Source: a virus
Lineage: Duplodnaviria; Caudoviricetes
IMG/VR virus record: IMGVR_UViG_3300027656_000007
Span: 1-64,000 of that record
Strand: one strand, 5' to 3'
DNA: 64,000 nucleotides
The notes beneath the pieces are model-generated. The model was given only the letters and a program-made list of their open reading frames with translations, searched no databases and was not told the DNA's origin. Positions 1 to 64,000 of this stretch are shown here, piece by piece. The translations under genes and the position numbers were made by a program. Within the stretch, counting starts at the first letter, position 1. Every line of letters begins with the position of its first letter.

Positions 1-570
1 ACTGGCATATTGATCCAACACATTGTTTTTTGGCGCAAAAGTACTTTGGCCAGCAGTGGCAGCTGATATAATTTGCTGTGTGTTTGCAGCAGTAACACCG
101 TCATCGCCGGGGGTGGCCACACCGGGTTCACCGCCTGGGCGTCCTTCTGTGGCAGTAACACTGCTGGATGTAGGTGCAACAGGTGCAACAGGCGGCACAC
201 TCTGTGTTTCTGTTAAGGTCTTTACCGGAGGATTGGTTCCTGTTTCTGTATTGCTGGCCAATGTGGCAGCTTGATCGTTGGTTAATCTTCCTGTACTGGT
301 AGGTGGAGTGGCAGGATTCTGTGTGGCACCGGTATCACTAGTAGCAACATCTGCGGCGGCTGTCGTTTGAGTCGGTTGTGTTTCATTTTCTTTGTCAACT
401 ACAGCTCGTGCTTCATTCAGCAGGCTTTGTTTGTCTACTGGTGCACCTTTTTCAATTGCAAGATTAATTGCATCTGATGGTAGCTCAGCTCGCGATATAG
501 TTTTTCCAGTATCTGTATCAACGACTATGAATAAGCCTGTAGTCGATTGGCGTTTAATTTCATAGGCCAT
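1..570 (-). CDS. Partial (runs off window start) baseplate/tail-associated protein, Thr/Pro/Ala-rich N-terminal part
   Basis: ATG at 570 (minus), just downstream of the gp53-like stop; open to position 1 (MAYEIKRQSTTGLFIVVD...KNNVLDQYAS). Not in the ORF track because truncated. Function inferred from position only. Confidence 0.7.
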   Translation of the reverse strand, partial: MAYEIKRQSTTGLFIVVDTDTGKTISRAELPSDAINLAIEKGAPVDKQSLLNEARAVVDKENETQPTQTTAAADVATSDTGATQNPATPPTSTGRLTNDQAATLASNTETGTNPPVKTLTETQSVPPVAPVAPTSSSVTATEGRPGGEPGVATPGDDGVTAANTQQIISAATAGQSTFAPKNNVLDQYAS

Positions 571-573
571 ATA

Positions 574-873
574 TTAGAATCCCAACGCTGAACGCAGTGT
601 GCTGATCTTGGGTATGTAGATCAATGTGTTGATCACAAAGTCCAAGGGTGGCTTGGTCAAGGTGTTGGGATTGCGTTGATAGAACACCCACCACAGGCCC
701 GCATTCTCGTACAGGTCAAAGGCCAAGAGATCTGGTCTGTACTGATAGGTCTGATTGATTGTAAACGGCAGATCATCACTCTGCGCAGGTATGGGTCTGT
801 TGACCATGACATCTAGAAAAAACTGACTGTAGCCAGTGGCAGCATACGGACTGGTTGCGTTGTAGGTTGCCAT
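574..873 (-). CDS. gp53: Baseplate wedge protein, T4 gp53-like
   Basis: 99 aa with YQYRPDLLAFDLY...LWWVF motif typical of gp53/LysM-like baseplate proteins; sits beside tube-initiator gene. Confidence 0.7.
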   Translation of the reverse strand: MATYNATSPYAATGYSQFFLDVMVNRPIPAQSDDLPFTINQTYQYRPDLLAFDLYENAGLWWVFYQRNPNTLTKPPLDFVINTLIYIPKISTLRSALGF

Positions 874-3017
874 TACCAGAATCCTCCTTTGAGTAGGTCG
901 CCATTGGCATATTGTCGTAGGCTAAACTGTTGGCTTTGTTGCTGGCGACTTTGAACTGGCAACAGTGTTAAGGCTATTTCAATCTTGGTAGGAACATATG
1001 TGGGACTGTTTAGTCCAAAGGTGGCCGGTGCCGGTTGTGCTGTTTTTCCGCCCTTGGGCAGGCCGGCATTGGCCAGTCGGTTGATTGCGCCGCCAAACAA
1101 TGGGCCCAGGATGCCACCACCCCAGGTAGTGCCAGGTGAGCGAGCATTGCCAGCTTGCCGTTGATTCAGCATGTTGCTGTTGTTGACGTTGGGACTACGA
1201 GCACGTATGTAGTCCACATCTGTTGGCAAGGTATAGGTAAATGAAGTGACCACACAAGGGTGTTCGTTGAATTGATATTCGCCCAGTCCTGTGAGATATA
1301 CCAAAGGTGGCGGTGTGCCACGTTGGGCATCTTGTCCGTAGAACATCTTGGTCACTGACTTGAAAAAATGTATCACTGCCAGCAAGTAGTTGGCTTCGGT
1401 TGTGCTTTGTGCAGTGAACGGACAAGACAGAGTGACTGCGTCTACTGAACTGCTTTGGTAGTAGTAACCTTTGTAATTGGAGTGTGTGAGATCGTAACTG
1501 GAATAGTTGGCCTTGTAGGCAGTGCTGATTGCAGGTGTGTAGGGGAATATCACACCGCCTTGATCTTTAAGAGGTTGCAAGATACCAGGTGCCGGTGCTG
1601 CATACAAATAATCAGCCTGTGGTGCCAAGCGTAGCTTAACCCGCCAATCTGCATTGTTGGGATTTCTACGCTGGTTAGCAATGGTGTTTTGTGCTCGTGC
1701 CTGATCCAGTGTGGCTTGTTGTTGTGCGGCCGCTTGTTGTGCAGCCACTTGGTCAAACAGTGCCGCATCTTCGGCTGCTATCTGATCCTCACGTATGGCA
1801 GCATCTTCGGCTGCCAACACCCCGTTGGGGTCAGCTGGACCACGTGATAAATTTTCAAACGCATCAGCGTCGCCCTGAGCTGCTTGTTGTTCTGCTATGG
1901 CAGCGTCTTCGGCTGCCAATACCCCCGTAGGGTCAGTGGGCAAGGTAGTGGGAAACGCTTCGGCGTCACTGCGAGCTATTTCTTCTTGACGTATGGCCTC
2001 ATCTTCGGCTGCCAATACCCCCGTAGGGTCGTTAACTGTTTCGTTCAATCGAAACGCGGCAGCGTCATCAGCAGCAATTTGTTCTTGACGTATGGCCTCA
2101 TCCTCAGCTGCCAGTACTCCTGTAGGGTCAGCTGGACCACGTGATAAATTTTCAAATGCATCAGCATCGCTTTGTGCTGCTGCTTGTTCTGCTATGGCTG
2201 CATCTTCGGCTGCCAACACCCCATTGTCAGCCGGGCCACGTGATAAATTTTCAAATGCATCAGCATCGCTTTGCGCAATTGCCTCATCCTCAGCAGCCAG
2301 TACTCCATTTGGGTCAGCTGGGCCACGTGATAAATTTTCAAATGCATCAGCATCGCTTTGTGCAATGGCATCGTCTTCGGCTGCCAACACCCCGTTAGGG
2401 TCAGCTGGTCCTACTGTTTGGAACGCAGCAGTGTCATCATCACCAAAGCCTGTGCCGGCGGTGGCTGGATTTACTGTAGGAGTACTTTTTGGTACTGCTG
2501 TGCTGGCCGGCAAAACATCTTTTGTGCTTTTGAAGATACCCCCAATTCTACTGGCCAAGGCCGCGGTGGCCAATGGGTTAGCTACAGCAGCGCCCAGTGC
2601 AACTGCACCCAATGTGTCTAATAGTCCGCTTGAATTGCTCAACATGCTGCCTGTTCTGGGCGACGGTGTTGACACATTGTAAGGCAGTTGTTTGTTGGCC
2701 GGGTCGATTAATGGACTCACACTACCATTTTGGTTGCCAGCTGCCGCAAGTGAATTAGGAACACCAGGACCGGTGGAGGGCGGGGTTTTTCCAGCAGCAG
2801 AGGTCACTGCCGCTGTGGCATTGTTTGAAGCCAGTTGTGTGGATTTTACTGCTTCGGTAGCAGCTTCAACTGCTGCCAGTGCCGCAGGAGAAGGTGTTCG
2901 GCCAGCTTTTTGTGCTGCAATCACTGTGTTTTGCGCCGCTGCCAGTGTTTTGGTCGCGACAGCAAGTTCACGCTGTGCTTGTGAGGCCTGTGCTGTTAGT
3001 GATGGGGTGGTTGCCAT
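873..3017 (-). CDS. Baseplate tail-tube initiator/cap protein (gp48/gp54-like) with long acidic-repeat N-terminal extension
   Basis: C-terminal domain GVIFPYTP...HSNY...FTAQ...YLLAVIHFFKSVTKMFYG...PPPLVYL...PCVVTSFTYTLP resembles tube-fold initiators. Start moved to ATG 3017 (AGGA SD upstream). Confidence 0.65.
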   Translation of the reverse strand: MATTPSLTAQASQAQRELAVATKTLAAAQNTVIAAQKAGRTPSPAALAAVEAATEAVKSTQLASNNATAAVTSAAGKTPPSTGPGVPNSLAAAGNQNGSVSPLIDPANKQLPYNVSTPSPRTGSMLSNSSGLLDTLGAVALGAAVANPLATAALASRIGGIFKSTKDVLPASTAVPKSTPTVNPATAGTGFGDDDTAAFQTVGPADPNGVLAAEDDAIAQSDADAFENLSRGPADPNGVLAAEDEAIAQSDADAFENLSRGPADNGVLAAEDAAIAEQAAAQSDADAFENLSRGPADPTGVLAAEDEAIRQEQIAADDAAAFRLNETVNDPTGVLAAEDEAIRQEEIARSDAEAFPTTLPTDPTGVLAAEDAAIAEQQAAQGDADAFENLSRGPADPNGVLAAEDAAIREDQIAAEDAALFDQVAAQQAAAQQQATLDQARAQNTIANQRRNPNNADWRVKLRLAPQADYLYAAPAPGILQPLKDQGGVIFPYTPAISTAYKANYSSYDLTHSNYKGYYYQSSSVDAVTLSCPFTAQSTTEANYLLAVIHFFKSVTKMFYGQDAQRGTPPPLVYLTGLGEYQFNEHPCVVTSFTYTLPTDVDYIRARSPNVNNSNMLNQRQAGNARSPGTTWGGGILGPLFGGAINRLANAGLPKGGKTAQPAPATFGLNSPTYVPTKIEIALTLLPVQSRQQQSQQFSLRQYANGDLLKGGFW
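1760..2412 (-). repeat. Seven imperfect coding repeats (~29-36 aa), core DP(N/T)GVLAAED(A/D/E)AI
   Basis: Counted in the translation; near-identical nucleotide copies such as ccacgtgataaattttcaaatgcatcagcatcgct. Confidence 0.9.
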
Positions 3018-3075
3018 GGTCTTTTTCCTATACAATATTTATCGCAAAAATAAACTGGTCATATAATGATAAAGG

Positions 3076-3108
3076 TTGACAATGCAGTAAAAAGTGTTAT
3101 AATAAATA
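3076..3108 (+). promoter_or_regulatory. Sigma70-type promoter (TTGACA-16-TATAAT, extended -10 TG) overlapped by late core TAAATA
   Basis: TTGACA 3076-3081, TG 3095-3096, TATAAT 3098-3103, TAAATA 3103-3108; AAGGAG SD before GTG 3130. Confidence 0.8.
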
Positions 3109-3129
3109 CATTACAAGGAGACACTGCCT

Positions 3130-4119
3130 GTGGCTACAAAACGCACAATATCAACCCTGGATCCTACCAAATCCATATCTGCACCCATTGCACCCAAAGT
3201 TAATTATCTCAACAACAGAGACATTTTAAAAGAAATTCACGCCAGCAAGAACACCTATTGCTACTACAGAGATCCTGCTGTGGACAGCCAATATGACATT
3301 ATCTTGGCCAGCCTGGAGAAAATCAATCAGCGAACCATTGCTGAGGCACGTAGGAATCGAGCAGACCGGCTCAAACGCGAAGGCACTATTGTGGATCCGG
3401 TAAAAATTCCCAATACCGATCTAGTGTTTAGAATCGCCTGCTGGGATCATATCCCAATGGCAGAGAAAAAGATTCCCAAGTCTGCGCAGAAGAAAAAACA
3501 AAAACTCGAAGATCTATTGGAGTTTGATGCTGAAGAAGAAATTGATGATTCCTTAGGTGAGTTACTGGATGATGTAATATTGAATCCTGTACGACAGCGT
3601 CTGAACTTTCCGCCGTTTGAACACTGGCGCCTGGACGAAAACAAAGAACGTGTTTGTGTAGGCCGCAGTCACTGGCTGGGTGATTTAGAAACTGGTGTGT
3701 TCAGCCGAGACCATGGCAACATGACACGCAAGCTGGCACACATGTTCATGAAACTGTGTGAACGCTATGCCACACGATCAAACTGGAGAGGCTACACCTA
3801 CAACGAAGAAATGCGCGGCCAGGCCTTGCTGCAACTCAGTCAAATTGGATTGCAATTCGACGAATCAAAATCACAAAATCCATTTGCCTACTACACCGCA
3901 GCCATCACCAACAGCTTTACTCGCATCTTAAATTTGGAAAAGAAAAGCCAAAACATCCGCGATGACATATTAGAAATCAACGGACTTAGCCCTAGTTGGA
4001 CACGTCAAAATTCCGGGAAGGCCAGCATGGCAGCTCTGAGTGGACCAGTTACTGTTACCACTTACATTGTGGACAAGCCAGTGGAAGAAACCCATTTGGA
4101 TTCCAACAACATTGTGTAA
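3130..4119 (+). CDS. gp55: Late-transcription sigma factor, T4 gp55-like
   Basis: NWRGYTYNEEMRGQAL...FDESKSQNPFAYYTAAITNSFTRILNLEKK matches the gp55 family pattern; upstream of gp47/gp46 as in T4-like phages. Confidence 0.8.
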   Translation: MATKRTISTLDPTKSISAPIAPKVNYLNNRDILKEIHASKNTYCYYRDPAVDSQYDIILASLEKINQRTIAEARRNRADRLKREGTIVDPVKIPNTDLVFRIACWDHIPMAEKKIPKSAQKKKQKLEDLLEFDAEEEIDDSLGELLDDVILNPVRQRLNFPPFEHWRLDENKERVCVGRSHWLGDLETGVFSRDHGNMTRKLAHMFMKLCERYATRSNWRGYTYNEEMRGQALLQLSQIGLQFDESKSQNPFAYYTAAITNSFTRILNLEKKSQNIRDDILEINGLSPSWTRQNSGKASMAALSGPVTVTTYIVDKPVEETHLDSNNIV

Positions 4120-4131
4120 TTTTACAAGCCC

Positions 4132-5016
4132 ATGACCATTGCTATTGTATATAACGGTGGAAGTTATGGTACCTATCTCGAATGGGTACTCACTACCTTA
4201 ACTACTGATAATCCTATTATAGCCCCGTTTAGTTCAAACGGAAACAGCCATCAATTTGGGAGTGGTGCGGGCAACATACATTCTTCTAAATGGAAAGCAG
4301 TTGCCAACAAAGAAAAGTCCTGTTTGTTTGTTCGGCTGCATCCAAAAAATCACCAACACGAAGTACTAGATAATAATTTAAATCAAATTTTGGATGTTGC
4401 AGAAAAAATTATATATCTGTATCCAGGCCACGATTCGGTGTTGTTAAATGTAAACAACTTCTATTCAAAAATTTGGTTAGATTGGTGGAGTGCGCGATTA
4501 TTAGATCCAGTATTTGCTGACAACTTGTACAGCAATTGGCCAGTTGAACGAGATACGCCTGTTGATCAAATACCGGTCTGGATAAAGAGAGAAATACTCA
4601 GTTTTAACTTGATGCCGGCCTGGGAGGACCAAGTGGAATGGTATCACCCAGACCGATGGAATCACCCACGATGTCAATTGGTATTGATTAACCAACTGTT
4701 GTATGATTTTGAATTGACTCTGCTGAAGTTACAGGAATTTTGCAATTTGGAATTCAAAAAGGACATTGGTGATCTTGTTCCATTCCACCATACTATGTTG
4801 TCACTGCAACAGCATCTTTCTCAAGATCAATTGTGTCACCGCATAGTTGACTGTACGCTGAACAATCAAATGTTTGAATGGACAGACATTCCTTTGCCCA
4901 GTCAAAGTTGGATACAATGGCAATTGAGAAACCTGGGCTACGAAATTCGCTGTTATGAGCTTGACATGTTTCCGACAAATAGTGTACAATTAAAAAAACT
5001 ACTTTATACTGTATGA
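4132..5016 (+). CDS. Hypothetical protein, possible P-loop/sulfotransferase-like fold
   Basis: 294-aa ORF, stop overlaps gp47 start; N-terminal strand plus GGSYGTYL loop. Fold call is weak. Confidence 0.6.
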   Translation: MTIAIVYNGGSYGTYLEWVLTTLTTDNPIIAPFSSNGNSHQFGSGAGNIHSSKWKAVANKEKSCLFVRLHPKNHQHEVLDNNLNQILDVAEKIIYLYPGHDSVLLNVNNFYSKIWLDWWSARLLDPVFADNLYSNWPVERDTPVDQIPVWIKREILSFNLMPAWEDQVEWYHPDRWNHPRCQLVLINQLLYDFELTLLKLQEFCNLEFKKDIGDLVPFHHTMLSLQQHLSQDQLCHRIVDCTLNNQMFEWTDIPLPSQSWIQWQLRNLGYEIRCYELDMFPTNSVQLKKLLYTV

Positions 5017-6026
5017 ATCTTTTTAAAAAAGCTGCGGTCTTTACTGACATACATTTTGGACTCAAGTCGAATTCGGTACTACACAACGAAGACTGTTTGG
5101 CTTTTGTGAAATGGGCCACAACCAAGGCTCGCGAAGAGGGTTGTGAAACCTGTTTGTTCCTGGGCGACTGGCACAATAACCGATCCAGTTTGAACATTGT
5201 CACACTGAACTACAGCCTACAAGCACTGGAGCACATGAATGCAAATTTTGACACTGTTTACTTTATCCCTGGCAACCACGATCTATATTATCGCGATAAA
5301 CGTGATATACAAAGCGTGGAATGGGCTAAACATCTTCCGAATGTGGTCATATGTAACAATTGGTTTAATAGTGGCGACGTGGTTATCGCTCCTTGGCTCT
5401 GCGGAGATGATTACAAGCGTATTCCCAAACTAACAGGCAAGTACATGTTTGGGCACTTTGAACTGCCCGGTTACTTGATGAACGCCATGGTAGAGATGCC
5501 GGACCACGGCGAAGTACGTAGAGAAGACTTCAACAACTTTGAACATGTGTTTACTGGACACTTTCACAAGCGGCAGACTAAAAAGAACATTACCTACATT
5601 GGCAATTGCTTTCCACACAACTATGCCGACGCTGGCGATGATGAGCGTGGTATGATGATCTTAGAATGGGGCCAGGAACCAGCGTTTCATGCTTGGCCTG
5701 ATCAACCGCGTTATCGTGTGCTGGGGCTCAGCAACATTATTGATAATGCACCCACTTTACTTGCAAAAGACATGCATGTTCGTGTGCAGTTAGACATTGA
5801 GATTTCGTACGAAGAAGCCAACTTTATCAAAGAGACCTACATCAAAGAATACAGTCTTAGAGAAATGGCTCTGATTCCAAACAAGGCAGCCGGCGTAGAT
5901 ACAGACATGGCGCCAGGCGAAGTAAAGTTTGAGTCAGTGGATCAAATTGTCACAGACCAACTTACCAATATTGAGAGTGAGTTTTACGATAACAAACTAT
6001 TGCTAAAGATTTATCAGACTTTATGA
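5013..6026 (+). CDS. gp47: Recombination endonuclease subunit (Mre11/SbcD metallophosphoesterase), T4 gp47-like
   Basis: DIH, GDWH, GNHD, GHFE, GHFH phosphoesterase motifs. Confidence 0.92.
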   Translation: MNLFKKAAVFTDIHFGLKSNSVLHNEDCLAFVKWATTKAREEGCETCLFLGDWHNNRSSLNIVTLNYSLQALEHMNANFDTVYFIPGNHDLYYRDKRDIQSVEWAKHLPNVVICNNWFNSGDVVIAPWLCGDDYKRIPKLTGKYMFGHFELPGYLMNAMVEMPDHGEVRREDFNNFEHVFTGHFHKRQTKKNITYIGNCFPHNYADAGDDERGMMILEWGQEPAFHAWPDQPRYRVLGLSNIIDNAPTLLAKDMHVRVQLDIEISYEEANFIKETYIKEYSLREMALIPNKAAGVDTDMAPGEVKFESVDQIVTDQLTNIESEFYDNKLLLKIYQTL

Positions 6027-6823
6027 TTTATTGTGTTTGGTACCCCAGTGGTGGGTTTGGTCACTTTGTTAATGCTGTGCTGACCCTTCACGGTATTGGA
6101 TTTGTTAGACCAAAGAATCAACTGAGATTTTCCAAAAACGGCAATAGTCATAATCTTGATCTAGTGGTCCCTAAGTATTCAAAAGAATGCTGGCCCGGTG
6201 GGATAGAATTTCTCAACGATAAAAATTATTGTGTGCTAGTGGACAACGGAATCAATAGCGAATCAACTCAATTCAAGTCTAATTTTCCTAACTCAAAAAT
6301 TATTAAAATTTGCTATTCTGACCGCAGTTGGCCTGTGGTGGCTCGTACCATGATTGAAAAAACCATGAAAAGTAGCATTGACAAACAATTGCCAACTGAT
6401 AACTGGGACACCAGTGCTCCGTGGGCACAACGAGAAAAGTATTTTTTATTTTTACGTGATCATGATCTAAGACATGCCTGGAGATCCACAGATGACAGTG
6501 CATTGTACATAGAAGAATTATATGAAAATTATGATGAGTTTTTTAACATTGTAAACTCTTTTGTCAAAATAGAACAGTGTGAAGATTTATGGATGCAGTG
6601 GAGGAAATCAAATGCTGTTTATATTGATCCAGTTGTAATTGCCAAAAACATAGTAGGTGATGTACTTGCAAAATGGTCTACCGACTTAACCCATATCAAA
6701 GATGTTTGGACCCAAGCTGTGGTTTACTATTATATTTGGTTAAAGTTCGGAATAGAAGTTCCGCACAACGATTTTGCTGATTTTTTTTCTAATACCAAAC
6801 AGATCATAGAGTTAGTTGAATGA
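6023..6823 (+). CDS. Hypothetical protein, N-terminus resembles 4132..5016 product
   Basis: 266-aa coupled ORF; N-terminal YPSGGFGHFV loop. Confidence 0.6.
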   Translation: MIYCVWYPSGGFGHFVNAVLTLHGIGFVRPKNQLRFSKNGNSHNLDLVVPKYSKECWPGGIEFLNDKNYCVLVDNGINSESTQFKSNFPNSKIIKICYSDRSWPVVARTMIEKTMKSSIDKQLPTDNWDTSAPWAQREKYFLFLRDHDLRHAWRSTDDSALYIEELYENYDEFFNIVNSFVKIEQCEDLWMQWRKSNAVYIDPVVIAKNIVGDVLAKWSTDLTHIKDVWTQAVVYYYIWLKFGIEVPHNDFADFFSNTKQIIELVE

Positions 6824-7563
6824 AATTATTAACAATAGCAGATGGCTACGGAGATAGTGTCGCAGTACCGTTGTGGTACACCAAGTACTGGAAATGGCCG
6901 GAAATTATTAATTTGATGACCAAGGGTGTAACTCTCAATAACTGTAGTAGGTACGGAGCCGGCAACGAGTTTATTGTTAATCAGTTAAAAAATAATATTG
7001 ATTCTGCCGACGTGGTAATGATACAGTGGGCAAAACCTAATAGATTAGATCTAGTTCTTGCCCATCTTGATTCTAAATTTTGGAAAGATGTTATTGCAAG
7101 TGATCAAGTGTACCACAACAATGTGGCAGATTGTGGCAACAATAAATTTTGGATTAGCAGTGGGTCTCAGACTGAGGCCATTCAAGAATACCACCAACGG
7201 TATATATCTGTCAAACAGCACCAAATGCGATCGCAAATATTTGTAGAGTATGCTAAAATGTTACTTGAGCATCACAATATTGATTATCGATTCATGCTTG
7301 TGGATGATAGTGAGTATCTCGGAATTGATGCCAATTGGGTTTGTCACGAACCATTCAAGGGCATGAATAATTTTAGGTACAAAAGCAAATATCGTGAGTT
7401 AGAATTAGGTATCAAACAACCTACTCCGTTAGTGGCATTTGATTTTATCAAGCAGTATATTATGCCCAGCATCGACTTACAATGGCGCAGTAGTCGCGAA
7501 ATTGATGCAGTTGAAAACATGCTGTATCGACATTACCAGGAAGCCGTAAAAAATAAACCATGA
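6820..7563 (+). CDS. SGNH/GDSL hydrolase-like protein
   Basis: GYGDS near N-terminus, NCSRYGAGNEFI and DVVMIQW...NRLD blocks resemble phage SGNH-like proteins. Confidence 0.5.
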   Translation: MKLLTIADGYGDSVAVPLWYTKYWKWPEIINLMTKGVTLNNCSRYGAGNEFIVNQLKNNIDSADVVMIQWAKPNRLDLVLAHLDSKFWKDVIASDQVYHNNVADCGNNKFWISSGSQTEAIQEYHQRYISVKQHQMRSQIFVEYAKMLLEHHNIDYRFMLVDDSEYLGIDANWVCHEPFKGMNNFRYKSKYRELELGIKQPTPLVAFDFIKQYIMPSIDLQWRSSREIDAVENMLYRHYQEAVKNKP

Positions 7564-9641
7564 TCCAAATTAAAAATTTAACTGTTAAGAACTTTATGAG
7601 TGTGGGCAATGCTACACAAGGTATTGACTTTAACCGTAACGACCTTACATTGGTACTGGGCGAGAACTTAGACTTAGGTGGCGATGGCTCGCGCAACGGC
7701 ACAGGCAAGACCACAATCATCAATGCATTGAGTTATGCCCTGTATGGACAAGCATTAAGCAACATTCGCAAGGATAATCTTGTGAACAAAACCAACAGCA
7801 AAGGCATGTTGGTCAGTTTGGACTTTGTTGTAAACGGTCAAGAATACAAGATTGAGCGTGGGCGTAAACCCAACGTATTGCGTTTTTATGTCAACAACGA
7901 AGCTCAAGTGGCCACAGACGAAGCACAAGGTGACAGTCGCGAAACACAGGATGCCATTGAACGTGTTATGAACATGAGTCACGACATGTTCAAACATGTG
8001 TTGGCCTTGAACACCTACACTGAACCATTCTTGAGTTTGAAGGCCAACGACCAGCGTAATATCATTGAACAGTTGTTGGGCATTACCTTGCTTTCGGAAC
8101 GTGCAGATGCTATCAAAGAACTCAATCGTCAAACCAAAGACAGTGTCAGTCAAGAAGAATTCCGTATCCGTGCAGAACAAGAAGCTAACCGACGCATTGA
8201 AGAACAGATCGAAAGTTTGAAACGCAGACAAGTGCTGTGGCAGAAGAAGTACGACAGTGATGTTGCGTACCTTGTGGCACAATATGATGATCTAGCAAAA
8301 ATTGATATTGAGGTAGAACTGCTGGCTCACAAAGATCTAGCTGTGTGGACCGCAAGAAAACAACAGCAAGACGCATACATTGCTCTTGTGGGTCGACAGA
8401 CTGCATGGAAGCAAAAACAAGACCGAGACATTAGAGAGTTAGAATCATCTTACAATGATCTCAGTCATATTGATATTCAGGCAGAATTACAGGCACACGT
8501 GGACTTGGCCGCACACACACAACAAGCCAAGGACATTGCTGAGCTTGAGAAGCTGATTGCTAGGTGTGTAGTTGACGAAGAAAAAGAACAAAAGACCATT
8601 GACAAACTTCGGACCGAAATTGAAGAGTTAAAAAATCACAAGTGCTATGCCTGTGGGCAAGACTTTCACGACGCCAATCACGAAACAGTGTTGGCCACTA
8701 AAGAAAAAGCCCTACAAGAAGCCGCACTGCAAGCACTGGCTACCAACGGTCAGTGGATGGAAAATACAGATGCATTACGAGCACTAGGTGCCTTGGGTGC
8801 TAAACCTACCACACACTACCGAACAGAAACAGAAGCCATTCGTCATTCAAGTGAACTGGAAAACATTCAGCACAAGATTGATGCCAAACGTGCAGAAACA
8901 GACCCATATGCCGAACAGCTGGCAGAGCACACGCCTGTAGAAGCGGGCACACCGCCTGTTACACACTACGATACAGAAGCACAAGCTGTTGATCATCGCG
9001 GTCGTATGAACACCTTGCTGACACAGATTGCCACTAAGGGTGAAGAGAAAGATCCTTATACTGAACAAATTGCCGAAATGCAACACCAGGCATTGCAGAC
9101 TGTGAGTTATGATGCACTCAACGAACTCACACGCTTGCAAGAGCATCAAGACTTCTTACTCAAACTGTTGACATCAAAAGATTCATTTGTTCGCAAGAAG
9201 ATCATTGATCAGAATTTGAGTTACCTAAATTCAAGACTCACACACTATTTGGATCGTATTGGATTACCACACACTGTAAAGTTCCAGAATGATTTAACTG
9301 TAAGCATTGAAGAACTGGGTCGTGAGTTGGACTTTGACAACTTGAGTCGTGGCGAACGTAACCGATTGATCTTGAGCATGAGCTGGGCATTCCGCGATGT
9401 ATGGGAAAGTTTATACAGCCCAATCAACCTGTTGTTTATTGACGAACTGATTGACAATGGACTAGACACGCAAGGCGTGGAGAATGCATTGGCCTTGCTG
9501 AAGAAAATGAGTCGTGAACGTCACAAGTCAATCTGGCTCGTGAGTCACAGAGATGAGCTTGCTGGACGTGTGGAGAACATTCTCAAAGTGATCAAAGAAA
9601 ACGGCTTTACTAGTTACAACACGGATGTTGACCTTGCGTGA
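7560..9641 (+). CDS. gp46: Recombination ATPase subunit (Rad50/SbcC), T4 gp46-like
   Basis: Walker A NGTGKTT, zinc hook CYAC, signature LSRGE, Walker B LFIDE, H-loop VSHR. Confidence 0.93.
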   Translation: MIQIKNLTVKNFMSVGNATQGIDFNRNDLTLVLGENLDLGGDGSRNGTGKTTIINALSYALYGQALSNIRKDNLVNKTNSKGMLVSLDFVVNGQEYKIERGRKPNVLRFYVNNEAQVATDEAQGDSRETQDAIERVMNMSHDMFKHVLALNTYTEPFLSLKANDQRNIIEQLLGITLLSERADAIKELNRQTKDSVSQEEFRIRAEQEANRRIEEQIESLKRRQVLWQKKYDSDVAYLVAQYDDLAKIDIEVELLAHKDLAVWTARKQQQDAYIALVGRQTAWKQKQDRDIRELESSYNDLSHIDIQAELQAHVDLAAHTQQAKDIAELEKLIARCVVDEEKEQKTIDKLRTEIEELKNHKCYACGQDFHDANHETVLATKEKALQEAALQALATNGQWMENTDALRALGALGAKPTTHYRTETEAIRHSSELENIQHKIDAKRAETDPYAEQLAEHTPVEAGTPPVTHYDTEAQAVDHRGRMNTLLTQIATKGEEKDPYTEQIAEMQHQALQTVSYDALNELTRLQEHQDFLLKLLTSKDSFVRKKIIDQNLSYLNSRLTHYLDRIGLPHTVKFQNDLTVSIEELGRELDFDNLSRGERNRLILSMSWAFRDVWESLYSPINLLFIDELIDNGLDTQGVENALALLKKMSRERHKSIWLVSHRDELAGRVENILKVIKENGFTSYNTDVDLA

Positions 9642-10497
9642 TATAAAAGTTCTACACCTAGAGCCCACTGATGTGTGCCAAGCGGCCTGCGCTTTGTGTG
9701 CTCGCGAAACAGATCAAAATTTTAGAAAAGATCTTCAACATCATCTTTCAATGAGTCAAATCATCAAGGTATTTGGCCAAGAAAAAATCCAACAACTGGA
9801 CAAAATGTTCATGTGTGGAGTGTATGGTGATCCTGCTGCTGGCAAGTACACATTGGACATCTATAGAGAATTCCGAAAACTTAACCCCAACATTGTGTTG
9901 GGCATGAACTCCAATGGCAGCATACAAAGCACAATTTGGTGGCATGAACTGGGCACAATGTTCAATCAATCCCAAGACTATGTGGTATTTTCAATTGATG
10001 GTCTCGAAAGTACCAATCATGTGTATCGTAAAAATGTCTCTTGGACCAAGCTCATGCAAAACGCACAAGCGTTTATTGCAGCCGGAGGTTCTGCACACTG
10101 GGACATGTTGGTTTATCGACACAATCAACACCAAGTGGATGAATGTGAGCAGTTGGCACGAGACATGGGGTTTACATGGTTTAGAGCCAAGGTCAGTCGA
10201 CGAGGATTTACAGATAACCTAGAACAGCCCATTGGTTGGCAGCTGCCAAACGTGCAAGGCACAAAAATAAACTGTCATGCACTCAATGAACAAAGTACAT
10301 ATATCGATGCACAGGGTCGAGAAAGTCCGTGCTGTTGGTTGGGGTCAAGACAAAAAGATTTTGTAACAGACTTTGAAGAAGTCAAGAACTCCTGGACCAG
10401 CATTCAACCCAATATTGTTTGCATGGATGCTTGTGGTACTACCGATATTGAGACTAGTTTTAGCAAGCAATGGCAACGAGCAGTAGAATTATGTTAG
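9625..10497 (+). CDS. Radical SAM protein with C-terminal Cys-rich (Twitch/SPASM-like) region
   Basis: CQAACALC (CxxxCxxC), MCGVYGDP, FSIDG, C-terminal C...PCCW...CMDAC. Confidence 0.85.
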   Translation: MLTLRDIKVLHLEPTDVCQAACALCARETDQNFRKDLQHHLSMSQIIKVFGQEKIQQLDKMFMCGVYGDPAAGKYTLDIYREFRKLNPNIVLGMNSNGSIQSTIWWHELGTMFNQSQDYVVFSIDGLESTNHVYRKNVSWTKLMQNAQAFIAAGGSAHWDMLVYRHNQHQVDECEQLARDMGFTWFRAKVSRRGFTDNLEQPIGWQLPNVQGTKINCHALNEQSTYIDAQGRESPCCWLGSRQKDFVTDFEEVKNSWTSIQPNIVCMDACGTTDIETSFSKQWQRAVELC

Positions 10498-11501
10498 CAA
10501 CTTGGCATTTTCATATTGAGATTTCCAGCAAGTGTACCTTGCGGTGCCCCCGGTGTTCTCGGCAGGAAGTGCCCAACGGCCTTGTCAACACAGAACTAGA
10601 TTTGGAATTTTTCAAACGTAACTTTACTCCAGAGTTTGTACAAACACATATAGAGAAAATTACATTTTGTGGCGACGACGGCGATCCCATCTATGCACAT
10701 GACTTGATCCCGGTTATAGAATACATCAAAAGCATCAAGCCGGTAGAGATTGTGATCGTGACCAATGGCTCACATAAGAAAGTTCAATGGTGGACACAGT
10801 TGGGCCAACTGTTAGACTCCAATGACAGTGTACATTTCAGCATCGACGGGTATGATAACGACAGTAATAACATATATCGCATCAACAGTGATTACGACAG
10901 TATCATTTTAGGACTAAAAACATTGCGAGCCACAAGTGATTGCAAAATTATCTGGGCCGCGATTGCATTCAAGTTCAACGAAGAACACTTGGACACTATG
11001 AAAGCGTTTGCACACACTGTGGGAGTTGATCGATTTCAATTGACCAAGAGCACCAAGTTTGGCAGTGTGTATCCATCCTACGGGGTCAGCGATCCACTAC
11101 AACCCAGTGTAAAATATATCAGCAGTACACATCGCTTTGAACGTGAGTTCACTGCCTTGACACCACGGGACAAAGTGGAATCAATTTCCACTACCAACAT
11201 TAAATTATTCAATCAAATTAAAAGCAGCAACGGCATTACTCCGTTGTGCATGATAGGCAACAAAGGCTTGTACATTGATGCCCGCGGTAGGTTATTTCCC
11301 TGCTGTTGGGTAGCAAATAGATACAGCCACAATTCAGACTGGCAGCAACTGGCAAACAATTTTGATCTACATAAAAAAACTTTAACAACTGTGCTGGCAG
11401 ACACATTTTGGTCTACAGAATTTCAAACATTTAAATGGCAGGAATGCCAGACCAAGTGCAAGAGTTCAGTGGTAGATAAAAATTATGCAACTGCCTGGTG
11501 A
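10491..11501 (+). CDS. Radical SAM protein, paralog of upstream gene
   Basis: CTLRCPRC, FCGDDGDP, FSIDG, PLC...FPCCW...CQTKC; ATG 10491 overlaps the upstream stop. Confidence 0.85.
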   Translation: MLATWHFHIEISSKCTLRCPRCSRQEVPNGLVNTELDLEFFKRNFTPEFVQTHIEKITFCGDDGDPIYAHDLIPVIEYIKSIKPVEIVIVTNGSHKKVQWWTQLGQLLDSNDSVHFSIDGYDNDSNNIYRINSDYDSIILGLKTLRATSDCKIIWAAIAFKFNEEHLDTMKAFAHTVGVDRFQLTKSTKFGSVYPSYGVSDPLQPSVKYISSTHRFEREFTALTPRDKVESISTTNIKLFNQIKSSNGITPLCMIGNKGLYIDARGRLFPCCWVANRYSHNSDWQQLANNFDLHKKTLTTVLADTFWSTEFQTFKWQECQTKCKSSVVDKNYATAW

Positions 11502-11518
11502 TCCGATAACTATGTTAC

Positions 11519-11947
11519 ATGACATGGTTCTACAACAATCAACTGATAGAAACTCTACCCGACGATTGTGTGGGCTTTGTCTATTTGATTACAAATAATC
11601 TTTCTGGACGCAAGTACATAGGCAAAAAATTAGCAAAATTTAGTAAAACAACGCAACGCACTGTCAAACTTAAAAACGGCACAAAGAAGAAGAAAAAGAT
11701 ACGATCAAAGGTCGACTCAGACTGGAGAGAGTACTATGGGTCAAGCCCAGAATTGACTTCGGACATCGAAAAACTAGGCACCGAAAACTTCACCAGAGAA
11801 ATACTTTACTATTGCAAATCCAAAAGCGAATGCAGTTACATTGAGGCACGGGAACAATTTGCAAGACAAGTATTAGAATCACGAGATTATTACAACGGCC
11901 ATATACAAGTGCGTGTACATGGCTCACACATTATAAACAAACTGTAA
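11519..11947 (+). CDS. GIY-YIG family nuclease (Seg-like), free-standing
   Basis: GFVY...KYIG motif pair, YYGSS, EAREQF, YYNG; Lys-rich insertion KLKNGTKKKKKIRSK. Confidence 0.8.
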   Translation: MTWFYNNQLIETLPDDCVGFVYLITNNLSGRKYIGKKLAKFSKTTQRTVKLKNGTKKKKKIRSKVDSDWREYYGSSPELTSDIEKLGTENFTREILYYCKSKSECSYIEAREQFARQVLESRDYYNGHIQVRVHGSHIINKL

Positions 11948-12290
11948 GGCAGCATTAACGACACTGTGTTGGGTGACATGGCCCAACCCCATTGAGGATA
12001 TGTGAGATACCATATTCAGATTCTTGGGCGTCAAAGGCAATTGCTAACTTAAGGCAACAAATGGTTTGGGCTCCGTTGAAAAAGATACGACCCATGCTTA
12101 TAGGACTTGGATCTACATCGGGTTACTAGGGTTCCGTTGATATGTGAAGCTTGAGTAGGGGGTACCGGTCAACCGCCTCCGCGCAGGAAACTGCAATCTC
12201 ATTATGATAGATGACTGGGCTACTCAGATAATGCTAGGCTCATCGTTCACCGTGCTTACGGTGAATTATGACCAGTTAATCTAGATAATA
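11948..12290 (+). ncRNA. Candidate large structured non-coding RNA of unknown family
   Basis: No ORF of 60 aa or more. Hand-found helices: 11951-57/12229-35, 11968-73/11982-87, 11996-12002/12011-17, 12152-58/12220-26, GCAG-GAAA-CUGC 12183-94, 12246-53/12258-65, and crossing helix 12208-18/12272-83. Confidence 0.7.
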
Positions 12291-12305
12291 CTTAAAGAAG
12301 AAGAC

Positions 12306-12357
12306 AAAGAAAAAATTGACGAGCAGAGCGAAGTCAATAGAACTTCGCAGAAGTTCT
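12306..12357 (-). terminator. Intrinsic terminator region for the leftward operon (two hairpins plus U-tract)
   Basis: AGAACTTC-gca-GAAGTTCT 12339-57 at the nucleosidase stop; ATTGAC...GTCAAT 12315-38 followed on the minus strand by a T-rich tract (A-tract 12306-15). Confidence 0.65.
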
Positions 12358-12899
12358 TAAATGGTTACGCCAAGTTCTTGCAGTTTAGCAACAAAGAATG
12401 ATTGGCCTTGAGAAACAGATTGTTGCCATGAGGTATGAGCAGAGTGATCTGCTTGATCAGTGATGTACTTGAAACAACGAAATTCAATACGATTACGCAG
12501 ACAGACTTTGGCAATGGCATAGGCTTCCATGTCTACTAGATCTGCAGGAATGTCTAGCTCTGGGTTCATCACAAAGTCATCGCCGGTGCTGCAGGTGAGT
12601 CCTGCTGTGCCAGTGGTTAAGATAATATCATCTTCAAATGGTGTTTGGCCATTGCTGCATCCTAGCCCCAGGCATCGGATATCACGTTGTACAAAATGAC
12701 TGCATTCATGTAGTCCGGGCCCAACTGTTATGCCACCCGCTGTGCCAAGATTGATCACACGATCGGGTTGATATCGTTCAATCACCTGCGCCGCAGTCAT
12801 GGCAGCATTTACTTTGCCAACTCCGGTATAAAACACATTCATCATGTGCCGTAGACCCGGAGCTTCAGCCTGCAAGGCAATTAAAACTATGGTTTTCAT
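12357..12899 (-). CDS. mtnN: 5'-methylthioadenosine/S-adenosylhomocysteine nucleosidase
   Basis: IAL..E, TGVGKVNAA, INLGTAGG, DMEAYA, KYITDQA motifs of the PNP/UDP/MTAN family. Confidence 0.88.
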   Translation of the reverse strand: MKTIVLIALQAEAPGLRHMMNVFYTGVGKVNAAMTAAQVIERYQPDRVINLGTAGGITVGPGLHECSHFVQRDIRCLGLGCSNGQTPFEDDIILTTGTAGLTCSTGDDFVMNPELDIPADLVDMEAYAIAKVCLRNRIEFRCFKYITDQADHSAHTSWQQSVSQGQSFFVAKLQELGVTI

Positions 12900-13231
12900 T
12901 CAAAAGTGTCGGGCCAGTCACGGAACAGGGCATGTTGAATATCACCACTGACAAACTGATTGAAGCTCTTGTGTTTGACTTCCAGTTCGCCTTCCAACGG
13001 TGCTACACGTTTAAATGCTGAGTCCATTTGACCCATATCTTTAAATTCCATAAGTATCATCCATTCTGGCATATCTGCAATTGAACGAAACCCCATCTTG
13101 CATCTAGTGATGCGATAGTTTTCCATCTTGCCCTCAGATACCAAATGATCAAAAAAACTCCGCATCCCTGTGACCCAGTCAATATCAGAAATGTCACCTT
13201 CTTTGTTTGCCCAAATTGTATAAATGTCCAT
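12896..13231 (-). CDS. Small dimeric alpha-beta barrel-like protein (DUF6614-like)
   Basis: 111 aa; YRITRCKMGF...EWMILMEFKDMGQMDSAF...ALFRDWPD pattern recalled from DUF6614-like proteins; unverified. Confidence 0.5.
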   Translation of the reverse strand: MDIYTIWANKEGDISDIDWVTGMRSFFDHLVSEGKMENYRITRCKMGFRSIADMPEWMILMEFKDMGQMDSAFKRVAPLEGELEVKHKSFNQFVSGDIQHALFRDWPDTFE

Positions 13232-13233
13232 AA

Positions 13234-13668
13234 TTACTCCAGTGGTCCTAGTATTTCAAAGCCATCCATGTCAGACTTGTATAGATGTGCCTGTTCAAGA
13301 TACAAGTATCTAAATCCGCGATCTTTGTAAATTGCACACTCTGCTTGTAGTGTTTCGATACCCAATCTCATTTTGGGTCTATTATAATTCCATGCAAACT
13401 GATCACACAAGGCATTGTGATCGTCGTAGCGCCGTATCAGTGAAAATGCCACCAAACGATCCACATCGTAGTAGCCGATCACATCGGTCATTGGGTCTGT
13501 GTACCTGCTGTCAAATATCGGCATCACCGATGCAAAGTGCTTGTATTTGCAGTAGTCTCGATAGATCAGATTCAGCTCAGCAATGTTGGGTGTGCGCAGA
13601 TACTCCCACTTGACATTGATTTTGTAATTGGTCTTAGCTAAATCAATTCTAGCAAACTGGTAGCTCAT
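13234..13668 (-). CDS. GNAT-fold protein resembling the C-terminal domain of aminoacyl-tRNA-protein transferases (ATE/Bpt)
   Basis: IGYYDVDRLVAFSLI...FAWNY...RLGIETLQAECAIYKDRGFRYLYL parallels the ATE_C pattern. Confidence 0.5.
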   Translation of the reverse strand: MSYQFARIDLAKTNYKINVKWEYLRTPNIAELNLIYRDYCKYKHFASVMPIFDSRYTDPMTDVIGYYDVDRLVAFSLIRRYDDHNALCDQFAWNYNRPKMRLGIETLQAECAIYKDRGFRYLYLEQAHLYKSDMDGFEILGPLE

Positions 13669-14168
13669 GTTCTGGGATCCTGTCTGTGCTGAAACAGGCC
13701 GGTTAGATATTCTTCAGGCCAGTCATGATAAAATCCTCGGCTGGCCATGAGTCGAGCCTTGGTGTTTAGATCACTGAGACTCTGCACCAGAGCCAAGGCA
13801 TAAGTGCCTTGATTCATGCATACTCCGTTGACCATTTCCACATCTGCAGGATGGTCTTCCAAGGCCAACATGTCTCTAGGCAGCAGAACTTCTTGGTTTG
13901 CCAGTTCAATGCTACCAGCCAGCTGTTCATGCGTCCATTCTTGAGGATCATACACATAGATGACAACTTCTTTATCGCCCATGCCCTGTCGGCCACGGTG
14001 TTTAAGATCATAATAAGGATCTGCACCAAGATACACTGCATAACTGTTCTTTATTCGTGCTGACCGTGCGTAGGGACAAGGCGAAAAGCCCCCCAGGGCT
14101 GGATGCGGAACTTCTAGGAAGTTTGCAATCCACAGTTCTATATCTTTTTTAACTTGTTCGATATCCAT
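13665..14168 (-). CDS. Hypothetical protein, DUF1415-like
   Basis: W...F.E.P...LGGFSPCPYA and later DHP motif resemble DUF1415 (CPFA...FHP); unverified. Confidence 0.5.
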   Translation of the reverse strand: MDIEQVKKDIELWIANFLEVPHPALGGFSPCPYARSARIKNSYAVYLGADPYYDLKHRGRQGMGDKEVVIYVYDPQEWTHEQLAGSIELANQEVLLPRDMLALEDHPADVEMVNGVCMNQGTYALALVQSLSDLNTKARLMASRGFYHDWPEEYLTGLFQHRQDPRT

Positions 14169-14177
14169 GGTTGATTT

Positions 14178-14414
14178 TTAGAAAAACGGTAGTCCTGATT
14201 TTTTAGTAGTTTCTAAATTGTCTTTGATAATGTCAGACACTGAATTACGCTCTTCATAGCTGAGATTTAGTGCAGCTTCATATGATAGGCCACCGCGCAT
14301 GTACCATACCATTTTTAACGCCTCTTGTTTGATGGACTTGCTTTCTTTGTCTAACTGATCAACCCATTTGGAAATTTGATCAGAATCCAGCACTAGGAGG
14401 CGTCCGCGAAAAAA
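14178..14414 (-). CDS. Tail assembly chaperone extension (gp51-like/GT-like) probably reached by -1 frameshift from the upstream gene
   Basis: Open frame LLVLDSDQISKW...WYMRGGLSYEAALNLSYEER...KKSGLPFF in the -1 frame relative to the gp26-like gene; no SD-backed start. Confidence 0.65.
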   Translation of the reverse strand, partial: FFRGRLLVLDSDQISKWVDQLDKESKSIKQEALKMVWYMRGGLSYEAALNLSYEERNSVSDIIKDNLETTKKSGLPFF

Positions 14415-15229
14415 CTTGTCATGTCCAATGTAATGGCCTGTAGATATTCTTTGGTGCATTCTGCACACTGCAAGGTCACCGGTTGTAGTTCAGCATTGGC
14501 CTTGGCTTCCACAATGTGATCACGTATCTTGGCAAACAGTCTTCGATCGCAATTTTTCAACATGTCTTCAATGAACTCACGTTCGGTCACAAGTGCAGCA
14601 GGTGTTTTGACAGCCTTGATGCTTTGTCCCAAAACATTCACAGTGATTTCTGTAATTTTCATCAATGCTGCACTCAATGCACTCATACGTTGATCATCGG
14701 GCATGTCTGCGCCCGGTAAGACCTGTAGAATTTTTTGTTCTTCAAACTGGCGTAGATTATTGGCATTGAGGTCTTGGTAAGTCATGGGCTTGAAAAAGAT
14801 TTCAAGATCGCCGTCAGTTATTGGCTGTGAGTAATCTGGTGCTCGCATGTTTTCTAGCACTCTTCTTAGATCCAGTCCGTAGTCTGCTTCGTGACTGCAA
14901 TTTGGACATCTGGTTGAAATTTCCATGTTGTGTCCGTAACTGGCAATGCGAATTGCAACCAATATAGTGTCAACATCCACAGCAGGTATAGCCCATGGGT
15001 CTCGAATGGCAGGAATACAACTTTTGATAACATTGACAACAGCATTGCCGTTAAACAATGCATCGGGTGTGCGATAGGTAATTTCGTCAATTGCAGTCAT
15101 TGGATACACCGGCAATTCTCTCGTAGGTGGCATGGCCAATGCACCATCAGGATAATATTTTCCGTCGCTGGGCAGACGGATATACACCGCTGGCTGTCTG
15201 AAATACTGTGTTAATGGGTTATTTTGCAT
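14393..15229 (-). CDS. Baseplate hub assembly / tail assembly chaperone, T4 gp26-like
   Basis: NPL..YFRQP..YI.LPS.G, PMTAIDEI, DVDTILVAIRIASYG, CPNC and CAEC motifs; ends SFFADAS; AGGA SD before ATG 15229; divergent from the tape measure gene. Confidence 0.75.
   Translation of the reverse strand: MQNNPLTQYFRQPAVYIRLPSDGKYYPDGALAMPPTRELPVYPMTAIDEITYRTPDALFNGNAVVNVIKSCIPAIRDPWAIPAVDVDTILVAIRIASYGHNMEISTRCPNCSHEADYGLDLRRVLENMRAPDYSQPITDGDLEIFFKPMTYQDLNANNLRQFEEQKILQVLPGADMPDDQRMSALSAALMKITEITVNVLGQSIKAVKTPAALVTEREFIEDMLKNCDRRLFAKIRDHIVEAKANAELQPVTLQCAECTKEYLQAITLDMTSFFADAS
14408..14414 (-). promoter_or_regulatory. Putative -1 ribosomal frameshift heptamer U_UUU_UUC
   Basis: Minus strand reads AGT TTT TTC GCG GAC GCC TCC TAG; the -1 frame TTT TTT CGC GGA CGC CTC CTA GTG continues to 14178. 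Confidence 0.65.
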
Positions 15230-15241
15230 GTGGTTTTCCTG

Positions 15242-15249
15242 TATAAATA
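15242..15249 (+). promoter_or_regulatory. T4-type late promoter TATAAATA, 5 nt before ATG
   Basis: Exact T4 late consensus; ATG at 15255; no SD between. Confidence 0.8.
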
Positions 15250-15254
15250 TAGTT

Positions 15255-18134
15255 ATGGCAAATGCATACACCCCAGAAGAAATCGCAGAACTCAAAGCAC
15301 GAGAAGCAGATGAGATAAAACGCTTTGGTAAAGCCACAGTCGAAACCAGAATGGCTCTGATAGACATGGCTGTGGGTGCCAAAGGCGCCACAGCCGCAAT
15401 GACCAAAGGATTCAATAGTCTAGGTACATCGGCACTGGGTCTTACCAAACAACTGTACGACGGGGAAGTTGGCGCCAGTGTGTTCAACAAAAGCATTGGC
15501 GGTGTCACTGACGCATTGGGCGATCTAGTTGGATTGATTCCTTATGTGGGCGGCGCTCTTAAAACACTGGTAAAGGGTGCCAGTGAGTACACACAAGCTG
15601 TAAACAAACAAGCAGATTTACTATACAGTAATTATCAACGCATGTCCGAAATGGGTGCTGCTGGCGCCAAAGGCATGCAAGGAGTTTATGATAATTTAAA
15701 ACGCATGAACTACGGTACTGAAGAACTGGACAAGTTTGTTAGTATTGTTAAAGAAAATTCTCAGACGCTGGCACATTTTGGTGGCACAGCAACCCAAGGA
15801 CTTGATCAAATTTCCAGTGTGGCACAAGCCATACAGCAGAGTAATCTTGGGACAGAATTCCGCAACATGGGTATCAGTGTTGACGAAATCAACAAAGGTA
15901 TTGCTGGTTTTACAAAAATGCAATCTCTCTACGGCACACGCCAGAGAATGACTTCTGAAGAACAGGCCGCAGCAGCTTCTAATTACATTAGAGAAATAGA
16001 CTTGCTGGCCAAAATTACTGGCAAAAATAGAGAACAGCAACAGGCGCTGGAAGAAAGCGCCATGGCAGAAGAACGTTTTGCTGGCTACAGACAAGAATTA
16101 AAAAAACGTGCAGAAATGGGTGACCTTGCTGCCGCAGAACAAATAAAGACAGTTGACGCTACGCAAAAATGGCTAGGAGACCAAGCACCCGAAACACGCA
16201 AAGGTTTCTTGAATATCTTGTCTGGAACACTAGACACCCCTGAAGCAAAGAAACTACTGCTGACCATGCCTGAAGCAGCCGCAGTAGCAAGTAAAAAGAT
16301 GTTCTCTGTTACAGAATTTCAGACAGCAATGTTGTCTGATCTAAAAAGAAACGAAGACGCTGCAAATCAAATGGCACAAGTGGGTGTCAACGATTCAACT
16401 TTTCTCAAGTACACTGAACAATTAAGGTTGCGTGCAAATCTTGAAGGCGGCCTCATGGACGAACGCCTGAAGCAAGCCAAACAAGAACAAAAAGTCAATG
16501 ACCAAGGCACTAAGGATATAACCAAGATTCAAGAAGAAAATCGCAAATCACGTGATAATCTTCAAGATCTTGTCAACGCAGGCATACCCAAGGTCACCGC
16601 AGGCATGAAAGGGCTAGCCACTGCTACTGACAAAACCATTGATACAATGACCAAAGCGGCTGAAAAATTAGGGGTCAGCGTTAAAAAGAGAGACGAATCT
16701 GCACCACCTGCTGTTGCTCCTCGAGCTGCTGCTCCACCACCTGCCGCACCTGCACCTGCCGCACCTGCACCTGCCGCACCTGCACCTGTTGCTGCCACGC
16801 CTGCACCTGCCGCACCTGCACCTGCCGCACCTGCACCTGCCGCGCCTGTTGCTGCCGCGCCTGTTGCTGCCGCGCCTGTCGCTGCCGCTGCCGCACCACC
16901 TGCTGCTCCTAAGGCTGCTGCTGCCCCTGTTGCTGCCGCTGCCGCACCACCTGCCCCTGTTGCTGCCGCTGCCGCACCACCTGCACCTGCTGCTACTCCT
17001 CGGGCCGCTGCTGCTCCTGCTGCTGCTACTCCTCGGGCCGCTGCTGCTCCTGCTGCTGCCGCACCTCAGGCTGCCGCACCTATATCGATACCAAGCGGAG
17101 GAGGTACTGCTGCTCCTGCCGCACCTACCACAGGAAAAAAAGTAGCAGAAAACAAAGAAGGCAAAAAAGAAAAAGTATCTATGTCTGGCAACGCAGGCAA
17201 ACTAGCTGATGAATTAGAAAAATATGGCATCACAAATGCGCTGGCAAAGAGGGCAATTATTCAAACGGCTGCCAAGGAATCAGGACTGAATCCACAGGCT
17301 AAAGAATCTGGAGCAACTGCTTATTTGGCTACACTAGCCAACAGAGGATTAGATTATATTTGGAAAGTTTTCCCGCAACTAAAACCTGGCGGTAGAGTAG
17401 CAAAAGAAAAAGGATTTGAAAAAACCGGAGTTCCGGCCAGTGCGTTAAACGAAGCCTGGAGCAAAGGAGATCAGTCATTCTTTGACTATGTTTATGGTGG
17501 ATTAAGTACAAATAAAAATCCTGGAGATGCTTACAAATATCGTGGACGTGGTTTTATTCAATTAACAGGTAGATCGGTCTACGACAAAGTTGGAAAAGAA
17601 GTAGGTAAAGATTTTGTAAACGATCCTGACCAAGTGGCCACAGATTTTAATTCATCTGCCGCTGCTCTAGCAGGCTACATGTTTATGACCCGGGGAGGCA
17701 AAGCCAATGCATTGAAAGATCTAAATTCAATGACTGATCCAAACGAGGCTTTGAAATATGCATTACACACTGTTGCTGGATTGGGACATAAAAAATCAGA
17801 TTTTGATGTAGCAGGTTCAAATTTGCAAGAACAATTTAAAAAAGCATCAGCGTATGGTTCTTTAGCAAATGAAGCAGTACCAGCTCAGTTTCAGGCCAAG
17901 AACGGCGGCATAGTGCCGGCCTTGCCAGGTGGTGTTAATGTGTTGGCAGGTGAAGCTGGTCAAAACGAAGCAGTGGTGCCCTTGCCCAACGGCAAATCAA
18001 TACCGATAGAAACTGCTAAAAATACCGAACAAATGGATGTGATGTTTGCACAGCTGGGCCGAATGGATGAGTTGATACGCATAATGCAGAACCAATTGGG
18101 CGTGTCAGAGAAGTTATTGAAGTATGCACAGTAA
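15255..18134 (+). CDS. Tape measure protein with Pro/Ala linker and C-terminal GH19-like lytic domain
   Basis: Long helical Ala/Gln/Glu-rich N-terminal half; AAKESG and GDAYKYRGRGFIQLTGR (GH19 signature); C-terminal GEAG..EAVVPLP motif. Confidence 0.8.
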   Translation: MANAYTPEEIAELKAREADEIKRFGKATVETRMALIDMAVGAKGATAAMTKGFNSLGTSALGLTKQLYDGEVGASVFNKSIGGVTDALGDLVGLIPYVGGALKTLVKGASEYTQAVNKQADLLYSNYQRMSEMGAAGAKGMQGVYDNLKRMNYGTEELDKFVSIVKENSQTLAHFGGTATQGLDQISSVAQAIQQSNLGTEFRNMGISVDEINKGIAGFTKMQSLYGTRQRMTSEEQAAAASNYIREIDLLAKITGKNREQQQALEESAMAEERFAGYRQELKKRAEMGDLAAAEQIKTVDATQKWLGDQAPETRKGFLNILSGTLDTPEAKKLLLTMPEAAAVASKKMFSVTEFQTAMLSDLKRNEDAANQMAQVGVNDSTFLKYTEQLRLRANLEGGLMDERLKQAKQEQKVNDQGTKDITKIQEENRKSRDNLQDLVNAGIPKVTAGMKGLATATDKTIDTMTKAAEKLGVSVKKRDESAPPAVAPRAAAPPPAAPAPAAPAPAAPAPVAATPAPAAPAPAAPAPAAPVAAAPVAAAPVAAAAAPPAAPKAAAAPVAAAAAPPAPVAAAAAPPAPAATPRAAAAPAAATPRAAAAPAAAAPQAAAPISIPSGGGTAAPAAPTTGKKVAENKEGKKEKVSMSGNAGKLADELEKYGITNALAKRAIIQTAAKESGLNPQAKESGATAYLATLANRGLDYIWKVFPQLKPGGRVAKEKGFEKTGVPASALNEAWSKGDQSFFDYVYGGLSTNKNPGDAYKYRGRGFIQLTGRSVYDKVGKEVGKDFVNDPDQVATDFNSSAAALAGYMFMTRGGKANALKDLNSMTDPNEALKYALHTVAGLGHKKSDFDVAGSNLQEQFKKASAYGSLANEAVPAQFQAKNGGIVPALPGGVNVLAGEAGQNEAVVPLPNGKSIPIETAKNTEQMDVMFAQLGRMDELIRIMQNQLGVSEKLLKYAQ
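16701..17125 (+). repeat. Pro/Ala low-complexity linker built from short tandem units (e.g. gcacctgccgcacct)
   Basis: Encodes APAAPAPAAPAP...; directly visible. Confidence 0.9.
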
Positions 18135-18171
18135 TCACGGTAAATATTGTGTATGCTAAAGGAAATAGTAA

Positions 18172-19995
18172 ATGGCTGATTCATCAGTGAGAAACGGTAG
18201 AAATGGCGGCTGGCGCAAGTATTTTAAAGTGGCCGCAGGTGACGCTAATGGTCAACTGAGTCCGATATCAGGTCGCGGTCAATTTGGCATGCCCGGTTAC
18301 GATCGACAAAACGGCTATACCAACAACACCGGCACTGGAAATGACTTTGCATTTCGCAACTATGCCAGCAGACTGCCGGAAGTGTACTCAGGCCATCCCA
18401 ACCGTATTGAACGTTATAATCAGTACGAAAACATGGATCTTGACAGTGAAGTCAATGCCTGCTTGGACATCATTGCAGAATTCAGCACACAGAACAATAC
18501 CGACAACAACACTCCTTTTGACATCACATTCAAAGAAACGCCTACAGACCACGAAGTAGAAATTATTAAAAAACAGTTGCAACAATGGACCAAGCTGAAC
18601 AAGCTGGATCAGCGCATGTTCAAACTGTTCCGCAATACCATCAAGTACGGCGATCAACTGTTTGTACGTGACCCAGAAACATTTGAAATGTACTGGGTCG
18701 ACATGGTTAAGGTCAGTAGAGTGATTGTGAATGAAAGCGAAGGTAAGCGTCCTGAACAGTACATCATTCGTGACATCAACCCAAACTTTCAAAATCTCAG
18801 CATTGCACAAAAAACCACCAGCGACTACTATGTAAGCCGTAGTACTGGCAGCACAGGACAAACCAACTACTCCAGTCCCAGTGGTGGTGCAGGTGGTGGC
18901 GCCGGCGGCACAGTAGGCAACAGCAGATTTGCACAGGCCATGAACGAAACCTGCGTTGATGCCAAGCACGTGGTGCATTTGAGTCTAAACGAAGGACTTG
19001 ATTACTTCTGGCCGTTTGGACAGAGTATCCTGGAAAACATCTTTAAGGTCTACAAGCAGAAAGAACTTCTGGAAGATTCGGTATTGATCTATCGTGTGAG
19101 TCGTGCGCCTGAGCGCAGAGTGTTCAAGATTGACGTGGGCAACATGCCCAGCCACATGGCCATGGCCTTTGTGGAACGTGTAAAAAACGAAATGCATCAG
19201 CGCAGAATTCCCACAGTGAACGGTGGCGGTGCAAACCTGATGGATGCTGCCTACAATCCACTCAGCATCAACGAAGACTACTTTTTCCCACAAACAGCTG
19301 ATGGTCGCGGTTCTAGCGTAGACACCTTGCCCGGCGGTACAGGACTGGGCGAAATTGACGATTTGAAGTACTTCAACAACAAAATGGCCCGTGGACTGCG
19401 TGTGCCCAGCAGTTACTTGCCCACCGGCCCTGACGACAGTGACCGTGCAATGAACGACGGAAAAGTTGGCACAGCACTGATACAAGAGTATAGATTCAAC
19501 CAATATTGCGAACGTTTACAGCGTTTAATCATGCAGAAGCTGGATGATGAATTCAAGATGTTCATGAAATGGCGTGGATTCAATATTGACAACGGTATTT
19601 TTGACGTGGTGTTGGGTCCTCCGCAGAACTTTGCCAGCTATCGTCAAGCCGAAATGGACACCAGTAGAGTTGGCACATTCAGCACACTGGAGCAGTTGCC
19701 CTACATGAGCAAGCGTTTCTTGATGGAACGTTATCTAGGCTTAAGTCAAGAAGAAATTGTGGAAAACGAAAAACTCTGGAAAGAAGAGCGCGATCAGCCT
19801 GAGCTCAGCACAACTCAAGGACAGGATCTGCGTAGTATTGGTATTACCCCAGCAGGTATGGAAGCAGACATTACCACCGGTGAAGAACTTGCAGCCATGC
19901 CGCCAGCTGGTGCTGCTGATCCCGGTGCCATACCTGGTGCACCGCCTGGGCCTGGCACAGCACCCACAGCCGTTCCTCCGCCACCAACGGCATAA
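18172..19995 (+). CDS. gp20: Portal protein, T4 gp20-like
   Basis: LLEDSVLIYRVSRAPERRVFKIDVGNMP, NEDYFFP...GRGSSVDTLPGG, YFNNKMARGLRVP. Confidence 0.95.
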   Translation: MADSSVRNGRNGGWRKYFKVAAGDANGQLSPISGRGQFGMPGYDRQNGYTNNTGTGNDFAFRNYASRLPEVYSGHPNRIERYNQYENMDLDSEVNACLDIIAEFSTQNNTDNNTPFDITFKETPTDHEVEIIKKQLQQWTKLNKLDQRMFKLFRNTIKYGDQLFVRDPETFEMYWVDMVKVSRVIVNESEGKRPEQYIIRDINPNFQNLSIAQKTTSDYYVSRSTGSTGQTNYSSPSGGAGGGAGGTVGNSRFAQAMNETCVDAKHVVHLSLNEGLDYFWPFGQSILENIFKVYKQKELLEDSVLIYRVSRAPERRVFKIDVGNMPSHMAMAFVERVKNEMHQRRIPTVNGGGANLMDAAYNPLSINEDYFFPQTADGRGSSVDTLPGGTGLGEIDDLKYFNNKMARGLRVPSSYLPTGPDDSDRAMNDGKVGTALIQEYRFNQYCERLQRLIMQKLDDEFKMFMKWRGFNIDNGIFDVVLGPPQNFASYRQAEMDTSRVGTFSTLEQLPYMSKRFLMERYLGLSQEEIVENEKLWKEERDQPELSTTQGQDLRSIGITPAGMEADITTGEELAAMPPAGAADPGAIPGAPPGPGTAPTAVPPPPTA

Positions 19996-20003
19996 ATACC
20001 TGT

Positions 20004-20225
20004 ATGATTCTAAACGAACTTTACCAGCGTGAACCCGAAGGCTATCAAGATGTTGCGCAAGACAACAGCCAGCCTCAAAAAGGTCAGCTGCGCAAAACTC
20101 GTTTGACACTAAGACAACTAAATAAACTGCGTCAGATGAACGACGTAAGAACATTTGAGTACAAAGAAAAACTCAAAGACATTCGCAAGCAGTATGCTCC
20201 CCCGGCCGCCCCTCCTGGCCTTTGA
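20004..20225 (+). CDS. Small basic head-module protein
   Basis: 73 aa (RKTRLTLRQLNKLR) between portal and core genes; CATAAATA 19991-98 lies 5 nt upstream. Confidence 0.75.
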   Translation: MILNELYQREPEGYQDVAQDNSQPQKGQLRKTRLTLRQLNKLRQMNDVRTFEYKEKLKDIRKQYAPPAAPPGL

Positions 20226-20333
20226 CCCTGTCATAAATTAGTCAAATATACCATATTTGACGCTTAAATATGCTCATATTACTATTTTTATGTAAGTAAT
20301 ACACATGAGCCATAACCTTTTGGAGGAAACAAT

Positions 20334-21083
20334 ATGACATCAAAATTTGAACAGTTAATTGAATTTGTAATTAACGACGAAGAAGCAAAAGCTAGAGAAC
20401 TTTTCCATGACATCGTAGTTGAGAAATCTCGCGAAATCTACGAAAGTTTGATGGACGAGGAAGAAGTTGACGAAAGTGTTGAAAACGACGGCGATGCAGC
20501 CGACGATTTGATTACTGACGTTGAAACTGAAGAAGAAGGCATGAACGAAGAAGACGACATGGATGCTGAGTTTGACGACGAAGCAGAAGAAGCCGGTGAT
20601 GATCTTACTAAAGACATCGAAGGTGACAGTGACGCAGGTTCAGGCGAAGACAACATTGAAGACCGCGTGGTTGATCTTGAAGACAAGCTAGACGAACTAA
20701 TGGCTGAATTTGAAGCCATGATGGGCGGCGAAGGCGGCGAAGAAGAACAAGAATTTGACATGGATGCTGGCGGCGACGCTATCGAGATGGACGACACATC
20801 TGAAATTATGCCAGAAATGGGCATGATGGAAGCTGTAAGTTTGACCAAAGTGGCTCCTGCTAAAATGGGCGACAACGGTGCCAACACCAAAAGTATAGTG
20901 CCACATAACTCAGGTGCAAAAGGTATGGCTGCAAGTCCAGTTAAAATGACTGGTGACACTGCACAAGGTCGTCCTGCTCCATCTGTAAAAGACATGGGCA
21001 TGACAACCAGTCCCAAGCAAGGTGCTGCACCCAAGCCAGTGACAACACAGGCCGCAGGCGTAAACACTAAATCTCCAGTCTAA
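20334..21083 (+). CDS. Acidic prohead core protein (gp67/gp68-like position)
   Basis: Very Asp/Glu-rich 249 aa; GGAGG SD; between portal and protease. Confidence 0.7.
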   Translation: MTSKFEQLIEFVINDEEAKARELFHDIVVEKSREIYESLMDEEEVDESVENDGDAADDLITDVETEEEGMNEEDDMDAEFDDEAEEAGDDLTKDIEGDSDAGSGEDNIEDRVVDLEDKLDELMAEFEAMMGGEGGEEEQEFDMDAGGDAIEMDDTSEIMPEMGMMEAVSLTKVAPAKMGDNGANTKSIVPHNSGAKGMAASPVKMTGDTAQGRPAPSVKDMGMTTSPKQGAAPKPVTTQAAGVNTKSPV

Positions 21084-21089
21084 GAGATT

Positions 21090-21737
21090 ATGGCTCGTTA
21101 TCTACAAGAACACTTGACATTCTCACAAGCGCAGGTAAAACTGCTGAGTGAGGATGCTCCTGATGGTTCTGGTAAAACCCTTTATATGGAAGGGATTTGC
21201 ATTGAAGGCGATAAACGCAATGCAAATGAAAGAATATACCCTGCTCACGAAATTCGTAAAGCAGTTGGCACTATTAATGAACAACTTAAAAGTGGCAATT
21301 CGGTATTGGGAGAAGTAGATCATCCGGATGATCTTAAAATTAACCTAGACCGTGTGAGTCACATGATTGATAAAATGTGGTGCGACGGTGCTATCGGTTA
21401 TGGAAAATTAAAGATATTACCAACACCAATGGGTCAACTGGTCAAAACCATGTTGGACAGCGGTGTTAGATTAGGTGTTTCAAGTCGTGGATCCGGAAAC
21501 GTCGACGACAGGACAGGACATGTCAGTGATTTTGAAATAGTCACTGTAGATGTAGTTGCACAACCTAGTGCTCCAAATGCATATCCCACAGCAATCTATG
21601 AAGGCCTCATGAACATGAAGTACGGACATAGATTATTGGAAGTGGCACGTGAAGCCGGCGCGGACAACAAGGTACAAAGATATTTGAAAAGTGAAGTAGT
21701 AAAGCTGATCAAAGATCTTAAAATAAGGGAGGAATAA
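21090..21737 (+). CDS. gp21: Prohead core protease, T4 gp21-like
   Basis: NANERIYP, LGEVDHP, GVSSRGSG, TVDVVAQPSAPNAY. Confidence 0.95.
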   Translation: MARYLQEHLTFSQAQVKLLSEDAPDGSGKTLYMEGICIEGDKRNANERIYPAHEIRKAVGTINEQLKSGNSVLGEVDHPDDLKINLDRVSHMIDKMWCDGAIGYGKLKILPTPMGQLVKTMLDSGVRLGVSSRGSGNVDDRTGHVSDFEIVTVDVVAQPSAPNAYPTAIYEGLMNMKYGHRLLEVAREAGADNKVQRYLKSEVVKLIKDLKIREE

Positions 21738-21739
21738 GC

Positions 21740-22840
21740 ATGTTAGATGCTATTAAACCGTTACTTGATAGCGACTTGATCACCGAGGAAACTCGTCAAG
21801 AGATCAACGAAGCTTGGGAAGCCAAGCTGGTTGAAGCTCGTGAACAAGCTCGTGCAGAACTACGTGAAGAGTTTGCACAACGCTATGAACATGACAAAAC
21901 AGTGATGGTGGAAGCCCTGGATCGTATGGTAACAGATGGTCTCTCCGCAGAGATTCAAACTCTTGCAGCTGAAAAAGCGCAATTAGTTGAAGACCGCGTT
22001 AAGTTTCAACGCAAGATGAATGAAAGTGCTACAAAGTTCAACAACTTTATGGTCACCAAACTTGCTGAAGAAATTAGCGAACTGCGCAAAGACCGCAAGC
22101 AGCACAATGAAGGACTAGAAAAACTAGAAGGCTTTATTGTGCATGCTTTGGCTCGTGAAATTCAAGAATTCGCAACCGACAAACGTGATGTTGTAGAAAC
22201 AAAAGTTCGTTTGGTTCGCGAAGCACGTAGTCAACTGGAAGCATTGAAAGCGCGATTTGTAACAGAATCTGCACAGAAAATGAGTCAAGCTGTTAGCCGT
22301 CATCTAAAGGCCGAACTTGGTCAATTACAAGAAGACATCCGAGTTGCTCGTGAGAACAATTTTGGCCGTCGAATCTTTGAAGCATATGCAAGTGAATTTG
22401 GTGCTACCTATCTCAATGAGAAAGCAGAAGTACGTAAACTACACAACACAATTGCACAAAAAGATGCAAAATTGTCCGAAGCCATCAAACTTATTAAGAA
22501 TGTAAAAGTTCTTAACGAGTCAAAAGAGCGTGAAATACGAATGATCAAAGAGTCCAACCAACGTGCAAACGTGATGGACGAATTGTTGTCTCCTCTTAAC
22601 AAAGAGAAGCAAGATGTCATGCGTAATTTACTCGAAAGCGTACAAACATCACGTTTGAAAAACGCATTTGAAAAGTATCTTCCAGCTGTTCTAACCGACC
22701 GCTCTGTGAAAGCCTCAAAAGTAATCACAGAATCCGTGTCCACAGTCACTGGCGATAAATCTGCCCGTAGCCAATTTGAAGACGACAGTGCTGACAACAG
22801 CAACGTTATCGACATCAAGCGTTTGGCAGGGTTAAATTAA
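21740..22840 (+). CDS. gp22: Prohead scaffolding protein, T4 gp22-like
   Basis: Coiled-coil 366 aa between protease and major capsid gene; GGAGG SD. Confidence 0.85.
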   Translation: MLDAIKPLLDSDLITEETRQEINEAWEAKLVEAREQARAELREEFAQRYEHDKTVMVEALDRMVTDGLSAEIQTLAAEKAQLVEDRVKFQRKMNESATKFNNFMVTKLAEEISELRKDRKQHNEGLEKLEGFIVHALAREIQEFATDKRDVVETKVRLVREARSQLEALKARFVTESAQKMSQAVSRHLKAELGQLQEDIRVARENNFGRRIFEAYASEFGATYLNEKAEVRKLHNTIAQKDAKLSEAIKLIKNVKVLNESKEREIRMIKESNQRANVMDELLSPLNKEKQDVMRNLLESVQTSRLKNAFEKYLPAVLTDRSVKASKVITESVSTVTGDKSARSQFEDDSADNSNVIDIKRLAGLN

Positions 22841-22858
22841 TTTTAAAGGAGACATTAA

Positions 22859-24055
22859 ATGTCACAACAATTATTAGAAGGTCGCTGGGACGAGACCAAG
22901 GAAGCACTGCTTGAAGGTCTAAACGGTTCTAAGCGCACCAGTATGAACGTTATTCTTGAGAATACACGTAAGTACTTGAAAGAAAACGCAAGTGCTGGTT
23001 CCACAGCCGCTGGCAACATCGCTACATTAAACCGTGTGATTCTGCCAGTTATTCGTCGTGTAATGCCAACAGTTATCGCTAACGAGTTGGTAGGCGTTCA
23101 GCCAATGACAGGCCCAGTTGGTCAAATTCACACTCTACGTGTGCGTTACGCTGGTAACTTAACTGATAACTCAGCAGCCGCAACCAGCGTCACAGCTGGT
23201 CAAGAAGCATTGAGTCCATTCACCATTGCTACTGCATACTCTACAGTTGGCAAAGACACAACAAGCACATCTTCTTACACAGGCGCTAACACAGCAACGC
23301 TTGAAGGTAACGGCGGTAAGCAAATTTCCGTACAGATCTTGAAGCAAGCAGTTGAAGCCAAGACACGTAAGTTGCAAGCTCGTTGGACATTTGAATCTGC
23401 ACAAGACGCACAAGCCATGCACGGCATTGACGTTGAAGCAGAAATCATGGCTGCACTGGCACAAGAAATTACAGCTGAAATTGACCAAGAGATTCTCTTG
23501 AGTTTGAGCACATTGGCTGCTGTTGAGTACACATACAACCAAGCTACCGTTAGTGGTACTGCTACGTTTGTGGGTGACGAACACGCTGCTTTGGCAGTGT
23601 TGATCAACCGCACAGCTAACTTGATTGCTCAGCGTACACGTCGTGGCGCTGGTAACTGGGCTGTTGTAAGTCCAGCTGCATTGACAGTGTTGCAAAGTGC
23701 AACTACTAGTGCGTTTGCTCGCACTACAGAAGGCACATTCGAAGCACCAACAAACACCAAGTTTGTCGGTACATTGAACGGCGCAATGCGTGTGTTTGTT
23801 AACAGCTACGCTAGCGACACTGCTAACGTGCTAGTTGGCTACAAAGGTACTAGTGAGGCTGATGCAGCCGCATTCTATTGCCCATACATTCCTCTAATGA
23901 GTAGTGGTGTTGTTCTTGACCCAACTACATTCGAACCAGTCGTGTCATTTATGACTCGTTATGGCTTCGTAGAGTTGACAAACACTGCAAGTTCGTTCGG
24001 TAACGCTGCTGACTACGTTGGCGAGATTGCTGTTCAAAACTTGTCATTCAGTTAA
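22859..24055 (+). CDS. gp23: Major capsid protein, T4 gp23-like
   Basis: VIRRVMP..IANELVGVQPMTGPVGQIHTLR, TRKLQARWT.E.AQD, EITAEIDQE, FYCPYIPL, MTRYG. Confidence 0.97.
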   Translation: MSQQLLEGRWDETKEALLEGLNGSKRTSMNVILENTRKYLKENASAGSTAAGNIATLNRVILPVIRRVMPTVIANELVGVQPMTGPVGQIHTLRVRYAGNLTDNSAAATSVTAGQEALSPFTIATAYSTVGKDTTSTSSYTGANTATLEGNGGKQISVQILKQAVEAKTRKLQARWTFESAQDAQAMHGIDVEAEIMAALAQEITAEIDQEILLSLSTLAAVEYTYNQATVSGTATFVGDEHAALAVLINRTANLIAQRTRRGAGNWAVVSPAALTVLQSATTSAFARTTEGTFEAPTNTKFVGTLNGAMRVFVNSYASDTANVLVGYKGTSEADAAAFYCPYIPLMSSGVVLDPTTFEPVVSFMTRYGFVELTNTASSFGNAADYVGEIAVQNLSFS

Positions 24056-24089
24056 TATTTTATTCATCTCAGGGATGGGAAGAAGCAAG

Positions 24090-24112
24090 AAAGCGCCGCA
24101 AGGCGCTTTTTT
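24090..24112 (+). terminator. Intrinsic terminator after the major capsid gene
   Basis: AAAGCGCC-GCAA-GGCGCTTT followed by a T-run. Confidence 0.9.
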
Positions 24113-24131
24113 GTTGAGTATAAATATTGAT

Positions 24132-24266
24132 ATGATAGCACAAATAAAATATTCAGGACTATTCCCAGAGCGACACCCAAGCCCGATCGGTACCACACTA
24201 GGATTACCACAACCCAAACCTGTGGCACCAGTGGTGCCTGTACAACTGCAACCTGTTAAATCTTAA
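24132..24266 (+). CDS. 44-aa Pro-rich small protein
   Basis: TATAAATA 24119-26 then 5 nt then ATG; MIAQIKYSGLFPERHPSPIGTTLGLPQPKPVAPVVPVQLQPVKS. Confidence 0.55.
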   Translation: MIAQIKYSGLFPERHPSPIGTTLGLPQPKPVAPVVPVQLQPVKS

Positions 24267-25416
24267 ACAGTTTCAAGTGTAGACGGATTTTTTCAACTAC
24301 ACTAGCCCAGTCACCTATTTTGGGTTGACGGAACAATCTAGCAGTGGCATACCAAGGTGTGTCATCTCTATTCAGTAACCAGCGCCAGCACGGTGCATAG
24401 TTGTTCAGCATGATCCATGTGGGCTTGCCCAGCGCAGCGGCAAGATGTGCAGCAGCCGTGTCCACACTTACAACCACATCAAGATTTGCGACCAATGCGG
24501 CTGTGTCTGCAAAGTGTTTTACACCACCAGGGAAACAGCGTACTCCTGCTGACACTAGTTGTTCTTCTTCTTCGGCAGTGCAATCCGCTTGTAGGTTGTA
24601 CCATTCATAATCAGGATTTGATTTAATCAAGGTCATCATGGTCTCGAACGGCATGGATTTGTGTTGATTGATCCAACTGTCTCTGCGACCTGACCAAGCA
24701 AATCCCACACGTAGTTTCAGTTTGGCTCCTAGATTCCTGCGCCAATCTGCAACCAATGCAGGATTGGGGTTTAAATATTGAATAATAGTGGGCAAGTTAT
24801 CCACACGCACATTCAGCTTGCCGGGCAAGCTCATCATTGGCACCCAGTAATCAAAGGTGTCGCCTGGGTTCTCAGCATAGCTGATTACTCGAACACCACG
24901 ACCCAATTCGCTGGACTGTATTAACGGAATCATTGCATCGGTTACCTGTACTGTCACAGTGGCTCCGATGTTTTTTAAGTTCTGTACAAAACGCACAAAC
25001 TGGATGATATCACCGTGACCTTGTTCACCGCGAACAAAAATTGTTTTGTCTTTGAGATCTTCGCCCTGCCACACCGGCCACGGATAATTGGGTATCGTGC
25101 CGCGAAGATGCTCAAAATTGTGCCGCGCTTCGTAGGCCGGCCATCCTCTCACATAATCTCCGCTGGCCAGGTACGCAACTGACAAATTAAAATGGTGTGT
25201 TATGTTGCTGGCATCCAGTTGAATGGCTCGCTGTAAAAATGGAATAGCACCCACAGGATCACCAATTTCACGCAAGACATTGCCGTAGTTGTTGAATGCG
25301 CCAGCTGACCCACGGTCGTTGGTCAGTGCGATTGCGTACTGTTGTAGGGCCTGTTCGGGCAGGTGTTGTTCTCTATAGGCATTGCCTTGAGCAATGAGTT
25401 GTTCTGTGTTTTGCAT
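24256..25416 (-). CDS. TPR-repeat protein with GT-B (GT9-like) glycosyltransferase domain
   Basis: N-terminal TPR-type helices (AFNNYGNVL, HFNLSVAYL); GEQGHGDIIQFVRF, VGFAWSG, DTAALVANLDVVVSVDTAAAHLAAALGKP. Confidence 0.8.
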   Translation of the reverse strand: MQNTEQLIAQGNAYREQHLPEQALQQYAIALTNDRGSAGAFNNYGNVLREIGDPVGAIPFLQRAIQLDASNITHHFNLSVAYLASGDYVRGWPAYEARHNFEHLRGTIPNYPWPVWQGEDLKDKTIFVRGEQGHGDIIQFVRFVQNLKNIGATVTVQVTDAMIPLIQSSELGRGVRVISYAENPGDTFDYWVPMMSLPGKLNVRVDNLPTIIQYLNPNPALVADWRRNLGAKLKLRVGFAWSGRRDSWINQHKSMPFETMMTLIKSNPDYEWYNLQADCTAEEEEQLVSAGVRCFPGGVKHFADTAALVANLDVVVSVDTAAAHLAAALGKPTWIMLNNYAPCWRWLLNRDDTPWYATARLFRQPKIGDWASVVEKIRLHLKLFKI

Positions 25417-25476
25417 GACAATATTTACATGTTATTCAGCAGGCATTAAAATATCATGACTGCATAAATACTTGTC

Positions 25477-25560
25477 AACGCAATCATGCGTTTTATGCAG
25501 GCTTAAGACCCCTGCGTAGCGGCTAGAACCCGCATCGGACTTCTTTAAGGAGAAAACAAA
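25477..25560 (+). promoter_or_regulatory. Structured 5' leader (three hairpins, loops complementary to SD-proximal sequence)
   Basis: Follows CATAAATA 25463-70; stems 25477-82/87-92, 25495-501/511-17, 25519-22/30-33. Confidence 0.55.
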
Positions 25561-26412
25561 ATGGGTCGTCCTTTAAAAATAGCAAAAAATTCACCTATGT
25601 CTGGAATCTTTTATGATCCCAGCAATCAAGGCACAACAGCACAATCTGTGCCAGTTGACATAGGTTATCCTCCATTTGCCGCACCAACCAGCATGGACAC
25701 AAACACAGTAGTTCTACCATCTCCTGCATCAACAACAGTGCCATTCACAGGTGTGGTGGGCGGCGCTCAAATTATTAGTTCACCAAGCGCAAGTTACCCA
25801 GTGGTCAGTTGCCAAGTAAACATTGCACTACCAGATGGAACAGGTGCAGGTGTTGCTACAGGTCAAATCATACGTCAAAAAGGTTCTCACAAATTCTTAG
25901 TGGTTGACAGTACTGTTCTTAATGATGAAGAATTTGTAGTTGGCGCAAGTTATATGATTCTCACATTGGATACCACAAACTGGCAACAAATGGGTGCTCC
26001 AGTTGGTGCCATAGCAGGTACAATTTTCACTTGCACAGCAGTTTGTGCTAATCCACAAAACGGTACTGGTTTGTTGGTTGGAAATTGTGTACTCACAGAC
26101 AGTAACACTCCAACAGTGGGCAACATGAGTATTGCCATGGCAGTAGGCGGCGACAGTACAGAAGTGTATATCAGCAAGCTGACCAACAAATTTGCACAAG
26201 ACTTCAACGGTGGTGCCACAGGCGGCAATGCCGATTCTGGAGATGTTTGGAATCCTGGTCAAGTCGTCAATGACATTGAGTATGTGGCCAACTTCTTCAC
26301 AGACGAAAGCACATTTACCAAGAGTGGTGCCGAAACAGCAACCTGGGCTGGCACAGCACAAAACAGCAATGGCACACTGGGCCTTGCTCAAGTTGAAAAA
26401 ATTACATCTTAA
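25561..26412 (+). CDS. Virion structural protein (head-proximal, function unknown)
   Basis: 283 aa Gly/Thr/Val-rich; AAGGAG SD; first gene of the fibre/structural run. Confidence 0.65.
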   Translation: MGRPLKIAKNSPMSGIFYDPSNQGTTAQSVPVDIGYPPFAAPTSMDTNTVVLPSPASTTVPFTGVVGGAQIISSPSASYPVVSCQVNIALPDGTGAGVATGQIIRQKGSHKFLVVDSTVLNDEEFVVGASYMILTLDTTNWQQMGAPVGAIAGTIFTCTAVCANPQNGTGLLVGNCVLTDSNTPTVGNMSIAMAVGGDSTEVYISKLTNKFAQDFNGGATGGNADSGDVWNPGQVVNDIEYVANFFTDESTFTKSGAETATWAGTAQNSNGTLGLAQVEKITS

Positions 26413-26424
26413 TTTGACACTTGC

Positions 26425-26457
26425 AATCCCCACGGTTAAATATCGTGGGGATTTTTT
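26425..26457 (+). terminator. Terminator-like 10-bp hairpin with late promoter core TAAATA in its loop
   Basis: AATCCCCACG-GTTAAATAT-CGTGGGGATT then TTTT and ATG 26458. Confidence 0.7.
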
Positions 26458-27045
26458 ATGACTGTGGCATTTGTGTTGGGAAACGGCGTCAGCAGAGCTG
26501 GACTTCCGTTAGAACAGATTCAAAAACTAGGAAAAATATACGGGTGCAATGCTCTTTACAGAGAGTTTGTACCTGATGTTCTTGTGGCCTGCGATCGCCC
26601 CATTGCTACACAGATACAAGAAACCGGTTATTCAGCACAGCACACATTCTACACAAGAAAACCCATTGCTGGCCTGGGTGCGCTGGCTTTACCGCCTCAG
26701 TATTATGGGTTTAGTTCGGGACCAAACGCAGCGGGACTGGCAGCATTGGCCAATCATGCTAGGATTTATCTGTTAGGGTTTGACATGGGTCCTACCAGTA
26801 ACAATCAATTCAATAATGTGTATGCTGGAACTGAGTTCTACAAATCTCCTGATGCCCGGCCCACATTTACAGGAAATTGGGTAAAACAGCTAACAACCAT
26901 TGCAAAAGATTTCCCAGCTGTAGAGTTTGTTCGAGTATGCGGCCCAACCACTGCACCTTTGCCTGAATTGGAAAAACTTATCAATGTACAACACGAGGAT
27001 TTGGCCACCTTTGTAATGCGGATAAATAATCAAAAGGACCTCTAA
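26458..27045 (+). CDS. Rossmann-like protein (MptE/DUF115 or glycosyltransferase-like)
   Basis: AFVLGNGVSR, IYGCNALYR, PDVLVACD, SSGPNAA, IYLLGFD. Confidence 0.6.
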   Translation: MTVAFVLGNGVSRAGLPLEQIQKLGKIYGCNALYREFVPDVLVACDRPIATQIQETGYSAQHTFYTRKPIAGLGALALPPQYYGFSSGPNAAGLAALANHARIYLLGFDMGPTSNNQFNNVYAGTEFYKSPDARPTFTGNWVKQLTTIAKDFPAVEFVRVCGPTTAPLPELEKLINVQHEDLATFVMRINNQKDL

Positions 27046-27657
27046 ATGGCTACAGTAAAAAATACCAGCGACAACTACACCATCACAGTGGCCAACGGCG
27101 TTGGTCTAATGACCATCAATGCAAACCTTGATGTAGTTGGCAATATCACTTATATTGATTCAAGTGAACTACGTGTGACTGATCCGTTCATCACAGTGGC
27201 CTACGAAAACAACGGTGCTATACAAAGCATGGGATTGGTGGCTCAAAAAACAACCACAACCTGGGCAGGCCTACGTTTCAACACTGTCAGCAGCGATTGG
27301 GAAATTAGTGACAGTGTTGATGCTGAAGGTGCACCAATATCGCCCTATGTACCAATTGCCAGTGGCAATGTAACTACTAATCCTGGGCTTCCTGCCAATT
27401 CAATACAGTTCAATCAGGCCAATGCATTTGCTGGCAACAGTGCATTTACTTTTGATGTTGCCAATGCCAAAGTCAACATCACTGGTCAAATAGTGTACGG
27501 AAACATAGTGACTGCACCAGCAGCAACAGCCAATGCAGTTGCGCTGTATCACAACGCCGAAGGCACCGGTGGTACTGGGTTATATTTTAAATCCACTACG
27601 GAACAGGATGAACTGATAAGCAAATCCAAGGCAATCGTTTTTAGTCTTATATTTTAA
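27046..27657 (+). CDS. Virion structural/fibre-associated protein
   Basis: 203 aa beta-rich; ITYIDS..LRVTDPFITVA segment resembles N-termini of the larger fibre genes. Confidence 0.6.
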   Translation: MATVKNTSDNYTITVANGVGLMTINANLDVVGNITYIDSSELRVTDPFITVAYENNGAIQSMGLVAQKTTTTWAGLRFNTVSSDWEISDSVDAEGAPISPYVPIASGNVTTNPGLPANSIQFNQANAFAGNSAFTFDVANAKVNITGQIVYGNIVTAPAATANAVALYHNAEGTGGTGLYFKSTTEQDELISKSKAIVFSLIF

Positions 27658-27665
27658 GGAACAGT

Positions 27666-27983
27666 ATGGCAATCACCAATACACGATTAACAACCACAGC
27701 TCCAACCACAGTGTTTGAAGCAGTTGGTCAACAAGCAATCACCACAATATATCTTTGTAACACCACTGGTTCAACAGTGTCATTCAATCTGTTTATCATT
27801 GACAGCGGCGACAGCACTGGCGCCGGCAATAATAATATGGTCTATTCTCTTATAGAACTCACAGCCAACGACAGTTATGTTGTATCCACTGAACGACTGG
27901 TACTGAGCAACGGTGACCTAATAGATGTTGAGGCCAACGTAGCAAATTGCGTTACAGTAACAGTCAGTTCAATCGCAGTGTAA
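27666..27983 (+). CDS. Small virion structural protein
   Basis: 105 aa beta-rich; AAGGA SD; inside the structural operon. Confidence 0.6.
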   Translation: MAITNTRLTTTAPTTVFEAVGQQAITTIYLCNTTGSTVSFNLFIIDSGDSTGAGNNNMVYSLIELTANDSYVVSTERLVLSNGDLIDVEANVANCVTVTVSSIAV

Positions 27984-27984
27984 C

Positions 27985-28383
27985 ATGGGCAATTGGATCA
28001 AAAATCGTCTGCTTGACTCTGGCAGTACATCTGTGGTAATGCCAACAGGATCGTCAGCCACACGGCCGGACGCACCTGTGTTTGGGCAATTTCGATTCAA
28101 CACCGACATAGGATTGATTGAATTTTACAACGGTGCTGTTTGGCAGTCAGTGTCTGCCGGAGGGTCAATTGCGTATACGGTTGACAACTTTGTGGGCAAC
28201 GGAACAACCACAGTGTTCACCATGTCAGTACCAGAAGCTACAGCCCAACAGATCATTGTGTTTGTTGGTAGTGTGTATCAAATACCTGTTACCAACTACA
28301 CTGTCAACGGCGGATTTGACATCACATTCACCAGTGCTCCACCGTCGAACCTTCCAATCAACGTGATTCACAGCACAACTTGA
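27985..28383 (+). CDS. Small fibre/baseplate-associated protein
   Basis: PTGSSATRP...GQFRFNT...EFYNG..W motif also present in 30480..32696 and 33575..40069. Confidence 0.65.
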   Translation: MGNWIKNRLLDSGSTSVVMPTGSSATRPDAPVFGQFRFNTDIGLIEFYNGAVWQSVSAGGSIAYTVDNFVGNGTTTVFTMSVPEATAQQIIVFVGSVYQIPVTNYTVNGGFDITFTSAPPSNLPINVIHSTT

Positions 28384-28422
28384 TTGTTTTCTATCAACTA
28401 AATACCCTACAAGGGAAGATCG

Positions 28423-30480
28423 ATGGCTATTAGTAAAATTGCAGGACAGATGTTAAAGGACAATCTCGAAAGAGATGGTGCCAACCTGGCAATTTCAGAT
28501 ACCTCAGCAGATACTCCAGTCATCTTTGTTGACATTGTCAACGGTAGAGTTGGCATTAACAAAAACACACCAGTACAAGCACTGGACATAAACGGTAATA
28601 TTTCAGTCTCCGATATTTCATCTGCCGCAATAAGCGCCAGTGGCAATGTCACTGGCAACGGAGTAACACTGTCAGCCAACGCTATTTCTGCTGCCAGTGG
28701 CAAGCTGGCATTGGGTACTATTGCCAACATTACAATCACCGGCGGCGCATTAAATTACTTGGTGACCACAGACGGCACTGGAAACTTGTCATTCAAATCA
28801 GCAGGCGAAGTTGGTGTCGTGGGCAATGTTATTCCAATGGGAACCAACACCTTAGGCAATCTTGTCAGCAACGCTGTTACATTGACCACAACTACCACTG
28901 TAACTGATGGTATCACTCAATTAAACACTGTGTTGGGAAAATTAGTACCACCAGCACCTGCCAATTTTCCCGGCGGACAGACACTGTCAATATCAGGTGT
29001 AGCCACATATCGAATGGCCAACATCACACAGGTGGACAACACGCCAGCTGCCAATAAATCTGTTGCAGCCGGCGCCACTGTTACTACGGTGCTTCGTGCT
29101 GCCACCTATTCAACCAACACTATCAGCACAGTTGGCCCAGGCGATTCTGGTGTAATCACTGCTGTGCGTAACGGAGCCGCAGTAGGCAATGTGACCTTGA
29201 ACACCGGCGCTACACCCACTGCCAACGGTACTTACGGCGGCAACTTGGTAATAACCAATAACTTTGACTACCGCAATGCCAACGCAAATATTGCCGCCGG
29301 ATTCTGGTATGTGTTTTCGTCTGCTGTTTCGGGCACTGCTGCTTTGGCTGGATGGAACGAAGTTTACATAGCCGATTCTGCTGTAGGCAATACCAACACT
29401 CCAGTATGGTACTATGATAACAGCAGCCCTGCCACTCCCAGTTTTAGCGGCAGCACTATGACACCTCCGGGTTCGCCTACACTGTTATACAGCAGTACTG
29501 TTCCGCACTATACCAATGCTACCCAATTTGCAATCAGCGCCAACGTGGCCAACATCAGCGGCAATACTTACCCAACGTCAAACACACTGGCATCTGGTTC
29601 AGCTGCTGGCAGCTTTGCAGCCCCGGCATCAGTTACGTACAATGCCAGCAATATTGGCAGCAACGTGCTGGGAAGTTTTGCAAGTGCATCATTTTCAACC
29701 ACTGCCAATGTGACCACTGGTTTTGGCGGCAGTTCAACCGGTCCGAGTATGAGTGTCAACAACAGCTACAGTACAGGTACGTTGACATTGACCACAGCAT
29801 TGGGCAATACGGTATTGTATAAATCAGGTTCTGCTGTTGCTGTCGACGAAGGCAACATTGTGGTCACCAGTGTTGGTACTGGATCAGGCAATGCTGTTCG
29901 TATCATAAATCCTGGTTCCGGAAACACTCCAGTGTACACTGGCAGCGAAGCAAATTTTAACAGCCAAAGTTCAACTCTAGAAACTTATGATGCCACTGTA
30001 GTGGGCACTGGATCTCAGGGCGTACTCAAACACGATCAAACCAACTATGCCACTGGCTACTTGCCTGCTGGGCCCAATCTAAGTGCAAGTCGTTCTGGCA
30101 CACAGTATTTCACTATCAAGTTTGTGAGAACCGATGTCAGTAAGTTTGACATTACCTATGCCGGCAATGTGGCTGGTATGTGGGTAGCATTGCCAGGATC
30201 GGCAATTGATTCCAGTTCTGGTGCCAATGGATGGATCGACATGACCACTGCATATGCTGGTAGTGGTTATCCGGGCATCAACGCACCTGGCAATGGATCT
30301 GATGGTTGCAGTTTAGGCGGTGTAGTGGTTCCAAACGTCTCCACAACCAGTGTTAGCAAGACCTGTACTTTTGGTACAGTATCCAGTTCGACCACTGCCA
30401 CTGGAGAAATCTATGTGAGAATAGCACTCACATCCGGCCAATCAGTAACTGGTCTATCATTCAAAGCAGCGAGTAACTGA
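28423..30480 (+). CDS. Large virion structural (fibre-like) protein
   Basis: 685 aa Ser/Thr/Gly/Asn-rich; late promoter core CTAAATA at ~28398. Confidence 0.7.
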   Translation: MAISKIAGQMLKDNLERDGANLAISDTSADTPVIFVDIVNGRVGINKNTPVQALDINGNISVSDISSAAISASGNVTGNGVTLSANAISAASGKLALGTIANITITGGALNYLVTTDGTGNLSFKSAGEVGVVGNVIPMGTNTLGNLVSNAVTLTTTTTVTDGITQLNTVLGKLVPPAPANFPGGQTLSISGVATYRMANITQVDNTPAANKSVAAGATVTTVLRAATYSTNTISTVGPGDSGVITAVRNGAAVGNVTLNTGATPTANGTYGGNLVITNNFDYRNANANIAAGFWYVFSSAVSGTAALAGWNEVYIADSAVGNTNTPVWYYDNSSPATPSFSGSTMTPPGSPTLLYSSTVPHYTNATQFAISANVANISGNTYPTSNTLASGSAAGSFAAPASVTYNASNIGSNVLGSFASASFSTTANVTTGFGGSSTGPSMSVNNSYSTGTLTLTTALGNTVLYKSGSAVAVDEGNIVVTSVGTGSGNAVRIINPGSGNTPVYTGSEANFNSQSSTLETYDATVVGTGSQGVLKHDQTNYATGYLPAGPNLSASRSGTQYFTIKFVRTDVSKFDITYAGNVAGMWVALPGSAIDSSSGANGWIDMTTAYAGSGYPGINAPGNGSDGCSLGGVVVPNVSTTSVSKTCTFGTVSSSTTATGEIYVRIALTSGQSVTGLSFKAASN

Positions 30481-32696
30481 TGGCCATTTCAATCGCACAA
30501 TATGTTGACTTACTGTTTAAGAAACTGCAAGGTGTTGCAAAAACTGCCAATGCCGCAACTAAGAGTGCGTCAAACGAAAGTATAGCATCACCAGCATTTC
30601 TACGTGGCGATATTGTATGGATGCAAGCTGACCAAATCACTGCGACCGCCGGTGCAATTGCTGGAATTAGTAATGCCCGTGTAAACTCAAATTCTGTACA
30701 GTGTTCGGCAGACACCACTGTACCACCGGTAGGCGGCATACGTCCCACTTGGTTATCAAATGTGTCATACTGGATTCCTCAAGAATTTGGGTCTACATGG
30801 TTGCCAAAAGTCTATGTGGGACCCACAAGTGCTGCTAACATTCAAGCAACTGGCACACAGATATTCTCTGCCGGTATTGGCGGAGTAGGCGAATACTATT
30901 TTGATACACAGGCCGGTGTACTGAACTTCATCGGTGAAACCATCCCCACAGTGTTGACAGCAGGCAATGTAGTTTATATTTCGGGCTATGAGTATGTAGG
31001 TGCTATTGGTGTCACCAACAACCCAGGTAATGTGACAATTGGCAATTTAACTGTAGCCAATACCACTGTATCCACTGCGTTAGCCGACGGCAACATTACC
31101 CTGACTGCCACTGGCAACGGATTGGTTGCTGTAACCGGTGTGAGCGGTCTAACTATACCGTCGGGCAATACAAACCAACGCCCAACAAGCCCAGCCACTG
31201 GCACAGTTAGATTCAACACTCTTACACAAAATTTAGAAACTTACACCGGCAACAGCTGGGCCGCAGCCAGCAGTGGTGGTAACTCATTTACAATTACCAA
31301 TCAAACAATTATTCCGGATGGCAACAGCTTGGTTTACCCGCTGAATCAGACTGCAACTTCTTCTAGTGTGCTGTTGACCATTAACGGTGTTAATCAAACT
31401 CCAGACATGGACTATTCTGTGGTTGGTAATATACTGACAATGTCTACGGTGCCGGAAGATTCTGACTGGATCCAAGTGAGATTCTTGTCTGGAATTACTA
31501 CCACTACTGTCATCACAAACAGTGCTGGAAATGCTGTGGTATCGGTGTCCAACTCAGGTAATATTGATCTGCAACCGAGTCCTGCCCACGTGGTCAATGT
31601 GGATGGAAACATTGTGGCTGATTACTTTATTGGCAACGGTAGTCAACTGACTGGTATTACAGCAATATCAAGTTATGGCAACGCCAATGTGGCAGCTAAC
31701 TTGGCAGCATTTGGATCAAATCCTATATCAACCACAGGTAATGTCACTGCGGGCTATTTTCTCGGTGATGGATCACAATTAACCGGATTACAAAGTGTTG
31801 TAGGTGCAACAGGTGCAACAGGTGCAACAGGTGCAACTGGCGTTGGCGTAACTGGCGCAACTGGAGCAACTGGTATAGTTGGTGCCACTGGCGTAATTGG
31901 CGCAACTGGAGCCACTGGTGTTACAGGTGCCACTGGCGTAATTGGCGCAACTGGTGTTACAGGTGCTACTGGTGTTACAGGTGCAACAGGCGCAAGAATT
32001 TACACTGTGACAGCCAGTGGCTTTAGTGCATATGTAATTGATGGCGCAAATGATCCAACATTAAATTTACTGCGCGGATTCACATATGCATTCGATGTGA
32101 ATGCAACTGGACACCCTTTCTGGATTCAAACAGTTGCTGCCCCATACAGTTCTGGAAACGTGTACAATACTGGAGTAACCAATAATGGAGCTCAAGTTGG
32201 TACAATAATATTTGCTGTGCCATATAATGCTCCAAGTACATTGTACTATGTTTGCCAGAATCATGCAGCCATGACAGGCACTATCAATATTACTGATGTT
32301 GGTCCAGCAGGTGCCACAGGATCCACTGGGCCAACAGGTGCTACTGGTGTTACAGGTGCCACTGGTGTTGCCAACTTATCTATTGAGGATACTGCCGCTA
32401 ATTACGATTACTTTATTGCTATGTCCTCTGCATCTACTGGTGCAGTCAATACCTTGTACGTGGACAATCCTGGTCTTAGATACAATCCCAGTACAGGTAA
32501 CTTGCAGACCACTGGTAATATTACAGGCAACTATTTCATTGGCAACGGTAGTCAGCTGACTGGAATAACTTCGAGCAGCAGCGGCGGAAACCTCTGGATA
32601 GTTGGCAGAGTGGCAACGTATTATACACCAATTATAAATGGCATATTGAGTATAGTTGGCCGTACTGGAAATATATCGGTACCAATTAATACATAA
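30480..32696 (+). CDS. Fibre protein with collagen-like repeats and a cupredoxin-like domain
   Basis: (G-A/V-T)n runs; GHPFWI...LYYVCQNHAAMTGTI. Confidence 0.75.
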   Translation: MAISIAQYVDLLFKKLQGVAKTANAATKSASNESIASPAFLRGDIVWMQADQITATAGAIAGISNARVNSNSVQCSADTTVPPVGGIRPTWLSNVSYWIPQEFGSTWLPKVYVGPTSAANIQATGTQIFSAGIGGVGEYYFDTQAGVLNFIGETIPTVLTAGNVVYISGYEYVGAIGVTNNPGNVTIGNLTVANTTVSTALADGNITLTATGNGLVAVTGVSGLTIPSGNTNQRPTSPATGTVRFNTLTQNLETYTGNSWAAASSGGNSFTITNQTIIPDGNSLVYPLNQTATSSSVLLTINGVNQTPDMDYSVVGNILTMSTVPEDSDWIQVRFLSGITTTTVITNSAGNAVVSVSNSGNIDLQPSPAHVVNVDGNIVADYFIGNGSQLTGITAISSYGNANVAANLAAFGSNPISTTGNVTAGYFLGDGSQLTGLQSVVGATGATGATGATGVGVTGATGATGIVGATGVIGATGATGVTGATGVIGATGVTGATGVTGATGARIYTVTASGFSAYVIDGANDPTLNLLRGFTYAFDVNATGHPFWIQTVAAPYSSGNVYNTGVTNNGAQVGTIIFAVPYNAPSTLYYVCQNHAAMTGTINITDVGPAGATGSTGPTGATGVTGATGVANLSIEDTAANYDYFIAMSSASTGAVNTLYVDNPGLRYNPSTGNLQTTGNITGNYFIGNGSQLTGITSSSSGGNLWIVGRVATYYTPIINGILSIVGRTGNISVPINT
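31802..31990 (+). repeat. Collagen-like Gly-X-Thr repeats
   Basis: GATGATGATGVGVTGATGATGIVGATG...; shorter second run at ~32305-32370. Confidence 0.9.
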
Positions 32697-32716
32697 ATAT
32701 GTGACAGGAATATAAC

Positions 32717-33373
32717 ATGGCCAATCGTTTTCCGTTAATCGTTAACACAGCAAGTGGAAATAGCGTCCAAGAACTCCCTTCAGGCGATTTTTTAGATTTG
32801 AGCAACAGTGGAATCGCTAACAGCGGTAATATCACACTGAATGCCAGTAGTTATTTTATTGGTAATGGTAGCCAGTTAACTGACGTAGTGTCTAGCTACG
32901 GCAACGCCAATGTCACAACATTGTTGTCCAATCTGGGTAGTAATGCAATCAGTACCACAGGCAACATAGCAGCAGCAAACTTCAATTCAACATCAGCTGA
33001 CTTGGCAGAAAAATACACCAGTGATCAAGCCTATCCGCCTGGAACTGTGTTGGTGTTTGGCGGCACTAGTCAAGTCACTGCTTGTGTCAACTCCGAAGAC
33101 CATCGTGCTGCTGGAGTAGTGAGTACGCTGCCTGCATATCTAATGAATACTGAATTGCCCGATGTCACAGTTGCAATGGCCTTGGCCGGACAGGTGCCCT
33201 GTCGTGTGGTGGGACCAGTATCAAAAGGCGATGTGTTGACCACATCAACAGTTGCCGGACATGCTAAAACATTGGATTTTTCTCTGTTCCGACCCGGCTG
33301 TGTGATTGGAAAAGCACTGGAAGATTGTGGTCCAGGTCTGCACAAAATACTAGTATTTGTCTCACACGGATGA
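32717..33373 (+). CDS. Short fibre-related protein with shared C-terminal ADLAE domain
   Basis: ADLAEKY...PGTVLVFGG...GVVST.P..LMN...GQVPCRV...IGKALE, also in 40139..43585 and 43667..44929. Confidence 0.7.
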   Translation: MANRFPLIVNTASGNSVQELPSGDFLDLSNSGIANSGNITLNASSYFIGNGSQLTDVVSSYGNANVTTLLSNLGSNAISTTGNIAAANFNSTSADLAEKYTSDQAYPPGTVLVFGGTSQVTACVNSEDHRAAGVVSTLPAYLMNTELPDVTVAMALAGQVPCRVVGPVSKGDVLTTSTVAGHAKTLDFSLFRPGCVIGKALEDCGPGLHKILVFVSHG

Positions 33374-33574
33374 CCAAAATCTCTGTGTGATGCTGGATCT
33401 TTTGACCAGTTTGATAAATATCAGCACAATCTAACAGCAATCCCCCACAAATTTTTTTCACACTGAAAAGTGAACTGCTCAGTGTGTATTCTCACGGTTT
33501 CGGTAAATAACGTGTAATTTCAAATCCACGGCATGGGTGCCAGTGGATTTAACAAATAAAAAAAGGGGAAACAC

Positions 33575-36500
33575 ATGGCTGTGACCAGAATTAAGAATAA
33601 TCAGATAACTGACGCAACGATTGTTGCCAGTACAAAGCTAGTTGATTATTCGATCACTGCGGGAAAAATCGCAAACAATTTGACCTATGGATCAAATCTG
33701 ACAGTGCAGGGCAACCTGACAGTACAGGGTAACTCCACTGCAATCGACACCAACATCACCACAATTGAAGATCCAGTTATTTTGCTGGCTTCCACACAGA
33801 CTGGTTCACCATCGGTTGACATTGGTTTTATTGGTCAACGCGGTACCTCAGAGAACATTGCTTTTGTCTGGGACGAAAGCGACGACGTGTTTGTAACAGC
33901 ATTTACCAACACTGCTGAATCCAATACCACTATTGCTATTACATCATTGGCCAGTTTCAAGACATTGAATGCCAATGTAACTGGCAACTTGAGTGTGACT
34001 GCACAGAGTAATATTGCCAACTTGACAGTGGCTGCCAACTCCGTGGTGAGTTTTGGCAATAGTGTTATTTCCAATGTGGGCGAGCCAATAGCAAACCAAG
34101 ACGCAGCCACCAAGTACTATGTTGACAACATAAGTGGCAACGCAGGTTTCTTCATCACTGCCGGAAACGTCACTGAAACTATTACCCCAGGCGACGACAT
34201 TGTCTTTGCAGGTACAGCCAATCAAACAACAGTGGTTCTGGCCAACATAGACGGCAACTCCAGCAGCTTGACATTTGGCTTGGCCAACAATGTTTCAGTG
34301 GTTGCCAACGTCACAGTGGGCAACATCTTGACAGTGTCAGGAACAGTCAACAGCAACTTGGTTCCAACCACAACAGCAACTTATAACTTAGGTTCTGCAA
34401 GCAACACCTGGAAAGATCTATACCTTGCTGGCAACAGTATCTATATTGATATACAAAGTATCCGCGCCAATGCTGACGGCATTCAAATTTCTAACACCGT
34501 TAGTGCTGGTAACTTTACCACAGTGGGCAATGTCAGTGCAACTGGCAACGTAATAGCCGGCAATATTACCACAGGCGGCAATGCCAGTGTAACAGGCAAC
34601 GTTACCGGTGGCAACATCACCACAGCTGGCGTAGTTAGCGTGACTGGAACAGCCACACTGGGTAACGTGGCCTCAGGCGGCACACTCAGTGCTGTAGGTA
34701 ATGTAACAGGTGGCAACTTTAAAACTACCGGATTAATTTCAGCAACAGGCGACGTCAATGGCGGCAATGTTTACAGTGGCGGCGAAGTAAGTATTGTAGG
34801 CAATGTTACCGGTGGTAACATTGCCACAGCAGGTACAGCAGCAGCGGCAGTTCTAAGTGCTTCTGGCAACATCACTGGTGGCAACATCACTAGTGCTGGT
34901 ACAGCAAATCTGACAACTATTCAGTCAACCACAATTAGTGCAAGTGGCACAGCTACCTTGGGCAACGTGTCCACAGCAGGCACAGTAAGTGCCGCAGGAA
35001 CAGCTACCTTGGGCAACCTGGCTACAACTGGTACAATCAGTTCAACTGGCACGGCCACATTAGGAAACATAGACACTGGTGGCACAATCAGTGCTATTGG
35101 CAACTTGACTGCTGGCAATATTGCCACAGCAGGTACGTTCCAAGCACAAAGTCTAAGTGCTACAGGTAATATCACTGGTGGCAACATCACTAGTGCTGGC
35201 ATAGCAAACCTAACAACTATTCAGTCAGCCACAATCAGTGCAAGTGGCACAGCCACAGTGGGCAACGTGGCTACAACTGGTACAATCAGTTCAACTGGCA
35301 CAGCTACTTTGGGCAACGTGGCCACAGCAGGCACTGTAAGTGCAACTGGCACAGCTACTTTGGGCAACGTGGCCACCGGTGGTACTATAAGTGCTGTTGG
35401 TAACTTGGCAGCTGGCAATATTGCCACAGCAGGTACGTTCCAAGCAGCAAGTCTAAGTGCTACAGGTAACATCACTGGTGGTAATATCACCACCGCAGGT
35501 ATAGCCAGTTTAACAACTGTTGAAAGTACAACAGTTAGTGCCACAGGCACAGTCACAGCAGGTAATGTAGCCACTGGCGGCACAGTAAGTGCTGCAGGTA
35601 CAGCCACAGTAGGAAATGTCAGCACAGCAGGCGCAGTCAGTGCTGTAGGTACTGTAACTGCTGGTAATGTTAGTACAGGCGGATCGGTCAGTGCAACAGG
35701 TAATGTAAGTGGTGCCAACGTAGCAACTGGCAACATCACTGCAACAGGTACAACAAGTGTCACAGGCAACATCACTGGTGGCAATTTTATTACAACCGGC
35801 GTGGTAAGTGCAACAGGCGGTGTTGCAGCAGGCAATTCTACTGTTACTGGCACACTCAGTGTCACAGGCACAGCCACAGTGGGCAATGTGGCCACAGCAG
35901 GCACTGTAAGTGCAACTGGCACAGGTACATTTGGCAATGTGAACACAGGTGGCAATGTCAGTGCAACTGGTATAGTCACTGGTGGCCTAACAGCTACATT
36001 TGGTAATGTAAACACTGCTGGCAGAATCAGTGCTACAGGCAACATTTCCGGTGGAAATATCATAGTCACTGGCGAAATTCAGTCAGGCACCATAACAATC
36101 AGATCTACCACTGCCAACTCTGGCATTGACCTGTTCACAAACGGCACAGGTAACATCAATGTCAACACAAACTGGATCAACAATGTTAAAGATCCTCTGC
36201 AAGCACAGGATGCTGCAACCAAGAGTTATGTTGATTCGGTAGTAGAAGGCCTGGATCCAAAAGCATCTGTACACGTGGCCACATACACTGCACTGCCCAG
36301 TTACACATACAACAACGGCACAGCCGGTGTAGGTGCAACATTGACAGCTACAGCAGTTGGTAACTTGATCATCGACGGCGACTTAGTTCAAAATGGTCAG
36401 CGAGTTTTGGTCAAGAATGAAGGCGTTAATGCAGCCTACAACGGTATCTATGTTGTGACCACAGCAGGTGCTACTGCTACAGCATATGTGTTGACTCGTG

Positions 36501-39500
36501 CAGCGGACTTTGACATTGCAAATGAAATGTATGGTGCGTTCACATTTGTTGAAACAGGTAATGTACAGGCTGACACAGGTTGGGTATGTACAAACAACCT
36601 TGCCAATCCAATCACAGTTGGCACAACACCAATCGTATTCACACAGTTCTCTGGTGCAGGTCAGTTCACTGCTGGCACTGCATTGTCACTAGATGGCACA
36701 ACTTTCAACGTCAACACTGACGGTACTGCCAATGCTACAATTGGTGTCAACGGTAGTAACCAGTTGATTGTTCCTGCAAATGCAACCCTAACTACACCTA
36801 ACATTGGTGCGGCAACAGGTACAAGTCTAAGTGCAACTGGCAACATTGCTGGTGGCAATGCACTGATTTCTGGATTGATTTCTGCAACAGCAACAGGTAC
36901 ATTTGGCAATGTGGCCACAGGTGGCACAGTGAGTGCTACTGGAACAGGTACATTTGGTAATGTTTCAACTGCTGGTGCAATCAACTCGGCAACTGTCAGT
37001 GCTACCGGCACAGCCACAGTGGGCAACTTGGCCACAGGTGGCACAGTCAGTGCTGCAAGTACCATAACTGGTGGCAACGTAGCCACAGGTGGCACTGTAA
37101 GTGCTGCAGGCAACGTTTCAGGCAGCAACTTGTTGACTGCTGGCCTAGTGAGCGCAACTGGAACAGGTACATTTGGCAACGTAGCCACAGGTGGTACTGT
37201 AAGTGCTACAGGTAACCTAACTGCTGGCAATATTGCAACTGCTGGTACATTCCAAGCAGCAAGTTTGAGTGCAAGTGGCAACATCACTGGTGGCAACATC
37301 ACCACTGCTGGTATTGCTAACTTGACAACTATTCAGTCAACCACAATCAGTGCAAGTGGCACAGCCACAGTGGGCAACGTGGCCACAAGTGGCACAGTCA
37401 GTGCTACAGGAACAGCTACCTTAGGCAACGTGGCCACATCGGGTACTATAAGTGCAACTGGCACAGCTACCTTGGGCAATGTAGACACTGGTGGCACAAT
37501 CAGTGCTACTGGCAACCTAACTGCTGGTAATATTGCAACTGCTGGTACATTCCAAGCAGCAAGTCTAAGTGCTACAGGCAACATCACTGGTGGCAACATC
37601 ACCACTGCCGGCACAGCAAACTTGACAACTGTTGAAAGCACAACAATCAGTGCAAGCGGCACAGCCACAGTGGGCAACGTGGCTACATCAGGCACAGTCA
37701 GTGCCGGTGGCAATGTAACAGGTGCTAATGTATTAACTGTTGGTACTGTAAGTGCAACAGGTACAGGCACATTTGGTAACCTAGCAACTGGTGGCACAAT
37801 CAGTGCTGTTGGTAACTTGGCAGCTGGCAACATCAGCACAGCAGGTACTTTCCAAGCACAGAGTCTAAGTGCTGTAGGTAATATCACTGGTGGTAACATC
37901 AGCACAGCAGGCATTGCCAACTTGACAACTATTGAAGGCGCAACAATCAGCGTAAGTGGCACAGCCACAGTGGGCAATGTGTCAACCGTTGGTACGGTAA
38001 GTGCAACTGGCAACGTCACCGGTGGTAATGTTAAAACAGTTGGACTAATTTCGGCAACAGGCGACATCAACGGCGGTAACATTTACACAGCAGGCGAAGT
38101 AAGTGCCACTGGAACAGGTACATTTGGTAACATTTCAACTGCTGGCACATTGACTGCATTGACACTGAGTGCTACAGGTAATATCACTGGTGGCAACATT
38201 GCCACAGCAGGTACTGCTAATTTGGCAACAGTAGTGAGTACAACTGTTAGTGCAAGTGGCACAATCACTGGTGGTAACTTGGCCACAGGCGGTACTATAA
38301 GTGCTACCGGCAACATCACTGGCAATGCTAATATCACAGGTGGTAACATCTACACCGGCGGTGTAGTAAGTGCTGTAGGCAACATCACCGCAAATGTTGG
38401 CAGTTTCTTTATTGGTAATGGTTCACAGTTGACTGGTGTAGCAGCTACTAGTGCAACTGCATTGGTCAACGGCAACACCAACATTACAACAGCCACAAAC
38501 GGCAATGCTAACGTCACAATCAACGGTACTAGCAACGTTGTTGTGTTTACCACAGCTGGTGTAAACGTCAGTGGCAACGTCAGTGCAACTGGTAACGTCA
38601 GTGCAACAGGTGAGATCACTGGCGGCAACGTGGTCACAGGTGGTGCTGTAAGTGCAACTGGCACAGGTACATTTGGCAACGTTAACACAGCTGGTAGCAT
38701 AAGTGCTGGTGGTAACATCATAGGTGGTGCGTTGACTGTAACCACTGCTGCATTGGGTAACCTTGCAATTTCTGGAAATAGCATCACAAATGTAGGAGGC
38801 GGCGTTGTCAACATCAACTCTGCACTGGATGATGTGAACTTTGCTGTCGGCGGCAACAACACAGCCAACATCTTCTTTGTGGATGCTGGAACAGAAACAG
38901 TCAGCATTGGCAGTAATGTACAGACCACAGGAGCCGCGCTAGCTGTTAATGCTACAAGTTCAATATTGTTCCCGGTCGGTAATACCGCACAACGTCCAGC
39001 TACTGCTGCGGTTGGTATGTTCCGATTCAACACAAGTTTGAACTCACTAGAAGTGTACGACAACACCGGATGGACTGAAGTTAGTGCTCCAGACTTTACG
39101 GTTATTGTTGACGACGAGTTCAACGGTGACGGCAATACAACAGCGTTTACTCTGTCACAGGCAGGAACCACTGCTGGTGCAATTGTGTCCTTGAACGGTG
39201 TTACACAGATTCCAGTTACAGCATACGCGGTAGTGGGAACAACACTGACATTCACTGAAGCTCCAGCAACAGGTGACGTGATCAGTGTCAGACTGTTGAC
39301 AACCACAACCAGTGTAAACAGCATCAGCAACTCCAATGACAGTGCTATAGTTACAGTGTCAGAAAACAGTGGCAACGTGCTGATAACAGGCAATATAATT
39401 GCCAGTAATGGTGTGTTTGTTGGTAATGGTAGCGGTTTGACCAACCTAAACGTAAGTGGCAACACAATCACCAATGGCAACTCCAAAGTTGATGTGACAG

Positions 39501-40069
39501 CACTCAACGGCAACGTTGCTACAGTGGTCAACAACGCCACAGTGATGACAGTGAGTTCAAATCTAGTAGCTATCACAGGCGACTTCAGTGTAAGTGGCAA
39601 CGCAACACTAAGTGGCAACATTCTAGGCGATAGAATCCAGAACGGCACAACCAGTTTTGATATTCAAACAGCCAGTGGCAATGCCAACATCAGTGTAGGC
39701 GGCACCAGCAACGTTGCAGTGTTTACCACAACTGGTGTGAATGTAACTGGCAACATCAGTGCAACAGGAGATGTAACAGCACAGAACGTTAACTCGTTGT
39801 CTGATATGACTCTCAAGACCAACATCAACCCACTGACCGATGTGGAAGCAATCATCAACAAGTTGTTTGGTGTAGAATACGACTGGAAAAACGGCACAGG
39901 ACACAGTTACGGATTGTTAGCGCAAGACGTAGAAAAAGTGTTGCCAGATGCAGTTAAAACCAGTGACACAGGCTTGAAGTCAGTGAACTACATGATGATT
40001 ATACCATTCTTGATTGAGTCAATCAAGAAACTGGGATCAGAAGTTGCTGAACTAAAGAAAAAGAAGTAA
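33575..40069 (+). CDS. Giant tail fibre (2164 aa) with C-terminal intramolecular chaperone (peptidase S74-like)
   Basis: GN(V/I)xTxGx(V/I)SAxG repeats; C-terminal SDMTLKTNI...YDWK...GLLAQDVEKVLP...SVNY...LIESIKKL. Confidence 0.85.
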   Translation: MAVTRIKNNQITDATIVASTKLVDYSITAGKIANNLTYGSNLTVQGNLTVQGNSTAIDTNITTIEDPVILLASTQTGSPSVDIGFIGQRGTSENIAFVWDESDDVFVTAFTNTAESNTTIAITSLASFKTLNANVTGNLSVTAQSNIANLTVAANSVVSFGNSVISNVGEPIANQDAATKYYVDNISGNAGFFITAGNVTETITPGDDIVFAGTANQTTVVLANIDGNSSSLTFGLANNVSVVANVTVGNILTVSGTVNSNLVPTTTATYNLGSASNTWKDLYLAGNSIYIDIQSIRANADGIQISNTVSAGNFTTVGNVSATGNVIAGNITTGGNASVTGNVTGGNITTAGVVSVTGTATLGNVASGGTLSAVGNVTGGNFKTTGLISATGDVNGGNVYSGGEVSIVGNVTGGNIATAGTAAAAVLSASGNITGGNITSAGTANLTTIQSTTISASGTATLGNVSTAGTVSAAGTATLGNLATTGTISSTGTATLGNIDTGGTISAIGNLTAGNIATAGTFQAQSLSATGNITGGNITSAGIANLTTIQSATISASGTATVGNVATTGTISSTGTATLGNVATAGTVSATGTATLGNVATGGTISAVGNLAAGNIATAGTFQAASLSATGNITGGNITTAGIASLTTVESTTVSATGTVTAGNVATGGTVSAAGTATVGNVSTAGAVSAVGTVTAGNVSTGGSVSATGNVSGANVATGNITATGTTSVTGNITGGNFITTGVVSATGGVAAGNSTVTGTLSVTGTATVGNVATAGTVSATGTGTFGNVNTGGNVSATGIVTGGLTATFGNVNTAGRISATGNISGGNIIVTGEIQSGTITIRSTTANSGIDLFTNGTGNINVNTNWINNVKDPLQAQDAATKSYVDSVVEGLDPKASVHVATYTALPSYTYNNGTAGVGATLTATAVGNLIIDGDLVQNGQRVLVKNEGVNAAYNGIYVVTTAGATATAYVLTRAADFDIANEMYGAFTFVETGNVQADTGWVCTNNLANPITVGTTPIVFTQFSGAGQFTAGTALSLDGTTFNVNTDGTANATIGVNGSNQLIVPANATLTTPNIGAATGTSLSATGNIAGGNALISGLISATATGTFGNVATGGTVSATGTGTFGNVSTAGAINSATVSATGTATVGNLATGGTVSAASTITGGNVATGGTVSAAGNVSGSNLLTAGLVSATGTGTFGNVATGGTVSATGNLTAGNIATAGTFQAASLSASGNITGGNITTAGIANLTTIQSTTISASGTATVGNVATSGTVSATGTATLGNVATSGTISATGTATLGNVDTGGTISATGNLTAGNIATAGTFQAASLSATGNITGGNITTAGTANLTTVESTTISASGTATVGNVATSGTVSAGGNVTGANVLTVGTVSATGTGTFGNLATGGTISAVGNLAAGNISTAGTFQAQSLSAVGNITGGNISTAGIANLTTIEGATISVSGTATVGNVSTVGTVSATGNVTGGNVKTVGLISATGDINGGNIYTAGEVSATGTGTFGNISTAGTLTALTLSATGNITGGNIATAGTANLATVVSTTVSASGTITGGNLATGGTISATGNITGNANITGGNIYTGGVVSAVGNITANVGSFFIGNGSQLTGVAATSATALVNGNTNITTATNGNANVTINGTSNVVVFTTAGVNVSGNVSATGNVSATGEITGGNVVTGGAVSATGTGTFGNVNTAGSISAGGNIIGGALTVTTAALGNLAISGNSITNVGGGVVNINSALDDVNFAVGGNNTANIFFVDAGTETVSIGSNVQTTGAALAVNATSSILFPVGNTAQRPATAAVGMFRFNTSLNSLEVYDNTGWTEVSAPDFTVIVDDEFNGDGNTTAFTLSQAGTTAGAIVSLNGVTQIPVTAYAVVGTTLTFTEAPATGDVISVRLLTTTTSVNSISNSNDSAIVTVSENSGNVLITGNIIASNGVFVGNGSGLTNLNVSGNTITNGNSKVDVTALNGNVATVVNNATVMTVSSNLVAITGDFSVSGNATLSGNILGDRIQNGTTSFDIQTASGNANISVGGTSNVAVFTTTGVNVTGNISATGDVTAQNVNSLSDMTLKTNINPLTDVEAIINKLFGVEYDWKNGTGHSYGLLAQDVEKVLPDAVKTSDTGLKSVNYMMIIPFLIESIKKLGSEVAELKKKK
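34500..38760 (+). repeat. Two blocks of ~17-aa beta-repeat units with seven copies of a longer SLSAxGNITGGNIxxAGxANLTT motif
   Basis: Visible in translation and as near-identical nucleotide blocks (e.g. ~35125, ~35425, ~37240, ~37540, ~37845). Confidence 0.85.
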
Positions 40070-40078
40070 AAGAAAAAA

Positions 40079-40102
40079 CAGCAACCGGGAAACCGGTTGC
40101 TG
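40079..40102 (+). other. Perfect 10-bp GAAA-tetraloop hairpin between fibre genes
   Basis: CAGCAACCGG-GAAA-CCGGTTGCTG; no U-tract follows, so possibly an mRNA-stabilising or processing element. Confidence 0.6.
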
Positions 40103-40138
40103 ACTCGGCCGAGTTCATACAAATAAAGGAGAACGAAG

Positions 40139-43100
40139 ATGGCAATTAAGATTAATGGCAATACAGTCATAAGTGACTCACAAGCAATAACGTCAACTAG
40201 TACAGTGAGTGCTACTGGCAACATCACTGCTGGTAACGTAATAACAGGCGGCACAATCAGTGCCACCGGCAACATCACTGCTGCAAATTTCAGCGGTAAT
40301 GTGGTGCTGCCAGCTGGTGGTGCAGTAAGCACAACTGGCAACGTAATTGGCGGTAACGTAGTAACAGGCGGCGCAATCAGTGCCACTGGCAACATCACTG
40401 GTGGCAACATCAGTACCACAAACTACACAGGTACTACTGTAAGTGCCAGTGGCAACATCACCGGTGGCAATGTATTGACCACCGGATTGTTATCTGTTTC
40501 AAACACAGTGACAGCTGGCAACTTGGCCACTGGTGGTACAATCAGTGCCACAGGCACAATCACTGGCGGCAACGTAGCCACAGGTGGTACAATCAGTTCA
40601 ACTGGCAATGCCACAGTTGGCAACATCAGTGCAGTAAACCACACAGGTACTGCTGTAAGTGTCAGTGGCAACATCACCAGTGGCAATGTATTGACCACCG
40701 GATTGTTATCTGTTTCAAACACAGTGACAGCTGGCAACGTGTCCACAGGCGGTATAGTAAGTGCTACAGGTACAATCACCGGCGGCAACGTGGCTACAGC
40801 AGGTACAGTAAGTGCTACTGGCAACATCACTGGTGGCAACATTTCTACAGCAGGTACATTTGGAGCAGCTAGTCTAAGTGCCAGTGGTAACATCACCGGC
40901 GGCAACGTGGCCTCAGGTGGTACAGTGAGTGCAGCCAGCACCATCACTGGTGGCAACTTGGTCACTGGTGGTGTAGTAAGTTCTACAGGTACAGCCACAG
41001 TGGGCAATGTGGCCACATCAGGTACAGTAAGTGCTACTGGCAACATCACTGGTGGCAACATTTCTACAGCAGGTACATTTGGAGCAGCTAGTCTAAGTGC
41101 CAGTGGCAACATCACCGGCGGCAATTTACTAACTAACGGATTGTTATCTGTTTCAAACACAGTGACAGCTGGCAACTTGGCCACAGGTGGTACAATCAGT
41201 GCCACAGGCACCGCCACAGTGGGCAATGTGGCCACAGCGGGTACAGTAAGTGCAACTGGCAATGCCACAGTTGGCAATATTAGTGCAGTAAACCACACAG
41301 GTACTGCTGTAAGTGTCAGTGGAAACGTAACTGGTGCCAACGTAACAGGTACACACTTTGGATCAGGTGCTGCTTTGTCAAGCATTACTGGCGCCAACGT
41401 AACAGGTACAGTGCCAAGTGCTACTAGTGCTACTTCAGCTACCACAGCTGGCACCGTGACCACAGCAGCACAGGGTAATATTACCAGTGTTGGTACATTG
41501 ACTGCATTGAGTGTCAGTGGCAACGTGACAAGTGGCAACATCAGTGCTACAAATCACACAGGTACCACAGTGAGCGTAACTGGCAACGTAACAGGTGGCA
41601 ACGTCAACGCTGGTAACATCACAGTTACCCTTGATACCATCAGTAGCTTGGGTACAACACTGACTATTGATCCAGCAGCCAGTGGTAACACAGGTGTTGT
41701 TGTGATCAACGGTAACTTGCAAGTTAACGGTACAACAACAACCATCAACTCCAACGTTGTTAGCACAAACGACTTGACAGTCAACTATGCCAACAACGCA
41801 ATCAACGCTGCCGCAGCCAATGGTGGTGGTATTGAAGTTGGTCCAATTGGTAGTCCGTACATCACTTGGTTGTATAACAGCACCGCTAACGTTTGGACAA
41901 GCAGCCTTGGTATTAGTGCTGTTGGTAATATCACCGGTGGCAACCTGTCAGGCACCAGTATTGTGGGTACATTGACCACAGCCGCTCAAACTAATATTAC
42001 TTCAGTTGGTACATTGGGCAGTTTGGCAGTTACAGGCAATACCACAAGTGGCAACTTTGTTGGCACACTTAATGGATCAGGTGCAAACGTTACGTCAATT
42101 AGTGCTACCAATATCAGTTCAGGCACATTGGCTCAAGCAAGACTTGCTAATGCCAGTGTAACATTGGGCAGCACAGCATTAACTTTAGGTAGCACAGTAA
42201 CTACAGTAGCTGGATTGACTAGTGTTACTAGTACAACATTCGTTGGTGCATTAACAGGTGCAGCAACAAGTGCTACCACAGCAGGCACCGTAACAACCGC
42301 GGCACAGGGCAACATCACATCAGTTGGTACATTGTCATCACTAAGTGTCACTGGCAACGTCAATGCTGGCAATGTGATTGCTACACACTTTGGATCAGGT
42401 GCTGCTTTGTCAAGTATCACAGGCGCCAACGTAACAGGTACAGTGCCAAGTGCTACTAGTGCTACTAGTGCTACATCAGCCACAACTGCTGGTACAGTGA
42501 CCACAGCGGCACAGGGCAACATCACATCAGTTGGTACATTGACTGCATTGAGTGTCACTGGCAACGTCAATGCTGGCAATGTGATTGCTACACACTTTGG
42601 ATCAGGTGCTGCTTTGTCAAGCATTACTGGTGCCAATGTAACAGGTACTGTACCAAGTGCAACCAGTGCAACCAGTGCTACATCGGCCACTACCGCAGGA
42701 ACCGTGACCACAGCAGCACAAGGCAACATCACATCAGTTGGTACATTGACATCACTCAGTGTCAGTGGCAACGTGACAGCTGGCAACGTGATTGCTACAC
42801 TCAACGGTAGTGGCGCCAACGTTAGTTCAATCAGTGCTACCAACATTAGTTCTGGCACACTGGCACAAGCAAGATTGGCAAATGCAGCAGTTACATTGGG
42901 TAGTACAGCGTTGACATTGGGCGCCACAGTGACTACTGTTGCTGGCTTAGCCAGTGTTACTAGTACATCATTTGTTGGTGCGCTAACTGGTGCGGCATCT
43001 AGTGCAACCACAGCGGGTACTGTGACCACAGCGGCACAAGGCAACATTACTTCAGTTGGTACACTGACTGCATTGACAGTGAGTGGCGCAATCACAGTTA

Positions 43101-43585
43101 ACTCTGGGGCAGCCGTCACAGCCATTGTTAACGGTGCATCAACTGGCGTAGGCAACATTGGTAGCTCAGGCACAACGTTCAATACAGTGTTTGCCAAAGC
43201 AACCACAGCACAGTACGCTGACTTGGCAGAGAAGTACACAGCAGATGCTGAGTATGCTCCTGGTACAGTGCTGTCGTTTGGTGGCAGTGCTGAAGTTACT
43301 GTGAGCACAGACGGCGATCACCGAGTAGCTGGTGTAGTGTCTACCAATCCTGGATTTGTCATGAATGAAGGATTGGAATCAGAACACGTTGCTATAGTGG
43401 CGTTTACAGGTCGTGTTCCGACTCGTGTAACAGGCACAGTACGCAAAGGTGACTTGATGGTATCTGCTGGTAACGGGTTGGCTCGCGCCGAAACAGCTCC
43501 AGCACCGGGTACAATCATTGGCAAGGCCCTAGAAAACTTTGATGGTGCCGAAGGCACAATCGAAGTTGTGGTTGGACGTTTCTAA
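40139..43585 (+). CDS. Large tail fibre (1148 aa) with shared C-terminal ADLAE domain
   Basis: Same 17-aa repeats plus six TTAAQ(G/T)NITSVGTL units; AAGGAG SD. Confidence 0.85.
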   Translation: MAIKINGNTVISDSQAITSTSTVSATGNITAGNVITGGTISATGNITAANFSGNVVLPAGGAVSTTGNVIGGNVVTGGAISATGNITGGNISTTNYTGTTVSASGNITGGNVLTTGLLSVSNTVTAGNLATGGTISATGTITGGNVATGGTISSTGNATVGNISAVNHTGTAVSVSGNITSGNVLTTGLLSVSNTVTAGNVSTGGIVSATGTITGGNVATAGTVSATGNITGGNISTAGTFGAASLSASGNITGGNVASGGTVSAASTITGGNLVTGGVVSSTGTATVGNVATSGTVSATGNITGGNISTAGTFGAASLSASGNITGGNLLTNGLLSVSNTVTAGNLATGGTISATGTATVGNVATAGTVSATGNATVGNISAVNHTGTAVSVSGNVTGANVTGTHFGSGAALSSITGANVTGTVPSATSATSATTAGTVTTAAQGNITSVGTLTALSVSGNVTSGNISATNHTGTTVSVTGNVTGGNVNAGNITVTLDTISSLGTTLTIDPAASGNTGVVVINGNLQVNGTTTTINSNVVSTNDLTVNYANNAINAAAANGGGIEVGPIGSPYITWLYNSTANVWTSSLGISAVGNITGGNLSGTSIVGTLTTAAQTNITSVGTLGSLAVTGNTTSGNFVGTLNGSGANVTSISATNISSGTLAQARLANASVTLGSTALTLGSTVTTVAGLTSVTSTTFVGALTGAATSATTAGTVTTAAQGNITSVGTLSSLSVTGNVNAGNVIATHFGSGAALSSITGANVTGTVPSATSATSATSATTAGTVTTAAQGNITSVGTLTALSVTGNVNAGNVIATHFGSGAALSSITGANVTGTVPSATSATSATSATTAGTVTTAAQGNITSVGTLTSLSVSGNVTAGNVIATLNGSGANVSSISATNISSGTLAQARLANAAVTLGSTALTLGATVTTVAGLASVTSTSFVGALTGAASSATTAGTVTTAAQGNITSVGTLTALTVSGAITVNSGAAVTAIVNGASTGVGNIGSSGTTFNTVFAKATTAQYADLAEKYTADAEYAPGTVLSFGGSAEVTVSTDGDHRVAGVVSTNPGFVMNEGLESEHVAIVAFTGRVPTRVTGTVRKGDLMVSAGNGLARAETAPAPGTIIGKALENFDGAEGTIEVVVGRF

Positions 43586-43606
43586 TAGGTAGCAATACCT
43601 TGAACT

Positions 43607-43637
43607 AAAGAAAGGATCTTCGGATCCTTTCTTTTTG
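43607..43637 (+). terminator. Intrinsic terminator, UUCG loop
   Basis: AAAGAAAGGATC-TTCG-GATCCTTTCTTT plus Ts; late core CTAAATA follows immediately. Confidence 0.9.
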
Positions 43638-43666
43638 ACTAAATATTGTCTAACAATGAGACATAT

Positions 43667-44929
43667 ATGGGATTAACTAGACTTCGTGCTTCGCAAATTT
43701 CTGATATTGACTACAAACAAGCAGTTCGCGCAGTCACCACCACCAATGTCACTCTAAATGGCAGCGCACCAGCTGTAGTGGATGGTGTCTCTCTGTCTCT
43801 CAATAATCGTGTTTTGGTTGCTGCACAGACCGATGCCAGCCAAAATGGCATCTACACTGTGACAACAACAGGCTCGGGCAGCGACGGAACCTGGGCAAGA
43901 TCCGCTGACACCAATGCCACTGGTGAGTTATTGTCCGGTACTATTGTCATGGTCACCGAAGGCACAACCTATGCAGACACACAATGGAAATTGATTACCA
44001 ATGACCCAATTACAATTGGTGTAACTGCATTGACATTTGTTCAAAACTACACAACTGGGGCAATATCAGCAGGCACCAGTAATGTAGTAGTAATCAACAA
44101 TGCCGATGTTGTGATAAGTTCAGCGGGCACTGCCAATGTGCTGACAGTGTCCAATGTAGGTATTGTGGTTGTTGGTACCACAAGTGTGACCGGCAATATT
44201 CAAGGCGGCAATCTAAGAACTGCTGGGTTGATATCAGCTACAGGCAACATTCAAAGTGGTAACTTGCGTACAACTGGGCTAGTATCAGCAACAGGTTCTA
44301 TAACAGGTGCAGCCATCACTGGCACAAGTTTGACAGTAACCACAGGTAACATCACTGCTGGTAACCTGATACTGAGTGGTGCTATTGTTGATAGTGCCCA
44401 ACTAGACATTCAAACCACAGCAGCCAATGCCAACATTGTGCTTACACCTCATGGCACTGGTAATGTTAATATTGTACGCATGAGAGCCACTGGTGACATT
44501 ACATCTACCAGCAACATAGCAGCATTGAACTTTAATTCAACGTCAGCTGACTTGGCAGAAATGTATTCAGCAGATGCTGCATATGCTCCTGGTACAGTGG
44601 TGGTGTTTGGCGGATTGGAAGAAGTCACAATAAATGATCGTGACCACGACACTGCTGTTGCTGGTGTAGTGTCAACTGCTCCAAGTTACTTGATGAATTC
44701 AGCACAGCCAGGTGAGTTTGTGCTGCCCATAGCCCTGACTGGGCGTGTGCCTTGTCAAGTGCAAGGTCCGGTAACTAAAGGAACTGTACTGGTTTCTGGC
44801 ACAGTACCTGGCACCGCAACAGCAATTGTTGTATCAAAATTTAAACCCGGCTGTGTGCTGGGTAAGTCATTGGAAACTATCAGTACCAATGATATAAAAA
44901 CGATTGAAATTGCAGTGGGGCGTTTATGA
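43667..44929 (+). CDS. Fibre-related protein with shared C-terminal ADLAE domain
   Basis: N-terminal DYKQAVRAVTT...RVLV..Q...NGIY segment resembles the middle of the 2164-aa fibre; ATG 43667 preferred over TTG 43646. Confidence 0.75.
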   Translation: MGLTRLRASQISDIDYKQAVRAVTTTNVTLNGSAPAVVDGVSLSLNNRVLVAAQTDASQNGIYTVTTTGSGSDGTWARSADTNATGELLSGTIVMVTEGTTYADTQWKLITNDPITIGVTALTFVQNYTTGAISAGTSNVVVINNADVVISSAGTANVLTVSNVGIVVVGTTSVTGNIQGGNLRTAGLISATGNIQSGNLRTTGLVSATGSITGAAITGTSLTVTTGNITAGNLILSGAIVDSAQLDIQTTAANANIVLTPHGTGNVNIVRMRATGDITSTSNIAALNFNSTSADLAEMYSADAAYAPGTVVVFGGLEEVTINDRDHDTAVAGVVSTAPSYLMNSAQPGEFVLPIALTGRVPCQVQGPVTKGTVLVSGTVPGTATAIVVSKFKPGCVLGKSLETISTNDIKTIEIAVGRL

Positions 44930-45591
44930 TCACAGAAAAATACAGAACAGATTACGAAGGCGAATTTGTAATCACCGAAAGTCGATGGAGCGGTGGTAAA
45001 AAGACTCAGAATAGAGAATGGGTTGCTAACCCTATCCACAACCAACACATCAGTGGTCGCGCTGCCTGCATTGGCAGCGGTATAAACAAAGACAAATTTG
45101 ATCACACCAGACTACAGCATCACAAAGGCGGCCTGCTGAGTTCAAAAAAATTACAGACCTATGGAACCGGCACAATTGCCAAAGAGATGAGACTGGACTT
45201 TGCAGTGGAGAACAACAAAGACATTCTTCGAGATCTAGTTGATTCTGGGTATTCAACTGACAATATTGTATATGCTACCACACGTAATTGCCTGTTGAAT
45301 CCCGGTGAGTTTTATCTAATTCCCTATGGAACACTGATGGCAATCGAAGCGTTGACAGTATGGATGGCAGCATTCGACGGACACAAAGAAGTATATCTGT
45401 TGGGCTATTGCAACGACACCATTGGTTCGGCCAGTGAATGGCATGATCATGTGAACCAGGTGTTTCGGGCGTACCCGTCAACTCGATTTGTTTTGGTTGG
45501 TGAAGAAACCAACACTTCTCGCGAATGGCGTAAAAACGCTAATGTTGCTTGTTTATCGTTTCGAGACTTTGTAACTCACTGCGACGTTTGA
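44926..45591 (+). CDS. Rossmann-like protein, probable distant paralog of 26458..27045
   Basis: AACIGSG, QTYGTG, VWMAAFDGHKEVYLLGY. Confidence 0.55.
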   Translation: MITEKYRTDYEGEFVITESRWSGGKKTQNREWVANPIHNQHISGRAACIGSGINKDKFDHTRLQHHKGGLLSSKKLQTYGTGTIAKEMRLDFAVENNKDILRDLVDSGYSTDNIVYATTRNCLLNPGEFYLIPYGTLMAIEALTVWMAAFDGHKEVYLLGYCNDTIGSASEWHDHVNQVFRAYPSTRFVLVGEETNTSREWRKNANVACLSFRDFVTHCDV

Positions 45592-46016
45592 ACTGTGTGT
45601 TCCACGGTGGCCATCTTGCCACGCACAGCATCAAAGTTCACAGTTGACCAAAGTCCAGGATGCATGGGTCTAGGCCATGTGCCGCTGTCAATCCATGCCC
45701 ACCCAATGTGTTCGTTGTTTAGCACTGGAACAAATTCACTGGCCACACTGCAAAAAAACGTGTGATAGGCAAATCCGCCATCGCTGCTGGTGAATTTTTC
45801 TATGGGAATCAGTCTTAGGTAGTCGGGCATATGCCCCAGTTCTTCCTGACACTCGCGAACCATAGCTTCCATCAAAGTTTCGCCTGTTTCAAATTTGCCG
45901 CCCGGCAAGCCCCACGACCCCGGGTGACGTGTATCGTTGCGCAGCAGATAAAGATAGCGTTGAGTGCTCACGCTATAAAACCACACACCCACAGCATTTA
46001 CAGTACTATTCTCCAT
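45576..46016 (-). CDS. NUDIX hydrolase
   Basis: Nudix box GGKFETGETLMEAMVRECQEELG; start placed at ATG 46016. Confidence 0.85.
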   Translation of the reverse strand: MENSTVNAVGVWFYSVSTQRYLYLLRNDTRHPGSWGLPGGKFETGETLMEAMVRECQEELGHMPDYLRLIPIEKFTSSDGGFAYHTFFCSVASEFVPVLNNEHIGWAWIDSGTWPRPMHPGLWSTVNFDAVRGKMATVEHTVQTSQ

Positions 46017-47410
46017 TGTCCTCCGGGATACAGTCCCTGATAGCTTTTGACCCATGTTATTCCAGTCCATCGATATTGAATACCAGTGGTAATATTGGTG
46101 ACATATTGAATGTTGTTGGGACTAGATGTGTTTTCAAACACCACTTGCCAACGATCGTCTGAATATTCAATGATGTCGTTGCGACGGGCAATCAACGGCT
46201 GCCCATCAACACCTTGCCATGCCGCAGCATATCCGCTGTCGCTGCCAGTATCTTCAGTCAACAAATAACGTTGACCAGTGACTGGTGCCGGTAATCCATC
46301 ATTGGGTCCACTGCGAAGTGGGTCAATCACTGATCTCACCGGCGACAAGGTATTTTGCGGCACAGTGTCTTCATCTATAGTATACAGCATAAATCGATCG
46401 TCGGAGGGATCGTATGCTATGGTTCCGGCAACTTCAGTACCGTCAGGTTGCTCTAAAAAGATTTGACTTATGCCCGGGCGCAGAACACCGTATGCTCCGA
46501 TCACAGCAGTCCATAGCACATTGCTTGGCGGTGAATCGGGCGGTGCTAGATTGGTATTGGGTTCGTCTATCACTGCATTGTATCGTAACGCCTGTAACTT
46601 ATTACCAATCAACAGGGTTTGATAATCCCACGGCGTGATCACTCTGCGTGTGCCAGTCAGCAGGTCGTTGTTCAACACTGCATTGGCTGCATCTCCTTGA
46701 GAGTTGTGTATGTTAGAAATGATACGCTCAACCACTCCGAGTTTTTTAACTTTGGCTGGTGAACTGATCCAAATTGGCAGGGTAAAAGTCATGGTGCAAA
46801 TGTCAATTGGATCTTCTGTGCCTACCGGAACAGAACGGCTAGACCATTGGGTTGATTCCAGTTCTACCACACTCAGGCTGGTCCAGTCGATGTAATTGTC
46901 TGTGCTTTGTATTTCCAACGCTGGATTAAACAACACCACAATCTGCTCCAACAACTGCATCTTTTGGTTGGTGTTGCTGGTCCACAGATCCAGTTTGAGT
47001 GTGAGTTTGTAAGGCACAGGCATCAGTCGCTCAATTGTGAACGCATTGCCTTGTGTGGTTTCGTAAGTGTCTGTGGTATCGTCGTAGGTACGTTGGCGCA
47101 CAGAAATGTTGCTCACATAGTAAGGTTCTTGCATTCTAGGACGATCGTAATCAAATCCAGAAATATAAAAACTCATCATTGGCACTGATGTCATGAAACT
47201 GGCAGAGTTGTTCTGCATGATATTTTGTACTTGCCGGCTGGAATCACCATATCTAATAGGCACACGCACTAGTGTGTGTGCGGTGCCTTCTTCGTTGCGC
47301 CCGTATTCTACCTGAAAGTTGGAAAAGATTCTTGTGAACTGTAGCAAGAAGCGACGGATTTGTTCGTCATAAAAGAACATTGGGTTTGCTGCTGAATTCT
47401 CTGTTGTCAT
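45998..47410 (-). CDS. gp15: Tail completion / sheath stabiliser, T4 gp15-like, with C-terminal extension
   Basis: FFYDEQIRRFLLQFTRIF, VPIRYG, MPVPYKLTLKLDLWT.N..QK.QLLEQI..LFNP. Confidence 0.8.
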   Translation of the reverse strand: MTTENSAANPMFFYDEQIRRFLLQFTRIFSNFQVEYGRNEEGTAHTLVRVPIRYGDSSRQVQNIMQNNSASFMTSVPMMSFYISGFDYDRPRMQEPYYVSNISVRQRTYDDTTDTYETTQGNAFTIERLMPVPYKLTLKLDLWTSNTNQKMQLLEQIVVLFNPALEIQSTDNYIDWTSLSVVELESTQWSSRSVPVGTEDPIDICTMTFTLPIWISSPAKVKKLGVVERIISNIHNSQGDAANAVLNNDLLTGTRRVITPWDYQTLLIGNKLQALRYNAVIDEPNTNLAPPDSPPSNVLWTAVIGAYGVLRPGISQIFLEQPDGTEVAGTIAYDPSDDRFMLYTIDEDTVPQNTLSPVRSVIDPLRSGPNDGLPAPVTGQRYLLTEDTGSDSGYAAAWQGVDGQPLIARRNDIIEYSDDRWQVVFENTSSPNNIQYVTNITTGIQYRWTGITWVKSYQGLYPGGQWRIVL

Positions 47411-47415
47411 TTTTA

Positions 47416-48720
47416 TTAACCGCCGTTGTCTGCATTGGGTTTAAGTATGTCGCTCAAACTTTGGCGACTTGGTATAGCACCACGATCGTTAGTCTGCACT
47501 GTGTTTCTATTGTTTACAAAACTGGCTCTCTGCGAAGCAGCAGGTCCTTCGGATTCAAACACTGGCTTGATACGCACACTGTCCTCAATCTTGATCCAGG
47601 TAGTGCCGTTGAATCTAAACAAGCGATTTGGAAAATAGTCCAGGCGCAAGGCATAGTCGCCAGCGGCAGGTGATGCTGGAAAACTAACACCGTGTGTGAC
47701 CGGCAGCCCATTTGGCGCAATACCGTCGCCGGTCAAGTAACCAATGGTGTAGCCATCTGAACGCGGAGTAGTTCCTTCGCCACCTTGAGTGCCGTCCACA
47801 GTGGGCGGTGTTTCGTCCGCAGTAAGACCCGAGTCTGCTGGCTGTCCGTCTTCTGTGGTGGGCAGGATATAAAATTTTACAGTGTCGTAGCCGGTCAACG
47901 GCACTTCAATATCGGCCTGTGCCAAAATAGCATCATTGATTTCTAAATCTTTGGTGCGTGTGGAAGTTTTGCCGGCTATGGTATCCGGAGTCTTTTCAGT
48001 CCAATATGCGGTGTTGGTGATGTCTGTGCCAGGCGGTACAGGGCCTGTGGCAGTGTAATACTTGTCGCCGTTGTTGACTATGGTTCCTGCAGGATAAAAG
48101 TTTCCAGGATCCCAAATGTTGTTGGGCTCGAACGGCTGTTTGGTAATGCTGTTGTATTCTTGAGCATTGACCATGGGAGTGGCTTTGACCCGCCATAGGT
48201 GCGGCAACCAGGTTTGACTAAATCCTTCTGATGCAAACGCTGCATCTTGAATCACGTACCACCGCGGCAAGGCCTTGGCCAAGTTTTTATCTAAAGGATG
48301 ATAGTCTTTGAGATTGGGAATTTCAATCACATCGCCGGCCATGAGTTTACGCCCAATGGTGTCAATCATATCGTTGTAATGAAATGTGATAAACAAGGTA
48401 TCGTTGTTTAGGAATAAGCCAAATTGTGTGAGATCAAAGTCAATATCAGCCACACGGTACACACCGCGTTGAACATAGATGTTGGGATCATACTGCCGAT
48501 CCCGGTTTTCCAGCAACAGTAGATCTTCAATGAACAAGGGATTTTGGGTGTCGTATACCGGCAATGTGGTATCGGCATCACCAGGATCGCCAGTGGCCGG
48601 ACCCATGTATTTGTGGATGTAAATATCCAGCCCACCAACAGTGTACATTTCTGCAATGGTTCGATCTAGAAATTTGTAGTCCGCAGTGCGGTTAGGGCGA
48701 TATAGGCTAAGTCTTGGCAT
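47416..48720 (-). CDS. gp14: Neck protein, T4 gp14-like
   Basis: EDLLLLENRDRQYD, QFGLFL, GRKLMAGDVIEIP, EGFSQTWLPHLWR; adjacent to gp15-like gene. Confidence 0.7.
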   Translation of the reverse strand: MPRLSLYRPNRTADYKFLDRTIAEMYTVGGLDIYIHKYMGPATGDPGDADTTLPVYDTQNPLFIEDLLLLENRDRQYDPNIYVQRGVYRVADIDFDLTQFGLFLNNDTLFITFHYNDMIDTIGRKLMAGDVIEIPNLKDYHPLDKNLAKALPRWYVIQDAAFASEGFSQTWLPHLWRVKATPMVNAQEYNSITKQPFEPNNIWDPGNFYPAGTIVNNGDKYYTATGPVPPGTDITNTAYWTEKTPDTIAGKTSTRTKDLEINDAILAQADIEVPLTGYDTVKFYILPTTEDGQPADSGLTADETPPTVDGTQGGEGTTPRSDGYTIGYLTGDGIAPNGLPVTHGVSFPASPAAGDYALRLDYFPNRLFRFNGTTWIKIEDSVRIKPVFESEGPAASQRASFVNNRNTVQTNDRGAIPSRQSLSDILKPNADNGG

Positions 48721-48739
48721 ACGTTATTTATGGTGCTGG

Positions 48740-48768
48740 TTGACTGAATAATTCCAAACTGCTATAAT
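48740..48768 (+). promoter_or_regulatory. Sigma70-type early promoter
   Basis: TTGACT-17-TATAAT with TG extension; GGAG SD before 48796. Confidence 0.8.
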
Positions 48769-48795
48769 TAGGGCTTAACAACAACTGGAGCCACC

Positions 48796-49053
48796 ATGTT
48801 AACAGATGCACAAAGCGCACAAATTAATAATACTGAAGTATACACTTTAGATTATGAGGCAGAGGCCCTGCAAAGCTACGAGGACACTGGCGAGGACCTA
48901 ATGGACGAGCTGGAAGTTCGTGCCACTAATGTTATTTTGGAACAGACAAAGTGGGATGCTCGCGAGGACTTGGGCGGCATTACAGTTTACTTCCGAGATA
49001 ATACTTTAGTAGCATTCTACGATTACGAGCAGTTCCGCGGCACTGTGTTCTAA
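48796..49053 (+). CDS. Small acidic early hypothetical protein
   Basis: 85 aa with its own promoter and SD. Confidence 0.7.
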   Translation: MLTDAQSAQINNTEVYTLDYEAEALQSYEDTGEDLMDELEVRATNVILEQTKWDAREDLGGITVYFRDNTLVAFYDYEQFRGTVF

Positions 49054-49074
49054 AAACAACATTTTATAGCGGGA

Positions 49075-49103
49075 TTGACATAAAACTCAATCTCTGCTAT
49101 AAT
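49075..49103 (+). promoter_or_regulatory. Sigma70-type early promoter (perfect consensus)
   Basis: TTGACA-17-TATAAT with TG extension. Confidence 0.88.
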
Positions 49104-49130
49104 ACATGCTTGTTCAATACAGGAGCAAAT

Positions 49131-49418
49131 ATGAAAGCCGCTAACTTTTTAACAAAGTACACAGGCCCAAAAGGCAAGGGTTTTATACAGCCCTATGACA
49201 AAGTAAAAGCCACAGAAAAATGGGTGGAGTATGCACTGGATATTGTGGACATGAGCCGCATTATAATGACAGTGGACTTTAACACTAAGTGGAAATTAGC
49301 AGAAGCTCTGGAAGTAGCAGAACGCAAAAAGGCCTGGATGTACAAGCACAAAAATTTTGACGTCAAACGTGCCGCTAAACTTTTTGACGCTGTAAAACAC
49401 TTGCCCAAAACTAAGTAA
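49131..49418 (+). CDS. Small basic early hypothetical protein
   Basis: AGGAG SD supports ATG 49131 rather than TTG 49110. Confidence 0.7.
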   Translation: MKAANFLTKYTGPKGKGFIQPYDKVKATEKWVEYALDIVDMSRIIMTVDFNTKWKLAEALEVAERKKAWMYKHKNFDVKRAAKLFDAVKHLPKTK

Positions 49419-49426
49419 GGATTAAT

Positions 49427-50566
49427 ATGATTGCAACCAAACCTGTCAAACCGCTAAACCCACGCAGTGCAGATACCAATGCCATGGGCATGGAACCCAC
49501 GTGGAAAACACAGCCTGTTGACAATCGCACCAGTGCCCTTAGCCATGCGTTCTCCTGGTACAATTACTTTTACGGCAAAAAAGACGCTCGTGAAATGATC
49601 GTAAACTATTTGGAAACACATGGTCGCAAGGCAGACGTGCGTACTCTTAAATGCATTCCGGACAGCTCAATCCGTTTGACCACAGGTTGGCTGTGTCGTA
49701 TGAGCATAGTTGGACTAGAACTCACTGAGTCAGAACAGTCCAAACTAGACAGCCTGCTGGCTGAAATTTTGGAAGCCAAACAAGACGAAGTAGTGGAAGA
49801 AGTGGCAGTGGTTGAAGATGCAGTGCCAAAGATCACAATCCAAGACCGCCTACGTGAAAAGGTACGTGAATGTGCAGGTGAGATGGAAGGCATGTTTGAC
49901 GAGTTTATCACAAGCGGTGCCAAGTTAAATGCTGACTACAAGCCAGTGTCGTTGATGCGTTCGATGAACATTGCTCCGCAAATGGTCAATGACATCAAAC
50001 AGATCTGGCAACGAAAGCTGGCAGAATTTGAGCAAGCAGTGGATGGTAAAACACCAGATCTAGTCCAGGGCTATGGATTTCTTTCCAAAATACAGTTACG
50101 GAATTGTGTAAAGTTCTGTGAACTGGTAATCTCTGACTGCGGTACGTATCAGCAGATTAAAAAGGTTGAACGCAAACCACGTGCAGTCAAAGCAATGCCG
50201 CCAGAGAAACGTGCCGCAAAGTTCAAATGTATCACAGAATTTGCCGAACTCAAGCTCAAAGGCCTGCCGGCCGCAAGTCTGGTGGACAAGGCCGAAGCCT
50301 GGTTGTATGACACCAAGAAGCGCAAGTTGATCCATCTTGTGGCTGACAGCCTGGTCCAGTCATTTACTATAAAGTCAAACTCTGTTATTGGTTACAGTAC
50401 AGTAGAAAGCCAGCAAAAAACTCTGCGCAAGCCCGCAGATGTACTCAAACTGATGAGTGCCGCAGGCAAGCCGGCAGCCAGAAGGATCTACAAGGATCTA
50501 ACCACAACAGAAACCGCGTTTAACGGACGTGGCACAGAGAACTTGATCATCCTTAAAAGCTGGTAA
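49427..50566 (+). CDS. Hypothetical protein
   Basis: 379 aa, AAGGA SD; no functional motif recognised. Confidence 0.75.
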   Translation: MIATKPVKPLNPRSADTNAMGMEPTWKTQPVDNRTSALSHAFSWYNYFYGKKDAREMIVNYLETHGRKADVRTLKCIPDSSIRLTTGWLCRMSIVGLELTESEQSKLDSLLAEILEAKQDEVVEEVAVVEDAVPKITIQDRLREKVRECAGEMEGMFDEFITSGAKLNADYKPVSLMRSMNIAPQMVNDIKQIWQRKLAEFEQAVDGKTPDLVQGYGFLSKIQLRNCVKFCELVISDCGTYQQIKKVERKPRAVKAMPPEKRAAKFKCITEFAELKLKGLPAASLVDKAEAWLYDTKKRKLIHLVADSLVQSFTIKSNSVIGYSTVESQQKTLRKPADVLKLMSAAGKPAARRIYKDLTTTETAFNGRGTENLIILKSW

Positions 50567-50591
50567 ATAACATGGAACGGAGTTCCATACT

Positions 50592-51362
50592 ATGGCCATT
50601 GAAGAACAATCAAGTCTAAACACGCTAAAACAAAATCTCATTGAATATGTGCAGTTACAACTGGCCGCGCAGATCATTGATATTGAATTAGATGCAGAGC
50701 ATTACGAAGCTGCCTATCAGCGAACCATTGGTGTGTATAGACAACGTGCTCAAGGTGCGTACGAAGAAAGCTATACTTTCATGGAACTGGTCAAAGATGT
50801 AAACATCTACACCTTGCCCCAGGAAACCATACAGGTTCGTCAGATTTTCCGTAGAACGTTTGGCGATGCGGCTGGCCCTTTTTCGTCAAACTTTGATCCG
50901 TTTAGCCAGGCCAGTGTCAACGTTTATCTAATGAACTTCAACGTGGCTGGCGGATTAGCCACTTACGACTTCTACAGTCAGTATGTTGAACTGGCCGCAC
51001 GTATGTTTGGCGGCTATATGAACTTTACCTGGAATCCAGTTACTAAGAAATTGCAAATTATTCGTGACCCAAAAGGCACTGGTGAAAACGTGCTGTTATG
51101 GACTTACAATTTAAAACCCGAATTCAACCTGCTGAGTGACTTTCAAATCTCACAATGGATCCGTGACTACATGGTGGCCAACTGCAAGATGATCATTGGT
51201 GAAGCCCGTGAGAAGTTTGGCACCATTGCCGGTCCACAAGGCGGCGGAACCTTAAACGGCGCTGCCATGAAAACCGAAGCACAGGCACAGATGGACAAGC
51301 TACTGGATGATCTTAAAAACTACGTGGATGGAAGTCAGCCACTCAGCTGGGTAATCGGCTAA
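50592..51362 (+). CDS. gp13: Neck/head-tail adaptor, T4 gp13-like
   Basis: LAAQIIDIELDAEHY, WIRDY..A..K.IIGEAREKF..IAGPQGG.TLNGAAMK.EA. Confidence 0.8.
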   Translation: MAIEEQSSLNTLKQNLIEYVQLQLAAQIIDIELDAEHYEAAYQRTIGVYRQRAQGAYEESYTFMELVKDVNIYTLPQETIQVRQIFRRTFGDAAGPFSSNFDPFSQASVNVYLMNFNVAGGLATYDFYSQYVELAARMFGGYMNFTWNPVTKKLQIIRDPKGTGENVLLWTYNLKPEFNLLSDFQISQWIRDYMVANCKMIIGEAREKFGTIAGPQGGGTLNGAAMKTEAQAQMDKLLDDLKNYVDGSQPLSWVIG

Positions 51363-51370
51363 TATAAAGA

Positions 51371-51399
51371 TTGCATACGTGTCAATGTTGTGTTATAAT
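51371..51399 (+). promoter_or_regulatory. Sigma70-type promoter, 5 nt before ATG
   Basis: TTGCAT-17-TATAAT; ATG at 51405; no SD. Confidence 0.75.
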
Positions 51400-51404
51400 A
51401 ACAC

Positions 51405-51929
51405 ATGGCACATTTAATGATCGATCTTGAAGGACTAGCAACTGGTCCTGATACCTGCATACTGACCATTGCGGCCCAGACATTTGATCCTTTTGGATCG
51501 GGCTATTATGACCAGCATTACTATGCTAGAGTTACTTTGGAAAGTCAGGAAAACCGTGCCATAGACGATGGCACAATTGCGTGGTGGGCCAAGCAGCCTG
51601 CACATGCCAGAGAAGAAGCATTTGGCGAACAAGATCGTATTCCATTGGATCAGGCCTTGGATGAACTGGGTCGGTTAATTTGGCATTCAACCCTGGTATG
51701 GAGTCAAGGTCCCACTTACGATATGAACATTCTAGAGCATGCTTACAAAAGCTATCGCAAGCCCTTACCTTGGAAGTACTATCAGGTACGTGACAGTCGC
51801 ACAGTGTTTTCCTTGTGGCCTGATCTATCTGTTCCACCCACCACTCACCATGCACTAGAAGACTGTCGCAGACAGATCGGCATGTTGCAACAGACACTAA
51901 AGCATCTTGATGTCACTGCGCTGAAGTAG
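51405..51929 (+). CDS. DEDD-family 3'-5' exonuclease
   Basis: MIDLEGL, WSQGPTYD, HHALEDC. Confidence 0.85.
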   Translation: MAHLMIDLEGLATGPDTCILTIAAQTFDPFGSGYYDQHYYARVTLESQENRAIDDGTIAWWAKQPAHAREEAFGEQDRIPLDQALDELGRLIWHSTLVWSQGPTYDMNILEHAYKSYRKPLPWKYYQVRDSRTVFSLWPDLSVPPTTHHALEDCRRQIGMLQQTLKHLDVTALK

Positions 51930-53880
51930 ATCCTGGACGTGTCCAGTTTCCACTGCCTGTCCACGGAAGTGCAAAAGTAAAATCTTTGCCAAATTCTATT
52001 GGCGGATGATCTTGTCCGTGAATGAAGATTTCATAGTCAAAGTCTGCTGTCCACGCACCGTTGCTGTCAATCTTAAACTGATGCCCAGTTTTGTAGTAAC
52101 TGTTCATTCTTGGCAAGTTGAACGCACCCATCTCTTGTGTGTCGTGTACTGGATCAAATTTTAAATCCAGTTCGTATGGGCCTAGTGCTAGCCACAGCAC
52201 ACGAAGTAACGGCCAAATTTCATTGACCACAGTGGCATTCAATAGATGATTATCTATTTTAATAATATTAAAATCAAACTGTTCGTATGGTATGTCTGTA
52301 ATGATATTTGCAGTATCGTAACTTAGTGTGTAGTGTTCGGGTTTTTCCAGCCCCGGACGCTCATTTAGTGTTTCATATGTTACACTGCGATTCTTAATAA
52401 GATGATTGAGTATGATATTGACTGACTTGTAACGTATCAGGCGTTGAAAAATAGTATTGGTATAATCGTCGGTACGCCATTGATGTGTTAACTGGCCTTC
52501 TGAAATCCCAAACTTTGATCGTTCATAGTTCAGTGGTGTATCCATGCCGATCTGACAAGTGCCAAAACTACGACCGAATATGTTGCAATTTCGTGTGCGC
52601 CACAGCAAGGTCATGGTATCTGCAACATCGTTGTAACCTTCGCCCGGAAAGCCCACAAACCAGTTGGTGTGCGAACGCATGCCTGCCTCGGTAAAGTCTT
52701 TAAGGTTCTGTTCTATATCATTGCGATTGACATTTTTTTTCATAACATCCAACACATGTTGACTGCCAGACTCAACACCAAAACTCAACATGTTGCATCC
52801 GCTGCTTTTGAGATCTTGAATGTATTCAAGATCCATGCGTCCGTCGCATCTAGCATAGCCCATCCAGCTTAGATGAATTTTTCTTTCAACTAGTCCGTGT
52901 GCAAATGCACGAAGTTCTTTCAAGTTACCGTTGACCAAGCTGTCAATAAACCACACACTGTCAATGCCCAGGGTTTTGTATTGATGTTCTAATTCGTCCA
53001 GTATGTTGGTTGCTTGTCTACCGCGATATCTCCAAAAAGTTGTTTCGCTGCAAAATTGACATTTTGCCACGCACCCACGACTCAGCTCAGCACTGACACC
53101 ATTCTGTTGATACAGCGATAAATCTAAATCGCTGTAGTCCGGGTACGGCAAGCTGTCAAGGTCGATGCGTATACTTTTGTCATGTACTAGAAATTTCTCA
53201 GTGACGGGAATATTGTTTTCAATTTTTTCCATCAAATCTAAAAATATTGCTTCGCCTTCGCCTACCACAATGTGGTCTATTATGTCAGTGTTTTCAATCT
53301 TTTCTTGTATAGCAGTTGGCCCGCCTGCAATAATGATAGTGTTGGGCAGGCGTGCTCGAATCTGGTTGATCATCCAGGTAGTGGCTTTGTTGCTGGTGGT
53401 AAAAATGCTAAAGCCCATGACATCTGGTTTAAACTCTACAAGTTTTTCCAAGTACTCGTTCAAGATGGGTTTAATAAGCGGATGAACATCGGTGTAATAA
53501 CTGTCAGTGGTCCATACCCAGTCTTTGTACCCGCTCCAGTAGGCTTGGTCAATGCGTGAATAGCACACAGCATTGATGTCGTAGGCCACAGTTTCAAATC
53601 CACTATCTCTACTGAGCGCAGTTATTCTGGCTAGATTATAAGGAGGTATGTACGGTGCCCACTCAGGTAAAATGGCCAATGCTACACGAGTTTTTCTTGT
53701 GACCTGCCGGTTAACAACAACCTGGGTAAGATTTTTCTGTGGCTTGGACCGACCTGCACTGTCCAGCTGTAGTGCTTTGAGCATTGCTAAATCTCGTGCT
53801 CCGCCGTCACTGTTTTCTACAATTTTAGTAAGATCCGGGGTCTGAGCAGCAGCGGACTGTATGGCAATAGTTTTCATCAT
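51913..53880 (-). CDS. Cobalamin-binding-domain radical SAM enzyme
   Basis: PPYNLARI, KPDVMGFS, IIAGGP, VVGEGE (B12-binding domain); ELSRGCVAKCQFC; FGVESGS; FVGFPGE. Start at ATG 53880. Confidence 0.88.
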   Translation of the reverse strand: MMKTIAIQSAAAQTPDLTKIVENSDGGARDLAMLKALQLDSAGRSKPQKNLTQVVVNRQVTRKTRVALAILPEWAPYIPPYNLARITALSRDSGFETVAYDINAVCYSRIDQAYWSGYKDWVWTTDSYYTDVHPLIKPILNEYLEKLVEFKPDVMGFSIFTTSNKATTWMINQIRARLPNTIIIAGGPTAIQEKIENTDIIDHIVVGEGEAIFLDLMEKIENNIPVTEKFLVHDKSIRIDLDSLPYPDYSDLDLSLYQQNGVSAELSRGCVAKCQFCSETTFWRYRGRQATNILDELEHQYKTLGIDSVWFIDSLVNGNLKELRAFAHGLVERKIHLSWMGYARCDGRMDLEYIQDLKSSGCNMLSFGVESGSQHVLDVMKKNVNRNDIEQNLKDFTEAGMRSHTNWFVGFPGEGYNDVADTMTLLWRTRNCNIFGRSFGTCQIGMDTPLNYERSKFGISEGQLTHQWRTDDYTNTIFQRLIRYKSVNIILNHLIKNRSVTYETLNERPGLEKPEHYTLSYDTANIITDIPYEQFDFNIIKIDNHLLNATVVNEIWPLLRVLWLALGPYELDLKFDPVHDTQEMGAFNLPRMNSYYKTGHQFKIDSNGAWTADFDYEIFIHGQDHPPIEFGKDFTFALPWTGSGNWTRPGSTSAQ

Positions 53881-53918
53881 GCTGTATTTACGCAGGCAGC
53901 AAATGGTGAAACACAATA

Positions 53919-53947
53919 TTGATTTTTAATTCAAACAGTGTTAAAAT
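53919..53947 (+). promoter_or_regulatory. Sigma70-type promoter, 6 nt before ATG
   Basis: TTGATT-17-TAAAAT; ATG at 53954; no SD. Confidence 0.65.
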
Positions 53948-53953
53948 ACATCC

Positions 53954-54664
53954 ATGAGTACAATTATTGGAATTTGCGGGTTTATCGGGTCTGGAAAAGA
54001 CACTGCTGCTGACTATCTTGTCAACGTACACGGATTTCGCAGAGAAAGTTTTGCCAACTCACTGAAGGATGCAGTGGCTCATGTGTTTGGCTGGGATCGA
54101 ACCATGCTGGAAGGCCGCACTGCTCATTCAAGAGAGTGGCGCGAGCAGGTGGACACTTGGTGGGCAGCCAGACTGGAAATTCCAGAATTAACACCGCGTT
54201 GGGTACTACAGCAATGGGGTACAGAAGTATGTCGGCGTGGATTTCATGATGATATTTGGATTGCCAGCTTGGAAAACAAACTGCGTAACAGCCAGGACAA
54301 CGTGGTAATCAGCGACTGTAGATTTCCCAATGAAATTCGCTCAATCAAAGCGGCCGGCGGCCGCGTGGTGCGTATTGTACGTGGTCCAGAGCCCGAATGG
54401 TTTGAGGCAGCAGCCAATGTAAATCGCGGTCCAAACGGAAACATGTACTGGGCAACCGGTAAACAACAGCTGGAAAAGTTAAAAATTCACCCTAGTGAGA
54501 CTGCCTGGGTTGGCACTGAGTTTGATGCAGTGCTGGACAATAACTACAGCTTTGACGACCTGTATGCACAGGTCATTGGTCTGGTAACAGATCACCCGGC
54601 TGCCACGGCAAGTCTGACTTCTTCAGTTCAACTGTGCAATTTAAACACACAGTTTTCAAATTAG
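53954..54664 (+). CDS. Deoxynucleoside monophosphate kinase, T4 gp1-like
   Basis: GICGFIGSGKDT P-loop, FANSLKD, TPRWVLQQWGTE, VVISDCRFPNE. Confidence 0.9.
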   Translation: MSTIIGICGFIGSGKDTAADYLVNVHGFRRESFANSLKDAVAHVFGWDRTMLEGRTAHSREWREQVDTWWAARLEIPELTPRWVLQQWGTEVCRRGFHDDIWIASLENKLRNSQDNVVISDCRFPNEIRSIKAAGGRVVRIVRGPEPEWFEAAANVNRGPNGNMYWATGKQQLEKLKIHPSETAWVGTEFDAVLDNNYSFDDLYAQVIGLVTDHPAATASLTSSVQLCNLNTQFSN

Positions 54665-54920
54665 GCAGCGCAGTGTTATGTAAATTGCCATCAACGTGAT
54701 ACACCAGCGTTTGTGCTGAATACTTTGATTTAAAGCCGCATCGATCACATGCGGTTTTTTTCTTATAGCCAGCTGATTGCCAACGTGCTACTGGAGGCTT
54801 TACACGACGTTGTTTCTTAATACAGTGTTCGCATCGTGTTCTATAGTGTGGCACACCATCACGGTAGTAGTTGACAGCACACAACCGTTGGTTGCAGGAT
54901 TGACATATGGGTCTTTGCAT
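54573..54920 (-). CDS. HNH endonuclease with Cys-pair zinc motifs
   Basis: CQSC, CEHC, CDRC, HVDGNLHN...NLKTVCLNC; start at ATG 54920. Confidence 0.8.
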   Translation of the reverse strand: MQRPICQSCNQRLCAVNYYRDGVPHYRTRCEHCIKKQRRVKPPVARWQSAGYKKKTACDRCGFKSKYSAQTLVYHVDGNLHNTALPNLKTVCLNCTVELKKSDLPWQPGDLLPDQ

Positions 54921-55018
54921 GATATATTTATCATGAAAACCTTTGGCAAAGGTATAGGTAGTCCTAGTTTTTTTGTCACAACTGCTAAATATTAGCAACT
55001 TAGAAAAAGGATTTCACC

Positions 55019-58000
55019 ATGGCATTAGTATCCCCCGGCGTAGAAGTAACGGTCATTGACGAGAGTCAATACATCCCTGCTGCTACCAATTCAGTACCAT
55101 ACATTTTAATAGCAACAGCACAGAATAAAACCAGTGCTGCCGGAGTCGGTGTTGCACCAGGCACATTGGAGGCCAATGCTAACCGCGTTTATTTAATGAC
55201 CAGTCAGCGAGATTTGGCTGCTACATTTGGCAATCCATTCTTCTACAAGACCACAGCTGGCACGCCAATTAATGGTTATGAACTCAACGAATACGGTCTC
55301 CTTGCAGCTTATTCAGCATTGGGTGTCAGCAACCGAGTTTTTGTTCAGCGTGTTGACATTGACCTGACTGAACTCACTGCGTCATTGACTCGGCCACTGG
55401 GTGCTCCGGCAAACAACACTTACTGGTTGGATACTACCAACACTGAATGGGGTATCTTTGAATGGAACATCACAACAGGCATATTTACTGTGCAAACACC
55501 AATTGTGATTACCAATACAACACAGTTAGAAACCGGCACAACAGTTCCGTTGCAAACAGTGGGCAGCATCGGCAATTATGCCGTCACTGCAACTAGTACT
55601 TTTAACCCAGGCTACTACAAACGTGGTGGTCCAACCAGCGCACAAACCAGTGCCACTGAAATATCAGACTTGTACAACACATGGGTTCTAATTGGATCCG
55701 ATGACTGGAAAACAGCATGGCCAACTGTGTCAGGTACGTTGGCGCCTGTTACATTGACACAGGGCAACACATTCACAGTGAACGACACTGTGATCACTGT
55801 GCCTGCTAGTCCCAACAACACTGTAGATGGCATTGCAGATGCCATTAACCTTGCTGGTATCACAGGCGTTTTTGCAGCCACAGTTGGCGGCAAGCTGTAC
55901 ATGTATGCTGATTCCACAGCTACAAATGACGGTAGCACTGCCAATGGCGGTATTATTTCTATTGCACTTGGAACCGGAACACCATTGACTACATTGGGCA
56001 TTACCGCCGGCAACTACTATGCTCCAAGCTATCAAGTGAGTCCTAGTTATCAAGTTCCACGTTGGGGAACAGGACAAACCCAGCCACACCCAACAGGCAG
56101 TGTATGGCAAAAGATTTCAAATGTAAATCAAGGTGCTGAAATAGTAATCAAAAAATACAGCTCTATTCTAGGCACATTTGTTGCTCAGGCTTGCCCAATC
56201 TACCTCAGCGAATCAACCGCAATATATACAGCAGACCCTGTTGGTGGCGGCAAAAATATTCCAGCTGGTTCCACGTATGCCAGAGCAAATATTCTACGCA
56301 ATAAAACTTCTTCTTTGGAAATTCTTGAAAGATTTGCAACTGGAGCAACAGAAATCACCGGCAGTAATGCTGCACCCGGTCCTTTTGTGTCTGGTAATAC
56401 TTTTACTGTTGCAGCGACACAGCCAGGAACAGAAAATATCACTACTGCCACTGCTCAGTTACTTGGAACCACAGTGGAAGACTTTATTGCCGCAGTTAGT
56501 GCTGCCAATGTTCCATATGTCAGTGCCGCGGTCAACAGTGCAGGTGCAGTGGTATTCACACACTCTGCAGGCGGAGAGATCACATTGACCAATATAACTG
56601 GTACTCCTGTGACCACAGCCGGCTTCAATACCACAGTACGTGGCGTGCGTAACAACTACATCAACGGTGCGGTCAGTGGTTTAATTCTCAGTAACTGGGT
56701 TATTACTCCAACATTCACCTACACTGCCAGTGACAATGCACCAGATCAAGATCCGGCCGACGGTCGTTTGTGGTATTACAGTGCAGTGGATCAAGCAGAT
56801 ATCTTGATTCAAGACAACGGCGAGTGGCAAGGTTATCAAAACGTAACCAATGACGTTCGTGGTTACGATTTAAGTGCAACAAATGCCACTGGTCCTATCA
56901 TCAGTGCAACCGCACCTACCACACAAACCGACGAGTCAGAGTCACCACTGGTGTATGGTGATCTATGGATCAACACAAGTGATTTAGAAAATTATCCAGA
57001 CATGTACCGTTGGCAGCCTGTCAACGGAGTTGATCAGTGGGTAGCTGTTGACAACACAGACCAAACCACAGAAAACGGTGTGTTGTTTGCTGATGCACGT
57101 TGGGCAACCAACGGCGACACTGATCCAATCACGGGCGCTTACCCAACCATTACCAGCTTGTTAACAAGTGATTACCTGGACCTGGATGCACCAAGCCCAG
57201 CACTGTATCCACAGGGCATGTTGCTGTTCAACACACGTCGCTCAGGCTACAATGTCAAGAGCTTCCAGGTAGATTACTTCAACGCCGATACATTCCCAGA
57301 TGATGTACTGCCTACAGTGACCAATGCTTGGGTAACAGCCAGTGGTTTAAAGGCCAATGGTTCACCATACATGGGTCGTCAGGCACAACGTGCCATGATT
57401 GTTGCTGCACTGAAGTCTGGCATTGACACCAACACTGATGTGCGTGAAGAACAGCGTCAGTTCAACTTGTTGGCAACACCAGCATACCCAGAACTGATGC
57501 CAAACATGATTGCACTCAACAATGAGCGCAACAACACCGGCTTTGTTATCGGTGACACGCCACTGCGTTTAGACCCACAAGATATCTTGACCTGGGCTTC
57601 TAACAACAACGGTCTAGGACTAGACACAGGTGATGGTCTAACAGTTGGCAATCAGTACATGGGCGTGTTCTACCCAAGTTGCCAAACAACTGACTTGAGT
57701 GGCAGCCCGGTGGTAACTGCACCAAGCCACATGATGATACGTACAATTATCCGCAGTGACGAAGTATCATTCCCCTGGTTCGCTCCAGCAGGAACACGTC
57801 GCGGTGTTGTTGACAACGCTGTGCAACTGGGTTACATCAACGTCACTACCGGTGAATTTGAATCGTTGGGTGTGCGTCAAGGCCTACGTGATGTGCTGTA
57901 TGAAAATGCAATCAACCCAATTACATTTATTCCCGGCATTGGTATTACCAATTTTGGTAACAAAACAACCACAAGCAACACCACAGCCTTAGACCGTATC

Positions 58001-58312
58001 AACGTGGCACGTTTGGTAGCATTCATCCGTGGACGCTTGGACACCATTGGCAAGCAGTTCTTGTTTGAACCAAACGATCAGATCACTCGTAATCAAATCA
58101 AGAATGCAATCGACGGCTTGATGATTGATCTAGTTGCCAAACGTGGCATCTATGACTATCTAGTGGTGTGCGATGCGTCAAACAACACTCCTGCTCGTAT
58201 AGATCGTAACGAATTGTATGTGGACATTGCTATTGAGCCAGTGAAAGCTGTTGAATTTATCTACATTCCAGTTCGTATCAAGAACACCGGAGAAATCGCA
58301 GCCGGAGGTTAA
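55019..58312 (+). CDS. gp18: Tail sheath protein, T4 gp18-like
   Basis: ALVSPGVEVTVIDES, WFAPAGTRRG, LYENAINPI, GNKT, ALDRINVARL, IDRNELYVDIAIEPVKAVEFIYIP. Confidence 0.96.
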   Translation: MALVSPGVEVTVIDESQYIPAATNSVPYILIATAQNKTSAAGVGVAPGTLEANANRVYLMTSQRDLAATFGNPFFYKTTAGTPINGYELNEYGLLAAYSALGVSNRVFVQRVDIDLTELTASLTRPLGAPANNTYWLDTTNTEWGIFEWNITTGIFTVQTPIVITNTTQLETGTTVPLQTVGSIGNYAVTATSTFNPGYYKRGGPTSAQTSATEISDLYNTWVLIGSDDWKTAWPTVSGTLAPVTLTQGNTFTVNDTVITVPASPNNTVDGIADAINLAGITGVFAATVGGKLYMYADSTATNDGSTANGGIISIALGTGTPLTTLGITAGNYYAPSYQVSPSYQVPRWGTGQTQPHPTGSVWQKISNVNQGAEIVIKKYSSILGTFVAQACPIYLSESTAIYTADPVGGGKNIPAGSTYARANILRNKTSSLEILERFATGATEITGSNAAPGPFVSGNTFTVAATQPGTENITTATAQLLGTTVEDFIAAVSAANVPYVSAAVNSAGAVVFTHSAGGEITLTNITGTPVTTAGFNTTVRGVRNNYINGAVSGLILSNWVITPTFTYTASDNAPDQDPADGRLWYYSAVDQADILIQDNGEWQGYQNVTNDVRGYDLSATNATGPIISATAPTTQTDESESPLVYGDLWINTSDLENYPDMYRWQPVNGVDQWVAVDNTDQTTENGVLFADARWATNGDTDPITGAYPTITSLLTSDYLDLDAPSPALYPQGMLLFNTRRSGYNVKSFQVDYFNADTFPDDVLPTVTNAWVTASGLKANGSPYMGRQAQRAMIVAALKSGIDTNTDVREEQRQFNLLATPAYPELMPNMIALNNERNNTGFVIGDTPLRLDPQDILTWASNNNGLGLDTGDGLTVGNQYMGVFYPSCQTTDLSGSPVVTAPSHMMIRTIIRSDEVSFPWFAPAGTRRGVVDNAVQLGYINVTTGEFESLGVRQGLRDVLYENAINPITFIPGIGITNFGNKTTTSNTTALDRINVARLVAFIRGRLDTIGKQFLFEPNDQITRNQIKNAIDGLMIDLVAKRGIYDYLVVCDASNNTPARIDRNELYVDIAIEPVKAVEFIYIPVRIKNTGEIAAGG

Positions 58313-58338
58313 AAATAGGGGCCTGGTGCCCCTATTTT
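58312..58338 (+). terminator. Hairpin terminator between sheath and tube genes
   Basis: AAAATAGGGGC-CTGGT-GCCCCTATTTT; the tube gene has its own CATAAATA at ~58357. Confidence 0.8.
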
Positions 58339-58385
58339 CGCTCAGGTATAGATAACATAAATAACAGTAACAGAGGATAAAAATT

Positions 58386-59030
58386 ATGGCTTCAGCATCG
58401 TTAAACAAAATGACAGTACCCTTGGCAAGTGACCAAAGCCAAAGCAGTACCGGCATACTAATGCCAAAATTAAAATATCGCTTTCGAGTGATATTTGAAA
58501 ATTTTGGCGTACAAGGTGGTCCAGTAACTGAAATGACTAAACAGGTCATTGATTTTACACGCCCAACAGTGACATTCGAACAGATTGATTTGCCGATTTA
58601 CAACTCTACTCTTAAAATGGCTGGCAAGCACTCATGGGGCGATGTTTCGTGCAACCTACGTGATGATGCAGGTGCCAACGTTCAACAGTTGGTGGGATCA
58701 CAGCTACAGAAACAGTTGGATTTCTTTGAAATGGCATCGGCCGCTGCTGGTGCAGATTATAAATTTGTAACCAAATTTGAAGTACTAGACGGCGGCAACG
58801 GCGCAGTGGCTCCTGTGGTTCTTGAGTCATGGGAACTGTATGGTTGCTACTTGAAAGAAGTAAACTATGGCGATGCCAATTATGGAACCAGCGAAGCAAT
58901 GACAATTGCATTGAGCATTGCCTTTGATAATGCTAACCAAGTTGTTGGCGGCGGTGTTGGCGAAACAGGCACCATCCTTGGTACCACACTAGGCACAGTA
59001 ACCGGCTTAGGTGGCACACAAGGCGCCTAA
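58386..59030 (+). CDS. gp19: Tail tube protein, T4 gp19-like
   Basis: Follows sheath; KYRFRV, MAGKHSW, WELYGCYLKEVNYG...TIALSIAFDNA. Confidence 0.88.
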   Translation: MASASLNKMTVPLASDQSQSSTGILMPKLKYRFRVIFENFGVQGGPVTEMTKQVIDFTRPTVTFEQIDLPIYNSTLKMAGKHSWGDVSCNLRDDAGANVQQLVGSQLQKQLDFFEMASAAAGADYKFVTKFEVLDGGNGAVAPVVLESWELYGCYLKEVNYGDANYGTSEAMTIALSIAFDNANQVVGGGVGETGTILGTTLGTVTGLGGTQGA

Positions 59031-59038
59031 GTAGTCAA

Positions 59039-60166
59039 ATGAGTTTTGGTCAAGACTTTTTAAAAGGTTTTCTTGGTGACAACGGGTTAAGAGATTACAC
59101 CCACGCCTCGAAAACCTTTCGCACGAATGGATACGAACTTGCTCCTAGATTAAAGTTTCTTTTTCACACTTTCTTTAATCTAAATATTGAAGCAATTCCT
59201 TCTCTAAAAAACAACGACCAAACCAGTATTGGATTAGCAGTCAAAACAATTGATCTCCCCAGCTATCAGATATCAGTTGACACTATGAATCAGTACAATC
59301 GCAAGAGATTGGTGCAAAGTAAAATTGAATATCAGCCTGTTACCATAACATTCAACGACGACGGTGGCGATCTTATTCGTAACATGTGGTACAACTATTT
59401 CAGTTACTACTACAAAGATCCAGTGCAACAGTACGAGGGTGTTCCCAATACCAATGGCACCAGTGGAAATTTACAAACTACTCCTACTGGATTTGCCTAC
59501 AACACAAAAGACATCTACAGCAACGATAGATTTGTAAACGACTGGGGTTATGTGGGCGAAAGCTACATGGACGGAACTTTCGATGCACAAGGCAAAGCAC
59601 CTTTCTTCAAAGACATTAAAATTTACGGACTCAACCAGCACAAGTTTGCGGCCTATGTGCTGGTAAACCCGATGATCACTGACTGGCGACACGACACCTA
59701 TGACTACAGCCAAGGCAACGGTGTTATGACACACACCATGACTATAAAATATGAAACTGTAAAATACTATTCGGGTGCCATTGGCGCAGTGCGACCTGAC
59801 ACCAATGTGGTTGGCTTTGCTGATCCTGCCCATTACGATCAGATTCGTAGTTCAATCTCTCGCCCTGGCAGTCAATCCACTGTGCTGGGCCAAGGCGGCT
59901 TGATCGATGCAGGTGTGGGCATCTACGAAGACTTGACTGCATTGGCGTCAGGCAACGGCAACTTGTTTAATGTGATTGGTGCTGCACAAAAAGCACTCAA
60001 TGTAAACCAAACCCTGAAGAAAACTCCGCTGAAAGACATTGTTCGTAACGATGCAAAAGCTGTCAAACAAGATGTACTGCGTAACAGCTTGCCCGGCGCA
60101 ATGCGCAATGCTGCCAACTCTGCCAACAGTATGTTATTTCCTAAACAACCGCCGCCGAAAAAATGA
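59039..60166 (+). CDS. Second tube-fold protein (tube initiator, gp54-like)
   Basis: VKTIDLPSYQISVDTMNQYNRKR, YQPVTITFNDD, LVNPMITDWRHDTYDYS. Confidence 0.7.
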   Translation: MSFGQDFLKGFLGDNGLRDYTHASKTFRTNGYELAPRLKFLFHTFFNLNIEAIPSLKNNDQTSIGLAVKTIDLPSYQISVDTMNQYNRKRLVQSKIEYQPVTITFNDDGGDLIRNMWYNYFSYYYKDPVQQYEGVPNTNGTSGNLQTTPTGFAYNTKDIYSNDRFVNDWGYVGESYMDGTFDAQGKAPFFKDIKIYGLNQHKFAAYVLVNPMITDWRHDTYDYSQGNGVMTHTMTIKYETVKYYSGAIGAVRPDTNVVGFADPAHYDQIRSSISRPGSQSTVLGQGGLIDAGVGIYEDLTALASGNGNLFNVIGAAQKALNVNQTLKKTPLKDIVRNDAKAVKQDVLRNSLPGAMRNAANSANSMLFPKQPPPKK

Positions 60167-60525
60167 GCTCAATCAACGAAACTAATTACAAAATAGATCT
60201 CACTGTGAGAGTGTTCGACGACTTTTTTGGATTCGAGCTATTGGTAGATGCAGCCGAGTGGGATGTGGTATCGAGTTATTTTAAATCAATCTACACAACC
60301 AAAATAGCCGCTGAGAATTTTGCAACAGCATTGTTCCGTGTGGCTAACGAACAAAATGAGTCTGTGTTGACATTGTTGCAGCAGATTCAAACAGCATCTG
60401 GTCCTGCTGAACTGGACTTGACACTGGCATACTATCTCAACAACTTGCGTAGCAACAGCACCTTGTTGGGCACTTCTCAACCAGTGCAGCCAAATTACTA
60501 TGCTGCCAGAAATGTCAGAGCATGA
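60163..60525 (+). CDS. Hypothetical tail-module protein
   Basis: 120 aa, translationally coupled on both sides. Confidence 0.7.
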   Translation: MSSINETNYKIDLTVRVFDDFFGFELLVDAAEWDVVSSYFKSIYTTKIAAENFATALFRVANEQNESVLTLLQQIQTASGPAELDLTLAYYLNNLRSNSTLLGTSQPVQPNYYAARNVRA

Positions 60526-60953
60526 GCAGATTTGCGCAAGGTCCTTACACAGTTAAGAACCCTACCAAGTATGTAGGCAAAGGTACCCCGCGTTATAGAT
60601 CCGGTTGGGAACTCAGTTTTATGCGGTTCTTGGACAACAACGACAATGTAATGCAGTGGGCCAGTGAAAGTATACAGATTCCTTATCGAAATCCAGTCAC
60701 TGGAAAACAAAGCGTCTACGTGCCAGATTTCCTCATCACTTACAGAACACGACAGCAAACACTGGTTGGCGAAGTAATTGAAATCAAACCCAAAAAACAA
60801 AGCATCATCGAAAGCAAGATGAACAACAGAGACCGCATGGTGGTGGCCATTAACTATGCCAAATGGGACGCAGCCTCCAAATGGTGCAGTCGCAACGGCC
60901 TAAAGTTTAGAGTAATCACCGAAGAAGACATGTTCCGCAACGGCGGAAAATAA
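60522..60953 (+). CDS. gp4: Head completion nuclease, T4 gp4-like (TnsA-like fold)
   Basis: KNPTKYVG, YRSGWE, WASE, YVPDF, EIKP, NYAKWDAA, FRVITE. Confidence 0.9.
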   Translation: MSRFAQGPYTVKNPTKYVGKGTPRYRSGWELSFMRFLDNNDNVMQWASESIQIPYRNPVTGKQSVYVPDFLITYRTRQQTLVGEVIEIKPKKQSIIESKMNNRDRMVVAINYAKWDAASKWCSRNGLKFRVITEEDMFRNGGK

Positions 60954-60986
60954 CCTGTGCTATACCGTTAATGCGGTAAATATGGT

Positions 60987-61496
60987 ATGACCAAACGCCT
61001 AGAAGAACTCTTTGACCTGCCTGCCAGCACTGCTGACACGGAACAAACAGTGACAGACATTGCTGCCACACAGTATTCTATAACTGAAATTGACAGCGCC
61101 ATTGACAAGATCGATGCTGCATTGCCCGGCATACGTGATCTTGAAACATCAGACAGTGAAATGGACAGTCTGGCCTTAAAGGCCACGGAAACATTTGACG
61201 ATCTAATGGACCTGGGCATGCAGGTTGACAGTCGCTATGCCAGTGAAATTTTTGCAGTGGCCGGCGCCATGCTGGGGCATGCACTCACTGCCAAAACTGC
61301 CAAGATGAACAAGAAACTAAAAATGATTCAGCTACAGCTACAAAAAGCCAAGCTGGATCTCGATCGTGAAAAACACACCAAAGACCCCGATGAAGGTAAC
61401 TCCGCTGTGGAAACTGCTGAAGGTCAGGTGTTGAGTCGCAATGATCTATTAGAGAGACTGATTGGCTCAAGAGATCAAAAGAACAAACAAGCATAA
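60987..61496 (+). CDS. Probable terminase small subunit (gp16-like)
   Basis: Helical DLMDLGMQVDSRYASEIFAVA...LQKAKLD pattern resembles T4-like small terminases; TAAATA 4 nt upstream. Confidence 0.55.
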   Translation: MTKRLEELFDLPASTADTEQTVTDIAATQYSITEIDSAIDKIDAALPGIRDLETSDSEMDSLALKATETFDDLMDLGMQVDSRYASEIFAVAGAMLGHALTAKTAKMNKKLKMIQLQLQKAKLDLDREKHTKDPDEGNSAVETAEGQVLSRNDLLERLIGSRDQKNKQA

Positions 61497-61516
61497 ATAT
61501 CATATAGGAAAATCAT

Positions 61517-62122
61517 ATGAAACATTTCAAAGAATACCTGGCAGAAAACGAAAGAGTATACAATTACCGCATTAAAATTGCAGGTGATACTCCTCGAGAC
61601 GTGATCAAAGCACTGGAAGAAAAACTAAAACAGTTTGATGTAGTCAGCATCACTGCTCCAAAGACAACGCCGGTCATGGCCCGATTGGCAGACTTTCCGG
61701 CCATTGAAAACGAAAGTTGTACACACATGGATGTTGAATTCCGTTACCCAGCAATTGAACCGCAGATTCAACAGATTGCACAGTTACTGGGAATAGATCC
61801 AAACCGTGTGTGCATGTTGACTGTGCCGTACGAAAACAGCTATGACAAAGAAGCCGCAGATGTTGAAAAACAAAACAAAGACCTGTTGACATCGCCATAT
61901 CCAGCACCGGATGCAGAACAAAAGGCTCTGTACAAAGACTACTCGGCTGCACCAGAAGATCATGCAGTGTTGAAAAATACCTACCGCAGTGAATTCACAG
62001 TGGCCGGTGGCAAGACACCACCTGCTGTGACCACAAACAGCATACCCATGAACAACAAGAGCCCAATGACGAACATCAAGCGTCCACCCAAGCCAGCTAC
62101 TGGTTATAACCCTAAAGGATAA
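61517..62122 (+). CDS. Hypothetical late protein
   Basis: 201 aa; CATAAATA and AGGA SD upstream; starts MKHFKEYLAE. Confidence 0.7.
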   Translation: MKHFKEYLAENERVYNYRIKIAGDTPRDVIKALEEKLKQFDVVSITAPKTTPVMARLADFPAIENESCTHMDVEFRYPAIEPQIQQIAQLLGIDPNRVCMLTVPYENSYDKEAADVEKQNKDLLTSPYPAPDAEQKALYKDYSAAPEDHAVLKNTYRSEFTVAGGKTPPAVTTNSIPMNNKSPMTNIKRPPKPATGYNPKG

Positions 62123-62126
62123 TAAA

Positions 62127-63824
62127 ATGAGTTTTTTCCACAACCTAAACAAAAAATTAGACAGCATTGCTGCCCAACCAGCCGCTGCACAGCTCAATGA
62201 GCGTGACATGAGCCGTGCTGCCAAGGGCTACGAAAAGTACGGCAAAGAAGGCATGCAGGCCCTGGCCAAAGCCGGTCGTGAAGGCAAGGCGTTAGATCCT
62301 GTTCGCAACAAGTATGACAAGTATGACAACAAAGAAGTAGACGAAGGCCTAGGCGATGTGGTCAAGAAAGTCGGCGGCATGGCCAAAAAAGCTGGCAATG
62401 CTGTATTAAACAAACTGGGGCATGGCAGCGATGCAGACATGATTCGTGACTTGCAAAAGAGAATGGGCATACCACAAACTGGTATGAAGCCAACAGAAGA
62501 GCCCAAAGAAGGCAATGAATTCAGTGGCGAATTGCAAAAAGCACGAGCAACTGGCCAGAAAGAATTTGAAGTTGACGGTAAAGAATATCCAGTCAAAGAA
62601 ACTGAAATGTCTCCCAAGCAAAAATCATTTGCTGCCTTAGCTGAACCCAAGAACAAGATCACTTTTGCTGACAAGATCGCCGGCGCCAAAAAAGAAGTTG
62701 ACGAAATGCTAGGTGATGTGGCAGCAGAAGCCATGAAGCAAGCACTGCGCGGCGGCAAACAAGTTGTTGCCAGTGAAGAAGAAGATCTCAACCCATTTAC
62801 AAACTACAAGAAGCCACGTGCCGCTACACCACGCACAGGCGAAGTCACACACGGTGCCAAGCACGACACAGAGTGGACAGCAACAGGTCGCAAGGTAACA
62901 CGTCGTGTTGATCCACAAGGCATGTCAGTTGGATCTGACACCGATGCCGAAGGCAATACACCGGAAAAGCGCGGCCGTGGTCGACCAAAAGGTCCTGCCA
63001 AAGGTCCAGAGCGTACCACTGCCAATGCCTACAAGCACAAGGGTGAGCGCAAGGTCAAAGAAGAAGATGATAATGTCAGTGACGAAATCAAACAGGCCAT
63101 GGCCATGTTGAAGAAAGCCGGCTATAAAGTTTCCAAAGCCGTAGAAGAAGAAAGCACTGACACTCGTGACAACCACGCTGAAAAAGCCGGTAAAAAAGTA
63201 GCCAAAGACATCGAGTATGATGAAAAGAAGAAAGATGGTATTCATGGCAAGAAACGTGGCGCCGAAGATGACAAGGCCGAAAAAGCCGGCAAGAAGGTAG
63301 CCAAAGACATTGAGCACGATGACAAAAAAGACGAAGTCAAAGAAGACGAGCCTAAGAAGTCCAAGAGCAAGTTCAAGTTTGGTGGCAGCGTGTACGAAGC
63401 ACTAGATGCACAATTGGAAACACTGATCACTGAAGGCATGAGTGTCACTGTGAACATGAGTCAAGATTCCGAACACGGTGAAGATCGTAAAAATATCACA
63501 GTCAATGCAGATGGCGAAGATGCTGATCGTTTGGCAGAATTGCTACAGATGGCCGGCATGAGTCAGCAATCTAGTTCATGCAGTTCATGTGGTTCATCAC
63601 CATGCGGTTGCGATATGGTTGACGAAAACAATCCAAACTGGCCCACCGACACTGAAACCAATGACAATGCAATGCAATACTCAGGTGGCTTAAATGGTCC
63701 CAAGTCCACAGGCCAGTCCACCACACCAGTGCTGGCAAGTCAACTGCGTAGACAGGTCAGTATGGAAGAAAGTGCTAGAGTTGAGCAGAACCTGTTGAAC
63801 CTGTACCGAACTTTTGGAAAGTAA
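62127..63824 (+). CDS. Highly charged low-complexity protein, possible internal head protein
   Basis: 565 aa Lys/Glu/Asp-rich; AT-hook-like KRGRGRPK; duplicated AEKAGKKVAKDIE(Y/H)D. Confidence 0.7.
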   Translation: MSFFHNLNKKLDSIAAQPAAAQLNERDMSRAAKGYEKYGKEGMQALAKAGREGKALDPVRNKYDKYDNKEVDEGLGDVVKKVGGMAKKAGNAVLNKLGHGSDADMIRDLQKRMGIPQTGMKPTEEPKEGNEFSGELQKARATGQKEFEVDGKEYPVKETEMSPKQKSFAALAEPKNKITFADKIAGAKKEVDEMLGDVAAEAMKQALRGGKQVVASEEEDLNPFTNYKKPRAATPRTGEVTHGAKHDTEWTATGRKVTRRVDPQGMSVGSDTDAEGNTPEKRGRGRPKGPAKGPERTTANAYKHKGERKVKEEDDNVSDEIKQAMAMLKKAGYKVSKAVEEESTDTRDNHAEKAGKKVAKDIEYDEKKKDGIHGKKRGAEDDKAEKAGKKVAKDIEHDDKKDEVKEDEPKKSKSKFKFGGSVYEALDAQLETLITEGMSVTVNMSQDSEHGEDRKNITVNADGEDADRLAELLQMAGMSQQSSSCSSCGSSPCGCDMVDENNPNWPTDTETNDNAMQYSGGLNGPKSTGQSTTPVLASQLRRQVSMEESARVEQNLLNLYRTFGK

Positions 63825-63827
63825 ACC

Positions 63828-64000
63828 ATGCCCATTCAAGTAATCAACGCAGCTGGTAATGTAGTCTGGACCACAGACAAGGCAGCCATTGCGGCCAACA
63901 GCAACGACGTTACCTATCAAGTGTTTGCCACAGCACTGGGCACAGCGACCGCTGAAGGTAACTTGTATGCCAATGCGGTCAGTGTTCCCAACGGCTCTGT
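63828..64000 (+). CDS. Partial ORF running off the window end
   Basis: ATG 63828, open to the end (MPIQVINAAGNVVWTTDKAAIAANSNDVTYQVF...). Confidence 0.6.
   Translation, partial: MPIQVINAAGNVVWTTDKAAIAANSNDVTYQVFATALGTATAEGNLYANAVSVPNGS

What the first reader, a model, noticed from the sequence alone, without database searches (positions are those of the whole stretch)
11948..12290. Large, pseudoknotted non-coding RNA candidate in an otherwise gap-free phage segment
This is the largest non-coding gap in the window, and it pairs extensively. Seen in sequence: long-range closing helix AGCATTA/TAATGCT (11951-57/12229-35); hairpins GTTGGG/CCCAAC (11968-87), GGATATG/CATATTC (11996-12017), TTGCT/GGCAA (~12041-57) and a long irregular hairpin at ~12093-12135; helix TGAGTAG/CTACTCA (12152-58/12220-26) enclosing GGGGGT..GCCTCC, CGG-TCAA-CCG and GCAG-GAAA-CTGC; perfect 8-bp hairpin 12246-65; and an 11-bp helix TAGATGACTGG/CCAGTT(A)ATCTA (12208-18/12272-83) that crosses both long-range helices. 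The strand order of the crossing helices recalls the P3/P7/P8 order of group I ribozyme cores, but canonical R/S sequences and flanking exons are missing. Inference: a stand-alone ornate RNA (ribozyme, scaffold or guide-bearing RNA). I cannot assign it to a family I know.
Basis: partly seen in the sequence, partly recalled or inferred. Interest (0 to 1): 0.88.

Follow-up and report, generated by a model that had tools for sequence, protein, structure and literature searches.

The report
Twin-word structured RNA behind phage nuclease
The gene-free gap holds a real, roughly 400-base folded and knotted non-coding RNA. It is shared by hundreds of uncultured lake phages, always follows a small DNA-cutting enzyme gene, and carries the same 7-letter word twice; its job is still unknown.

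Summary
The gap 11948-12356 is the largest ORF-free stretch of the window. It encodes a genuine + strand structured RNA (about 11958-12356).

- **Conservation:** more than 200 related IMG/VR contigs keep it at 69-98% identity.
- **Structure:** on 97 distinct copies, a 16-helix fold with one pseudoknot is 95.4% paired. 57 of 93 pairs change on both sides, and no shuffle reaches this.
the local hairpins are right. The three long-range helices, including the claimed 11-bp pseudoknot, are not conserved. The real pseudoknot joins the loop at 12111-18 to 12204-12.
- **Family:** no Rfam family matches the window and it is not group I. Sister phages carry Rfam Polynucleobacter-1 as a different 5' domain on the same uncatalogued 3' module.
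- **Twin word:** the 3' module shows the same 7-nt word twice (12226-32 and 12283-89) around a hairpin. Thirteen words occur across lineages, almost always identical in both copies.
- **Linkage:** a small nuclease gene (GIY-YIG, or an unrelated PDDEXK type) lies upstream in 62 of 62 independently sampled loci.

Function is not shown. I read it as a stand-alone RNA that travels with a nuclease as a two-part cassette. This scan had already found the same RNA family on other DNA; I re-tested those leads here.

The parts
11519..11947 (+). Small GIY-YIG nuclease gene (142 aa, catalytic domain only). It lies upstream of the RNA on the same strand.
   Evidence: Pfam PF19835 SegE_GIY-YIG, E 9e-34. It is present upstream of the RNA in nearly all related loci. 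Its length and motifs are conserved in 114 distinct copies.
11958..12356 (+). The structured RNA as a whole (5' domain, 3' twin-word module, two terminal hairpins).
   Evidence: Conserved at 69-98% nt identity in 117 full-length copies. Covariation was tested on alignment A1. Several G-U pairs that never or hardly ever vary fit only the + strand.
11960..12032 (+). Multi-helix junction. P1 (11960-62/12030-32) encloses P2 (11968-74/11981-87) and P3 (11988-91/12025-28). P3 in turn encloses P4 (11996-12002/12011-17).
   Evidence: Pairs with changes on both sides: P1 2 of 3, P2 6 of 7, P3 3 of 4, P4 6 of 7.
12041..12057 (+). P5 hairpin.
   Evidence: 4 of 5 pairs change on both sides; 96% of cells paired.
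12063..12098 (+). P6 hairpin (12063-70/12091-98) with an inner helix (12074-76/12087-89).
   Evidence: The pair 12067/12094 occurs as UA 45, GC 41, CG 9; 98% of cells paired.
12101..12128 (+). P7 irregular hairpin. Its loop forms the pseudoknot.
   Evidence: 3 of 9 pairs change on both sides; 99.8% paired.
12111..12212 (+). Pseudoknot PK1: the P7 loop 12111-18 pairs with the joining segment 12204-12.
   Evidence: 5 of 8 pairs change on both sides; 92.5% paired. C-G to U-A at 12113/12210 occurs in 32 copies.
12126..12181 (+). Nearly invariant core. It holds the 5' strand of P9 (12152-55, pairing with 12198-12201), P10 (12158-62/12176-80) and P11 (12166-68/12173-75).
   Evidence: Long runs of invariant columns in 97 copies. 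P9 12152/12201 occurs as UA 56 and AU 41. P10 12158/12180 occurs as GC 79 and AU 18. The P10-P11 element is shared with the Polynucleobacter-1-type sister RNAs.
12183..12194 (+). P12, a GNRA-capped hairpin.
   Evidence: All 4 pairs change on both sides.
12222..12232 (+). Box 1: constant prefix ACUC (12222-25) followed by the 7-nt word (12226-32).
   Evidence: The word is identical to Box 2 in 97 of 97 copies. No other column covaries with it.
12245..12266 (+). Hairpin H between the two boxes.
   Evidence: 98.6% paired; 3 of 9 pairs change on both sides. Other RNA types have a different hairpin at the same place.
12279..12289 (+). Box 2: constant prefix AUCU (12279-82) followed by the same 7-nt word (12283-89).
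12315..12338 (+). T1 hairpin (12315-20/12333-38) with a conserved purine-rich internal loop and an inner 2-bp helix.
   Evidence: All 8 pairs change on both sides. It is shared by all RNA types.
12340..12356 (+). T2 hairpin, the likely 3' end or terminator. It abuts the stop codon of the convergent gene.
   Evidence: 6 of 7 pairs change on both sides. It is kept in loci where the downstream gene differs.
12357..12899 (-). Convergent neighbour, a phosphorylase-superfamily gene. This is context only and is not conserved next to the RNA.
   Evidence: Pfam PF01048. Downstream neighbours fall into 21 families across loci.

Best explanation
The gap encodes a genuine non-coding RNA of about 400 nt, read from the + strand. 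It has no room for a promoter of its own. It starts within a few bases of the stop codon of the gene before it, so it is most likely made as the tail of that transcript and ends at the paired hairpins T1/T2.

Its 5' two-thirds fold into a compact, pseudoknotted domain. Its 3' third is a module shared with otherwise different RNAs, among them the longer natural form of Rfam Polynucleobacter-1. That module shows the same 7-nt word twice, each copy behind its own constant 4-nt prefix, on either side of a hairpin.

I read the RNA as a stand-alone functional RNA. It is inherited and moved together with a small domain-less nuclease gene (GIY-YIG here, PDDEXK elsewhere) as a two-part cassette, much as self-splicing introns travel with unrelated homing nucleases. 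The two words are most likely read by one and the same partner, probably a complementary nucleic-acid strand.

Shown here: the RNA, its strand, its fold, the twin-word rule, and the nuclease linkage. Inferred: co-transcription, cassette mobility, and that the words are docking sites. What the RNA does for the phage is not known.
For: **Conservation.** The sequence is kept at 69-98% nt identity in 117 full-length copies.

**Fold.** The fold is 95.4% paired against 85.2% in shuffles (0/500). 57 of 93 pairs change on both sides. The covariation score is 0.307 against 0.124 for shuffles and 0.04-0.07 for slid controls.

**Strand.** G-U pairs that never or hardly ever vary fit only the + strand.

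**Not coding.** No ORF is longer than 55 codons, and indels are not in threes.

**Start of the RNA.** It abuts the upstream stop codon; in most loci the gap is -1 to about 20 nt.

**Twin words.** They are identical in 97 of 97 copies, with at least 22 changes on a tree built without the box columns and none discordant. 130 of 141 distinct 3' modules match 7 of 7, against 0 of 141 shuffled controls reaching 6 of 7, and 13 different words occur.

**Shared 3' module.** It sits behind three or more different 5' bodies. RF01718 scores 90-120 bits in 12 sister loci.

**Nuclease linkage.** A nuclease lies upstream on the same strand in 62 of 62 loci sampled only by the T1 hairpin: 54 GIY-YIG and 8 PDDEXK. 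PDDEXK was confirmed by Pfam.

**Variable surroundings.** The pair's neighbours fall into 15 upstream and 21 downstream families. Both nuclease types occur in the same contexts.
Against:
- The single-sequence fold is no better than shuffled controls.
- No partner for the words was found. No column inside the RNA covaries with them, and no conserved internal complement exists.
- An intact, conserved nuclease in every locus is unusual for a purely selfish homing gene. That points towards a closer functional tie than plain hitch-hiking.
- Cargo genes of 0.7-2 kb sit between nuclease and RNA in about a fifth of loci. Two loci (L095, L123) show no recognisable nuclease next to the RNA.
Confidence: 0.55

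Rival explanations
1. RNA-assisted nuclease system. The RNA binds the small nuclease, which lacks any DNA-binding domain. It then targets, scaffolds or restrains the enzyme, with the twin words acting as guide or registration sequences.
For: The linkage to a nuclease is strict, 62 of 62 loci. Both nuclease types are bare catalytic domains of 142 and about 170 aa, whereas a relative with a NUMOD3 DNA-binding motif is 357 aa. The nuclease is intact and conserved in every locus. The words vary between lineages, as guides would.
Against: The same RNA type goes with two unrelated nuclease folds in the same contexts. No GIY-YIG residue tracks the word: the highest mutual information is 0.3-0.5 bit, against 0.94-1.07 bit between the two boxes. 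The same GIY-YIG family occurs in 475 cultured-phage records; the four examined have no such RNA. Two identical guides have no obvious use. Cargo genes can separate the two parts.
Confidence: 0.17
2. Cis-acting 3' end element. The RNA is a long structured trailer that ends, insulates or stabilises the upstream transcript, or controls the nuclease mRNA. It would not act in trans.
For: It starts at the stop codon of the upstream gene with no room for a promoter. It ends in two covarying hairpins at a convergent gene junction.
Against: A 250-nt pseudoknotted domain with a 55-nt near-invariant core is far more than a terminator or stabiliser needs. It stays the same whatever ORF lies directly upstream.
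Confidence: 0.1
3. Replication-origin or primer element. The twin boxes act at the DNA level like iterons around an extrudable hairpin, or the RNA forms an R-loop on its own gene, with the nuclease nicking to start synthesis.
For: Identical direct repeats that differ between lineages, placed around a perfect palindrome, resemble iteron-and-hairpin origins (general knowledge). A nuclease gene is always adjacent.
Against: G-U pairs and compensatory changes show selection on the RNA, including the base of hairpin H. There is no GC-skew turn at the site. The site lies at a convergent, not a divergent, gene junction. No protein residue tracks the word.
Confidence: 0.07
4. Self-processing ribozyme or copy-choice template. 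The two identical words mark two equivalent cut-and-join sites, or matched take-off and landing sites for a polymerase. This would resemble the ACA-1/ACA-2 words of the DRT2 non-coding RNA.
For: In DRT2, matched short words beside a stem-loop are needed for template jumping, and function is lost when their identity is broken (bioRxiv 10.1101/2024.05.08.593200). Here the words are identical, free to vary, and flank a hairpin.
Against: No reverse transcriptase lies next to the RNA. The box-to-box distance is 49-58 nt with no fixed phase and no conserved stop-free frame. No known ribozyme model matches. No copy with one or three units was seen among more than 200 loci.
Confidence: 0.06
5. No function: a decayed gene remnant or a chance fold.
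For: The fold energy equals that of shuffled controls.
Against: The sequence is conserved as well as or better than the flanking genes, and 57 pairs show double changes that no shuffle reaches.
Confidence: 0.01

Closest known systems
Polynucleobacter-1 RNA motif (Rfam RF01718; Weinberg et al. 2010, PMC2864571)
   Same: It sits at the same genomic slot in sister phages, directly after the same GIY-YIG gene. It is followed by the same 3' module: the P10-P11 element, the twin words, a hairpin, and T1/T2. The 2010 supplement already noted that the motif lies downstream of one gene family and that it comes from lake and estuary samples.
   Different: The 141-nt Rfam model covers only the sister RNA's 5' domain. 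The window has an unrelated 5' domain there and gives no RF01718 hit even at E<=10. The shared 3' module, the twin words and the nuclease linkage are not part of the catalogued motif.
Self-splicing group I introns with homing endonucleases
   Same: In both cases one structured RNA is linked to small nucleases of unrelated folds, GIY-YIG and PD-(D/E)XK among them (general knowledge). The pair also sits in varying genomic contexts.
   Different: There is no match to the group I model, no split host gene or exons, and the nuclease gene lies before the RNA rather than inside it. The crossing helices that suggested a group I core are not conserved.
DRT2 non-coding RNA (ACA-1/ACA-2 template-jumping words)
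   Same: Two identical short words flank a stem-loop inside a pseudoknotted RNA. What matters is that the two words match, not what their sequence is.
   Different: There is no reverse transcriptase. The words are 7 nt rather than 3. The repeat unit carries no conserved reading frame. This RNA is encoded by a phage, not by a bacterial defence locus.
Large ornate RNAs of unknown function (GOLLD, ROOL, OLE, raiA)
   Same: These are also long, intricately folded RNAs that are common in phage or environmental DNA and were found by comparative analysis. GOLLD and ROOL form RNA-only assemblies (bioRxiv 10.1101/2024.12.08.627333; seen only as a title and abstract opening in the search listing, not read).
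   Different: There is no model match. This RNA is smaller and has a modular, swappable 5' domain, the twin-word module and an obligate nuclease neighbour.

Membership tests
Polynucleobacter-1 (RF01718) | Match to the Rfam covariance model at or above the gathering score (37 bits). | tested here: not met
   No hit in the window at the gathering score or at E<=10 on 11850-12450. Twelve sister loci score 90-120 bits.
Polynucleobacter-1 (RF01718) | Position downstream of the GOS11034 / PSSM2_218-like gene family (Weinberg 2010 supplement). | not tested
   The RNA follows a conserved GIY-YIG gene that has homologues in Prochlorococcus and Synechococcus phages. I did not check whether that family is the same as PSSM2_218.
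Twin-word 3' module (uncatalogued; shared with the long form of Polynucleobacter-1) | P10-P11 element; two identical 7-nt words behind ACUC and AUCU around a hairpin; then T1 and T2. | tested here: met
   All elements are present at 12158-80, 12222-32, 12245-66, 12279-89 and 12315-56.
Group I intron (RF00028) / GIR1 | Match to the covariance model; conserved P3-P7-P8 core; flanking exons of a split gene. | tested here: not met
   No hit at E<=10. The crossing helices are not conserved. The neighbours are complete genes.
tRNA / tmRNA | Detected by ARAGORN. | tested here: not met
   No gene found in the whole window.
GOLLD, ROOL, HEARO, RAGATH, RNase P, OLE, raiA and all other Rfam 15 families | Match to the covariance model. 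| tested here: not met
   Only four chance-level hits appeared (E 2.9-8.1, far below the gathering scores), all on the minus strand.
Guide RNAs of IscB/TnpB (OMEGA) or CRISPR systems | An adjacent IscB, TnpB or Cas gene, with a single guide at one end of the scaffold. | tested here: not met
   The neighbours are a GIY-YIG gene and a phosphorylase-like gene. The variable word is internal and occurs twice.
DRT2-type template RNA | An adjacent reverse transcriptase, and a repeat unit that gives a stop-free reading frame. | tested here: not met
   No reverse transcriptase among the neighbours. The period is 49-58 nt with no fixed phase and no conserved open frame.
Intrinsic terminator only | A G+C-rich hairpin followed by a U run, with nothing else conserved. 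| tested here: not met
   The simple scan finds no + strand terminator. About 340 nt upstream of T1/T2 are conserved and covary.

The most novel reading that the evidence does not exclude
The nuclease gene and the RNA form a new kind of RNA-dependent mobile or nuclease system. The domain-less nuclease (GIY-YIG or PDDEXK) would depend on the RNA. The two identical, freely evolving words would act as matched docking or registration sites on a nucleic-acid target, or as matched take-off and landing sites for a copying enzyme. That would make this a programmable element unrelated to CRISPR, OMEGA or bridge RNAs.
Probability: 0.15. Interest if true: 0.9.

Novelty: new variant of a known kind. Interest (0 to 1): 0.72.

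Why it matters
Large, intricately folded RNAs are rare, and each one understood so far has revealed new biochemistry. This one has four features of interest:

- **It is abundant.** It occurs in hundreds of contigs of uncultured aquatic T4-like phages, some with genomes of 320-350 kb.
- **It is modular.** At least three unrelated 5' domains sit on one 3' module.
- **It obeys a rule not yet described.** Two copies of a 7-nt word must stay identical while the word itself is free to change.
- **It always follows a small nuclease gene** of one of two unrelated folds.

The findings also extend a known family. The 16-year-old Rfam family Polynucleobacter-1 turns out to be only the front part of a longer RNA of this kind, and it belongs to phages.

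The twin-word rule gives a sharp and cheap experimental handle: break the identity, then restore it with a new word. If the words prove to be docking or guide sequences, the system could be programmable.

Tried and rejected
- **Fold energy.** The single-sequence fold equals shuffled controls on both strands, so it is uninformative.
- **Known RNA families.** Rfam at the gathering score and at E<=10 gave nothing real in the gap. ARAGORN found nothing.
- **Cultured phages.** blastn of the window RNA and of two sister RNA types against 50,697 phage records found no match.
- **Promoter and terminator scan.** No convincing + strand signal.
- **Box as a genome-wide motif.** 8 matches against 4.7 expected, so it is not enriched.
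The closing helix, the TGAGTAG/CTACTCA helix and the 11-bp helix are not conserved.
- **Pairing of the variable stretches 5' of the two boxes** (CUGG/CCAG in the window). Cognate pairs are no better than non-cognate ones: -1.35 against -1.40 kcal/mol, p 0.72.
- **A third element covarying with the words inside the RNA.** None.
- **A conserved internal complement to the boxes.** The best site matches 8.7 of 11 with wobbles, on a strand already used by P7, and shows no covariation.
- **GIY-YIG residues tracking the word.** None.
- **A DRT2/neo-like reading frame in the repeat unit.** None.
- **GC skew as a sign of an origin.** No turn at the site.
- **Exact-pattern scan of 185,579 prokaryote genomes.** Of 48 hits, only two contigs of one Haliscomenobacter MAG and one short Flavobacteriales MAG contig hold the RNA. 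The rest are chance matches in G+C-rich genomes.
I could not re-test the claim that the RNA also lies in small bacterial islands.

Full report
**1. What is at the site**

The window is part of a 72.7-kb IMG/VR virus record. It carries T4-type baseplate and Rad50-like genes. Positions 11948-12356 (409 nt) form the largest ORF-free stretch of the 64 kb. No reading frame there exceeds 55 codons.

The stretch lies between a 142-aa GIY-YIG nuclease gene (11519-11947, +; Pfam PF19835, E 9e-34) and a convergent phosphorylase-superfamily gene (12357-12899, -). Rfam finds no family in the gap, either at the gathering score or at E<=10. ARAGORN finds no tRNA or tmRNA. The minimum-energy fold of the single sequence is no better than dinucleotide shuffles on either strand (z 0.01 and -0.13). 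Comparative data overrule it.

**2. Conservation**

Loci were fetched through the two flanking proteins, through an invariant 21-mer of the RNA, and through the T1 hairpin. A profile search of these loci finds 117 full-length copies, 102 of them distinct, at 69-98% identity to the window. Many partial or divergent copies also turn up. Conservation starts near 11958 and runs to 12356. Indels are not in multiples of three.

**3. Structure**

I proposed a fold from mutual information and inspection, and tested it on a MAFFT alignment of 97 distinct copies (A1).

- 95.4% of cells are paired, against 85.2% in shuffles (0/500).
- 57 of 93 pairs change on both sides.
- The covariation score is 0.307, against 0.124 for shuffles and 0.04-0.07 when partners are slid by 1-3 columns.

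The fold has these parts:

- A multi-helix junction at 11960-12032: P1 encloses P2 and P3, and P3 encloses P4.
- Hairpins P5, P6 and P7.
- A pseudoknot between the P7 loop (12111-18) and the joining segment 12204-12. Five of its eight pairs change on both sides.
- A nearly invariant core at 12126-81. It holds one strand of P9 (12152-55 with 12198-12201), P10 and P11.
- The GNRA hairpin P12, hairpin H (12245-66), and two terminal hairpins T1 and T2.

Several G-U pairs that never or hardly ever vary would be A-C mismatches on the other strand. The RNA is therefore read from the + strand.

**4.

The local hairpins are right. The three long-range helices are not. Together they are 68.1% paired against 67.8% in shuffles, with a covariation score of 0.092 against 0.094.

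- Base 12152 covaries with 12201, not with 12226.
- Base 12158 covaries with 12180, not with 12220.
- The segment 12208-12 covaries with the P7 loop, while its proposed partner 12279-83 never changes.
- The CUGG/CCAG part of the '11-bp helix' does not co-evolve: cognate pairs are no better than non-cognate ones.

The group I analogy was built on these crossings and so falls away.

**5. The twin word**

Two columns of Box 1 (12226, 12230) carry exactly the same letter as the matching columns of Box 2 (12283, 12287) in every copy. All four A/G combinations occur, plus a C-C case. No third column in the RNA covaries with them.

Each box is a constant 4-nt prefix (ACUC or AUCU) followed by a 7-nt word. 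On a maximum-likelihood tree built without the box columns, the word changes at least 22 times and is never discordant. Recombination may inflate that count. Even so, at least 13 different words exist across the wider family. 130 of 141 distinct 3' modules match 7 of 7, against none of 141 shuffled controls reaching even 6 of 7. Most of the remaining modules scored 0-3 of 7, probably because insertions pushed a box outside the 200-nt stretch I extracted. Two loci (L294, L313) are true 6-of-7 cases.

The two boxes lie within about 26-nt direct repeats that both begin with AUGAC or GUGAC. They flank hairpin H at a spacing of 49-58 nt.

**6. Relatives with other 5' domains**

In sister phages at the same locus, Rfam RF01718 (Polynucleobacter-1) scores 90-120 bits directly after the same GIY-YIG gene. 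It is followed by the P10-P11 element, twin words, a hairpin and T1/T2. This lead came from earlier notes of this scan, and I confirmed it here.

A third type has yet another 5' body and a different word, and it again carries that word twice. The constant part of the superfamily is therefore the 3' twin-word module, and the 5' domain is swappable.

The literature holds only the 2010 description of Polynucleobacter-1. That paper noted a position downstream of one gene family and found no example in cultured phages. A 2023 survey of IMG/VR lists candidates of only 29-151 nt. I could not check whether pieces of this RNA are among them.

**7. Link to nucleases**

In loci found through the RNA alone, a GIY-YIG gene lies upstream on the same strand. 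Its stop codon mostly falls -1 to about 20 nt from the RNA. Where that gene is absent, the upstream gene is a PF24608 PDDEXK nuclease, and in one lineage a 357-aa GIY-YIG with a NUMOD3 motif.

In an independent sample drawn only by the T1 hairpin, all 62 loci with at least 1 kb of upstream sequence have a nuclease: 54 GIY-YIG and 8 PDDEXK. The pair's outer neighbours fall into 15 upstream and 21 downstream families, and both nuclease types occur in the same contexts. In about a fifth of loci, diverse cargo ORFs of 0.7-2 kb sit between nuclease and RNA. By their N-terminal sequence motifs, two of these appear to be further GIY-YIG genes (not confirmed by a Pfam search). Two loci (L095, L123) show no recognisable nuclease next to the RNA.

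The 142-aa GIY-YIG family itself is widespread. It occurs in 475 cultured-phage records at 36-48% identity, often labelled 'NAD synthetase'. In the four records examined it has no such RNA behind it. None of the three RNA types is found in 50,697 phage records.

**8. Tests of mechanisms**

- **Protein read-out of the word.** No GIY-YIG residue tracks the word. This argues against that protein reading the word.
- **Internal partner.** No internal complement to the boxes is conserved.
- **Coding repeat.** The unit between the boxes has no fixed phase and no conserved open frame. A DRT2/neo-like coding repeat is therefore excluded.
- **Promoter-like motif.** The box is not a genome-wide motif.
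- **Replication origin.** GC skew shows no turn at the site.
- **Expression.** This could not be examined.

**9. Reading**

Three things are firmly shown: a real + strand structured RNA with a defined fold, the twin-word rule, and an obligate nuclease neighbour of either of two folds.

My best reading (confidence 0.55 as a whole) is a stand-alone RNA made as the tail of the upstream transcript. It would be inherited with a small nuclease gene as a two-part cassette, on the pattern of introns with homing nucleases. Its two identical words would be read by one common partner, most likely a complementary strand.

The main rival (0.17) is a true RNA-nuclease partnership. In its favour, the nucleases are intact, conserved and lack DNA-binding domains. 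Against it, two unrelated folds share one RNA, there is no protein-word covariation, and the nuclease family lives without the RNA elsewhere. The lesser rivals are a cis-acting 3' element, an origin or primer element, and a self-processing or copy-choice RNA.

**10. Novelty**

The window's RNA is not a member of any catalogued family. It is a new variant within a superfamily of which only one 5' domain (Polynucleobacter-1) is catalogued. The twin-word rule, the modular 5' domains and the nuclease linkage are not in the literature I could search. This scan had noted the same RNA family on other genomes. My results agree with those notes on the fold, the twin word, the Polynucleobacter-1 link and the nuclease neighbour. 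I did not test their claims about bacterial islands or self-pairing onto DNA.

Noticed in passing
window 25476-25563 (+): Rfam freshwater-2 RNA (RF02980, 68.4 bits, full-length match), just upstream of the ORF at 25561-26412. This is a second catalogued lake-metagenome RNA motif in the same phage.
   Followed up: no
L087, L016, L008, L098, L177, L080, L072 and others (between the nuclease stop codon and the RNA start): The junction between the nuclease gene and the RNA is a hot spot for inserted genes. Unrelated ORFs of 200-340 aa sit there, and each ends right at the RNA start. By their N-terminal sequence motifs, two of them (L080, L072) appear to be further GIY-YIG genes.
   Followed up: partly
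window 11519-11947; phage records MZ577098, GU071101, NC_070963, NC_028945: The 142-aa GIY-YIG family occurs in 475 cultured T4-like phage records, mostly cyanophages but also Methylophilales, Sinorhizobium, Stenotrophomonas and Erwinia phages. Many records label it 'NAD synthetase', which looks like an annotation error that has been copied from record to record.
   Followed up: partly
L231 and L240 (two contigs, 148 and 183 kb, of one Haliscomenobacter MAG); L224 (Flavobacteriales MAG): Complete nuclease-RNA cassettes lie on large contigs binned with Bacteroidota genomes. These are probably phage contigs, and the binning may hint at the host phylum.
   Followed up: no
L014 5480-5770, L083, L010 (between the GIY-YIG gene and the type-3 RNA): A conserved small ORF of about 95 aa, with a C-terminal CxxC pair, always sits between the nuclease gene and the third RNA type.
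   Followed up: no
window 12321-12332 (loop of T1): The T1 hairpin has a conserved purine-rich internal loop (GA opposite GAA) around a 2-bp helix. It is kept in all RNA types, has a look similar to a kink-turn, and may be a protein-binding site.
   Followed up: no
L145 about 12350-12420, L171, L095 (upstream of the PDDEXK-type RNAs); window 11947-11957: A short AGGCA-containing motif is repeated two to four times just before the RNA start in PDDEXK-linked copies. It occurs once in the window. It may be a processing or promoter signal.
   Followed up: no
window 9625-11501: Two adjacent radical-SAM genes precede the cassette. The second one is the commonest upstream neighbour of the cassette across relatives (114 of 196 loci).
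   Followed up: partly
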